Made by a program: the position numbers and the translations under genes | Notes under the pieces: model-generated | Told to the model about the DNA's origin: nothing | The model's input: the letters and a program-made list of their open reading frames with translations, nothing else | Database searches by the model: none | Source of the DNA: Candidatus Dormiibacterota bacterium | GTDB lineage: Bacteria; Chloroflexota; Dormibacteria; DASZGP01 | Direction of reading: 5' to 3' | Assembly: GCA_035938695.1 (NCBI GenBank) | Contig: DASZGP010000051.1 | Span: 1 to 36,576, forward strand | Length of the DNA stretch: 36,576 nucleotides | Shown here: in pieces, positions 1 through 36,576 of the stretch | Layout: the number at the start of each line of letters is the position of its first letter | Position numbering within the stretch: the first letter of the stretch is position 1

Positions 1-117
1 CAGGTCGCGGACCACCCGCGCCGCCGAGGCCCGGGAGACCAGCCGCAAGGGCTCGCCCGGCCCCGAGCCGGCCTGGCGGCTCTCCAGCGCCTCCTTGCGG
101 AAGATCGAGCCCTTCAC
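1..117 (-). CDS. HlyD-family secretion adaptor (membrane-fusion protein). Only the N-terminal 39 codons are present; the gene runs off the left edge.
   Basis: A reverse-strand GTG at 117 lies 1 nt after the lanB stop (TGAcGTG). It reads VKGSIFRKEALESRQAGSGPGEPLRLVSRASAARVVRDL in frame to base 1. The FRKEALE..G..L start resembles the N-termini of bacteriocin/HlyD-type export adaptors. It is absent from the ORF track because it is truncated. Confidence 0.45.
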   Translation of the reverse strand, partial: MKGSIFRKEALESRQAGSGPGEPLRLVSRASAARVVRDL

Positions 118-118
118 G

Positions 119-3100
119 TCAGGTCCGGGCGGCCCGCGAGAGGTAGAGGCGGTCGAGGAAGTCGTAGATCACCAGCTCCTGGGCCCGCGCGGCCGAGCGC
201 AGCAGGCGGTTGAGGTGCATGTGGACCAGGCTGGCGCCGAGGTCGGGCAGGGGGATCATCAGCTGGCCCTTCTCGCGCAGTTCGTGGATCCGGGCCACCG
301 GCCCCGCCAGGGCGGCGTTGCGGGCGTCGAGGATCTGGATGCCGGGGGCGATCTCGCCGCCGTCCCAGCCGGGGTCGATCAGGTTCTGGACTTCGGCGGT
401 CAGGCCGCGGTAGCGGTCGGCGACCTGCTTTCGCAGCCCGCCGTCGTCGCCGAACTCGCGGCGGTAGGAGTCGCGCAGCCGGCGCAGCAGGGTCCGCTTG
501 GCCTCGGCGTCCAGCCCGAGGGCGGTCAGGAGCTGGTCGGAGCCGCGCAGGCCGAGCTTCCAGCGGGCGTCCATGCCGGCGTCGCCGGCGAGCAGCTCGA
601 CGATGCTCAGGACCGCCTCGCTGTCGGCCCAGAAGAGCTGCTCGCAGACGTCCATTGAGGAGGGGCCGTAGCGCTCCAGCTCGCGCTGGTAGGTGTCCAG
701 CATCAGGCGCGAGACGGTGTGGTCGCGGAGCAGCGGCTCGAGCGTGGCCTCGAGGTTGGGCAGGAACTCGCCGAGCAGGCGGCGGGGGTCGCCATGGAGG
801 CGCAGCCGGAGGTGCCAGTCGGGGTCGGCGTAGCGGATGAAGAACCAGCTGTCGGCGGCGCCGGTGGCGATCGCCTGGCGGGTCAGCGGCGCCAGCACGT
901 CGCGCAGCAGGGCGTCGGCGGTCGAGGTGCCGCAGTAGAGCTTGAGGTAGAGCCACTCCGAGCCCGGGGCGTAGGTGCGGCGGACGTCGGTCTGGATCAA
1001 AAGCCGCCGCTCGGCCGGGTTCTCCCAGGCCGACTCGGTCATCGCCGGCTCGGCCGCCGGCGCCGCCACCACCTCGCCGGCGGGGTGCTCCGCCCTGCCG
1101 TTGGCCTCGGCCGGGACCGGCGCGCCCCGGCCCGCCTTGCCGCCCTTGGCCTCGGCGGGCGGGGTCGGGATCGCGGTCAGGGGTATCACCAGCTCGTTGG
1201 TGAAGGTCCCCTCGGGGCCCTCCGCGATCAGCGTCTCGCGGCTGGCGAACGGCTCCACCAGGGTCACCTGGGGCCGCTTCTTGAGCAGCTGCACGAAGGT
1301 CTCCACGCTGAGCGCGTTGTCGAAGTCGACCCACAGCTCGTTGTCGGCGTCGCTGACCGCCACCCAGCGGGGCATCGAGAGCCGGGCGCGCATCTCCTGG
1401 GCGGCACCGAAGCGGGCGTCGGGGGTCGGCAGGTCGAGCTTCTTGATCTCGTCGCGGGGGACGTTCCAGCGGGCCCGGCTGAGCACCGTGTTGCCGCTGA
1501 CCACCCGGGGCAGGAAGGGGGCCCCCTGGAAGGGACCCCAGTCCCAGCCCAGGTCGGAGTTGACCCCCTGCATCTGCAGGGCGCAGAGGAAGCGGTAGAT
1601 GCCGACGCTGCGGAGCCCGTAGTTGTGGGCCGAGCTGAGCCGGGGGACGATCTCCCGGTTGAGCCGCTTCGAGCGCAGCACCACGCGGTCGCCGGCGACC
1701 GCGACCATGATGTCGTCGACGCCGATCTGCATCTCCGCCGGGGCTCCCGAGCGGCCCAGGTAGGCGATCTCGTACTGGCGCAGGACGGGACGCATGACGA
1801 TGTTGCCGATGCGGCCCTCGGGCAGGTGGACGACCTCGGCGAAGATCGCCTCGGGGCTGCCCGCCTCCTCCTCGCGGAGGTGCTCGCCGACCTGGCGCTC
1901 GAGCTCGGGGTCGGCGTGGCAGAAGCGGCCCAGCAGGCGCGCGCCCGAGGGCCCGAAGGCGCCGTGGTAGTACATCCTGGTCTTGCCCTGGCCGGCCTCG
2001 CCGCGGGCCACCTCGACCACGCAGGACAGCGAGCGGGGGAGGGGCACGTTGCCGGGCGCCGGCAGGGCGTCGAGGTCGGCGTTGGTGATGGCGATCTCGT
2101 CGCGGCCCTCACGGTAGGCCTCGCTGAGCTTGCGCAGGGTCAGCGACTGGAGCGCCCGCCAGCGCACCGACTCGTCCATGCTGCCGGGGAAGTTGATCCC
2201 CTGGAGCAGCGGCGAGGCCTCGGCGCCGGGGGCGTTGGAGCGGTCGAAGCCGATCCCCACCTCCTCGTCGAGGACCAGGTTGAGCGGCACCTCGGTCGAC
2301 TCGTAGCGCTCGCGGAAGGCGTCCCGGAAGGCGCTCAGGCCGTCGCGGCCGCCGCCCCCGCCGCGCAGGCGGTAGAGCATCCGGATCACCCGCTCGACCT
2401 CCGACAGCACCTCGGGGCCGACGGTGGCGCGCTCCACGGGCTTGACCAGGTCGAGCTGGAAGAGGCGGTTGAGCTCCACCGGCGCGGGCAGCTCGCCGAG
2501 CGACTCGGCCAGGGCCCGGTACTCCGCCGGCGGGGTCCCCGGCGGCTCCTCCTCGCGGCGCTCCAGCCACTTCTCGGCGGCGTCCATGGTCTTGGCCACC
2601 AGCTCGGCCTCGGGGATCGCGGCCAGGCGGCGGACCAGGATGCCGACCGGCTCCTCGCCGGTGATCTCCGGTTCCAGGTCGCTGACCAGGAGCTGGCTGT
2701 CGATCAGCTCGTCGACGAAGCCGAGAGCCTCCTCGATCGAGATGTCGGGCTCCACCAGGGCCTGGGCCAGCTCCTGGCGGGTGGCGCCGGCGGCGGCGCG
2801 GCCCAGGGTGGCGTTGAGGTAGTCGGAGTCCTCGACCGCCACCAGGCGGTGCTGGCGCTGCTTGTTGCGGAAGCGGGCCTCGACGTAGCGGAGGCGGCCG
2901 GCGGCGCGGTAGATGCTGCTGTTGGGGCGCCAGTGGAGGCGTTCGCGGATCTGGGTGTCGGTCTCCAGGTTGCTGACCAGGCCGGCCACGTACTCCATGT
3001 CCAGTCGCACGTGGCGGCGGTAGGTCGAGCGCGGGCCGAGCTCGAGGGTGGTCTCGTCGCCGGTGGTGCCGACCGAGCAGCCGGCGAAGAGCCCGAAGGG

Positions 3101-3436
3101 CGTCGGGCGGGTGCACATCCGCGAGAAGTAGCGGACCAGGGAGCGCTCGGCCCGGGTGCCGTTCTCGCTCTCCGGGTCGGCCTCCCAGGCGGCCAGGGCG
3201 GAGTCCAGGTCGGGGGAGGCGACGAAGAGCGCCTCGCGGACCTCGGGGCGGGCGATCAGCTCGCGCAGCCGGGCCCGCAGCGTCTGGCGGTCGGCCTTCA
3301 GCGCCGCCGCCCGGTCGCCCTCCGGCGCGGCCGGGGCGGCCAGGCCCTCGCCCCAGTCGAGGAACTCGGAGATCGGCAGCAGCGGCGTCCGCAGGGCGAA
3401 GAAGCCGGCGGGGCGGAGCTTGGCCTCCAGGCTCAT
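119..3436 (-). CDS. lanB: Class I lanthipeptide dehydratase LanB (full length, with glutamylation and elimination domains)
   Basis: 1105-aa ORF. The N-terminus FFALRTPLLPISEFLDW is typical of Lant_dehydr_N (PF04738 type). The C-terminal region EWLYLKLYCG...WFFIRYADPDWHLRLRLHG is typical of the SpaB_C/Lant_dehydr_C elimination domain (PF14028 type). ATG at 3436, TGA at 119-121. Confidence 0.93.
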   Translation of the reverse strand: MSLEAKLRPAGFFALRTPLLPISEFLDWGEGLAAPAAPEGDRAAALKADRQTLRARLRELIARPEVREALFVASPDLDSALAAWEADPESENGTRAERSLVRYFSRMCTRPTPFGLFAGCSVGTTGDETTLELGPRSTYRRHVRLDMEYVAGLVSNLETDTQIRERLHWRPNSSIYRAAGRLRYVEARFRNKQRQHRLVAVEDSDYLNATLGRAAAGATRQELAQALVEPDISIEEALGFVDELIDSQLLVSDLEPEITGEEPVGILVRRLAAIPEAELVAKTMDAAEKWLERREEEPPGTPPAEYRALAESLGELPAPVELNRLFQLDLVKPVERATVGPEVLSEVERVIRMLYRLRGGGGGRDGLSAFRDAFRERYESTEVPLNLVLDEEVGIGFDRSNAPGAEASPLLQGINFPGSMDESVRWRALQSLTLRKLSEAYREGRDEIAITNADLDALPAPGNVPLPRSLSCVVEVARGEAGQGKTRMYYHGAFGPSGARLLGRFCHADPELERQVGEHLREEEAGSPEAIFAEVVHLPEGRIGNIVMRPVLRQYEIAYLGRSGAPAEMQIGVDDIMVAVAGDRVVLRSKRLNREIVPRLSSAHNYGLRSVGIYRFLCALQMQGVNSDLGWDWGPFQGAPFLPRVVSGNTVLSRARWNVPRDEIKKLDLPTPDARFGAAQEMRARLSMPRWVAVSDADNELWVDFDNALSVETFVQLLKKRPQVTLVEPFASRETLIAEGPEGTFTNELVIPLTAIPTPPAEAKGGKAGRGAPVPAEANGRAEHPAGEVVAAPAAEPAMTESAWENPAERRLLIQTDVRRTYAPGSEWLYLKLYCGTSTADALLRDVLAPLTRQAIATGAADSWFFIRYADPDWHLRLRLHGDPRRLLGEFLPNLEATLEPLLRDHTVSRLMLDTYQRELERYGPSSMDVCEQLFWADSEAVLSIVELLAGDAGMDARWKLGLRGSDQLLTALGLDAEAKRTLLRRLRDSYRREFGDDGGLRKQVADRYRGLTAEVQNLIDPGWDGGEIAPGIQILDARNAALAGPVARIHELREKGQLMIPLPDLGASLVHMHLNRLLRSAARAQELVIYDFLDRLYLSRAART

Positions 3437-3440
3437 GACT

Positions 3441-3522
3441 GACGAGCCATCCGCGAGCGGAAGCGGATCATGACCGACGCGCCCATCCGCGAGCGGAAGC
3501 GGATCATGGACGAGCCATCCGC
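3441..3522 (-). repeat. Intercistronic direct repeats with embedded hairpins between lanC and lanB
   Basis: The 26-nt unit ccatccgcgagcggaagcggatcatg occurs at 3447-3472 and 3483-3508 (identical copies, 36-nt period). A third partial copy, gacgagccatccgc, lies at 3509-3522 (compare 3441-3454). Each unit contains the inverted repeat ATCCGC-N8-GCGGAT. On the mRNA strand there are three GCGGAUGG and two AUCCGC elements, which allows alternative pairings. Confidence 0.8.
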
Positions 3523-3535
3523 AGGCCTAGGATGC

Positions 3536-4831
3536 TCATGCCCGCTGCGCCGCCCGCGGCGAGGGCGCCATCAGGAGCAGGTGGTCCCAGCGCGGCTGGT
3601 GGGGCTCGGTCGCGGCCAGGATCACCAGCAGCAGGCCGCAGACGCCGGTCAGCAGCCCGGGGTCGTCCTCGAAGTCGCGCGAGGGGCCCCAGGCCTGGTA
3701 GCCGGCGATGCCGGTGCCGGGCTTGCGCATCTTCAGCATCTGCTCCAGCCAGCGGCCGGCGGCCTCGCGCAGCTCCGCGCGGCCGGTGGCCTGGTAGAGC
3801 CGGTTGTACATGTGGGCCAGGCCGGCGGCGCCGTGGCAGATGCCGGCGTCGATCACCCCGCACTCGTCCATGGGGCGCTGGGAGGCGGCCACCGCCATCT
3901 CCAGGGCCTGGGCGGCGAGGTCGTCGTAGCCGGCGGCGTCGGCGCCGACCCAGAGCCCGATGGCGGCCCCGGGGTCGCCGTAGCACCAGGCGCTGCGGGA
4001 GGCCGCGTACTCGGCCTCGGCGCCGGTGAAGGCCGGCAGGGTGGCGCCGGGCTTGGGGTCGGCGAGGCGGGAGGACAGCATCCAGGCGGCCGCGCCCTCG
4101 AAGAGGCGGCGGGCGCGCTCGACCTCGATGCCCTCGGCGATGGCCTGGCCGAGGAAGCCCAGGGGCCCCGGGATGCCGTGGGCCAGGCCCAGGTTGTAGT
4201 AGCCGCTGGGGTAGCGCTCGGCGGTCTCCTGGAGCATCATCGTGGCCGGCGTGTGCCAGCTGATGCCGACCGCCATCGGCTCGCTCATCTCGTCCATCCG
4301 GCGCACGATCTCGGCGACCAGGTCGCGGGCCACGGGGTTGGGGAGGCGGGAGAGGGCGTAGACCCCGAAGCCGGTCAGCCCGCTGACGATGTCGTAGTCG
4401 CGGCGCCAGGTGTCGCCCTTGAGGTGGGTCAGGAGCAGCTCGTCGATCTCCTGGGTGGCGGACTCCTCGGGCACCTCCAGCAGGCGGCCCTCCATCAGGG
4501 AGAGGGTGGCGGCCACGCCGACGAAGCCGGAGAACAGCGACGGCGGCATGATCTCCGAGCTGATCAGCTCGGCCGCCTTGTCGACCTGGGCCAGGGCGAT
4601 CTCGCCGGCGCCCTCGCGGCCGGCCGTGTGCAGCTCGGCGAAGAGCAGGGCCTGGCCGGCGTGGCCTCCGGCGAAACCGGCGGCGCCGCCGGGGAACTTC
4701 TCCTCGACCACCTTGCCGGCCGCGATCAGCTCGCGCAGGGCGGCTTCGAGGTCGGCGCCGGTGGCGCGGGCGGATTCCAGCAGGCTGCCTTCGGCGATCG
4801 GCTTCCAGTCGGTGACGATGGTCTCGGTCAT
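3536..4831 (-). CDS. lanC: Lanthipeptide cyclase LanC
   Basis: 431-aa ORF with the LanC signature residues: GLAHGIPG, SAWCYGDPG (Zn-ligand Cys) and GICHGAAGLAHMY (Cys-His Zn ligands). This is LANC_like (PF05147 type). ATG at 4831, TGA at 3536-3538. Confidence 0.93.
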   Translation of the reverse strand: MTETIVTDWKPIAEGSLLESARATGADLEAALRELIAAGKVVEEKFPGGAAGFAGGHAGQALLFAELHTAGREGAGEIALAQVDKAAELISSEIMPPSLFSGFVGVAATLSLMEGRLLEVPEESATQEIDELLLTHLKGDTWRRDYDIVSGLTGFGVYALSRLPNPVARDLVAEIVRRMDEMSEPMAVGISWHTPATMMLQETAERYPSGYYNLGLAHGIPGPLGFLGQAIAEGIEVERARRLFEGAAAWMLSSRLADPKPGATLPAFTGAEAEYAASRSAWCYGDPGAAIGLWVGADAAGYDDLAAQALEMAVAASQRPMDECGVIDAGICHGAAGLAHMYNRLYQATGRAELREAAGRWLEQMLKMRKPGTGIAGYQAWGPSRDFEDDPGLLTGVCGLLLVILAATEPHQPRWDHLLLMAPSPRAAQRA

Positions 4832-4880
4832 GTTTGAAAGGCTACCCCCGGACCGCTGCCGACTCTAGGTCGTCAGGGCG

Positions 4881-4917
4881 AAAAAAGGACGGAGCCCGCG
4901 GGCCGCGGACTCCGCCC
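4881..4917 (-). terminator. Intrinsic terminator/attenuator between lanA (A1) and lanC
   Basis: The minus-strand RNA reads GGGCGGAGUCCGCG-GCC-CGCGGGCUCCGUCC followed by UUUUUU. This gives a 14-bp stem whose two non-Watson-Crick positions are G-U wobbles only in the minus-strand transcript; they would be C-A mismatches on the plus strand. It lies 24 nt after the A1 stop. Confidence 0.7.
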
Positions 4918-4940
4918 GGGTGGTTGGATTCAGGCCTGGC

Positions 4941-5198
4941 TCAGCAGGTGCAGGTCTTGTAGCAGGAGGCGTTGGTGATGCCTCCGGGGCACTCGCAGAT
5001 CGAGAGCTGAAGCCACGAGGTGTTGGGCTGGCAGGCGCTCGTGGGGCAGCTCAGGTTGCTGTTGAAGGGCGGCCCGTAGCAGAACTGCTCGCCCTGGGTG
5101 ATCGGCGGAATCCCGCCGGCGGCGCGCAGACCGGCGTCGGTCAGCTCGCGGATGGTCTCCCGGCTCAGCGCCAGGCGGCGCGAATCGAGTCCAGACAT
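4941..5198 (-). CDS. lanA: Lanthipeptide precursor A1: 29-aa leader and 56-aa core with 8 Cys and 12 Ser/Thr
   Basis: Sequence: MSGLDSRRLALSRETIRELTDAGLRAAGG | IPPITQGEQFCYGPPFNSNLSCPTSACQPNTSWLQLSICECPGGITNASCYKTCTC. The SD GGGAGGG lies about 9 nt upstream of the ATG at 5198; an alternative ATG at 5204 would add MG. The gene sits immediately upstream of lanC-lanB on the same strand. Confidence 0.85.
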   Translation of the reverse strand: MSGLDSRRLALSRETIRELTDAGLRAAGGIPPITQGEQFCYGPPFNSNLSCPTSACQPNTSWLQLSICECPGGITNASCYKTCTC

Positions 5199-5263
5199 AC
5201 CCATAGCCCTCCCGGTCAAATGGCGTACACGGCCGGCGTCGCGCCGGCCTTCCTTCCCTGGCG

Positions 5264-5295
5264 ACAATACAACCGGACCGGAGGGCCCACGTCAA
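5264..5295 (-). promoter_or_regulatory. Putative promoter of the lanA1-lanCB operon
   Basis: On the minus strand, TTGACG (5295-5290) and TATTGT (5269-5264, a TAnnnT type) are present, but the spacer is long at about 20 nt. Downstream is a 5' leader with the hairpin GGCCGGCG-CGA-CGCCGGCC (5231-5249). Confidence 0.3.
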
Positions 5296-5334
5296 GCGCC
5301 TGTTACCCGATCGCGCCGGGAAACCGCGGGCGGG

Positions 5335-6183
5335 TCAGGCGCGGGGGGTGCGGTAGCGCAGGAAGAGGTGGTCGCGGTGGCGGTGGACGGTGCTCAGGCT
5401 CCACCACTCCGGGTGATCGGGGAGCAGCTCGACACCGCTGGCGAATCCCGGGCGGGGCTCGGCCGGGTCGGCCCCCTCCGCCTCGCGGCCGGCGACCACC
5501 GGTGAGACGGTCAGGAACATCTCGTCCAGCAGCCGCGCCCGGAGCAGCTGGCCCATCACCGCGGGCCCGCCCTCGGTGAGGACGACCTGGTGGCCCTCGG
5601 CGTGGATCGCCGCCAGCGCCGCGGCGGCGTCGACGCTGCCGGTGGCGGGGGCGCCTGCGCCTTCCCCGGCAGCGCCGGCCACCTCGACCCGGCAGGTGTC
5701 GGGGAGGGCGCCGGCCAGCCTCGCCGCCCCGGCCTCGGTGGTCAGCACCAGGGCGCCGGCCCGGATCGCGGGATGGGTGGGGTCGAGGTGCCCCCCGGCG
5801 GTCAGCAGCGCCAGTCGCGGCCGGGGCGCCCGGCCCAGGCGGTGGCGCAGCTCGGCCCAGTCCTCGGCCAGGTCGGGGTGGATGTGCTCGGCGGTCCAGA
5901 GGTGCTCGGGAGTCGCCCGCAGCGTCCCGGCGCCGATCACCACGGCGTCGGCGCAGGCTCGCAGGAGGCCCATCAGGAAGCGGTCGCCGGGGTTGCGGCC
6001 GCTGATCACCGAGCCGGCGTTGCGGCCGTCGCCGAGGGCCACCACGCCGTCGAGCGATCCGACGAAGTTGGAGTAGAGGACGCGCGGCGCGAAGCCCAGC
6101 CCCCCGGGGTACAGCGCCGCGACCCGGTCGGGGAGGGGATAGCCGGGCTGGTCGGCGCGGAGGAGCGCCTCGAGCGCCTCCAC
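5335..6183 (-). CDS. RibD C-terminal domain / dihydrofolate-reductase-like pyrimidine reductase family protein
   Basis: 282-aa ORF containing ...VVIGAGTLRA...LTEGGPAVMGQLLRARLLDEMFLTVSPVVAG, the pattern of the RibD_C reductase fold. GTG start at 6183, 7 nt after the folE stop. Confidence 0.7.
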   Translation of the reverse strand: MEALEALLRADQPGYPLPDRVAALYPGGLGFAPRVLYSNFVGSLDGVVALGDGRNAGSVISGRNPGDRFLMGLLRACADAVVIGAGTLRATPEHLWTAEHIHPDLAEDWAELRHRLGRAPRPRLALLTAGGHLDPTHPAIRAGALVLTTEAGAARLAGALPDTCRVEVAGAAGEGAGAPATGSVDAAAALAAIHAEGHQVVLTEGGPAVMGQLLRARLLDEMFLTVSPVVAGREAEGADPAEPRPGFASGVELLPDHPEWWSLSTVHRHRDHLFLRYRTPRA

Positions 6184-6190
6184 CGTGCCT

Positions 6191-6847
6191 CTACCGATCG
6201 CTCAGCGAGCGGTCGCAGGCGCTGAGGAACTCGTGGCGCAGGTGGGGGTCGGTCTCGTAGTTGCCGCGCCAGAAGGAGGTCCAGGTCTTGGAGTGGTGCT
6301 CCTTGACGCCCCGCATCTGGGTGCAGAGGTGGAGCGCCTCGAGGTGCACCGCGACGCCGTGGGGCTCGAGGATGCCCGCCAGCGCGTCGGCGATCTGCAC
6401 CCCCATCCGCTCCTGGACCGTGAAGCGGCGGGCGAAGATCCGCACCAGCCGGGTCAGCTTGGAGATGCCGATGATCTGCTCATGGGCGATGTAGCCCACG
6501 TGGGCGGTGCCGAAGAAGGGCAGCGAGTGGTGCTCGCAGAGGGCGTAGAAGTGGATCGGCCCCTCGATGATCTGGCTGATGTTGCAGTCCGGCCCTTCGA
6601 GGCACTCGGTGGGGAAGGCGGTCAGCAGCTTGGGGTCGCCCTCGTAGCCGGCGGTCGAGTCGTAGATCGCCTTGAGGAAGCGCTCGGGGGTGCGCTGGGT
6701 GCCGGGGGTGTCCATGTCCATGCCCAGGGCTGCGAAGATTTCGGCGATGTACCCCTCGAAGCGCGCCCAGTCCGCCGGCGGGATGTCACGGGGGCTGGTC
6801 TGCTCCCAGGGGGATGTCTCTTCGGGGTCGATCGCGATGTTGGCCAA
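6191..6847 (-). CDS. folE: GTP cyclohydrolase I (FolE type)
   Basis: Contains TPERFLKAI...FYALCEHHSLPFFGTAHVGYI...IGISKLTRLVRIFARRFTVQERM. The likely start is the TTG at 6847, preceded by cAGGAGGacccc. The longer ORF-track version (to 7198) is Pro/Arg-rich and unlikely to be translated. Confidence 0.88.
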   Translation of the reverse strand: MANIAIDPEETSPWEQTSPRDIPPADWARFEGYIAEIFAALGMDMDTPGTQRTPERFLKAIYDSTAGYEGDPKLLTAFPTECLEGPDCNISQIIEGPIHFYALCEHHSLPFFGTAHVGYIAHEQIIGISKLTRLVRIFARRFTVQERMGVQIADALAGILEPHGVAVHLEALHLCTQMRGVKEHHSKTWTSFWRGNYETDPHLRHEFLSACDRSLSDR

Positions 6848-6916
6848 GGGGTCCTCCTGTTGGCTCCATTGTTGGCCATCCGGCGCCGGCGCCGCATCGG
6901 GCTGAGGACGGACAGG

Positions 6917-8248
6917 GTGGGCGTGGCGGCGGGCCGGGCGGGTGCCGGCCGGTGGCGCGACCGGCCCCTGGCCGTCGGCCTGGCGGTGCTGGTCGCGTAT
7001 TCCGCCTGGATCGGCTTCTACCTCTCCCGGCACCACTCCGCGCTGGCCTTCGTCCACATCGGCCGCCAGTTCGCCCTGGCCGGCGACCCCCCGCCCGCGA
7101 TCCGGGCCGCCGCCGCCGACCGCGACGCCACCGACGTCGGCTACGACGGCCAGTTCGCCTACTACATCGCGGTCGACCTCGGCGGCGCCTGGCGGCATAT
7201 GGACGCGCCCGCCTACCGCTACGCCCGCCTCGGCTACCCGCTGGCGGCGCGGCTGGCGGCCCTGGGCATCGCCGCGCTGGTGCCCTGGACCATGCTGGCG
7301 CTGAACCTGGCGGCGGTGGCGGCGGGGGCGTGGGCCCTGGCGGCGTGGCTCCGCGAGCGCGGCGCGAGCCCCTGGTGGGCGCTGGTCTACGGCTTCTACC
7401 CGGGGCTGTTCATCGCGGTCCAGAACGACCTGACGGAGGTCACCGCGTACTCGCTGGCGGCCGTGGGAGCACTGCTGCTGGCGCGCGCCGGGCCGCCGAC
7501 CGGCGCGGCGGTGGCGGGGGAGAGGCCCGCCGGGTTCAGACGCTTCGTCGGCGCCGGCGCGGTCTTCGGGGTGGCCGGGCTGAGCCGCGAGACCGCGCTG
7601 CTGTTCCCGGCGGTCTACGCCGCCGCGCGGGCCCTCACGGCCTGGCGAGCCCCGGCAGGGTCACGCCGCCGCCCGGCGATGGAGGCGCTGGCGCTGGCCG
7701 CGCTGGGGGTGCTCCCGGCGCTGCTCTGGCGCCAGGTCGCCTATGCCATCTTCGGGTCGGGGGGCGGCCAGGCCGAGGTGGCCCGGGTGCCGTTCGGCGG
7801 GTTGCTCAGCTTCCTGCCCTTCGAGCCCCGGGAGTGGATCGAGGTGCCGGCGGTGGCGCTGCCCGCCCTGCTGCTGCTGGTGATGGCCGTGGTGGCGCTG
7901 TTGCGGAGGGCTCCCGCCGAGGGACCGGGCGGCGGCGCGGTGGCCCTGCGGGGCGGTGAGGGCGTCACGCCCGCGCGGGCCACGGGCGGCACCGGCTCGG
8001 CCGAGCTGGTGCTGGTGATCCTCAACGCGCTGCTGGTCGTCTTCCTGCAGCGCTCGTCGTGGTTCTCCTACTACGACTCGGGCCGGGTCAGCACCGGCCT
8101 GGTGCTGGCGGCGCTGCTCGCGCTCCCGGCGCTGCGGGCCCGCCTGCCCGCCACCCGCATCCTCTGGCCGGTCGTGGTGCTGCTCTGGCTCAGCGCCGTC
8201 CCCCCGGGGCTGCTGGCGCCCCACGCCTTCCACGCCCTCAAGCTCTGA
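6917..8248 (+). CDS. Polytopic integral membrane protein of unknown function (a GT-C-like glycosyltransferase fold is suspected only)
   Basis: Multiple hydrophobic segments and the motif YDGQFAYYIAVDL...AYRYARLGYPL. The likely start is the GTG at 6917, with GAGGA 8 nt upstream. The upstream part of the track ORF (6185-6916) is antisense to folE. Confidence 0.55.
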   Translation: MGVAAGRAGAGRWRDRPLAVGLAVLVAYSAWIGFYLSRHHSALAFVHIGRQFALAGDPPPAIRAAAADRDATDVGYDGQFAYYIAVDLGGAWRHMDAPAYRYARLGYPLAARLAALGIAALVPWTMLALNLAAVAAGAWALAAWLRERGASPWWALVYGFYPGLFIAVQNDLTEVTAYSLAAVGALLLARAGPPTGAAVAGERPAGFRRFVGAGAVFGVAGLSRETALLFPAVYAAARALTAWRAPAGSRRRPAMEALALAALGVLPALLWRQVAYAIFGSGGGQAEVARVPFGGLLSFLPFEPREWIEVPAVALPALLLLVMAVVALLRRAPAEGPGGGAVALRGGEGVTPARATGGTGSAELVLVILNALLVVFLQRSSWFSYYDSGRVSTGLVLAALLALPALRARLPATRILWPVVVLLWLSAVPPGLLAPHAFHALKL

Positions 8249-8260
8249 GGGCGGGATCCG

Positions 8261-9955
8261 TCAGCCCGAGGCGGCCTGCGAAGGCGCCGCGCCCGCGTCG
8301 AGGTCGCCGCGGGGCAGGTCCCGCTTGAGCACCTTGCCGGTGGTGGTGCGGGGCAGGGCGTCGAGGAAGACCACGTCGCGCGGCACCTTGTAGCGGGCCA
8401 GGTTGGCGCGCACCACCTCCTTGACCTCCTCGGCGGTGGCGTGGCCGCCGTCGCGCAGGACCACGAAGGCCCGCAGGCGCTGGCCGAACTCGACGTCGTC
8501 GACCCCCACCACCGCGACCTCGGCGATCGCCGGGTGGGCGGCGAGGAGGTCCTCGACCTCGCGGGGGTAGACGTTCTCGCCGCCGGAGACGATCATCTCG
8601 TCGTCGCGCCCGGAGACGAAGAGCAGCCCGTGGCGGTCGAAGTGGCCGACGTCGCCGGTGCTCATCAGGCCGTCGATGACGGCCTTGGAGCCGCCGCCGG
8701 TGTAGCCCTCGAAGAGGAACTCGTTGCCGACGAAGATCCGTCCCTCCTGGCCCGGCGCCACCGCGCCGCCGCCGGCGTCGAAGAGGCGGACCACGGTGCC
8801 CTTGGGCGGGCGGCCCGCGGTGCCCGGGGCGAGGCGCAGCTCGGCGGGCGTGGCGATCGTCGCCTGGGCCACCTCGGTGGATCCGTAGAGGTTGTAGACG
8901 ACCTCCCCAAAGGCGTCCATGAACCGCTCCGCGAGGTCGCCGTGGAGCGCCGAGCCGCTGATGCCGGCGATCTTCAGCGAGCTGGTGTCGTACTTCCGCC
9001 GGGTCGCCTCGGGGAGGTCCATGATGCGCTGGGCCATCACCGGCACCAGGACCAGGACGTCGGCGCGGTGCTCGGCGATCGCCGCCAGGGTCTGCTCGGG
9101 GTCGAAGCGGCGCTGGAGGATGACGGTGTCGGCCAGCAGCAGCGCCAGCTCGTAGTTGGCGAAGCCCCAGGAGTGGAACAGCGGCGCCGCGACCAGGGTG
9201 CGCTGGCCGGCGCGGAGCGGGATCCGGGAGAGGAACCCGCAGGCGGCGCCGAGGCCCTTGGGCTGGGAGCGGCGGGCGCCCTTGGGGGTGCCGGTGGTGC
9301 CCGAGGTGAGGATCGTCACCTTGCCCTGGCTCTGGGGCGGCGTGACCTCGGCCGTGTCCCCGGCGGCGATCAGCGCCTCCAGCGCCGGCGCGTCCTCGCC
9401 GCCCCGGCCCCAGGCGGTGAAGCGCAGGCGGCCCCTGGTCGCGGCGGCCAGGAGCGCCTCGAACTCCTCGTCGTGGATGATCGCCTTGGCCCCCTCGCGC
9501 TCCATGACCTCGGCCAGCTGCGGCCCGGCGAAGCCCGTGTTGAGGTAGAGCGAGTCGGCGCCGAGCTTGGACAGCGCCACCGTCGCCTCCACGAAGTAGC
9601 GGTGGTTGCGGCACATCACGCCGACCCCGTCACCAGCCCCGATGCCCGCCCTGGCCAGCTCGCGCGCCAGGGCGTTGGTGCGGCGGTGGACCTCGGCGAA
9701 GGTCAGGGTGCCGAGCTCGTCGACGATCGCCGCCCGGTCGGGGTGGACGCCCGCCGTCAGGGCGTAGCCCGCGGCGGTGCTGAATCCCCAGCGCAGGATG
9801 GTCCTGACCCGGTGCAGGGTGTGCTTCGGCGCCTCGATCGCCACCGCGCCGGCGCGGGCCAGCACCACGACGTCGTGGACCTGCTTGTCGACGAACGCCA
9901 CGGCGCGCAGCGGCAGCCGCAGCGCGGCGCGCCCCACCGCTGGCATCTCAGGCAT
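8261..9955 (-). CDS. AMP-dependent synthetase/ligase (acyl-CoA synthetase family)
   Basis: Contains the AMP-binding motif TSGTTGTPKGA, plus later YGSTE and the C-terminal GKVLKRDL. The start is uncertain: TTG 9982, ATG 9955 or ATG 9946. Confidence 0.85.
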   Translation of the reverse strand: MPEMPAVGRAALRLPLRAVAFVDKQVHDVVVLARAGAVAIEAPKHTLHRVRTILRWGFSTAAGYALTAGVHPDRAAIVDELGTLTFAEVHRRTNALARELARAGIGAGDGVGVMCRNHRYFVEATVALSKLGADSLYLNTGFAGPQLAEVMEREGAKAIIHDEEFEALLAAATRGRLRFTAWGRGGEDAPALEALIAAGDTAEVTPPQSQGKVTILTSGTTGTPKGARRSQPKGLGAACGFLSRIPLRAGQRTLVAAPLFHSWGFANYELALLLADTVILQRRFDPEQTLAAIAEHRADVLVLVPVMAQRIMDLPEATRRKYDTSSLKIAGISGSALHGDLAERFMDAFGEVVYNLYGSTEVAQATIATPAELRLAPGTAGRPPKGTVVRLFDAGGGAVAPGQEGRIFVGNEFLFEGYTGGGSKAVIDGLMSTGDVGHFDRHGLLFVSGRDDEMIVSGGENVYPREVEDLLAAHPAIAEVAVVGVDDVEFGQRLRAFVVLRDGGHATAEEVKEVVRANLARYKVPRDVVFLDALPRTTTGKVLKRDLPRGDLDAGAAPSQAASG

Positions 9956-9997
9956 GGGCGAGATTATGGCCCGATGGGGCAACTCGCCGTCCGCCGC

Positions 9998-10858
9998 TCA
10001 GCCGGCGGCGCGGCGGGCGAGGGCCTCGGTGAGGCGGGCGATGGCGCTGGCCAGGCCCCAGTCGGCGCCCAGCGCGGCCAGGCGCCGGGGGTCGGCGGGC
10101 GCGTCGGGGACGGCGCAGTCGGGCAGGTCGAGGGGGATGTCGGCGACCGGGGCGACGACCCGGCGGGCGCCGGCCAGGTACTCCAGGGCGGGGCCGTCGA
10201 GCCGGGTGTTGGCGATGATGCCCTCCAGGTCGCCGTGGCGGCGGACCAGGTCGACGGCGGTCTTGGCGCCCACCCCCCGCAGGCCGGGGAGGCCGTCGGA
10301 GGGGTCACCGCGGAGGATCGCGAAGTCCAGGTAGCTCCGCCCCGGGATGCCGTAGCGCCGGGTGATCTCGGCCTCGTCGACCACCGCCAGGCCGCCCCGC
10401 TCGGGGTAGAGGACGGTGACGTCGGGGTCGCGGACCAGGGCGAAGAGGTCGCGGTCGCCGGACCAGATCTCGACCCTCCCGGTGACCCGGGCGACGATCG
10501 AGGCGATCACGTCCTCGGCCTCGAAGCCGGCGGCGCCGATCACCGCCAGGCCGGCGGCGCGAAGGACGTCCCAGGCCACCGGCATCTGGGGCTCGAGCTC
10601 GGGCGGGACGGGCTCGGCGACGCGGTGGGCCTTGTAGGTCGGCAGGGCCTCGACCCGGAAGGCCGGGCGCCAGTCCTCGTCGGTGGCCAGGGCCAGGTGG
10701 GCGGGGCGGCGCTCGGTGATCAGGCGGGCCAGGTTGTCGATGCAGCCGCGGGCGCCGTTGATCGGCGCGCCATTGGGCGCCACCACCGTCCTGGGGACCC
10801 CGTAGAAGGCGCGGAAGATCAGGCTGGAGCCGTCGATCAGGAGCCAGTCGGTGGGCAC
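9998..10858 (-). CDS. 5'-3' exonuclease (FEN / Pol I N-terminal-domain family)
   Basis: The N-terminus LLIDGSSLIFRAFYG and the H3TH-type region SDGLPGLRGVGAKTAVDLV are present. GTG start at 10858. Confidence 0.85.
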   Translation of the reverse strand: MPTDWLLIDGSSLIFRAFYGVPRTVVAPNGAPINGARGCIDNLARLITERRPAHLALATDEDWRPAFRVEALPTYKAHRVAEPVPPELEPQMPVAWDVLRAAGLAVIGAAGFEAEDVIASIVARVTGRVEIWSGDRDLFALVRDPDVTVLYPERGGLAVVDEAEITRRYGIPGRSYLDFAILRGDPSDGLPGLRGVGAKTAVDLVRRHGDLEGIIANTRLDGPALEYLAGARRVVAPVADIPLDLPDCAVPDAPADPRRLAALGADWGLASAIARLTEALARRAAG

Positions 10859-10936
10859 CGCGCAAGTATGGTGGGGAAGATCATGCCGGCGAAATCATGC
10901 CGGGGCCGCCCGGGCGGGTTGGTTCCGCTGACCGGC

Positions 10937-12073
10937 TCAGACGATCAGCATCGAGTCGCCGAACTCGTGCCAGAGGTAGCCGCGGTCGAGCGCCTCGGAG
11001 TACGCTCGGGCCAGCAGGTCGCGGTCGAGGAAGGCTTCGAGCAGGTCGAAGTGGCTGGCCATCGGCTCGTGCATCCCGGTGATCAGGCCGTCGACGGAAA
11101 GGATCGGGGTGCCGGGGCCGATCCGCAGGTCGGTCCAGCCGGAGGTGGCGCGGACGTGGCCGCCGGGGCCCAGGCTGGACTCCAGGGCCCGCACCACGGT
11201 GGTGCCGACGGCGATCACCCGCTCGGCGCCGTTCACGGCCTCGGCCGTGGCCTGGGAGACCTCGAACCACTCCTCGTAGAGGTGGTGCTCGAGGTCGAAG
11301 GCGTCGTCCTGGTAGGAGCTGAGCCCGGTGTGCAGGACCAGCTCGGCGGTGCGCACCCCGCGCCGCCTGAGGGCCAGGAGCAGCTCCCAGCTGAAGGGCC
11401 GGCCGGCCGAGGCCATCTCGGCCGAGCCGGGCACCCCGGCGTAGACGTTCTGGTAGAAGTCGAGGGGAACCGGGCGGGGGACGTAGGAGTAGCGGATGGG
11501 CTCGCCGGTGGCGGCCATCGCGCTCAGCCCGTCGCCGTCGGTGGTCAGGCGCCAGAGCAGGGGGATGTCGGGGCGCCGCCCGACGACCGTGGCGTGGAGG
11601 CTGCCGCCGCCCATCACCAGGCGCTCGCCGGGGCGCAGCTCGACGTTGGCGAAGGGCGCCACCGGTTCCACCGCCAGCACGTCCCAGGCGGACCCCGCCG
11701 AGGCTCGGGATCCTCCAGGGCCCCGGCCGGGACGGCGGACGCAGGGGCGGATCTGCACGGTGCTGCCGTCCTGCCGGCGCGCGGGCAGGGCGGCGGGCAG
11801 GGTGCGGCTGGTGTTGAGCACCAGCAGGTCGCCGGCGCGGAGGTGGTCGCCGATGGCGTCGAAGCGGCTGTGGGTCAAGCGGCCCTTGGTGCGGTCGGCG
11901 ACCAGCAGGCGGACGTGGTCCCGGCGCAGGCCGCGCAGCTCCGGCGGCAGCGAGGCCCGCTGGGCCGGGGGCACCGGCGGCAGGTCGCGGACCGCGAAGC
12001 CTGCGACCATCGTGAGGCCGGGGTGGGAGATTGGCGTGAGTCCGCGATGGGCGGAAACCAGCCTGTCAAGCAT
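10937..12073 (-). CDS. queA: S-adenosylmethionine:tRNA ribosyltransferase-isomerase (QueA-like)
   Basis: Contains LLVLNTSRTLPAAL, YQNVYAGVPGSAEMASAGRPF, VLHTGLSS, VIAVGTTVVRALES and GYLWHEFGDSMLIV, matching the Queuosine_synth (PF02547 type) pattern. The N-terminus is atypical. The ATG at 12073 overlaps the SDR stop by 8 nt. Confidence 0.7.
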   Translation of the reverse strand: MLDRLVSAHRGLTPISHPGLTMVAGFAVRDLPPVPPAQRASLPPELRGLRRDHVRLLVADRTKGRLTHSRFDAIGDHLRAGDLLVLNTSRTLPAALPARRQDGSTVQIRPCVRRPGRGPGGSRASAGSAWDVLAVEPVAPFANVELRPGERLVMGGGSLHATVVGRRPDIPLLWRLTTDGDGLSAMAATGEPIRYSYVPRPVPLDFYQNVYAGVPGSAEMASAGRPFSWELLLALRRRGVRTAELVLHTGLSSYQDDAFDLEHHLYEEWFEVSQATAEAVNGAERVIAVGTTVVRALESSLGPGGHVRATSGWTDLRIGPGTPILSVDGLITGMHEPMASHFDLLEAFLDRDLLARAYSEALDRGYLWHEFGDSMLIV

Positions 12074-12815
12074 TTGAAGGCACCGCCGCTGCCGCCAGGA
12101 TCTCCGCGGCGCTGGTCCGGGTCCCCGAGGGCACGTCCGCCAGCCCCGCCGCCAGGAGCACGAAGGCCTCCGCCACCTCGACCGGGTTGGCCAGGCTGGC
12201 CGGGTCGTCCTCGGGCAGCGCGGCGCGATGCATGGCGGTGTCCATGTCGCCGGGATCGACGGCGTGGATCCGCACCCCGGTGCCCGTGAGCTCGGCGCCC
12301 CAGGTCCGGGTCAGGCCCTCCAGCGCCGCCTTGGAGACGGAGTACGCGCCCCAGCCGGCGTAGCCGTTGACGGCGACGTCGGAGGTGACGTTGATCACCG
12401 CCCCCCGGCCCCGCTGGATCATCCCCCCGAGCAGCGCCCAGGCCAGGTGGAAGGGGGCGTGGAGGTTGACCCTGACGACCCGGTCGAAGACGTGCGGGGG
12501 GTAGTCGACGAGGTAGGGCAGCGGCGTCGGGCCGAGGTCGGAGGCGTTGTTGACCAGCACGTCGACGCGGCCGAAGCGCTCCAGGGCCAGCACCACCAGG
12601 CGCTCGACGTCGCGGGCCTGGCCGACGTCGGCGACCACCGCCAGGCACTCGCCGCCGGCGGCTTCGATCTCCGCGCGCACGGCCTCCAGCTCGGCCTCGC
12701 CGCGGGCGCAGATCGCCAGCCGCGCCCCCTCCCGGGCGAAGGCCAGGGCCATCGCCCGGCCCAAACCCCGCGAGGCGCCGGTGATCAGCGCCACCTGGCC
12801 GTCGAGCTGCTTCAT
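12066..12815 (-). CDS. Short-chain dehydrogenase/reductase (SDR)
   Basis: Contains ALITGASRGLGRAMALAF (TGxxxGxG), NNAS and YSVSKAAL (YxxxK). AGGAGG lies 6 nt upstream of the ATG at 12815. Confidence 0.9.
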   Translation of the reverse strand: MKQLDGQVALITGASRGLGRAMALAFAREGARLAICARGEAELEAVRAEIEAAGGECLAVVADVGQARDVERLVVLALERFGRVDVLVNNASDLGPTPLPYLVDYPPHVFDRVVRVNLHAPFHLAWALLGGMIQRGRGAVINVTSDVAVNGYAGWGAYSVSKAALEGLTRTWGAELTGTGVRIHAVDPGDMDTAMHRAALPEDDPASLANPVEVAEAFVLLAAGLADVPSGTRTSAAEILAAAAVPSNA

Positions 12816-12891
12816 CACGTTCCTCCTTCGGGCATGACCTGATCGTGCGCCGGGCGGGGCGGCGGGGCATCGGCCGAGGGGCGGGTCGGGG

Positions 12892-12909
12892 CTCCGCCTT
12901 TGGGCGGAG
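12892..12909 (-). terminator. GC hairpin after the response-regulator gene (weak terminator candidate)
   Basis: CTCCGCC-tttg-GGCGGAG (7-bp stem) lies 7 nt downstream of the response-regulator stop. There is no U-tract. Confidence 0.3.
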
Positions 12910-12915
12910 GGCGGC

Positions 12916-13572
12916 TCAGTCCACCAGGCGGCCGCGGACCGCGGCCAGCGCGGCCTGGGTGCGGTCGGCCACGTCCAGCTTCTGGAGGATGTTGCTGACG
13001 TGGGTCTTGACGGTCTTCTCGGAGATGAACAGGCGCCGCCCGATCTCCTTGTTGGCGAAGCCCTCGGCGATCAGGCGGAGGACGTCGCGCTCGCGCGCCG
13101 TCAGGGCCGAGCCGGGCGGGGCGCTGGCCCGGTGCATCAGGCGGCTGGCGACGTCGGGGTGGAGCGCGGGCCGGCCCCGGTGGACCTCGCGGATGGCCTC
13201 CGCCAGGGCCTCCGGCTCGACGTCCTTGAGCATGTAGCCGGCCGCCCCGGCGTCGATCGCGGCGAAGACCTGGGCGTCGTCGACGTAGCTGCTCAGGACC
13301 AGCACCCGGGTGGCGGGGGCGATCTCGCGCAGCCTTCGGATGGCGCCGACCCCGTCGCCGGCCGGCATGACCAGGTCCATCAGGACCACATCGGGATGCT
13401 CGCGGGTCACCACCTCGACCGCCGCCGGGCCGCCGTCGGCCTCGCCGGCGATGGCGATGTCGGGCTGGAGCCGGAGGAAGGCGCGCAGGCCCTGGCGGAC
13501 GACCGCGTGGTCGTCGACCAGCACCACCCGGATGGCGCCGGCGACGCCGGGCGTGGTCGGGCGGTCAGCCAT
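12916..13572 (-). CDS. NarL/LuxR-family response regulator
   Basis: The receiver domain IRVVLVDDHAVVRQGL...VVLMDLVMP and the C-terminal HTH LTARERDVLRLIAEGFANKEIGRRLFISEKTVKTHVSNIL are present. The ATG at 13572 overlaps the kinase stop (ATGGCTGA). Confidence 0.9.
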   Translation of the reverse strand: MADRPTTPGVAGAIRVVLVDDHAVVRQGLRAFLRLQPDIAIAGEADGGPAAVEVVTREHPDVVLMDLVMPAGDGVGAIRRLREIAPATRVLVLSSYVDDAQVFAAIDAGAAGYMLKDVEPEALAEAIREVHRGRPALHPDVASRLMHRASAPPGSALTARERDVLRLIAEGFANKEIGRRLFISEKTVKTHVSNILQKLDVADRTQAALAAVRGRLVD

Positions 13573-14765
13573 CGCCGTCGGCGCCCGCCCCGCCGGACGC
13601 CCTGGCGGCCGCCGCCGGGCGCGGCCCACCCGCTCGCCGCGCCGGCAGGAAGACCCTGACCTCGGTACCCCGCCCCGGCGCGGTGTCCAGGGTGAAGGCC
13701 GCGTTGACCGCCGCCGCCCGCTCGCTCATGGTGCTCAGGCCCATGGTCCGCACCGTGCGGGGCAGGGTGTCGAGGTCGAAGCCCGGGCCCTCGTCGCGGA
13801 CCGACAGCTCGGTGCCGCCGCGCCAGGCCCGCAGGTAGCCCCGCACCGGCGCGCCGCGGCCGTGGCGGACGGCGTTGTGCATCGCCTCCTGGCCGATCCG
13901 CAGCAGGGCCAGCTCCTCCTCCAGCGACAGCTCGGGGTGACCCTCGGCGCGGAACTCGAGGTCGGCCTCGCGGCCCCGGCGCAGCGACTCCGCGTGGTCC
14001 GCCAGGGTCGCGGCCAGGCCGTCGCGCTCCAGCGACTTGGGCCGCAGCGCGTAGACCATGCCGCGCAGCTCGGCCAGGGTCGCCGCCGCCTGGTCGTGGA
14101 GGCGTTCCAGGGCGGCCGCCGCGTCGCCGGTCCCGGCGCGCGCCTCGAGCGCCGCCGCGCGGGCCTCGTAAACCATGCTGAAGAGGGTCTGGGAGGCGGC
14201 GTCGTGGAGCTCCCGGGCGACCCGGTGGCGCTCCTCCATGATGGCCAGGTCCTGGCTCTCGGCATACAGCCGCGCGGTGGCGATCGCCACCCCGGCGTGG
14301 GAGGCCAGCATCTCCACCAGCTCCTGGTCGCGGGCCGAGAAGCTGCCCTCGGGCGTACCCGAGAGGTACAGCTCGCCGAGCGTCTGGCCGCGGTGCCGGA
14401 TCGGCACACCCAGGAACTCCGCCATCTCGGGGTGGTGCTCGGGGTACCAGGAGAAGCTCGCGTGGTCGCGGATGTCGGCGACCCGGATCGAGCGCCCCTC
14501 CCGGAGCAGGATGCCGAGCACCCCGTGGAAGCGCGGCAGGGTCGCCGATCTTGCGCGCCTTGGCGTCGGTGATGCCGACGGTCAGGAAGCGGTCGAAGCC
14601 GCCCCGGCCGTCGGGGATGCCGAGCGCGCCGTAGCGGGCCCGCACCAGCCCCGCCGCGGTGCGCAGGATGGTCAGCAGGATGCGCTCGATATCGAGGTCG
14701 CCGGCGATCGCCAGCGCGGCTCGGTTGAGCGCCTCCAACTGCTCGGTGCGGTCGCCGTCGGGCAT
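13565..14765 (-). pseudogene. Cytoplasmic GAF-domain sensor histidine kinase (HisKA_3 + HATPase), interrupted by an apparent 1-nt frameshift near 14539-14541
   Basis: The N-terminal GAF half (MPDGDRTEQLEALNRAALAIAGDLDIERIL...TDAKARKIGD) is in one frame. The continuation LPRFHGVLGILLREGRSIRVADIRDH...VARELHDAASQTLF...HATPase is in another. The span is 1201 nt, which is 3n+1. The frame change falls at a CCC run (GAC-C-CTG). Confidence 0.75.
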
Positions 14766-14789
14766 GGCGACCAGTGTAGGGGCGCTAGG

Positions 14790-14978
14790 TCAGCACGCGA
14801 CGCAGCCGCTGGTGGGGCACTGGCTGGCCAGGGACAGGGACTGGCAGGAGGGGTCGCTGCAGGCGCAGGACTGGACGCAGGAGGTGGTCACACCGCCCAC
14901 CACCAGGGGCGCGTCGGCGTCGGTCAGGCGCCTGATCGTCTCGGACCGCAAGCTCAGCCGCCGGAGGTTCTCTCGCAT
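14790..14978 (-). CDS. lanA: Lanthipeptide precursor A2: 29-aa leader and 33-aa core with 7 Cys and 11 Ser/Thr
   Basis: Sequence: MRENLRRLSLRSETIRRLTDADAPLVVGG | VTTSCVQSCACSDPSCQSLSLASQCPTSGCVAC. ATG at 14978 preceded by AGGGTGAAA. The stop is 24 nt upstream of the kinase ATG. Confidence 0.8.
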   Translation of the reverse strand: MRENLRRLSLRSETIRRLTDADAPLVVGGVTTSCVQSCACSDPSCQSLSLASQCPTSGCVAC

Positions 14979-15163
14979 TTTCACCCTGAGAATGGGCGTG
15001 GCCGCGCCGCATCGCGGCACAGCTCACGCTGGTCTGATCCACCCGAGACACCACATCGGTCCCTGGCCGCCACCGTTGCGCCCCGAAGCGGTCAGGGAAT
15101 GCTCTGATATCCAGGGTGGACCGCGTCCGCTTACCTGTCAACGGGCCCGTATGGGCCAATGAC

Positions 15164-16429
15164 TCAGGCGGCCACGGGCTCCGGTTGGGTACGGATCGCG
15201 AGGATCCTGGGGGAGAGGATCCAGAGGCCCGCCGCGCTGCTGGCGCAGGCCCCGGCGATCAGCGTGGGGACGGGCCCCCACCAGGTCCCCATCAGCCCGC
15301 CCACGATCGAGCCCAGCGGCATCGTGCCCCAGACGATGGTGCGCATGGTGGCGTTCATCCGGCCCTGGACCCGGTGGGGCGTGATCGCCTGCCGCAGGCT
15401 GACCTGGTTGATGTTGTAGACCGGCACCATGAAGCCGCCGACGAAGGTCGTCCCGACCATAAGCGGGAAGGCCGCCCCGAGCGTCGCCAGCGGCGTCAGG
15501 AAGAGGGCCAGGCCGCCGACCGTGCTGGTCAGCACCAGGCTCGGCCCGACCCCGGTCCGGGCGGTGATCCAGGTCGTCGAGAGCGCGCCCAGCAGGGACC
15601 CCACGCTGCCCAGGGCGAAGATCAGGCCCACGGTGCCGGGGCTGAGGTGGAGCACCTTGTAGGCGAAGATCAGCTCCACCGCGAAGAACATCGACGTGCC
15701 CAGGTTGCTGGTGGCGGTGCAGCCGGCGATCCGCCGCAGGACCGGGTTGCGGAGCACCACCCCGACGCCCTCGCGGAGCTCGGCGAGGAAGCCGGTCTCG
15801 ATCCCCAGGCCAGGCTCGGGCGCCTCCTTGGCCGGCTCGGGACGCCGGATCAGGGCCAGCGACGCCGAGGAGACCAGGAAGGAGACCGCGTCGGCGGTGA
15901 CCGCCAGCGCCGCGCCCACGGCCTGGAGCAGGAAGCCCGCGAAGGCCGGCCCGGCGACCTGGGCCGAGGAGTTGGTGACCTCCAGCTTGGAGTTGCCCTC
16001 GACCAGCTCGGAACGCTCCACCAGGGCCGGCAGGCAGGACTGGTAGGAGACGTCGAAGAAGACCGTCAGGACCCCGGTGGCGAAGGCCACCACGTAGAGC
16101 TGGGCCAGGCCCAGGACGCCGAGCCCGGCGGCCGCCGGGATGGTCCCCAGCAGCAGCGCCCGGCCCACGTCGCAGGCGATCATCAGCGGGCGGCGGCGGA
16201 CCCGGTCCGAGTACACCCCGGCGACCAGCCCCAGGAGCGGGAAGGGCAGGAACTCCAGCGTCGCCAGGATGCCCACCTGGAGGGCGTTGGCGTGGAGCCC
16301 GATGATCGCCAGCGTCGGCAGCGCGAGCTGGCTGACCTGGCTGCCGAAGCGGCTGATGGTCTGCCCCGCCCATAGCTTGAGGAAGTCCGGGTTGCCCCAG
16401 AGCGCGCCGCCGAAGAGCCGTTGCCGCAT
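15164..16429 (-). CDS. MFS transporter (EntS/MFS_3-like)
   Basis: 421 aa with about 12 hydrophobic helices. The N-terminus reads FLKLWAGQTISRFGSQVSQLALP...GVYSDRVRRRPLMI. Confidence 0.88.
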   Translation of the reverse strand: MRQRLFGGALWGNPDFLKLWAGQTISRFGSQVSQLALPTLAIIGLHANALQVGILATLEFLPFPLLGLVAGVYSDRVRRRPLMIACDVGRALLLGTIPAAAGLGVLGLAQLYVVAFATGVLTVFFDVSYQSCLPALVERSELVEGNSKLEVTNSSAQVAGPAFAGFLLQAVGAALAVTADAVSFLVSSASLALIRRPEPAKEAPEPGLGIETGFLAELREGVGVVLRNPVLRRIAGCTATSNLGTSMFFAVELIFAYKVLHLSPGTVGLIFALGSVGSLLGALSTTWITARTGVGPSLVLTSTVGGLALFLTPLATLGAAFPLMVGTTFVGGFMVPVYNINQVSLRQAITPHRVQGRMNATMRTIVWGTMPLGSIVGGLMGTWWGPVPTLIAGACASSAAGLWILSPRILAIRTQPEPVAA

Positions 16430-16488
16430 CGCGCTGAGGGTAGCGCGCGGGCGCCGCCGGCGGCAGCCGGGCTGCTAGCTTTCAAGCC

Positions 16489-17034
16489 GTGCCCGCCAAG
16501 CCGACGCGCCCCCGCGCGACCCGCCTCCGCGCCTGGTTCCTGCGCACCTTCGCCGGCCGCACCGCCGAGCAGGCAGGCTGGGACCGCGAGCCGGTGGTCG
16601 CCGCCGGCCCCGCTCGCCGCCTGACCCTCGGGGCCCTGACCCTGGACGTGGTCCCCGTCGGCCTCCGCGCCGCCGGCGCCAACCCCAGGAGCGTGGTCTA
16701 CAAGGTCACCCTGACCGCCGAGGGGTCTCCGCCGCTCCGGATCGGTGGGGGCCAGCCCCGCGCCTGGTCCTCCAGCTACGGCTTCCCCCCGGCCGAGGCG
16801 GGCGCCCTCCACGCCGCCGAGGCCGCCCTCGACGAGCTCTGGCAGGCGCACTCCGACTTCGACGCCTGGGTCGCCCAGGTCACCGCCGGCATGTCCGAGG
16901 CCGAAGCCGAGGCCATGCTCGACAGCCCCGCAGTCAGGCTCGACGCCGGCGCCGCTGCCTGGGTCGGCCCCCTCCTCGAACCCCACCGCGCCAACCGGGA
17001 GGCCGGGGGAACCTGGTTCGCGCCCGAGCCCTAG
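16489..17034 (+). CDS. Hypothetical protein
   Basis: 181-aa ORF (GTG start) filling the gap between the divergent MFS gene and the convergent dxs gene. No family was recognised. Confidence 0.4.
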   Translation: MPAKPTRPRATRLRAWFLRTFAGRTAEQAGWDREPVVAAGPARRLTLGALTLDVVPVGLRAAGANPRSVVYKVTLTAEGSPPLRIGGGQPRAWSSSYGFPPAEAGALHAAEAALDELWQAHSDFDAWVAQVTAGMSEAEAEAMLDSPAVRLDAGAAAWVGPLLEPHRANREAGGTWFAPEP

Positions 17035-17056
17035 CCCCGCCGCCGCGGTGCTCGCC

Positions 17057-18961
17057 CTAGCTCTCCGACCGCCTCCGCCGGGCCTGCGGCTGGGCCTTGC
17101 CGGCGAGCTTGCGCGCCGTCCCCGCCAGCCCCGCCGCATCCAGCCCGTGCCGCGCGAGGATGTCCTGCGGCCGCGCGTGGGGCAGGAACTCGTCGGGCAG
17201 CGCCACCACCCGCACCTTCCCCGCCAGCCCCGCCGGTGCCAGCGTCTCCAGCACCCCGGCCCCGAAGCCGCCGGTGATGACGTTGTCCTCGACGGTGATC
17301 AGCGCCGGGTAGCGCACCGCCCAGTCGGTCACCAGCCGGGGGTCCATCGGCTTGAGCCAGCGGGCGTTGACCACCCCGGCGTCGATGCCCTCCGCGGCCA
17401 GCGCCTCGGCCGCTTCCAGGGCCGTCCGGACCATCCGCCCGATGGCCAGGAAGCAGACATCGGAGCCCTTGCGGACCTCCTCCCAGCGGCCCACCGGCAG
17501 CGGCTCGACGGGCAGGTCGGGGGTCGAGGCGGCCGCCCCCTTGGGGTAGCGGATGGCCATCGGCCCGTCCAGCTTGAGCGCGGTCTCCAGGAGCGCGCAG
17601 AGCTCGGTGGCGTCAGCCGGGGCGGCGATCACCAGGTTGGGCACCAGGCGCAGGTAGGTGAGGTCGAAGATGCCGTGGTGGGAGGCGCCGTCGGGGCCGG
17701 TGACCCCGGCGCGGTCCAGCATCAGGACCACCGGCAGGCGGTGCATCCCCACGTCCAGCAGGACCTGGTCGAAGGCCCGCTGCAGGAAGGTGCTGTAGAT
17801 CGCCACCACCGGGTGCAGCCCGGTGAGCGCCAGGCCGGCGGCGAAGGTCACCGCGTGCTGCTCGCAGATGCCGACATCAAAGAAGCGCTCGGGGAACTCG
17901 CGGGCGAAGTCCAGCAGCCCGGTCGGGGAGGGCATCGCGGCGGTCAGCGCCACCACCTCGGGGTAGCGCGCGGCGGCCGACAGCAGGGCCTCGCTGAAGA
18001 CGTCGGTCCAGGTCAGCTCCTGCTTGCGCGCGGCGCCGGTGGCGGGGTCGAAGACGGCCACGTCGTGGAGCTTCTTGACCTCGTCGTCGATGGCCGGGCC
18101 GTAGCCCCGGCCCTTCTCGGTGACCACGTGGACCACCACCGGCTCGCCGAGCTGGCGCGAGCGCCGGAGCACGTCCTCCAGGGCGGTGACGTCGTGGCCG
18201 TCGACCGGGCCGGTGTACTTCAGCCCCAGGCCGTCGAAGACCGTCGAGGGCTGGAGCAGCTGCTTCATGCTCTCCTTGACCCGGAAGGCGGCCTGGTCGG
18301 CGTGCTCGCCGACCACCGGCAGGTCGCGCAGGCGCTGGCTGATCTCGGCCTTGAGCCGCTCGTAGCGGGGGTCGACCCGGAGCCCGGCGAGCTGCCGGGC
18401 CAGGCCGCCGACGGTGGGGGCGTAGGAGCGCCCGTTGTCGTTGAGGATCACCAGCAGGTTGGGCGGCTGGAGCTCGGCGATCTGGTTGAGCGCCTCGTAG
18501 GCCATCCCGCCGGTCAGCGCGCCGTCGCCGATGACCGCGATGACGTGCCCCTCCCGGCCCTGCCGCAGCCACCCCTCGGCGAGGCCCAGGGCGTAGCTCA
18601 GCGAGGTCGAGGCGTGGCTGTTCTCGATGACGTCGTGCTCGCTCTCCCGGCGTGAGGGGTAGCCCGACAGCCCGCCCTCCTGGCGCAGGGTCGGGAAGTC
18701 GTCGCGCCGCCCGGTGACCAGCTTGTGGACGTAGGCCTGGTGCCCGGTGTCCCAGACGATGGCGTCCCGGGGCGACTCGAAGACCCGGTGCAGCGCCAGG
18801 GTCAGCTCGACGACGCCGAGGTTGGGCGAGAGGTGCCCGCCGGTCGCCGCGATGCGCTGGACCAGGAACTCGCGGATCTCCGCGCAGAGGCGGTCGAGCT
18901 GGGCGCGGTCCAGACCCCGCAGGTCGGCCGGGGAGCTGATGGTGTCGAGCAGGCCGTCCAA
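17057..18961 (-). CDS. dxs: 1-deoxy-D-xylulose-5-phosphate synthase
   Basis: Contains [14 protein letters not shown]...[16 protein letters not shown]...[13 protein letters not shown]...[15 protein letters not shown] and transketolase-like C-terminal domains. The start is either the TTG at 18961 (MDGLLDT) or the GTG at 18979; the longer track ORF is unlikely. Confidence 0.92.
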
Positions 18962-19013
18962 ACCAACCCAAGCGTACACGCGGGGCGGATGCCCGGCGCC
19001 TAGAATCGAACCG

Positions 19014-19898
19014 ATGGCGGCCTTTCTGCAGGTGCTGCCTCCCGCGTGCCTGGTTCCGGTTCCGGGGGTCGGCGAGATGTTCGTCCGCGACAGCGGCGAG
19101 CGTGCCGAGAGCCGGGGCACGGTGCTCCTGCTGCACGGTTGGATGTTCGCCGCCGACCTCAACTGGATCACCTGCTTCGGGCCGCTGGTGGAGGCCGGCT
19201 ACCGGGTCGTCGCCGTCGACCACCGGGGCCACGGCCGGGGGCTGCGGACGCTGGCCCCGTTCCGCCTCCAGGACTGCGCCGACGACGCCGCCGCGCTGCT
19301 GCGCCACCTCGGCGCCAGGCCCGCGCTGGTGGTCGGCTACTCGATGGGCGGCGCGATCACCCAGCTGATGGCCCGCCGGCATCGCGACGTGGTGGCCGGG
19401 ATCGTGCTCTCGGCCACCTCCCTGTACTGGAGCGGCGACCGCCGCAGCCGCGTCTTCTGGAAGGCCATGGGCCTGCTCCAGCTCTACCTCCGCACCTCGT
19501 CCCGGCGGGTCTGGCAGCGGGCCCTGAAGCGGCGCGGGATGACCATGGACGACGAGGTCGCGGTCTGGCTGGTGACCGAGCTGGAGCGCGGCGACCCGGC
19601 CGCCATCGCCGAGGCCGGTCGCGAGCTGGGCCGTTTCGACTCCCGGCTCTGGGCCAGCGAACTGGACCTGCCGACGGCGGTCGTCTGCACCACCCGGGAC
19701 CGCCTGGTCCTGCCGGTCAACCAGCGGCTGATCGCCGACACCATTCCCGGGGCGCGGCTGTTCGAGGTCGCCGGCGACCACACCGCGGTCGGCATGCTGC
19801 CCCACCTCTACGTGCCGGCGCTACTGGAGGCCGTGGACGACGTCCGGGGGCGGGTGGCGGAGGCCGCCGGCAGTCCCCGCGCCGAGGGCGCCGCCTGA
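19014..19898 (+). CDS. Alpha/beta-fold hydrolase
   Basis: Contains VLLLHGW, VAVDHRGHGRG and the nucleophile elbow GYSMGG. ATG at 19014. Confidence 0.85.
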   Translation: MAAFLQVLPPACLVPVPGVGEMFVRDSGERAESRGTVLLLHGWMFAADLNWITCFGPLVEAGYRVVAVDHRGHGRGLRTLAPFRLQDCADDAAALLRHLGARPALVVGYSMGGAITQLMARRHRDVVAGIVLSATSLYWSGDRRSRVFWKAMGLLQLYLRTSSRRVWQRALKRRGMTMDDEVAVWLVTELERGDPAAIAEAGRELGRFDSRLWASELDLPTAVVCTTRDRLVLPVNQRLIADTIPGARLFEVAGDHTAVGMLPHLYVPALLEAVDDVRGRVAEAAGSPRAEGAA

Positions 19899-19937
19899 CC
19901 GACCAGGGTCGGCCGGCGGCTCGGCCCTCGGGTCAGC

Positions 19938-20171
19938 CTAGGCCAGGCAGTTGAGCAGGCTGGCGCAGATGTTGCGGTTGCCGACGCACTCGCTCGGCTG
20001 CGAGTAGGTCGTGGGGTAGACGCAGAACACCGTGGCCAACGTGGGGTTCTGGGTCAGGCAGCGGATGCTGCTGACGTAGACCGCCCCGGCGGCGATGGCG
20101 CCGAGGTCGTCGCCGCCGAGCTCGCGCACGGTTTCCCGGGAGAGGGTGAGGCGCTTGGTGCCGTTCTTCAT
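19938..20171 (-). CDS. lanA: Lanthipeptide precursor A3: about 30-aa leader ending GA and 47-aa core with 5 Cys and 10 Ser/Thr
   Basis: Sequence: MKNGTKRLTLSRETVRELGGDDLGAIAAGA | VYVSSIRCLTQNPTLATVFCVYPTTYSQPSECVGNRNICASLLNCLA. GGGAAGG lies directly upstream of the ATG at 20171, which is 10 nt after the A4 stop. Confidence 0.75.
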   Translation of the reverse strand: MKNGTKRLTLSRETVRELGGDDLGAIAAGAVYVSSIRCLTQNPTLATVFCVYPTTYSQPSECVGNRNICASLLNCLA

Positions 20172-20181
20172 CCTTCCCGGC

Positions 20182-20364
20182 TCAGGCGCAGATTGCCGTT
20201 CTGACGCAGGGGAGATCGGTGCGGCAGTAGCAGTTGGTCAGCTCGGTCTGGTTGGTGGTCTGGGGACAGCCGAGGCTGCCGGCCAGGTGGCCGCCGCGGG
20301 CGTCGAGGTCTTCGGGGCTCAGCTCGCGGACGGTCTCCCGCGAAAGTGCGAGGTTGCGCTTCAT
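20182..20364 (-). CDS. lanA: Lanthipeptide precursor A4: 25-aa leader and 35-aa core with 5 Cys and 7 Ser/Thr
   Basis: Sequence: MKRNLALSRETVRELSPEDLDARGG | HLAGSLGCPQTTNQTELTNCYCRTDLPCVRTAICA. ATG at 20364 preceded by GGGAGAAGcccc. Confidence 0.8.
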   Translation of the reverse strand: MKRNLALSRETVRELSPEDLDARGGHLAGSLGCPQTTNQTELTNCYCRTDLPCVRTAICA

Positions 20365-20473
20365 GGGGCTTCTCCCTACCGGTCCCCGGCGAGCCCGGAC
20401 GCGCCGTGACGGCACGCGCGAGGCGCTGGCGGACCCATTCCTTCCCGGCCGGTCAGACACCGGCCGCCAGGAC

Positions 20474-20503
20474 ATGCTAGGCGGGTCGCCCGGCGCCGGT
20501 CAA
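20474..20503 (-). promoter_or_regulatory. Putative sigma-70-type promoter for lanA4-lanA3
   Basis: On the minus strand: TTGACC (20503-20498), an 18-nt spacer, then TAGCAT (20479-20474). Downstream is a structured leader with an outer CTGGCGG/CCGCCAG stem and an inner hairpin at 20447-20465. Confidence 0.4.
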
Positions 20504-20510
20504 GCGGGCG

Positions 20511-21479
20511 TCAACCGGCGGTCGCGGTCAGCTCCAGCAGCTGGTCGAGCGGGTCGGCGACGGCGTCGTCGGCGGCCATATCGGCGATCACCGCGCGCTC
20601 GATCTCCTCCAAGCGCTTGCCGCGGTCGCGCTCCAGCACCTTCATGCGGCGGTCGAAGAGGTCGGAGGCCACCAGCACGAACTCGGTCAGGGTGGTGCCG
20701 AAGGGCGGGTTGTCCTCGTCGTACGCCTCGTAGAACTCCGGCAGCACCGCCAGCGCGGTCGGGAAGAGCTCGTTCATCCGGCGCTTGATGACGTCCCAGA
20801 TCGCGTCGTCCTCGCTGACCAGCCGGTTCAGCAGGTACACCCCGTAGCGGATGTGCCGCGACTCGTCGCGCGCCGTCAGCTTGATCCCCGAGAGCATCCC
20901 CGGCAGCAGCCCGTTGGCCTCGATGTTCTTGCGGAAGCCGTAGTAGCCGGTCTCCGCCAGCATCCCCTCGATGACCATGTTGTAGGTCACCGAGGCCTCC
21001 GCCAGGGCCTCGCGGGAGTCGTCGTCGACGAGCCGGTTCATGGCCGCCGGGAGGTCCTCGAAGAAGAGCTTGCGGTAGCTCGGGGTGACGTACTTGTGGA
21101 GGTCGTAGTCGACCCGGGGCACCTCGTCGAGCCAGCGGCGGAAGAACTCCACGTGCTTGGCCTCCTCCCAGAGGAAGGACGTCAGGTAGATCTCCTCCTC
21201 GACGTGCCCGCCGCGGGCGATGGCCATGATCAGGGGCAGGAGGTCGACGGTGACCGCCTCCTCGCCGGCCTGGAAGAGGGCGATGTCGCGGAGGAAGAAG
21301 TCGCGCTCGACGTCGCTGAGCCTGGCCCAGTCGACCCGGTCCTGGGTGAAGTCGATGTCGGCGGGGTCCCAGGTGCCGAGCTTCTTGGCCTTCTGGAAGA
21401 GGCGCATGGGGACGCTGTCGAAGCGCAGTCCTCGCGCCGACGTCGTCTGATAACCCTGGCGCTGGATCGTCGCCGCCAC
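20511..21479 (-). CDS. R2-like ligand-binding oxidase (ferritin-like, RNR small-subunit superfamily)
   Basis: Contains MRLFQKAKKLGTWDPADIDFTQD...FQAGEEAV...LWEEAKHVEFF...EGMLAETGYY...ARDESRHI, the di-metal carboxylate motifs. The likely start is the GTG at 21479, with AGGAGG 6 nt upstream. Confidence 0.82.
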   Translation of the reverse strand: MAATIQRQGYQTTSARGLRFDSVPMRLFQKAKKLGTWDPADIDFTQDRVDWARLSDVERDFFLRDIALFQAGEEAVTVDLLPLIMAIARGGHVEEEIYLTSFLWEEAKHVEFFRRWLDEVPRVDYDLHKYVTPSYRKLFFEDLPAAMNRLVDDDSREALAEASVTYNMVIEGMLAETGYYGFRKNIEANGLLPGMLSGIKLTARDESRHIRYGVYLLNRLVSEDDAIWDVIKRRMNELFPTALAVLPEFYEAYDEDNPPFGTTLTEFVLVASDLFDRRMKVLERDRGKRLEEIERAVIADMAADDAVADPLDQLLELTATAG

Positions 21480-21574
21480 GTCACACCTCCTGCTCAACCC
21501 GCTGTGGTGGTCAGGGTAACACCGGGCGGCGGCGGCGCCCGGGCCACTTGCGCCGGTGCCCGAGGATTGTCGGG

Positions 21575-22537
<963 letters not shown>

Positions 22538-22562
22538 CGCCGCCCTCGGGTGGCGCGGCGGC

Positions 22563-23840
22563 GTGACCCCGCGCGGGTTCCTGGCCCGGCTGCGGCACCT
22601 GGCCGTCGACCTCACCCCGCTGCGCGAGTCGCGCGACTTCCGACTGCTCTGGAGCGGGCAGCTGATCTCCATGGTCGGCCGCCAGATCACCACCGTGGCG
22701 CTGCCCTTCCAGGTCTTCCAGATGACCGGCTCGTCGCTGGCCGTCGGCACCCTGGGCCTGGTCCAGCTGGTGCCCTACATCGTGATGTCGCTGGCGGGGG
22801 GCAGCCTGGCCGACAGCTACGACCGGCGCAAGCTGCTGCTGGGGACCCAGGTCGGCCTCGCCGCCACCTCGGGGCTGCTGGCGCTGGGCGCCTTTGGCGG
22901 GCGTCCCGCGCTGCTCTTCGTCTACGCCGTGGCCGGCCTGGCCTCGGCGATCTCGGCGATCGACCTGCCGGCGCGCGCCGCCACCACTCCCAACCTCGTC
23001 CCGCCCCGGCGCCTGGCGGCCGCGCTCTCGCTGAACTTCGCCCTCTTCCAGGTGACGCTGGTCGCCGGGCCGGCGGTGGGCGGGCTGATCATCGCCCGCT
23101 TCGGGCTGGGCTGGGGCTACCTGATCGACGTCGCCACCTTCGGCGCCTCGATCGCCGCGGTGCTGCTGCTGCGGCCCCAGCGTCCGGTGGGGGCGCGCCG
23201 GGAGCCGCCGCTGCTGGCGATCGGGCGGGGCCTGCGCTTCGTCGGGGAGAGGCAGCCGATCCTGGGCTGCTTCGTCGCCGACCTCGACGCCATGATCCTG
23301 GCCTGGCCCCGGGCGCTGTTCCCGGTGATCGCCCTGCAGGGCTACCACGCCGGCGCCGCCGGCCTGGGGCTGCTCTTCGCGGCCCCCGGGGTGGGCTCGG
23401 TGGTGGCCTCGCTGCTCTCCGGCTTCGTCGGCGGGCTGCGCCACCAGGGCCGGGCGGTGCTGATCTCGGTGGCGGTCTGGGGCCTGGGGATCGCGCTCTT
23501 CGGCCTGACCACCTTCTCGCTGCCCCTGGGCCTGGCCTGCCTGGCCCTCGCCGGGGCCGCCGACGCGATCAGCGCCATCGCGCGCGGCACCATCATCCAG
23601 ACCATCACCCCCGACCGCCTCCGGGGCCGGCTCTCGGCGACCAACTCCATGGTGGTGGTCGGCGGCCCCTACCTGGGCGACTTCCGGGGCGGCGCGATGG
23701 CCTCGCTGATCGGGCCGGGCACCGCGCTGGTGGCCGGCGGGGTGCTCTGCGTGGCGGTCTGCGGCCTGATCGCGGCGCTCCTGCCCCGGCTGCGCGACTA
23801 CGACTCCACGGCACCCCCGGTGGCGGCGCCCGACGGCTAG
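22563..23840 (+). CDS. MFS transporter (EntS/MFS_3-like), paralogous in type to 15164-16429
   Basis: Contains DFRLLWSGQLISMVGRQITTVALPFQVF...LADSYDRRKLLL and about 12 hydrophobic helices. The likely start is the GTG at 22563, 25 nt after the preceding stop. Confidence 0.85.
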   Translation: MTPRGFLARLRHLAVDLTPLRESRDFRLLWSGQLISMVGRQITTVALPFQVFQMTGSSLAVGTLGLVQLVPYIVMSLAGGSLADSYDRRKLLLGTQVGLAATSGLLALGAFGGRPALLFVYAVAGLASAISAIDLPARAATTPNLVPPRRLAAALSLNFALFQVTLVAGPAVGGLIIARFGLGWGYLIDVATFGASIAAVLLLRPQRPVGARREPPLLAIGRGLRFVGERQPILGCFVADLDAMILAWPRALFPVIALQGYHAGAAGLGLLFAAPGVGSVVASLLSGFVGGLRHQGRAVLISVAVWGLGIALFGLTTFSLPLGLACLALAGAADAISAIARGTIIQTITPDRLRGRLSATNSMVVVGGPYLGDFRGGAMASLIGPGTALVAGGVLCVAVCGLIAALLPRLRDYDSTAPPVAAPDG

Positions 23841-24256
23841 AGCGGCCTGCGCCCCCTGAACCCCTCGCCGATCCGGTGCCAGTGGGCCACGCTCGGCTCG
23901 CCCAGGCGCCAGCACAGCTCGACCAGCTCGCCGTCACGGTCGGACAGGAAGTCGACCAGGCCGGTCCAGGGGTCCTTGACCTGGATCGCCATCCGCTCCA
24001 GGCTGCCCAGCGCCACGGTCAGCGCCATCTCGGCGCCGGCCAGCTGCTCCTCGGCGGCCTCCAGCTCCAGCCGGTCGGCCTCGGAGGCCACCGCGCGGGC
24101 CGCCTTGAAGGCCGCGGTCCGCACCCGTTCCTGCATCTCGGGGATCGCCGGCAGGACGTCGGCGACCCGGCGCACGATGGCCTCGACCTCCGGCAGGGCG
24201 GCGTTGGCCTGCGCCGGCGTGTAGGTCCTCGGCGCGTCCTCGGTCATGCGGGCCAT
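23837..24256 (-). CDS. DUF2203-family protein
   Basis: 139 aa ending ...IQVKDPWTGLVDFLSDRDGELVELCWRLGEPSVAHWHRIGEGFRGRRPL, which I recall as the DUF2203 pattern. Its stop overlaps the MFS stop at a CTAG. Confidence 0.65.
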   Translation of the reverse strand: MARMTEDAPRTYTPAQANAALPEVEAIVRRVADVLPAIPEMQERVRTAAFKAARAVASEADRLELEAAEEQLAGAEMALTVALGSLERMAIQVKDPWTGLVDFLSDRDGELVELCWRLGEPSVAHWHRIGEGFRGRRPL

Positions 24257-24271
24257 CCCGCCGTCCCCGCC

Positions 24272-24694
24272 CTAGCCATCGTCCCGCCGCGGCGCCTGGC
24301 GCATCGACTTGACCTCGCCGCGCCGGGTCTTGGCGGCGATCCGCCGGGCCTCCGCGCCGCGGCTCGGCCGGGTCGGGCGCCGCGGCGGGGGCGGGGGCGC
24401 CAGCGCCTCCCGCACCAGCTCCAGCAGCCGCTCGGCGACGATCTCCCGGTTGCGGGTCAGGAAGCGGCTCTCCTGGCTCATCAGCCGGAGCGGCTCGACC
24501 TCCAGCCGCAGCCCCCAGCGGAGCCGCGCCGCGACCTCCTCCGGCAGCCCCTCCAGGTGCTCCTCGGCGACGGTCAGCTCGGCGCGAGTCTCGACCTTGT
24601 CCCGCCGCTGCCCGCCCGGCCCGCTCGACCGGCTGGCCCGCCAGAGCGCGTTCTTGAGGATCTGGTCGGCGGCGGCCTCGGCGTCCATGGTCAT
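24272..24694 (-). CDS. RF-1-domain peptidyl-tRNA hydrolase (ArfB-like ribosome rescue factor)
   Basis: Contains the GGQ motif in SSGPGGQRRDKVETRAEL and a basic C-terminal tail. ATG at 24694. Confidence 0.75.
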   Translation of the reverse strand: MTMDAEAAADQILKNALWRASRSSGPGGQRRDKVETRAELTVAEEHLEGLPEEVAARLRWGLRLEVEPLRLMSQESRFLTRNREIVAERLLELVREALAPPPPPRRPTRPSRGAEARRIAAKTRRGEVKSMRQAPRRDDG

Positions 24695-24740
24695 CTGATT
24701 GTGGCGTGCCGCGCCGGGCCCCGAAGTTACAATCCGGCTC

Positions 24741-26534
24741 ATGACGATGACGCAGAGCCCGCCCACCGGGGCCGAGACGATCCACTGGGACCTGAGCCAG
24801 CTCTACCCCGGGGACGGCCGGGCCGGCGTCGAGGCCGACCTCAGCCGCGGCGAGGAGATGGTCCTCGACTTCGAGAAGGCCTACCGGGGCCGGGTCGCGA
24901 GCCTCGACGCGCCGGCCATGGCCGAGGCGCTGCGGCGGCTGGAGGAGATCCAGGACCTGGTCGAGAAGGCCAGCTCCTACGCCTTCCTGGACTTCAGCAC
25001 CAACGTCGCCGACCCCGCCAAGGGGGCGCTCCTGCAGAAGGTCCAGGAGGCCGCCACCCAGCTCGGCACCCACGTCATCTTCTTCAACCTGGAGTGGATC
25101 GCGGTGCCCGACGAGACCGCCGCCGGGATGCTCGCCGACCCCGCCCTGGACAACTACCGCCACCACCTGGAGAGCGCCCGCCGCTACCGCCCACACGTCC
25201 TCACCGAGCCCGAGGAGAAGGTCCTGACGGAGAAGACGGTGACCGCCCGGAGCGCCTGGGACCGGCTCTTCGAGGAGGCCTGCACCGCCATCCGGGTCAG
25301 GACCGGCGGCGCCGAGCTGACCCTCGACGAGGCGCTGTCGCGGCTCCACAACGGCGACCAGGACGACCGCCGCAAGCTCCAGGGCGAGATCACCGAGGCG
25401 CTCCGCGCCGACCTCCGCACCCGGCGCTTCATCCTCAACACCATCCTCGCCGACAAGATGATCGACGACCGCCTCCGCCGCTACCCCCACTGGCTGGCCG
25501 ACCGCAACCTGGCCAACGAGGCCTCCGACGAGTCGGTCGAGGCGCTGATCGAGGCGGTCACCAACCGCTACGACATCACCCACCGCTACTACGCGCTCAA
25601 GCGGCGGCTGCTGGGCCTCGAGAAGATGTACGACTTCGACCGCTACGCCCCGGTCGGCGGCGACGAGCCCGACGTCTCCTGGGAGGAGGGGCGGGACACC
25701 GTGCTGGACGCCTACGCGTCCTTCTCGCCCAAGCTCCGCGACCTGGCCGCCGAGTTCTTCGACAAGGAATGGATCGACGCCGCGCTCTCGCCCAACAAGC
25801 GCGGCGGAGCCTACGCCCACCCGGTGACCCCGCGCGACCACCCCTACGTCTTCATCAACTGGACCGGCAAGCGCCGCGACGTCCTGGTGCTGGCCCACGA
25901 GCTGGGCCACGGTGTCCACATGTCGCTCAGCCGCAAGCAGACCGGGCTCAACTTCAACACGCCTCTGACCACCGCCGAGACGGCCTCGATCTTCGGCGAG
26001 ACGGTCACCTTCTCCAAGCTCCTGAGCGGGGAGACCGACCCCAAGCGCCGCCTCAGCCTGCTCATCGGGCGGATCGACGACTCCGTCGCCAGCATCTTCC
26101 GGCAGATCGCCATGAACCGCTTCGAGGACGTCATCCACAACCGGCGGCGGGGCGAGGGCGAGCTGTCGGAGGAGACCCTCAACGACGCCTGGCTCCAGAC
26201 CCAGCGGGCGATGCTCGGCCCGGCCGTCGAGGCGACCGAGAACTACGGCATCTGGTGGAGCTACATCCCCCACTTCATCGGCGTGCCGGGCTACGTCTAC
26301 GCCTACGCCTTCGGCAACCTGCTGGCGCTGGCGATCTACAAGCGCGCCGAGGCGGAGGGCCCGAGCTTCGCGCCGCGCTACTTCGACCTGCTGGCCTCGG
26401 GCGGCTCGGAGTCGCCCGAGCAGCTGACGGCGCGGATCGGCGTCGACCTCACCGACCCGGGCTTCTGGGCCGGCGGCCTGGAGCAGATCTCCGACCTGGT
26501 GGACGAGGCGGAGGCGCTCAGCCGGCAGGTCTGA
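24741..26534 (+). CDS. pepF: M3-family oligoendopeptidase F
   Basis: 597 aa with the Zn motif LAHELGHGVH, a downstream ETASIFGE and the typical PepF N-terminus (WDLSQLYPG). ATG at 24741. Confidence 0.9.
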   Translation: MTMTQSPPTGAETIHWDLSQLYPGDGRAGVEADLSRGEEMVLDFEKAYRGRVASLDAPAMAEALRRLEEIQDLVEKASSYAFLDFSTNVADPAKGALLQKVQEAATQLGTHVIFFNLEWIAVPDETAAGMLADPALDNYRHHLESARRYRPHVLTEPEEKVLTEKTVTARSAWDRLFEEACTAIRVRTGGAELTLDEALSRLHNGDQDDRRKLQGEITEALRADLRTRRFILNTILADKMIDDRLRRYPHWLADRNLANEASDESVEALIEAVTNRYDITHRYYALKRRLLGLEKMYDFDRYAPVGGDEPDVSWEEGRDTVLDAYASFSPKLRDLAAEFFDKEWIDAALSPNKRGGAYAHPVTPRDHPYVFINWTGKRRDVLVLAHELGHGVHMSLSRKQTGLNFNTPLTTAETASIFGETVTFSKLLSGETDPKRRLSLLIGRIDDSVASIFRQIAMNRFEDVIHNRRRGEGELSEETLNDAWLQTQRAMLGPAVEATENYGIWWSYIPHFIGVPGYVYAYAFGNLLALAIYKRAEAEGPSFAPRYFDLLASGGSESPEQLTARIGVDLTDPGFWAGGLEQISDLVDEAEALSRQV

Positions 26535-26539
26535 GGCCG

Positions 26540-26577
26540 GCGGTGGCCCGGCCGGGATGCCGGGTCCGGGCCACCGC
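26540..26577. terminator. Bidirectional terminator hairpin between the convergent pepF and lanA5 genes
   Basis: Perfect 12-bp inverted repeat GCGGTGGCCCGG (26540-26551) / CCGGGCCACCGC (26566-26577) with a 14-nt loop. There is no clear U-tract. Confidence 0.55.
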
Positions 26578-26586
26578 GCGATCGGG

Positions 26587-26805
26587 CTACCCCAGGCAGC
26601 TGAAGAGGGTGCCGGTGGCGGTCCGGCAGAGCCCGTGGTTGCTGTCGCAGATGCAGACGCTCAGCCCCGGCCCTCCCGATGGGTTGGTCGTCGGGCACCC
26701 GATGCAGATGCTCTGCTGGGTGCCGCCGCCGGCGATCCTGGTCATCCCGGCGATCTCCTCGACCGACAGCTCGCGGACGGTTTCGCGGGCGATCCTCAGC
26801 TTCAT
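26587..26805 (-). CDS. lanA: Lanthipeptide precursor A5: 27-aa leader and 45-aa core with 6 Cys and 11 Ser/Thr
   Basis: Sequence: MKLRIARETVRELSVEEIAGMTRIAGG | GTQQSICIGCPTTNPSGGPGLSVCICDSNHGLCRTATGTLFSCLG. The ATG at 26805 is only 7 nt after the A6 stop. Confidence 0.8.
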   Translation of the reverse strand: MKLRIARETVRELSVEEIAGMTRIAGGGTQQSICIGCPTTNPSGGPGLSVCICDSNHGLCRTATGTLFSCLG

Positions 26806-26812
26806 CGCGCGC

Positions 26813-27007
26813 CTAGCCGACGATCTGGCAGACGTTGCCGGTGAGGCAGACGCCAACGCAATGCGAAAGCTGGGTGTCGGTGGTGGCGCAGACACAGATG
26901 CTTTCCCCGCTGACCGGGGAGATCGGGATGTGGGCGCCACCGGCGGCGGTGTGCATCTGGGCCGGGGTCAGGTCGCGCAGAGTCTCACGCGCAAGATTCA
27001 GCTTCAT
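26813..27007 (-). CDS. lanA: Lanthipeptide precursor A6: 24-aa leader and 40-aa core with 5 Cys and 8 Ser/Thr
   Basis: Sequence: MKLNLARETLRDLTPAQMHTAAGG | AHIPISPVSGESICVCATTDTQLSHCVGVCLTGNVCQIVG. ATG at 27007 preceded by AGGAAGGGAtgga. Confidence 0.8.
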   Translation of the reverse strand: MKLNLARETLRDLTPAQMHTAAGGAHIPISPVSGESICVCATTDTQLSHCVGVCLTGNVCQIVG

Positions 27008-27349
27008 TCCATCCCTTCCTAGGATTCGTGAGGCGGACAACCCGCGGCCCGGCATGGAGCCGCGGCGACGCCGCCATTCTCGCACCGCCCGCCGCCCCGC
27101 CGCCAGTGATGGGCTCGACCCGCCTTACGCGGGGATCCCGGGGCCAGCGGTGGGAGGCACCGCCGGCCCTGAACCTCGAGGGGTCTTCAGCGTAACCCGG
27201 TGAAACGCTGTCAACCGCTTCGTTGGCCCAAATGGTAGGGCCTGCCGAACTCAACAGCGGCTTAGAGTCAGCGAAAACCGGTAAAGGTCCGTTAGCGTTG
27301 GTTGACACCCATCGAATCCTTCACGCCCGAGCCCCGGTGGGGTGAAGAC

Positions 27350-28153
27350 TTACGCGACCTCCGCCCGCTCCACCGCCGCCCGCGCGGCCAGGTCGCGCTC
27401 CAGCAGCTCACGCAGCTTCCCGACCTCGCCCTCCAGGCGGTGCAGCTCCAGGGTCACGTCGGCATCCGGCCGGCGCTGGTGCAGCAGCAGCGAGGTGACC
27501 TGGGAGGAGACGAACGTCACCAGCCCGATGCCCACGAATATCAGCATCCCGGAGAGCATCTGCCCGGCCGGGGTCACCGGCTTGGCGGTGGAGTAACCGA
27601 AGGTGGTGACGGCGCCGAAGGCCATGTAGAGGGCGTCGCCGAAGGTCCGCATCTCGTGGTTGGCGCCGCGCTCCAGGATCCAGAAGGCGTAGGCGGCACC
27701 GGCCCACAGCAGCAGCAGCACCGGCGCCAGGAACCAGAGGCTGCCGCGGTCGCGGTTGGAGCGGGCAGCGGCGTGTTCAACCGCCGTACCCAGGCGCACC
27801 AGCCCGATCAGGCGCAGCAGGCGGAGGATGCGCAGCGCCCGCAGGACGCCGAGCAGGGGGATCGCGGTGACCCCGTCGATCCAGTGGTGGCGGAGATAGC
27901 GCAGGCGGTCGGTGCTGTCGACCAGGCGGATCACGAACTCGCCGACGAACAGCGCCGGGAAGGCGATCAGGTAGGCATCCGGCACCGCCAGCCCGACCTC
28001 CTCCTGCAGGAACGTGAGCACCACGTACGCCAGCGCGGCGGCCGCCATGACGACCTCCCACGCCACCTCGTGCCGGGCCACGAAGGCGTTGACGCTGCCG
28101 CGATGGAGCAGGAAGGCGAGCCCTGGCGAGAGGCGATGCGCCGGCTGGTTCAT
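27350..28153 (-). CDS. Six-TM voltage-sensor-type ion channel (Kv-like) with a non-canonical pore motif
   Basis: The S4-like segment LRALRILRLLRLIGLVRL has Arg at every third position. The pore region reads AVTTFGYS, where the K+ channel consensus is T-V-G-Y-G. A C-terminal coiled-coil-like tail is present. The ATG at 28153 is 5 nt after the upstream stop. Confidence 0.8.
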   Translation of the reverse strand: MNQPAHRLSPGLAFLLHRGSVNAFVARHEVAWEVVMAAAALAYVVLTFLQEEVGLAVPDAYLIAFPALFVGEFVIRLVDSTDRLRYLRHHWIDGVTAIPLLGVLRALRILRLLRLIGLVRLGTAVEHAAARSNRDRGSLWFLAPVLLLLWAGAAYAFWILERGANHEMRTFGDALYMAFGAVTTFGYSTAKPVTPAGQMLSGMLIFVGIGLVTFVSSQVTSLLLHQRRPDADVTLELHRLEGEVGKLRELLERDLAARAAVERAEVA

Positions 28154-28160
28154 CCCGACA

Positions 28161-28775
28161 TCAGTGGGCGTACAGCGGGCGCTGGTTGCCGCCGTGGGAC
28201 GAGCACGACCCCGACCGTCCACCGGAGTGGCTGAACATCCCGTCGACGCACTGCTCGACGTAGCCGTTGGTCGACTTCCAGAAGTTGGGGATGCAACTCA
28301 GGTAGTTGCAGATGTCGGCCGGCGGGGCGCTGATGGTGCTGCCGCTGCAGAAGTCGTAGCCGTAAGGATTGGCCGGTGCGTCATTGTGGCAGGCCGCGGC
28401 CGGCGGTGCTGGGGGTGCTGGCGGAGCCGGGGCTGGGGGAGGTGGGGGAGTCGGCTTGGGTGGCGCCGGGGGAGGCTTGGGCGAAGCCGGCGGGGGTGGC
28501 GCCGGGGTCGACGGCGCGGGTGCCGGCGCTGAGGTCGCGGGGGCGGACGGCGCCAGGGCCACCGGACTGCTGGCCGCCCTCCGGGGGGCCGGGGTGGTGG
28601 CGGCGGCGGTCGGCGTGGTTCCGGGGACGGGGAGGTCGGCTGACGTCGCGCCGCACCCCGCGATCGCCAGCATGGGTACCGCCAGGACCGCCAGCCGGAG
28701 ACCCAACCAGTGGGCCGGCGTCCCGCGCCAGGACGTGGTGGCGATGCTTGCTGTGTTCGGTCCCCGGTGTTCCAC
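28161..28775 (-). CDS. Lipoprotein with a Pro-rich linker and a Cys-containing C-terminal domain (DUF3761-like tail)
   Basis: Contains the lipobox LAIAG|C after a hydrophobic segment, a long PAPPP-type linker, and the C-terminus CVDGMFSHSGGRSGSCSSHGG. The start is uncertain: the GTG at 28775 gives a sensible signal peptide, while the track ORF extends to 28901. Confidence 0.6.
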   Translation of the reverse strand: MEHRGPNTASIATTSWRGTPAHWLGLRLAVLAVPMLAIAGCGATSADLPVPGTTPTAAATTPAPRRAASSPVALAPSAPATSAPAPAPSTPAPPPPASPKPPPAPPKPTPPPPPAPAPPAPPAPPAAACHNDAPANPYGYDFCSGSTISAPPADICNYLSCIPNFWKSTNGYVEQCVDGMFSHSGGRSGSCSSHGGNQRPLYAH

Positions 28776-28923
28776 GGCGCCTAACTTGGCAGGCGGGCCA
28801 CGCGTCAGCCACACCGGGCTGTAAGGTTTCGGTAAATCTCGATGAACCGGACGGCGCCCGACGACCTCGCGGTGCAGCGCTGTCGACGCCTGTGAATCCA
28901 AGAGTGGACCGTTCGGGCCAATG

Positions 28924-28941
28924 TTGGCCCGAGTGGGCCAA
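28924..28941 (-). terminator. Hairpin after the LLM oxidoreductase gene
   Basis: TTGGCCC-gagt-GGGCCAA, a perfect 7-bp inverted repeat, lies 8 nt downstream of the stop at 28950. There is no U-tract. Confidence 0.35.
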
Positions 28942-28949
28942 GGGCGGGC

Positions 28950-29969
28950 TCAGGCCGTCGCGGCCACCGGGGCGACGGCTTCCAGCGCCGTCAGGCGGTC
29001 CTCGCGGGTCAGGCCGGCGACGCCGAGGATGGGCATGGTGACGCCGGCGCGCTCGAGGCGGCCGAGCGCGGCGTGGCACCGGGCCGGGCTGCCGATGACG
29101 CTGGTGGCGTCGATCAGCTCGTCGGGCAGGAGCGCGGCGGCCGCCTGCTTGTCGCCGGCGAGGTACAGCTCCTGGACCTGGCGGGCCTCCTCGACGTAGC
29201 CGTAGCGCTGCACCAGCTGGTTGTAGAAGTTGCGCTCACGGGACCCCATGCCTCCGACGTAGAGCGCCACGTAGGGGCGGATCAGGGCGCGGCAGAGGTC
29301 GACGTCGTCGTGCACCACCAGCGGCACCATGGGGGTGATCATCAGGTCGGCCAGGGTCCGGCCGCGCCTGGCCAGGCCGGCCTCCAGGTGGGGGCTGAAG
29401 ACGTCCATGTGGTCGGGGTGGAAGATCGTCGGCATCCAGCCGTCCGCGATCTCGCCGGTCAGCTCCAGGGTCTTGGGGCCCAGCGCGGCGATGACGATCG
29501 GGATCTCAGGGCGCACCGGGTGGGTGATCAGCTTGAGGCCCTTGCTCAGCTTGACCACCTCGCCGTCGTAGACCACGCGCTCCCGGCGCAGCGCGGTGCG
29601 GATGACGTCGACCACCTCGCGGGTCCGCTGCAGCGGTTTCTCGAAGGGCACCCCGTGCCAACCCTCGACGACCTGCGGCCCGCTGCTGCCGAGCCCGAGG
29701 ATGAAGCGACCGCCGCTGAGCATGTCCAGTGAGGCCGCGGTCTGGGCCAGCAGGGTCGGAGAGCGAGAGTAGATGTTGAGGATGCCGGCGCCGATCTTGA
29801 TCCGCTCGGTGCGCACCGCCAGCGCGGCCATCAGGCTGACCGAGTCGTAGCCGTAGACCTCGGCGACGAAGACCGCCTCGAAGCCCAGCCGCTCGGCCTC
29901 CCGGACCAGCTCGACGGACTCGTCGAAGGCGACGCTGTCGGTATAGGGCAGCCCGATCGCGAGCTTCAC
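28950..29969 (-). CDS. LLM-class (luciferase-like) F420-dependent oxidoreductase
   Basis: Contains MKLAIGLPY...GFEAVFVAEVYGYDSVSLMAALA...LSGGRFILGLGSSGPQVVEGWHG. The GTG start at 29969 overlaps the MerR stop (GTGA). Confidence 0.85.
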   Translation of the reverse strand: MKLAIGLPYTDSVAFDESVELVREAERLGFEAVFVAEVYGYDSVSLMAALAVRTERIKIGAGILNIYSRSPTLLAQTAASLDMLSGGRFILGLGSSGPQVVEGWHGVPFEKPLQRTREVVDVIRTALRRERVVYDGEVVKLSKGLKLITHPVRPEIPIVIAALGPKTLELTGEIADGWMPTIFHPDHMDVFSPHLEAGLARRGRTLADLMITPMVPLVVHDDVDLCRALIRPYVALYVGGMGSRERNFYNQLVQRYGYVEEARQVQELYLAGDKQAAAALLPDELIDATSVIGSPARCHAALGRLERAGVTMPILGVAGLTREDRLTALEAVAPVAATA

Positions 29970-30763
29970 ACCGGTGTCCTCCGTCGGGGCGATGGCCGGC
30001 CGGCGGCCGGTGAGGCGCTCATCATACGGGGGCGCCCGCGCTGGCCGCGCAGGGCTCGCTCGACCTCGGCGGACATCGCCAGGTGGAAGGTCGAGACCAG
30101 CGCCTCGGTGGCCAGCGGGCGGAGGCGGTCGAGGGCGGCCATGATCCGGGGCTCGTCGGCCTCCGGGCTGCCGGCGGCGACGAACGGCAGCCAGAGCTGA
30201 TCGAGGAAGAGCTTGACGAAGGCCTTGGCGACCTGCGAGGTGCGGCGCAGGATCTCCTCCTCGACGTCCAGGCGCCGCTCCGGCGGGATGCCCAGCGCCG
30301 ACAGCTCCACCGCCGCGCGGCTGAGGACCGGGCTGGGCACCTCGTAGGCGTCGGCCCCCAGGGGTTTGATCAGCCCCAGGCGGACGGCGCGGCGGAAGAC
30401 CGAATCCCGGGGGCTCTTGGCGTCGAGGCCGGCCAGCACGTCGGCCTCGGAGAGGATCGCCGGCTCCTCCTCGCCCCAGGGCGCCCGCAGGGCCCGCTCC
30501 AGCCCCAGCACCCGCCCCGCCGAGCCCGGCGGCATCTCGTCGAGGATGCGCTTGACGGCGTTGAGGTTGAAGCCGTCGGCCTGCATCTCCAGGACCAGGC
30601 GGAGGCGGTCGACGTGCTCGGCGCCGTAGTAGCCGGTGCGGCCGCGGACCTCGGGGGGCGGCAGCAGACCGCGCGACTGGTGGGCCCGGATGTTCCTGAC
30701 CGTGACACCGGTCTCCCGCGCCAGGTCGTCGATGGTCAGATTGGCCTCTGGCCTATGGCTCAT
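29966..30763 (-). CDS. MerR-family transcriptional regulator
   Basis: The N-terminal HTH reads LTIDDLARETGVTVRNIRAHQSRGLLPPPEVRGRTGYYGAEHVDRLRLV. ATG at 30763. The longer track ORF (to 31315) is antisense to the SCP2 gene. Confidence 0.85.
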   Translation of the reverse strand: MSHRPEANLTIDDLARETGVTVRNIRAHQSRGLLPPPEVRGRTGYYGAEHVDRLRLVLEMQADGFNLNAVKRILDEMPPGSAGRVLGLERALRAPWGEEEPAILSEADVLAGLDAKSPRDSVFRRAVRLGLIKPLGADAYEVPSPVLSRAAVELSALGIPPERRLDVEEEILRRTSQVAKAFVKLFLDQLWLPFVAAGSPEADEPRIMAALDRLRPLATEALVSTFHLAMSAEVERALRGQRGRPRMMSASPAAGRPSPRRRTPV

Positions 30764-30814
30764 AATCTCGTGTAATAGTAGGTTGGATTCGGGGGTCGGT
30801 TGGAGGAGCGGCCG
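30764..30814. promoter_or_regulatory. Divergent promoter region between the MerR and SCP2 genes
   Basis: A 51-nt spacer that is locally AT-richer (ctcgtgtaatagtaggttggatt). The MerR ATG has no visible SD and may be leaderless. The SCP2 ATG has GGAGGA 7 nt upstream. Confidence 0.35.
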
Positions 30815-31273
30815 ATGGCGGAGCAGATCACCACCCCGGCGCAGCTCAGGGCGATCGTCGCCGGTCTGACCGACGAGGCTCTCGAGGCCTGGACGCGCGA
30901 CCCCGGCATGGACGTGGTGCTGGCGCCGATCTTCGCCGGGATGCGCGAGCGCTTCCTGCCCGCCAGGGCCGCCGGCCAGACCGCCGTGATCCAGTACGAC
31001 ATCGCCGGCCCCGACGGCGTCTCGACCTGGCAGGCCAGCATCGCCGACGGCGCCTGCGCGGTGGCCCAGGGCGCCGCGCAGACCCCGGCCGTGACGATCC
31101 AGATGGCCTTCCCCGACTTCCTCCGGCTGGTCACCGGGAAGCTGAACCCGGTGATGGCCTTCATGTCCGGCAAGCTCAAGCTGCGCGGCGACCTGATGCT
31201 GGCCCAGACCCAGTCGACCTGGTTCGACCAGCGGATCGAGCCCCCGGAGGCCCCAGGTGACGGCGCCGGCTAG
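30815..31273 (+). CDS. SCP2 sterol-binding-domain protein
   Basis: The C-terminus FLRLVTGKLNPVMAFMSGKLKLRGDLMLAQ is the classic SCP2 signature. ATG at 30815. Confidence 0.85.
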   Translation: MAEQITTPAQLRAIVAGLTDEALEAWTRDPGMDVVLAPIFAGMRERFLPARAAGQTAVIQYDIAGPDGVSTWQASIADGACAVAQGAAQTPAVTIQMAFPDFLRLVTGKLNPVMAFMSGKLKLRGDLMLAQTQSTWFDQRIEPPEAPGDGAG

Positions 31274-31336
31274 CAGACCGAGTGTGCGATGACGGGCCCA
31301 GGGAGGGCGCGTCAAGCCCCGTGACGCCGCCGGCGC

Positions 31337-31372
31337 GGTCGAGGTCGGCGCCGCCTGGCGCCGACCTCGACC
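31337..31372. terminator. Bidirectional terminator hairpin between convergent genes
   Basis: Perfect 16-bp inverted repeat GGTCGAGGTCGGCGCC (31337-31352) / GGCGCCGACCTCGACC (31357-31372) with a 4-nt loop. Confidence 0.6.
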
Positions 31373-31396
31373 TGTAAATGTGCCTCCCGCTCCTGG

Positions 31397-32473
31397 TCAG
31401 ATCAGGCGCTGGCGAGGCGACCGTCCGGGGGGTGGGCAGATGGCGCCGCCGGACCTGGCGCAGAGATCACGGTGGAGCACCGCGAGCGGCGGCGCGCCGG
31501 ACGCGCAGGCGCGCTTGCACAGGGTGGTCCCGGGATCGGCGTTCCCGTTGCAGATGCTCGGGCTGACGAACGTGCCCGGGTACTGCAGGCCGGCACCGGT
31601 GACGGTGTTGCGGACCCACGCGGTGTAGTTGGTCACCGCCCAGTAGCAGTCACCCTGGTTGGCGGCGCCGGCTTCGACCTCCAGATAGTTGCCGCTGTTG
31701 TCGGCGCAGAACGACGTGCCGTAGCAGACGGCCGGAGGGTCGGCTGCCGAGCTCCCTCCGGTGTTGTAAACGGTTGTCTGTTCCTGGATCCTGTCCACCA
31801 CGTACGTCTTGGTCGAGTCGTCGCAGCCGACGGACCCGTGGACCTCGACCTCGTCCTGGGCCGACCCTCCGGCGATGGGCTCGTTGTCGCCGCGGAAGAA
31901 CATGGACGAGGTGGCGCCGCAGAAGAACTTGCTGAACAGGTCGCTGCACGTCTGGTCGCACTGGTCCGCGGCCCATTTCGCCGCCACCGCGTAGGCGCCG
32001 CCACAGACCACCGGGTCGAAGCCGGAGACGTCGCAGAAGAGCTGGGCGTCGTCGTGGGCCGTCATCGCGTCCTGGACGCAGCCCGCGACGCACGCCGCCA
32101 GCAGCAGCGGATCGACGGCGGCGACGCTGACGACCGACCGCCGGGCGGCGGTGGCCGTGACCTGCAGGTGGGTCGCGTCGACCATCGTCCCGACGGCCGA
32201 CGAGTGAAGGGTCTGGCCGGTGACGACGTTGGTCCCGGTCAGCTCGGAGGTGTAGCGGTTGGCCTCCCTGCTCCCCGTCGCGGTGATCCGCCAGTCTCCC
32301 CGGCGGACGGTCTCGGAGCCGGGCGCCGGGGCGGCCGGCGCGGACGCTCGGGCGACACCGGACAGCGGTGGTGCCGTGGCGTGGGCCGCGGACAGCGGCG
32401 CCAGGGCGCCGGCCATGACGACCAGCGCGGCGGACATCCGCGCGATCTCGGTTCTGCCGATACGGAATTTCAT
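31397..32473 (-). CDS. Secreted cysteine-rich protein of unknown function (16 Cys)
   Basis: The signal peptide reads MKFRIGRTEIARMSAALVVMAGALAPLSAAHA. AGGAGA lies 6 nt upstream of the ATG at 32473. All 16 Cys are in the C-terminal roughly 230 residues. No family was recognised. Confidence 0.65.
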   Translation of the reverse strand: MKFRIGRTEIARMSAALVVMAGALAPLSAAHATAPPLSGVARASAPAAPAPGSETVRRGDWRITATGSREANRYTSELTGTNVVTGQTLHSSAVGTMVDATHLQVTATAARRSVVSVAAVDPLLLAACVAGCVQDAMTAHDDAQLFCDVSGFDPVVCGGAYAVAAKWAADQCDQTCSDLFSKFFCGATSSMFFRGDNEPIAGGSAQDEVEVHGSVGCDDSTKTYVVDRIQEQTTVYNTGGSSAADPPAVCYGTSFCADNSGNYLEVEAGAANQGDCYWAVTNYTAWVRNTVTGAGLQYPGTFVSPSICNGNADPGTTLCKRACASGAPPLAVLHRDLCARSGGAICPPPGRSPRQRLI

Positions 32474-32531
32474 TCGAACTCTCCTAGGTGGCCGGCCGTC
32501 GGGCCGGCGTTGAACATCGGCGGGCATGCCG

Positions 32532-33176
32532 TCACTGGACGGGACATATGCCGCCGTAGCAGTTGGGCACGCCGATCACCGGGTCCTGGGCGACCGCGGC
32601 CGTGCCGTGGAAATCCCCCACCAGGGTTGGTACCTGGCCGCAGGCGTCGATGCTTCCCCCGCCGCTGTACTGCTCCCCCACCCGGACGCCTCCCACCTGG
32701 TCGGTGAGGCCGGTCGGATCGGCGATCGACGTACCGCCGGAGAAGTAATAGCTGGCCATCCACCCGCCGCCGTAGGCGTGCACCACGACGTTGGCGCCGA
32801 CGTAGGTCGCGCCCGTCTGGATCGTCAGGATCCCCTGCCCGCTCCCGGAGACCGTGAGGTCGTTGCAGGTGCCCCCGGGGGGCAGGCTCCAAGTCCCCGT
32901 GATCTGCGCGTCGAGCGTGACCGGGCAGAGGGCCAGCCGGCAGTTGTCGACCTGTCCCTGGGCGTGCAGGTCGCACTCCCAGACGCCTTTCACGTAGGTG
33001 ACGCAGGAGCTGGGCGTGGACCCGCTCCAGGTGACCGTCACGTGGTCGCCGATCTCGATCCCATGGGCGTGAGCCCCCACTCCCTGCATCGCCACGCTGC
33101 TAAGGGCGCATATCACGCCCGCCAGCAACGGCCGCCACCGGCGTCGGCGCCGGCCGAGCCTGATCAACCAAGCCAC
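32532..33176 (-). CDS. Secreted protein of unknown function (8 Cys in the mature part, Gly-rich)
   Basis: GTG start at 33176 with GGAGG 9 nt upstream. The Arg-rich n-region (RLGRRRRRWRP) is followed by a hydrophobic segment ending AHA. No family was recognised. Confidence 0.6.
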   Translation of the reverse strand: MAWLIRLGRRRRRWRPLLAGVICALSSVAMQGVGAHAHGIEIGDHVTVTWSGSTPSSCVTYVKGVWECDLHAQGQVDNCRLALCPVTLDAQITGTWSLPPGGTCNDLTVSGSGQGILTIQTGATYVGANVVVHAYGGGWMASYYFSGGTSIADPTGLTDQVGGVRVGEQYSGGGSIDACGQVPTLVGDFHGTAAVAQDPVIGVPNCYGGICPVQ

Positions 33177-33333
33177 GATTCAATACCTCCGCTGGCCGCC
33201 TTCCTGGCCCTCCGTCGCCCGTCCCGGGGTGCGCCGGGGATGACGGACCTGAGGTGGGCTGGAGTGGGCGGCGCCTTGCTCATCACCACACACCAGCGCC
33301 CCGCCGCCGTTTTCTTACAGATGTCCGGATGCG

Positions 33334-33375
33334 CAGGCATATGTCTTGACAGGCATATGCCTATAACGGTATATT
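33334..33375 (+). promoter_or_regulatory. Promoter with overlapping ArsR-type operator repeats
   Basis: TTGACA (33346-33351), an 18-nt spacer, then TATATT (33370-33375), 10 nt before the ArsR ATG. CAGGCATATG is repeated at 33334-33343 and 33350-33359. The second copy is part of the perfect palindrome AGGCATATGCCT (33351-33362). Confidence 0.55.
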
Positions 33376-33385
33376 CGGTCCCGAC

Positions 33386-33718
33386 ATGGACGCGACGCTG
33401 ACCGCCCTGGCCGAGCCGAACCGCAAACGAATCGTCGAGCTCCTGCGGGAGGGGCCCCAACCCGTGGGAGAGATCGTGGTCAAGCTGCGGCTGCGCCAGC
33501 CACAGGTGTCGAAGCATCTTCGCGTCCTCAGCGATGCCGGTCTGGTCGAGGTCCGTCCGGTGGCCCAGCAGCGGTTCTACCGCCTGCGTCCGCAGGCGTT
33601 CCAGGAGCTCGCCTCCTGGGTGGAGAGCTACCGCCGCATCTGGGAGGAGCGGATGGATCGCTTCGACGCGGTGCTGCAGGACCTGCAGCGAAAGGAGAAA
33701 AATCATGGCGGCAACTGA
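33386..33718 (+). CDS. ArsR/SmtB-family transcriptional regulator
   Basis: Contains LAEPNRKRIVELLREGPQPVGEIVVKLRLRQPQVSKHLRVLSDAGLV, a winged HTH. Confidence 0.9.
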   Translation: MDATLTALAEPNRKRIVELLREGPQPVGEIVVKLRLRQPQVSKHLRVLSDAGLVEVRPVAQQRFYRLRPQAFQELASWVESYRRIWEERMDRFDAVLQDLQRKEKNHGGN

Positions 33719-34202
33719 CACGTCGACCACCATCACCACCCGGGGCGACCTGGAGATCGTCCAGGAGCGCGTCTTCGACGCCCCGCGGGAGCTGGTCTTC
33801 GCGGCGATGAACGACCCCGACCTGATCCCCAGGTGGTGGGGGCCGTCCTACCTGACCACCACCGTGGAGAAGATGGACGTCCGGCCGGGAGGCGCCTGGC
33901 GCTACGTCCAGCGCGCGCCCGACGGTGGCGAGCACGCCTTCAACGGCAGGTACCTCGAGGTCGTGGCCCCCGAGCGGGTCGTCCTGACCTTCAACTACGA
34001 GGGCATCCCGGGCGACCACGAGGCCGTGTCCACCCTGGTCCTGAGCGACGAGGGCGGCAAGACCCGGATCAGCTCCACGATGGTCTTCAAGACCAAGGAA
34101 GACCGCGACGGGATGGTCCAGTCCGGGATGGAAAGCGGCGCCAGGGAGACCGACGATCGCCTGGCGGCGGTCCTCGAAACCCTCAAGCAGCCTCAAAAGT
34201 AA
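33705..34202 (+). CDS. SRPBCC / AHSA1-domain protein (Aha1-like, PF08327 type)
   Basis: Contains ERVFDAPRELVFAAMNDPDLIPRWWGP...VRPGGAWRY...FNGRYLEVVAPERVV. The ATG at 33705 is preceded by AAAGGAGAAAAATC and overlaps the ArsR 3' end by 14 nt. Confidence 0.88.
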   Translation: MAATDTSTTITTRGDLEIVQERVFDAPRELVFAAMNDPDLIPRWWGPSYLTTTVEKMDVRPGGAWRYVQRAPDGGEHAFNGRYLEVVAPERVVLTFNYEGIPGDHEAVSTLVLSDEGGKTRISSTMVFKTKEDRDGMVQSGMESGARETDDRLAAVLETLKQPQK

Positions 34203-34284
34203 GGGCCAAGCCTATTTCCCGAGCAGCCGGCCGGGCCGCGGCAGTGGCCCGGGCCGGCTGCTTGGGTGCCACGCATCTGGATGC

Positions 34285-36576
34285 TCATTCCCCAGGCAGG
34301 ATTTCGACGTACCCTTCGGTTCCGTGCACTCGAATTTGTTGCCCGTCCCTGATCAGCTTGGTGGCGTTTTCCACCCCGACGACGGTCGGCAGGCCATATT
34401 CACGTGCGATCACCGCTCCATGGGTCATCAGCCCACCGACTTCGGTCACCAGGCCTCTGATCGCTAAGAACACCGGTGTCCAGCTGGGGTCCGTGCAGGC
34501 CGTGACCAGGATGTCGCCGGGTTCGAGATCGGCCTCCGCCATGTCGTGAATGACCCGGGCCCGCCCCTCGACAGTCCCGGCGGAGACCGGCAGGCCGACC
34601 AGCGCTCCGGCCGGCAGGTGTTCACGTCGGTACGCTCCAGTCACGACCTCGCCATCTGACGTGAGGACCCGGGGAGGTTTCAGTCCCTGGTACGACCTGA
34701 ACGCGTCCTGGCGCTGGGAGACGAGCTGATCGTCCACCCGGTTCGTGCGCACGACGTCGTGGAGCTCCTGGAACGTGAGGTAGAAGATGTCCTCCTTCTC
34801 CCGAAGCACGCGGGCCTCCACGAGGCGCCCGGCCTCTTCCAGCAGAGCCTGCTTGTAAACGAAATAGCGGCAGACGAGGCCGTACTTCGGATACTCCCGG
34901 TACCCGATGAAGGTCCGGACGCGATCGATCATCCGTTTGGCCTCTTCGGCCTTCCGCTCTCCGTCCGGCAGGGCCCGCAAGCGCTCCAGCACCTCCCGCT
35001 CCTTCGCCCACGCCTCCTGCCGCCCCTGCTCGAAGCGCCGCCCACCGGCGCCCGGCTGGAAGTTCTTGATGTTGCCGAGGATCACGGGGACGAGCGTGGT
35101 GGGACGTTCGGTCCAGCGCGGCCTGGTGATGTCGATCTCGCCGACGCAGCGCATCCCGTACTTGTCGAGGAAGGCCCGGACGGCGTCCCGCGCCTCCCGC
35201 CCGCCCCCGAGTTCGGCCAGCCCGTCCAGGAAATCCTCGTCCCCCTCGACGTGCTGAAGAAAGGCGACCACCTCTGGATGCGGCCGGATGGCATCGGCGA
35301 CGTCCAGGAGGGCCAGCCCCATCTCCGACGTCACGTTGTCGGGGACGGACCGCGTGAGCGTGTCGGCCGCGCTCTTCTCTCCCAGCCACGCCTCCAGCTG
35401 CTCGTTGAGCCACCACGTGGCCTCCATGGCCGACATGAACACCTGATGGCTCTGCGGATCGAAGAGGATCCGCCTCAGCTCCTGGATGTCCGCCAGAATG
35501 AAGTCGATCAGGGCCGGTCCCGACTTGGCTCCGATGTCGCGCTGCATTGCGGCGATGGACGCCTGCGTGCGCGCGATCAGCCCGGCGACGATGGCCGGAT
35601 CGGTCTCGAGTGGGGCGGGAGCGCTACCGGCCGGCCCACCGGCCTGACCCTCGTCCGGGATCGACGGGATGAAGTCGTCGCGTTCCAGGACGGTCTCCAG
35701 CGCGTCCCTGATCAACGGATCGCCCCTCCCCATGACGTCCAGGAGGCTTGCACGGCCGGCTGGGGACACCAGGCGCTGGGTGACGTCGACGAACAGCCTC
35801 CCGCCGGCCTCGTACATCCGCGGGAGAGCGGTCAGCTGCCACATGGAGATCCCCAGCGGCATCATGGCGTCGGTCATCATCTGGCCATGACCGACGGAGA
35901 CGAAGACGTGGTTCCCTCCGTCGTCCGTCACGGGAATGGGGAACAGTGTGGTGATGGGCCGGCTCTGGACGAACTGGAAGTCGTCGTCAACCAAACACCA
36001 TTCGATGTCCTGCGGGCAGCCGAAACGCTCCTCAATTGTTCTGCCCATGCGCGCGAGCTGCAGAATCTGATCATCCGTCAGCGCTTGAGCCTTCTGCCGC
36101 TCAGGCTCAATCTCGTGTTCTTTCGTCCCTCCGTCTCTCGAAGCATAAACAGCCAGCTTCTTGGCGGAGATCTTCTTGTCGATGATCCTGCCGTCGAACA
36201 CTTTATAGACATCGGCATTCACCAGGCCGGAGACCAGAGCCTGACCAAGCCCGAAGCTGGCGTCAATGGATGACACCTTTCTACTGGAAGTGACGGGATC
36301 GGCGGTGAACAGGATTCCCGATGTCTGCGGGAAGACCATCCTCTGAACAACCACTGACATGGAGACTTTGCGGTGGTCAAGGCCATTTTGAAGGCGGTAC
36401 GTCACCGCCCTCTGGGTGAACAGTGACGCCCAGCACTTGCTGACATTCCTCAGGATCGCCTCCTTTCCGACAATGTTCAGATACGTATCATGTTGACCCG
36501 CAAAAGACGCTGTTGGCAAGTCCTCGGCGGTTGCGCTGGATCGAACCGCATAGGCCTCTCTTCCACCGATCCTCGA
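34285..36576 (-). CDS. PEP-utilising enzyme, rifampicin phosphotransferase (RPH)-like / PEP synthase family; the 5' end is cut by the window edge
   Basis: The reading frame is open to the last base of the window: ...AVRSSATAEDLPTASFAGQHDTYLN, the ATP-grasp PPDK_N motif. The C-terminal swivelling domain reads ILVTACTDPSWTPVFLAIRGLVTEVGGLMTHGAVIAREYGLPTVVG. The TTG at 36519 used by the ORF track is internal. Confidence 0.85.
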   Translation of the reverse strand, partial: SRIGGREAYAVRSSATAEDLPTASFAGQHDTYLNIVGKEAILRNVSKCWASLFTQRAVTYRLQNGLDHRKVSMSVVVQRMVFPQTSGILFTADPVTSSRKVSSIDASFGLGQALVSGLVNADVYKVFDGRIIDKKISAKKLAVYASRDGGTKEHEIEPERQKAQALTDDQILQLARMGRTIEERFGCPQDIEWCLVDDDFQFVQSRPITTLFPIPVTDDGGNHVFVSVGHGQMMTDAMMPLGISMWQLTALPRMYEAGGRLFVDVTQRLVSPAGRASLLDVMGRGDPLIRDALETVLERDDFIPSIPDEGQAGGPAGSAPAPLETDPAIVAGLIARTQASIAAMQRDIGAKSGPALIDFILADIQELRRILFDPQSHQVFMSAMEATWWLNEQLEAWLGEKSAADTLTRSVPDNVTSEMGLALLDVADAIRPHPEVVAFLQHVEGDEDFLDGLAELGGGREARDAVRAFLDKYGMRCVGEIDITRPRWTERPTTLVPVILGNIKNFQPGAGGRRFEQGRQEAWAKEREVLERLRALPDGERKAEEAKRMIDRVRTFIGYREYPKYGLVCRYFVYKQALLEEAGRLVEARVLREKEDIFYLTFQELHDVVRTNRVDDQLVSQRQDAFRSYQGLKPPRVLTSDGEVVTGAYRREHLPAGALVGLPVSAGTVEGRARVIHDMAEADLEPGDILVTACTDPSWTPVFLAIRGLVTEVGGLMTHGAVIAREYGLPTVVGVENATKLIRDGQQIRVHGTEGYVEILPGE

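Follow-up and report, generated by a model that had tools for sequence, protein, structure and literature searches.

In this study, we describe at positions 1-5295 of the window (the whole stretch of DNA analysed, 36,576 nt) what we regard, with a probability of about 0.8 for the explanation taken whole, as a class I lanthipeptide operon, lanA1-lanC-lanB-lanT, of the leader subgroup defined by an LxLx(K/R)x5L box and a Gly-Gly end. All features given below lie on the minus strand. The gene set, which comes from an uncultured soil member of Candidatus Dormibacteria whose genome assembly is 77% complete, apparently forms a compact and functional operon, as far as can be judged from its sequence. 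A compact class I lanthipeptide operon had already been proposed here in a sequence-only reading, and every feature listed in it is in place. Its further claim that LanP, LanT, LanFEG and LanI are missing holds for LanP, LanFEG and LanI in the window, but not for LanT, the start of which, in our reading, occupies bases 1-117. Pfam scans of the remaining large ORFs of the window, which are housekeeping genes, found no S8 protease, complete C39-ABC gene or ABC-2 pair, and no immunity genes were found near the operon. In the orthologous operon of locus L090, the A1 ortholog, the RibD_C neighbour, the promoter boxes and the Shine-Dalgarno sequence are all conserved, and in the closest relative (L091), with a LanB 76% identical to that of the window, the gene order is lanA-lanC-lanB-lanT.

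The two modification enzymes have the domains and residues expected of them, as the sequence-only reading had maintained. The lanB gene (119-3436; GC3 = 0.98) encodes a full-length class I dehydratase of 1105 aa with both the glutamylation and the elimination domains (Pfam search: PF04738, E = 1.5e-160; PF14028, E = 5e-68), which also matches TIGR03891 and the solved LanB structures 9G04, 5EHK and 4WD9. The lanC gene (3536-4831) encodes a stand-alone, zinc-dependent lanthionine cyclase of 431 aa (PF05147, E = 1.3e-36), 75% identical to the L090 ortholog, and the family HMM searches proposed earlier for both translations returned matches. Alignment of LanC with NisC (2G02) shows that the DYD, GLAHG, R-x-x-WCYG and CHG motifs are retained and that the metal and acid-base positions, including the Asp and the Arg, coincide. 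The assembled genome contains one LanB, one LanC and no other LanC-like domain. No LanM was found in it, although the DUF4135 search used was likewise without a match in any control genome. A LanP or a further synthetase could be encoded in the 23% of the genome that is missing from the assembly.

A GTG located 1 nt past the lanB stop, as noted before, opens an ORF of 39 codons (1-117) that runs off base 1, and we interpret it as the 5' end of lanT, coding for a C39-peptidase ABC exporter. The leftward extension suggested earlier was possible with a JGI contig (L009), which lengthens the fragment to 43 aa. Over all 43 aa, the fragment is 65% identical to the N-terminus of P0006, an 833-aa LanT (PF03412, PF00664 and PF00005) encoded directly after lanB in L091. 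The remainder of P0006 is 79% identical to an ORF with PF00664 and PF00005 that is cut by the end of C150, another contig of the genome from which the window comes, and the L091 genes downstream of lanT are syntenic with C150. In G008 and G029, lanB is likewise followed by a C39-ABC gene (PF03412 present) with the same N-terminal tag. PF03412 was not found in the assembled genome (77% complete), and the homology places the membrane and ATPase domains of lanT on C150 and its C39 domain, presumably, in an assembly gap of approximately 0.45 kb between C150 and the window. The window and C150 are joined by homology and synteny, with no bridging reads or contig. If the ORF is the LanT N-terminus, the apparent absence of LanT is an artefact of the contig end, and with a GG-ended leader no LanP would be needed.

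The sequence-only reading had instead taken the ORF for an HlyD-like gene, so that an HlyD-type membrane-fusion protein would follow lanB in a system lacking LanT or any leader protease. The fragment does carry an HlyD-like N-terminal tag (IFRKEALE...GPGEPLR), and its start matches true HlyD proteins encoded after lanB in Holophaga, Myxococcota and Acidobacteriota loci; by itself it has no Pfam or NCBIfam match. Past EPLR, however, true HlyD proteins have SPxW and then a transmembrane helix, whereas the window has the charged VSRASAARVVRDLFERI, like the LanTs of Dormibacteria. Moreover, the tag is fused to C39-ABC in three relatives, the closest included, C150 ends in a LanT lacking its N-terminus in a region syntenic with L091, and the sole HlyD_3 match of the genome sits on another contig, C81. 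An HlyD membrane fusion protein was rejected on the grounds that the residues after EPLR are charged instead of hydrophobic and that the relatives continue into C39, and we consider this alternative improbable. Still less credible is that the operon is a relic, silent or in decay. Immunity and regulatory genes are indeed missing nearby, and a terminator and a tandem repeat have been inserted between operon genes, but the reading frames are all intact with the high GC3 given above, the catalytic motifs are retained, the orthologous operon proteins are 75-76% identical and the C-terminal module of the core is nearly unchanged.

The precursor gene lanA1 (4941-5198) encodes 85 aa, and its start at 5198 aligns with the start codon of the ortholog. 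The peptide divides into a leader of 29 aa (5198-5112; MSGLDSRRLALSRETIRELTDAGLRAAGG), which has the LxLxRx5L box and a GG end (LALSRETIREL...AAGG), and a core of 56 aa (5111-4944) with 8 Cys and 12 Ser/Thr. The module LSICECPxGITNASCYKTCTC at the C-terminus is common to A1 and its ortholog P0004. The core had been called unusually long, which is correct in comparison with nisin-type peptides; yet its length and its 8 Cys stem from an insertion of 15 aa in what is a conserved family of peptides. A predicted core with 8 Cys behind a GG-type leader has been reported earlier for Cystobacter fuscus (PMC3951391). A1 has no match to NF038153 (lant_leader_L1a), and among its paralogs 6 of 10 family members score 11.5-19.2 bits, under the cut-off of 22 bits. 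By these scores, the predicted leader is related to the NF038153 model but too diverged to belong to it.

Upstream of lanA1 there is a putative promoter (5267-5295; TTGACG, 17 nt, TTGTAT(TG)), both boxes of which are identical in L090, where they are conserved as TTGAC(G/T)-17 nt-TTGTATTG around a diverged spacer; a strict consensus promoter scan found nothing. It is followed by a 5'-UTR element, GGGAAGGAAGG and then a GC hairpin (5231-5258), and by a Shine-Dalgarno sequence read as GGGAGGG (5207-5213), both conserved in L090. In the lanA1/lanC gap, the hairpin scan recovered the intrinsic terminator, or attenuator, proposed earlier at 4917-4881: the hairpin is strong (stem of 14 bp with 11 GC pairs) and is followed by T6, but it is not conserved, being absent from the ortholog, in which lanA and lanC are only 1 nt apart. 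A TAGAGT box just 3' of the terminator could be an internal promoter. With the terminator not conserved and this box nearby, attenuation at lanA1 remains conjecture. The lanC-lanB spacer (3437-3535) has the length of 99 nt reported for it, but not the structure: its folding is no better than that of shuffled sequence (z = -1.13), and it is built from 2.6 copies of a lineage-specific 36-nt tandem repeat (TRF, 3433-3522), with two exact 23-nt copies, where the ortholog has a spacer of 15 nt.

It seems that these parts could work together as follows. Transcription of lanA1 would start from its own promoter, and the terminator-like hairpin would probably pass only part of the transcripts into lanC-lanB-lanT. 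To judge by the chemistry of their families, LanB would bind the leader, glutamylate Ser and Thr of the core via Glu-tRNA and eliminate glutamate to leave dehydro-residues, to which LanC would add Cys thiols, giving up to eight thioether rings. LanT, the C39-peptidase ABC exporter, would then cleave after GG and export the peptide, so that LanP would not be needed. The LanB/LanC pair, the sole one assembled, would most likely also mature 64-67 unlinked precursors.

These precursors share the leader and are scattered over 34 contigs of the genome (66-67 by HMM search, 64 by a separate genome search). Family searches place five of them in the window: A2 (14790-14978), with a 33-aa core and 7 Cys, and the tandem pairs A4 (20364-20182) and A3 (20171-19938), at 19938-20364, and A6 (27007-26813) and A5 (26805-26587), at 26587-27007. 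Fifty-three of 66 family members have the GG leader end, and many of the scattered precursors have a common GGGAAGG-hairpin 5' UTR, the element found before lanA1. The cores are hypervariable, with more than 50% identity in only 3 of 2080 core pairs. Across 61 Dormibacteria genomes, the leader family co-occurs with LanB. We lean, if only somewhat, towards a single LanB/LanC/LanT set that, in a small genome, matures at least these 64-67 leader-sharing precursors, which would make it a class I parallel to the prochlorosins.

It is also conceivable, though we think it rather unlikely, that LanB and LanC mature only A1, and that the other approximately 65 peptides either leave the cell through a PCAT by means of their GG leader alone, as bacteriocin-like products that are unmodified or have disulfide bonds, or are matured by enzymes encoded in the unassembled 23%. 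The genome is incomplete, some arrays adjoin transporters of other kinds (on C286 an ABC-2 pair of DrrAB type, on C46 an MsbA-like exporter), and the four cores on C180 are long, Ala/Thr-rich and Cys-poor. Furthermore, the zinc motif of LanC is an ordinary CHG, whereas that of the promiscuous ProcM is CCG. Against this restriction to A1, the conserved box sits in that portion of the leader that is associated with LanB, and it occurs together with this LanB subfamily in 27 of 80 loci, drawn from many phyla. In G029, lanC/lanB are flanked by four such precursors, and among the Dormibacteria searched the leader family is almost confined to LanB-bearing genomes. The cores of the family, with 10.8% Cys and 21% Ser+Thr, have more Ser+Thr than Cys, and neither a LanM nor a further LanC domain was found.

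The puzzling layout with neither LanT nor LanP has, in our reading of the operon as lanA1-lanC-lanB-lanT, an ordinary explanation, and the uncultured phylum-level lineage Dormibacteria joins the bearers of GG-leader class I lanthipeptides. If all rings form, few class I products would be more heavily cross-linked than the one from this 56-aa core with 8 Cys. Should maturation of the whole family be confirmed, one LanB/LanC pair facing about 66 natural substrates would offer peptide engineering a class I pair that is promiscuous by nature, and combinatorial biosynthesis of lanthipeptides would be known from two independent cases.

With regard to known systems, the operon shares with nisin-type operons (nisABTCIPRKFEG) the LanB/LanC chemistry and a terminator after the structural gene, but it lacks the FNLD box, Pro at -2, LanP, LanFEG/LanI and LanRK, and its exporter would have a protease domain, as known from the LanTs of relatives. 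Its LanT has the N-terminal FRxEALE...EPLR motif of HlyD/CvaA-type membrane fusion proteins of bacteriocin exporters, limited here to a tag of about 25 residues that in relatives is followed by C39, with no transmembrane helix or coiled-coil/barrel. In diderm phyla, lanB is followed by an HlyD adaptor gene whose product begins much like this tag, which suggests that LanT kept the cytoplasmic tag of an adaptor since lost. By its predicted parts, the system falls into the already known class I type with GG leaders and extends it to a new phylum. This type (LxLxKx5L/GG/C39) has been described (Walker et al., 2020; PMC7268733), and GG-leader-directed modification by LanBC was shown experimentally for viridisins (PMC9680876). 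Like viridisins (VdsA1/A2-VdsCB), thalassomonasins, Ped15.1/15.2 and pinensins, it has a separate LanB and LanC, the L-x-L-x-(K/R)-x5-L box with a GG end, several precursors per leader type and, presumably, leader processing by a C39 ABC exporter in place of LanP. Unlike them, it occurs in Dormibacteria and not in Bacteroidota or Proteobacteria, has Arg in place of Lys in the box and a leader below the NF038153 cut-off, an extra HlyD-like N-terminal tag on LanT and approximately 66 precursors as opposed to 2-4; the LanB is full length, in contrast to the split LanB of pinensin. Clusters of LanBC, LanT(C39) and double-glycine precursors predicted in Mycobacterium tusciae, Corallococcus coralloides and C. 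fuscus (Singh & Sareen, 2014; PMC3951391) have the three-enzyme architecture without LanP that is predicted here, and eight Cys in the C. fuscus precursor, but a single precursor each, and are known from prediction only. In the literature searched, we found no class I many-substrate system of the prochlorosin kind. The class II prochlorosins and synechococcins (ProcM, SyncM) resemble the Dormibacteria system in that one synthetase set is accompanied by tens of precursors that are spread over the genome, with hypervariable cores behind a conserved leader ending in GG, and no immunity is linked to them. They differ in relying on one LanM enzyme, which has a Cys3 zinc site, and in their Nif11-type leaders and marine cyanobacterial hosts, whereas the Dormibacteria system has LanB and LanC as two proteins, an ordinary CHG zinc motif and an unrelated leader.

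Judged by its sequence, the minus-strand operon at the left end of the window is an ordinary but diverged class I lanthipeptide operon of the GG-leader type, in a new lineage, and its main interest is the family of about 66 precursors that it probably serves. The window makes up the first 36.6 kb of contig C51. The source organism is an uncultured member of the Dormibacteria, whose genome bin (2.3 Mb in 325 contigs, with a GC content of 73%) has a completeness of 76.7% and a contamination of 0.42%. The class I LanBC core proposed in the sequence-only reading is upheld. The lanB gene (119-3436, minus strand) encodes 1105 amino acids that match Lant_dehydr_N over the whole model together with Lant_dehydr_C, bearing out a full-length enzyme with both domains, and the solved LanB structures 9G04, 5EHK, and 4WD9 match it as well. 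Enzymes of the LanB type require their cognate Glu-tRNA. The lanC gene (3536-4831, minus strand; 431 amino acids) matches LANC_like, completing the family-HMM check of the two translations, and its alignment with NisC (2G02) keeps the DYD, GLAHG, R-x-x-WCYG, and CHG motifs, which we take to hold the catalytic and zinc residues of NisC; the zinc and acid-base residues thus appear intact, as had been claimed. The lanA1 gene (4941-5198, minus strand) encodes MSGLDSRRLALSRETIRELTDAGLRAAGG followed by a core of 56 residues, 8 of them Cys and 12 Ser/Thr. This core is indeed unusually long, because it contains a 15-residue insertion, bringing two extra Cys, relative to the 70-residue precursor of the closest relative (P0004), whose C-terminal module LSICECPxGITNASCYKTCTC is nearly identical in A1.

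The ORF that starts with a GTG 1 nt past the lanB stop and runs off base 1 had been described as HlyD-like, and the operon as lacking a LanT. Neither description holds: by comparison with its relatives, the ORF is the start of lanT, not hlyD. In two other Dormibacteria genomes (G008 and G029), whose LanB proteins are 54-59% identical to that of the window, the gene right after lanB encodes a protein of 751 or 754 amino acids with Peptidase_C39, ABC_membrane, and ABC_tran domains. The N-terminus of these LanTs, LFRPEALEAQAHSVGPGEPLRAVSR, carries the same motif as the window ORF, IFRKEALESRQAGSGPGEPLRLVSR. A tblastn search with them against the own genome aligned residues 193-751, at 58% identity, to contig C150; the match continues past the right end of that contig, on the strand that fits a join to the left end of the window. 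Searching with the C150 fragment in turn found P0006, an 833-residue C39-ABC exporter 79% identical to the fragment, which is encoded on a 12.2-kb JGI contig of the closest relative (L091) in the gene order lanA-lanC-lanB-lanT. LanB on this contig is 76% identical to that of the window, the corresponding value is 75% for LanC, which is encoded on an overlapping Logan contig (L090), and the genes downstream of lanT on L091 are syntenic with C150. Moreover, residues 1-43 of P0006 align without gaps, at 65% identity, with the window ORF as extended by a JGI contig that has an identical LanB and reaches 12 nt further before breaking; after residue 43, P0006 goes on with ...RPPRVPYVPQMEISDCGAAC, where the C39 domain begins. 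We infer that C150 joins the window and that the missing piece of LanT, about 150 codons (about 0.45 kb) corresponding to the C39 domain, lies in an assembly gap, which would explain why PF03412 (C39) has no match in the assembled genome. Of the extension to the left of base 1 that had been suggested, the 12 nt were gained; the ends of C150 and of the contig of the window (C51) do not overlap, a degenerate DNA pattern for the N-terminal motif had no match in metagenome contigs, and a LanB-based scan of these contigs gave no match either.

The HlyD assignment arose because this N-terminal stretch (FRxEALE...EPLR, here called the tag) resembles the start of HlyD adaptors encoded after lanB in diderm phyla, where related clusters do have a true adaptor gene in this place. 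In a Holophaga locus, the HlyD protein (423 amino acids) starts with IFRQEALEH...EPLRVSPPWTW and continues with a transmembrane helix, and two PCAT genes follow. The Dormibacteria LanTs have the N-terminal FRxEALE...GPGEPLR tag alone, fused ahead of C39 (L008:4921-7176, L007:1608-3872, and P0006), and comparison with these relatives, which carry tag-C39-ABC after lanB, leads us to reject an HlyD adaptor for the left-edge ORF. The tag is present in 7 of 120 close LanT homologs, and it may be a remnant of an adaptor that lost its body and kept the cytoplasmic tag.

With lanT as the exporter gene, the absence of LanP from the window, as first reported, is expected because a GG leader goes together with a C39 exporter. 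It is borne out by Pfam scans of the large window ORFs, which found no S8 protease, no ABC-2 pair, and no complete C39-ABC gene. Eight S8 matches occur in the genome, none of them adjoining the operon. The conserved ABC genes 3' of lanT on C150 and L091, considered as immunity genes, look like a Liv-type importer from a reading of their sequences. The other large window ORFs have housekeeping functions, among them RibD_C, GTP cyclohydrolase I, AMP-binding enzyme, 5'-3' exonuclease, DXP synthase, two MFS transporters, M3 peptidase, ion channel, and luciferase-like oxidoreductase. The M3-family oligoendopeptidase F gene (24699-26534, plus strand) converges on the precursor pair A6-A5 (26587-27007, minus strand), which may be a coincidence. 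Two adjoining ORFs of 376 and 214 amino acids (31397-33176, minus strand), initially read as putative secreted Cys-rich proteins, have no Pfam match.

The regulatory elements proposed between the genes stand only in part. At 4917-4881 (minus strand), scanning for consensus elements reveals a terminator-like hairpin (14-bp stem with 11 GC pairs, then T6), and the 99-nt lanC-lanB spacer is real, with a 36-nt tandem repeat in 2.6 copies at 3433-3522. However, neither the supposedly structured spacer (z = -1.13) nor the terminator region (z = -1.72) folds more stably than its shuffled versions, and Rfam, searched at gathering thresholds and with E<=1, has no family that matches the leader of lanA1, the terminator, or the spacer. 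In L090/L091 the hairpin is absent, with lanA and lanC 1 nt apart, and the lanC-lanB gap is 15 nt; we conclude that this lineage acquired the terminator and the repeat-built spacer recently and that neither is essential. Attenuation by the hairpin is plausible but unproven, and a TAGAGT box between terminator and lanC could, as read, equally be an internal promoter. Kept in L090/L091 are the RibD_C neighbor, promoter boxes TTGAC(G/T)-17 nt-TTGTATTG, the GGGAAGGA element, a GC hairpin, and the SD. The 5'-UTR (5231-5258, minus strand) has an unpaired (A/C)RGGGAAGGR, usually followed by a GC-rich hairpin and then the SD. Its GGGAAGG element is kept in L090 and has no Rfam match; GGAAGG lies at -22 to -90 upstream of 24 of the 66 precursors genome-wide versus 3.6% of 867 background genes, and the layout may mark a regulon.

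A regular expression, followed by a leader-based HMM, found 66-67 small ORFs on 34 contigs of the own genome sharing the leader xxLxLxRETVRELxxxxLxxAAGG, with the GG end in 53 of them (for example at C286:1168-4927, C46:677-1416 and 6787-7331, C180:413-1593, C164:3038-3912, and C283:1528-2202). An independent search counted 64 precursors. The cores are hypervariable, only 3 of 2080 pairs being more than 50% identical, with medians of 35 residues, 4 Cys, and 8 Ser+Thr and an overall Cys content of 10.8%. Mis-binning as their source is rejected, since the GC content of precursor contigs is 0.725 versus 0.727 in the rest of the genome, and no excess of precursors is seen close to the ends of contigs (39/66 versus 59% expected). 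A single LanB and a single LanC-like domain are encoded in the genome; no second LanC was found in it, and the LanM dehydratase family was unmatched, which is weak evidence as that search also matched no control genome. Because recognition is leader-guided, the single LanBC pair probably modifies all precursors that share the leader. Among 61 Dormibacteria genomes, leader matches occur in this one (64), G008 (3), G029 (5), and G007 (1), and LanB in the first three of these; in five genomes that share the LanB subfamily but belong to other phyla, the leader has 0-4 matches per genome.

Some scattered precursors have transport genes beside them. A DrrA/DrrB-type ABC-2 efflux pair (C286:1534-3409; drrA at 358 bits, above cut-off) lies within an eight-precursor array, which makes it a candidate for LanFE-like self-protection or export at a distance from lanBC, and an MsbA/HlyB-like ABC exporter without C39 (C46:4698-6689) is encoded immediately 3' of two precursor genes. 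Four tandem paralogous precursors (C180:413-1593) have Ala/Thr-rich cores of 60-66 residues with 3 Cys (TSGDVC...GGC...C); they are a distinct subfamily and possibly not ordinary lanthipeptides.

In the literature searched, we found no natural many-substrate class I system and no Dormibacteria lanthipeptide. ProcM has the zinc motif CCG, whereas the window LanC has the ordinary CHG. The LanB subfamily (40-52% identity) extends through Acidobacteriota, Myxococcota, Planctomycetota, Actinomycetota, Chloroflexota, and Bacillota, and the leader-box expression matches small ORFs in 27 of the 80 loci retrieved. The NCBIfam leader model NF038153 does not match A1; 6 of 10 Dormibacteria precursors match it below cut-off (best 19.2 versus 22 bits). 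LanBC modification directed by a GG leader has been shown experimentally for the viridisins (PMC9680876). Earlier work (Walker et al., PMC7268733) describes class I precursors whose leaders contain an LxLxKx5L box and end in GG, in clusters that encode a C39 protease; the A1 leader, with its box L-x-L-x-R-x5-L and GG end, differs in having Arg where those have Lys. Clusters combining LanBC, LanT(C39), and GG leaders have likewise been reported, including one in Cystobacter fuscus (Singh and Sareen, PMC3951391) whose predicted precursor has 8 Cys, as does A1.

Follow-up and report, generated by a model that had tools for sequence, protein, structure and literature searches.

What kind of leader carries an L-x-L-x-R-E-T-x-R-x-L box and a double-glycine end at a locus that encodes a LanB and a LanC enzyme, which of its residues are read by which protein, and how many peptides in the same genome bear it? 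This question is raised by lanA1, which lies in a window of 36,576 nucleotides, the whole stretch of DNA analysed here, corresponding to the entire contig C51 of a MAG (2.30 Mb in 325 contigs, 76.7% complete, 0.42% contaminated) with a GC content of 72%. We consider it probable (about 0.8) that A1 is a class I lanthipeptide precursor with a leader of the LxLxKx5L...Gly-Gly type and that a single LanB/LanC/LanT set serves a library of such precursors.

The genes lanA1, lanC and lanB form one minus-strand unit (Table 1), in which lanA1 sits 110 nt upstream of lanC and is preceded by the SD-like sequence GGGAGGG. A hairpin resembling an intrinsic terminator separates lanA1 from lanC, and two sites of this kind were observed versus 0.3 expected. 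LanB covers almost the whole of both dehydratase models, aligning with the glutamylation domain PF04738 over model positions 1-648 of 649 (E=1.5e-160) and with the elimination domain PF14028 over positions 1-255 of 255 (E=5.2e-68); its relatives in the PDB are MadB, MibB and NisB, the closest solved structures, with NisC and MadC as the relatives on the LanC side. LanC retains the motifs aligned to GLAHG, WCYG and CHG of NisC, which we take to provide the zinc ligands (the Cys of WCYG and the Cys-His of CHG) and the catalytic His (LAHG), as in NisC. Translation of the A1 ORF gave the leader MSGLDSRRLALSRETIRELTDAGLRAAGG, ending in AAGG, followed by the core IPPITQGEQFCYGPPFNSNLSCPTSACQPNTSWLQLSICECPGGITNASCYKTCTC, in which 8 Cys are accompanied by 12 Ser+Thr, so that Ser+Thr residues are at least as many as Cys. 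Judged by these domains and motifs, the window holds a predicted class I lanthipeptide locus with A1 as its putative precursor.

Table 1 Features of the putative lan system in the window
Feature	Size	Position	Strand	Basis or remark
lanT, 5' end	39 codons	1..117	-	GTG 1 nt after the lanB stop; cut by the contig end
lanB, full-length class I dehydratase	1105 aa	119..3436	-	PF04738 + PF14028
lanC, lanthionine cyclase	431 aa	3536..4831	-	PF05147, E=1.3e-36
intrinsic-terminator-like hairpin between lanA1 and lanC		4887..4917	-	14-bp stem, 11 G-C pairs, T6 tail
lanA1, predicted class I lanthipeptide precursor	85 aa	4941..5198	-	ORF + translation, leader HMM E=6e-13
lanA1 stop codon		4941-4943	-	
lanA1 core	56 aa	4944-5111	-	
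lanA1 leader	29 aa	5112-5198	-	
lanA1 leader box L-A-L-S-R-E-T-I-R-E-L		5142..5174	-	pattern search
lanA2 precursor	62 aa	14790..14978	-	pattern + HMM; MFS_3 gene upstream, same strand
lanA3 precursor	77 aa	19938..20171	-	pattern + HMM; leader end ...AIAAGA
lanA4 precursor	60 aa	20182..20364	-	pattern + HMM
lanA5 precursor	72 aa	26587..26805	-	pattern + HMM
lanA6 precursor	64 aa	26813..27007	-	pattern + HMM; NF038153 18.1 bits

Across the window, the six leaders measure 24-30 aa, have a basic N-terminus and terminate in GG, except for AAGA in A3. The sequence-only reading had described a common anatomy of length, basic N-terminus, box, 8-12 variable residues and terminal GG, which we could confirm, except that the residue sets it gave for the box exclude A5 and A6, whose boxes begin L-R-I-A-R and L-N-L-A-R, respectively. 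The neighbours of A2-A6 are housekeeping genes, namely folE, queA, dxs and the gene for the small chain of ribonucleotide reductase, together with an M3 oligopeptidase gene adjoining A5/A6 and two MFS_3 genes, which adjoin A2 and stand near A3/A4. In the stretch 12916-16429 (-), an MFS_3 transporter, A2, a GAF histidine kinase and a LuxR-type response regulator are encoded in one orientation. The MFS transporters may be part of the lan system, for immunity or export.

To place the leaders among catalogued families, the models NF038153 (lant_leader_L1a, 'class I lanthipeptide', cut-off 22 bits) and TIGR04149 (cut-off 25 bits) were used. In the window, NF038153 reached A6 with 18.1 bits, below the cut-off, and gave no match to A1-A5 at E<=1; over the MAG it matched 32 places at E<=10, two to three of them above 22 bits, and each alignment extends to the last model position, which falls on the GG. 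A homologue search with one precursor as query returned only that precursor itself. The leader profile searched against 1.84 billion cluster representatives (50%-identity clusters) at E<=0.001 matched 2,994 proteins. The best 149 of these are all 46-168 aa long, with the leader N-terminal in nearly all; 141 of them show the Arg form L-x-L-x-R-E-T-[VIL]-R, and this genome contributes 32. Ten matches from outside the genome were scanned, of which eight pass NF038153 with 22.7-40 bits; several of the ten also touch NF038158 and TIGR04149, the best TIGR04149 score being 25.8 bits.

This outcome agrees well with the class I LanAs of Bacteroidetes, which carry an LxLxKx5L motif in the place of FxLD, have a terminal Gly-Gly in many cases and are often accompanied by a C39 protease gene within the cluster (Walker et al. 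2020, PMC7268733). The window leaders share with these LanAs (NF038153; NF038158 for L1b) the spacing L-x-L-x-[K/R]-x5-L and the GG end, and the two systems also have in common a full-length LanB with a LanC and, in the clusters of relatives, a C39 ABC transporter. They differ in that Arg takes the place of Lys throughout the window leaders, that the N-terminus is Arg/Ser/Thr-rich rather than Lys-rich, and that the host is an uncultured lineage of 72% GC, not a member of the Bacteroidota. It is the exchange of Lys for Arg and the Arg/Ser/Thr-rich N-terminus that leave five of the window leaders undetected by NF038153 and A6 below the cut-off. The resemblance to Bacteroidota class I and GG-type leaders, which the sequence-only reading had put forward, is thus borne out by the NF038153 matches, the eight of ten sister sequences over the cut-off and the published pattern, and on the same three lines the window leaders form the Arg-rich, high-GC margin of a family already catalogued, divergent from NF038153 and not formal members of it by score. 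The leader type itself, LxLxKx5L...Gly-Gly with Arg for Lys, is accordingly one already known. Two of the database proteins, P0003 (132 aa) and P0032 (168 aa), contain two complete leader-core units per chain with NHNE[TK]L before each unit; they could represent precursors with several cores from the Lys-type leader family.

The enzyme pair LanB + LanC is that of nisin-type class I systems, but the leaders are unlike theirs. None of the 65 leaders found genome-wide (see below) contains an F-N/D-L-D/N box, the search with F[ND]L[DNE] giving 0/65 and upholding the proposal of a GG-type leader instead of the FNLD type, and the predicted cut is at GG rather than at a LanP site. A different likeness is to TIGR04149 (GG_sam_targ_CFB), the rSAM-modified peptides of Bacteroidota with a similar K-L-x-L-x-K-E-T-I-x-x-L...GG leader; unlike those systems, the maturase here is LanBC, and TIGR04149 matched none of the six window peptides.

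Which residues of the leader serve which protein was then considered with the GG as anchor. In the 51 leaders that end in GG, hydrophobic residues occupy position -4 in 94%, -7 in 82%, -12 in 76% (of which Leu 74%) and -15 in 80%, and an acidic residue stands at -8 in 47%. The C39 recognition consensus comprises Leu-12, three variable residues, Glu-8 and Leu-7 before the double Gly, and LahT has pockets for Val-4, Leu-7 as well as Leu-12 (PMC6363468). By these frequencies, the library fits the double-glycine (AMS/PCAT) pattern. The Glu of RET is found at -17 in 39/51 GG leaders and at -16 in 9/51, including A1 and A4, in which the box is one residue nearer to the GG and the L-12/L-7 register is consequently shifted by one. 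In the -17 register A3 would end in A-G, not G-A, and its cut site is therefore ambiguous.

Superposed on the protease motif, the last Leu of the box corresponds to Leu-12 and its Val/Ile to -15, while L-22, L-20, R-18, E-17, T-16 and R-14 are left unexplained. It is possible, if unlikely in our estimate, that the box is a generic double-glycine scaffold read mainly by the C39 exporter, with LanB and LanC recognising the peptide otherwise or having relaxed leader needs. The coincidence of V-15 and L-12 with C39 peptidase positions is what such a scaffold would predict, and sister leaders match TIGR04149, a family whose GG peptides are modified by rSAM enzymes and are no substrates of LanB, in one case with 25.8 against a cut-off of 25 bits; related leaders in rSAM-type systems thus keep this alternative a live rival. 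However, the invariant E-17, T-16 and R-14 do not belong to the C39 recognition motif as published, one LanB clade accompanies the leader family in different phyla, and there is precedent in FNLD/FDLD systems, where a leader box N-terminal of the cleavage region binds LanB and its mutation abolishes binding, as described for MadB, which holds the FDLD box through its RRE (PMC12241602). By analogy with the FDLD box, L-22, L-20, R-18, E-17, T-16 and R-14 are the best candidates for docking on LanB/LanC.

The leader is by no means confined to the window. An HMM of the six leaders detected 65 six-frame ORFs in the MAG at E<=0.01 and 0 in reversed ORFs, a separate profile search of the genome counted 67 leaders, and a leader regular expression gave 57 occurrences in the MAG versus 0 in the reversed set. 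The leader recurs in this MAG far above chance. The exact box expression of the earlier reading fits 10/65 leaders, and the looser L-x-L-x-[RK]-E-T-x-R-x-L fits 55/65. The 65 precursors are spread over 41 loci on 34 contigs, as 28 singletons and arrays of up to seven; the 59 outside the window lie on contigs from C10 to C324 (for example C286:3560-4930, C164:3125-3912 and C46:677-1380), and C286 holds seven tandem precursors, the last one truncated by the contig end. A concentration of precursor loci at contig ends, as expected of hypervariable islands, was considered and rejected, given 39/65 within 2.5 kb versus 38.7 expected.

At least 51 of the 65 leaders end in GG, the remainder in GA, AG or AA. 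Among 41 aligned leaders, no change is seen at the L, the E, the T or the Arg that follows the hydrophobic residue, and at least 90% keep the Arg before E-T and the final Leu; when all 65 precursors are compared, three positions never vary, namely the first Leu, the Glu and the Arg behind the hydrophobic residue. The codons of the box vary synonymously (CTG/CTC for Leu, CGC/CGG/CGT/AGG/CGA for Arg and ACC/ACG/ACT for Thr), and this variation beneath a conserved protein box marks the genes as old copies maintained by purifying selection and not as recent duplicates. The cores, in contrast to the leaders, are hypervariable: they are 26-66 aa long and consist of 10.7% Cys and 20.9% Ser+Thr, and only 14/2016 pairs are similar. 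The MAG has one lanB and one lanC, a count to be read with the 77% completeness, which leaves room for more enzymes. DUF4135, the domain of class II LanM, gave no match in the MAG in a search that is weak, as it was silent in 14 control genomes too.

Quite improbable, in view of these features, is the explanation that the scattered copies are mostly not LanB/LanC substrates and instead represent unmodified exported GG peptides or decaying paralogs, with A1 alone becoming a lanthipeptide. It accords with the fact that the enzyme genes adjoin A1 alone among the precursors, that 28/41 loci are single genes amid housekeeping genes, and that a few cores hold only 1-2 Cys. Against this, the leaders are under purifying selection with the N-terminal box included, the cores show an approximately tenfold enrichment in Cys and nearly all of them have more Ser+Thr than Cys, the reading frames of the scattered copies are intact with SD-like sequences preceding most, and no other lanthipeptide synthetase (DUF4135, searched as above) was found in the MAG. 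We therefore retain the reading of one enzyme set serving many substrates, which we infer from the shared leader and the single lanB and lanC.

The exporter was sought next to lanB. In all three relatives with the leader beside lanB and 3-6 precursors each (G008 of the same family, G029 and G287 of the same class), the gene directly 3' of lanB encodes Peptidase_C39, ABC_membrane and ABC_tran domains; lanC is present at the locus in G029 and G287, and none is found on the G008 contig, where an MFS gene directly precedes lanB. In the window, the gene following lanB is cut after its 5' end, and its N-terminus IFRKEALESRQAGSGPGEPLRLVSR aligns with LFRPEALEAQAHSVGPGEPLRAVSR of G008, which precedes the C39 domain there, as well as with the N-terminal extension of the G029 protein. 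A JGI contig with an identical LanB breaks at the same place, 12 nt beyond the window, with a lanT piece of 43 residues, and when metagenome contigs were scanned for exact matches to the 5' end of lanT, no bridging contig was retrieved. Elsewhere in the MAG, contig C150 carries an ORF at 8598-10274 (-), open at the contig end (10276), which encodes a 566-aa piece with the transmembrane and ATPase parts, sharing 55% identity with residues 269-834 of G029 LanT, in which residue 269 is just past the C39 domain. The stretch absent between the two lanT pieces is about 150 residues, exactly the C39 segment. PF03412 found no C39 domain in the MAG, and since this segment of lanT falls in the assembly gap, the result was not counted as evidence of absence.

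On these alignments, the gene after lanB in the window is the ortholog of the C39-peptidase ABC transporters of the relatives, and we infer that C51 and C150 are linked and that the C39 domain is present in this MAG. The expectation that a C39 ABC transporter would be encoded in the flanking genome is thereby supported by synteny, that is, by the order lanB-then-lanT in 3/3 relatives and by orthologous lanT pieces. The LanT proteins of the MAG, G008 and G029 share a conserved extension of about 35 aa (LFRxEAL...PGEPLR) before the C39 domain, an extension similar to the way in which accessory proteins of the HlyD/CvaA type begin. A large secreted repeat protein of the same genome (G000:C82:3739-7059 (+)) has a C-terminal part of about 190 aa that resembles a stand-alone C39_2-type domain (SLDCEAAALQMALAY...) and matches weakly (E=3e-4) the C39 HMM built here. 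That the leaders are cut by a non-C39 protease, be it a LanP-like subtilisin, the M3 oligopeptidase or a stand-alone C39-like protein, and exported via MFS_3 is very unlikely, for in spite of the PF03412 result, eight S8 peptidase matches in the MAG, the M3 and MFS_3 genes beside or near A2-A6, the C82 protein and the MFS gene directly upstream of lanB in G008, the lan locus contains none of the eight S8 genes, the C39-ABC exporters of 3/3 relatives have their ortholog here in the gene after lanB, from which precisely the C39 segment is absent, and the leaders fit the double-glycine recognition pattern.

The preferred reading, a class I precursor whose leader is read by both modifying enzymes and exporter, can be cast as the following proposed sequence. 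The N-terminal half of the leader (L-22, L-20, R-18, E-17, T-16 and R-14) would dock the peptide on LanB and/or LanC; LanB would dehydrate Ser/Thr of the core via glutamyl-tRNA, and LanC would close thioether rings by the addition of Cys. The C-terminal half (V-15, L-12, D/E-8, L-7, A-4, G-2 and G-1) is likely to form a helix that the LanT C39 domain recognises; this domain would cut after GG, with LanT exporting the product. One enzyme set would in this way serve a large substrate library, prochlorosin-like in operation but class I in chemistry.

How ordinary is such a leader in a high-GC host? A single-LanB query of genome contigs gave no relatives, and an alignment of four LanBs gave matches. 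LanB relatives at 42-52% identity were found in Thermoanaerobaculia, Holophagaceae, Pyrinomonadaceae, Myxococcota, Actinomycetota, Gemmatimonadota, Planctomycetota, Verrucomicrobiota and one Paenibacillus. Among 80 such loci, the leader family occurs no more than 8 kb away in 34, of which 20 have a flanking C39 ORF in addition; the leader-bearing ones include high-GC Acidobacteriota, Actinomycetota, Myxococcota, Gemmatimonadota and Verrucomicrobiota. The suggestion of an unusual host context did not survive this comparison: with 2,994 clusters matching the leader and leader-bearing LanB loci in several high-GC phyla, a high-GC host is ordinary for the leader family. Within the class and phylum of this MAG the lan system is rare, the leader occurring in 5/374 species genomes of the class, the other four with 1-5 copies, and in 3/401 genomes of a phylum-wide sample.

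Copy numbers in other genomes were counted with the six-leader model, which is tuned to this MAG, and are accordingly lower bounds. G728, the 2.9-Mb genome of locus L100, has at least 16 copies with 2 lanB (about 5.5 per Mb), G731, the 7.1-Mb genome of L081, at least 13, and three Thermoanaerobaculia genomes of 7.4-8.8 Mb (G733-G735) at least 9-21 over the chromosome (1-3 per Mb). Scattered multi-copy precursors are thus a general trait of the leader family in soil phyla, and this MAG, with about 28 leader genes per Mb and one enzyme set, has the highest density among the genomes examined. Extrapolated to the complete genome, the library would amount to about 85 precursors. The leader itself is ordinary; its genome-wide copy number is the notable part.

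Two groups of experimentally known systems invite comparison. According to PMC9680876, Ped15.1/15.2 of Pedobacter lusitanus, the thalassomonasins and the viridisins VdsA1-A3 are experimentally modified class I peptides with conserved double-glycine leaders, resembling the present case in having several GG-leader precursors per LanBC. Their precursors number two to three and lie inside the cluster, whereas here at least 65 are found at 41 loci. The second group comprises the class II prochlorosins made by ProcM and the substrates of SyncM, with up to about 80 precursors per genome and up to 79 substrates for SyncM (PMC9872173, PMC10783134). Shared between this group and the present system are one synthetase set, tens of scattered precursors, a conserved GG leader, hypervariable cores and a small genome. 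The prochlorosins, however, depend on a bifunctional class II LanM, have Nif11-type leaders and come from marine picocyanobacteria, in contrast to the separate tRNA-dependent LanB + LanC and the unrelated leader described here. The system of this MAG therefore seems to resemble the prochlorosins in its working without belonging to them, as judged from the DUF4135 search, with its weakness noted above, and the NF038153-type leader. In the literature searched, no class I precursor expansion of comparable size was found.

Our wider proposal, more tentative than the assignment of A1, is that this high-GC bacterium of about 3 Mb runs a class I counterpart of the prochlorosins, with one LanB/LanC/LanT set acting on at least 65 precursors with unrelated cores; we give it somewhat less than even chances. 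Should it hold, extreme substrate tolerance would have arisen naturally in a tRNA-dependent LanB and a stand-alone LanC, which on such a scale has so far been documented only in class II (ProcM, SyncM), and a single LanB/LanC pair processing at least 65 cores would constitute substrate-tolerant class I machinery useful for peptide engineering, as well as a handle on why bacteria maintain peptide libraries. The leader adds an Arg-rich, high-GC end to the catalogued class I double-glycine family. Annotation pipelines are likely to overlook most such genes, given that the NCBIfam model mostly misses Arg-rich leaders, and cluster-centred genome mining undercounts them because the precursors are scattered.

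Some core sequences recur beyond this genome. The C-terminal motif of A1, C-E-C-P-G-G-I-T-N-A-S-C-Y-K-T-C-T-C (window 4944-5000 (-)), has a counterpart in P0054 from another JGI metagenome (L115:487-696), C-R-C-P-T-G-I-T-D-A-S-C-Y-R-T-C-T-C. The core motif C-T-G-Y-Y-P-S-[ILWY]-N-x-P-C is found at L021:13938-14432, L034:7190-7384, L033:15874-16173 and C13:2442-2660 of this MAG, and likewise in the proteins P0020, P0056, P0081 and P0094, spanning different genomes and metagenomes. A further C-terminal motif, C-Q-[IL]-T-Y-Q-P-R-C-F, is shared by two precursors on C164 of this MAG (3319-3522 and 3533-3748) and one of G008 (L034:7388-7705), with the variant C-[QE]-L-T-Y-Q-P-R-C-F at the C-terminus of P0006 and P0110. 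These recurrences across genomes suggest that some core families are conserved across lineages, though most cores are unrelated.
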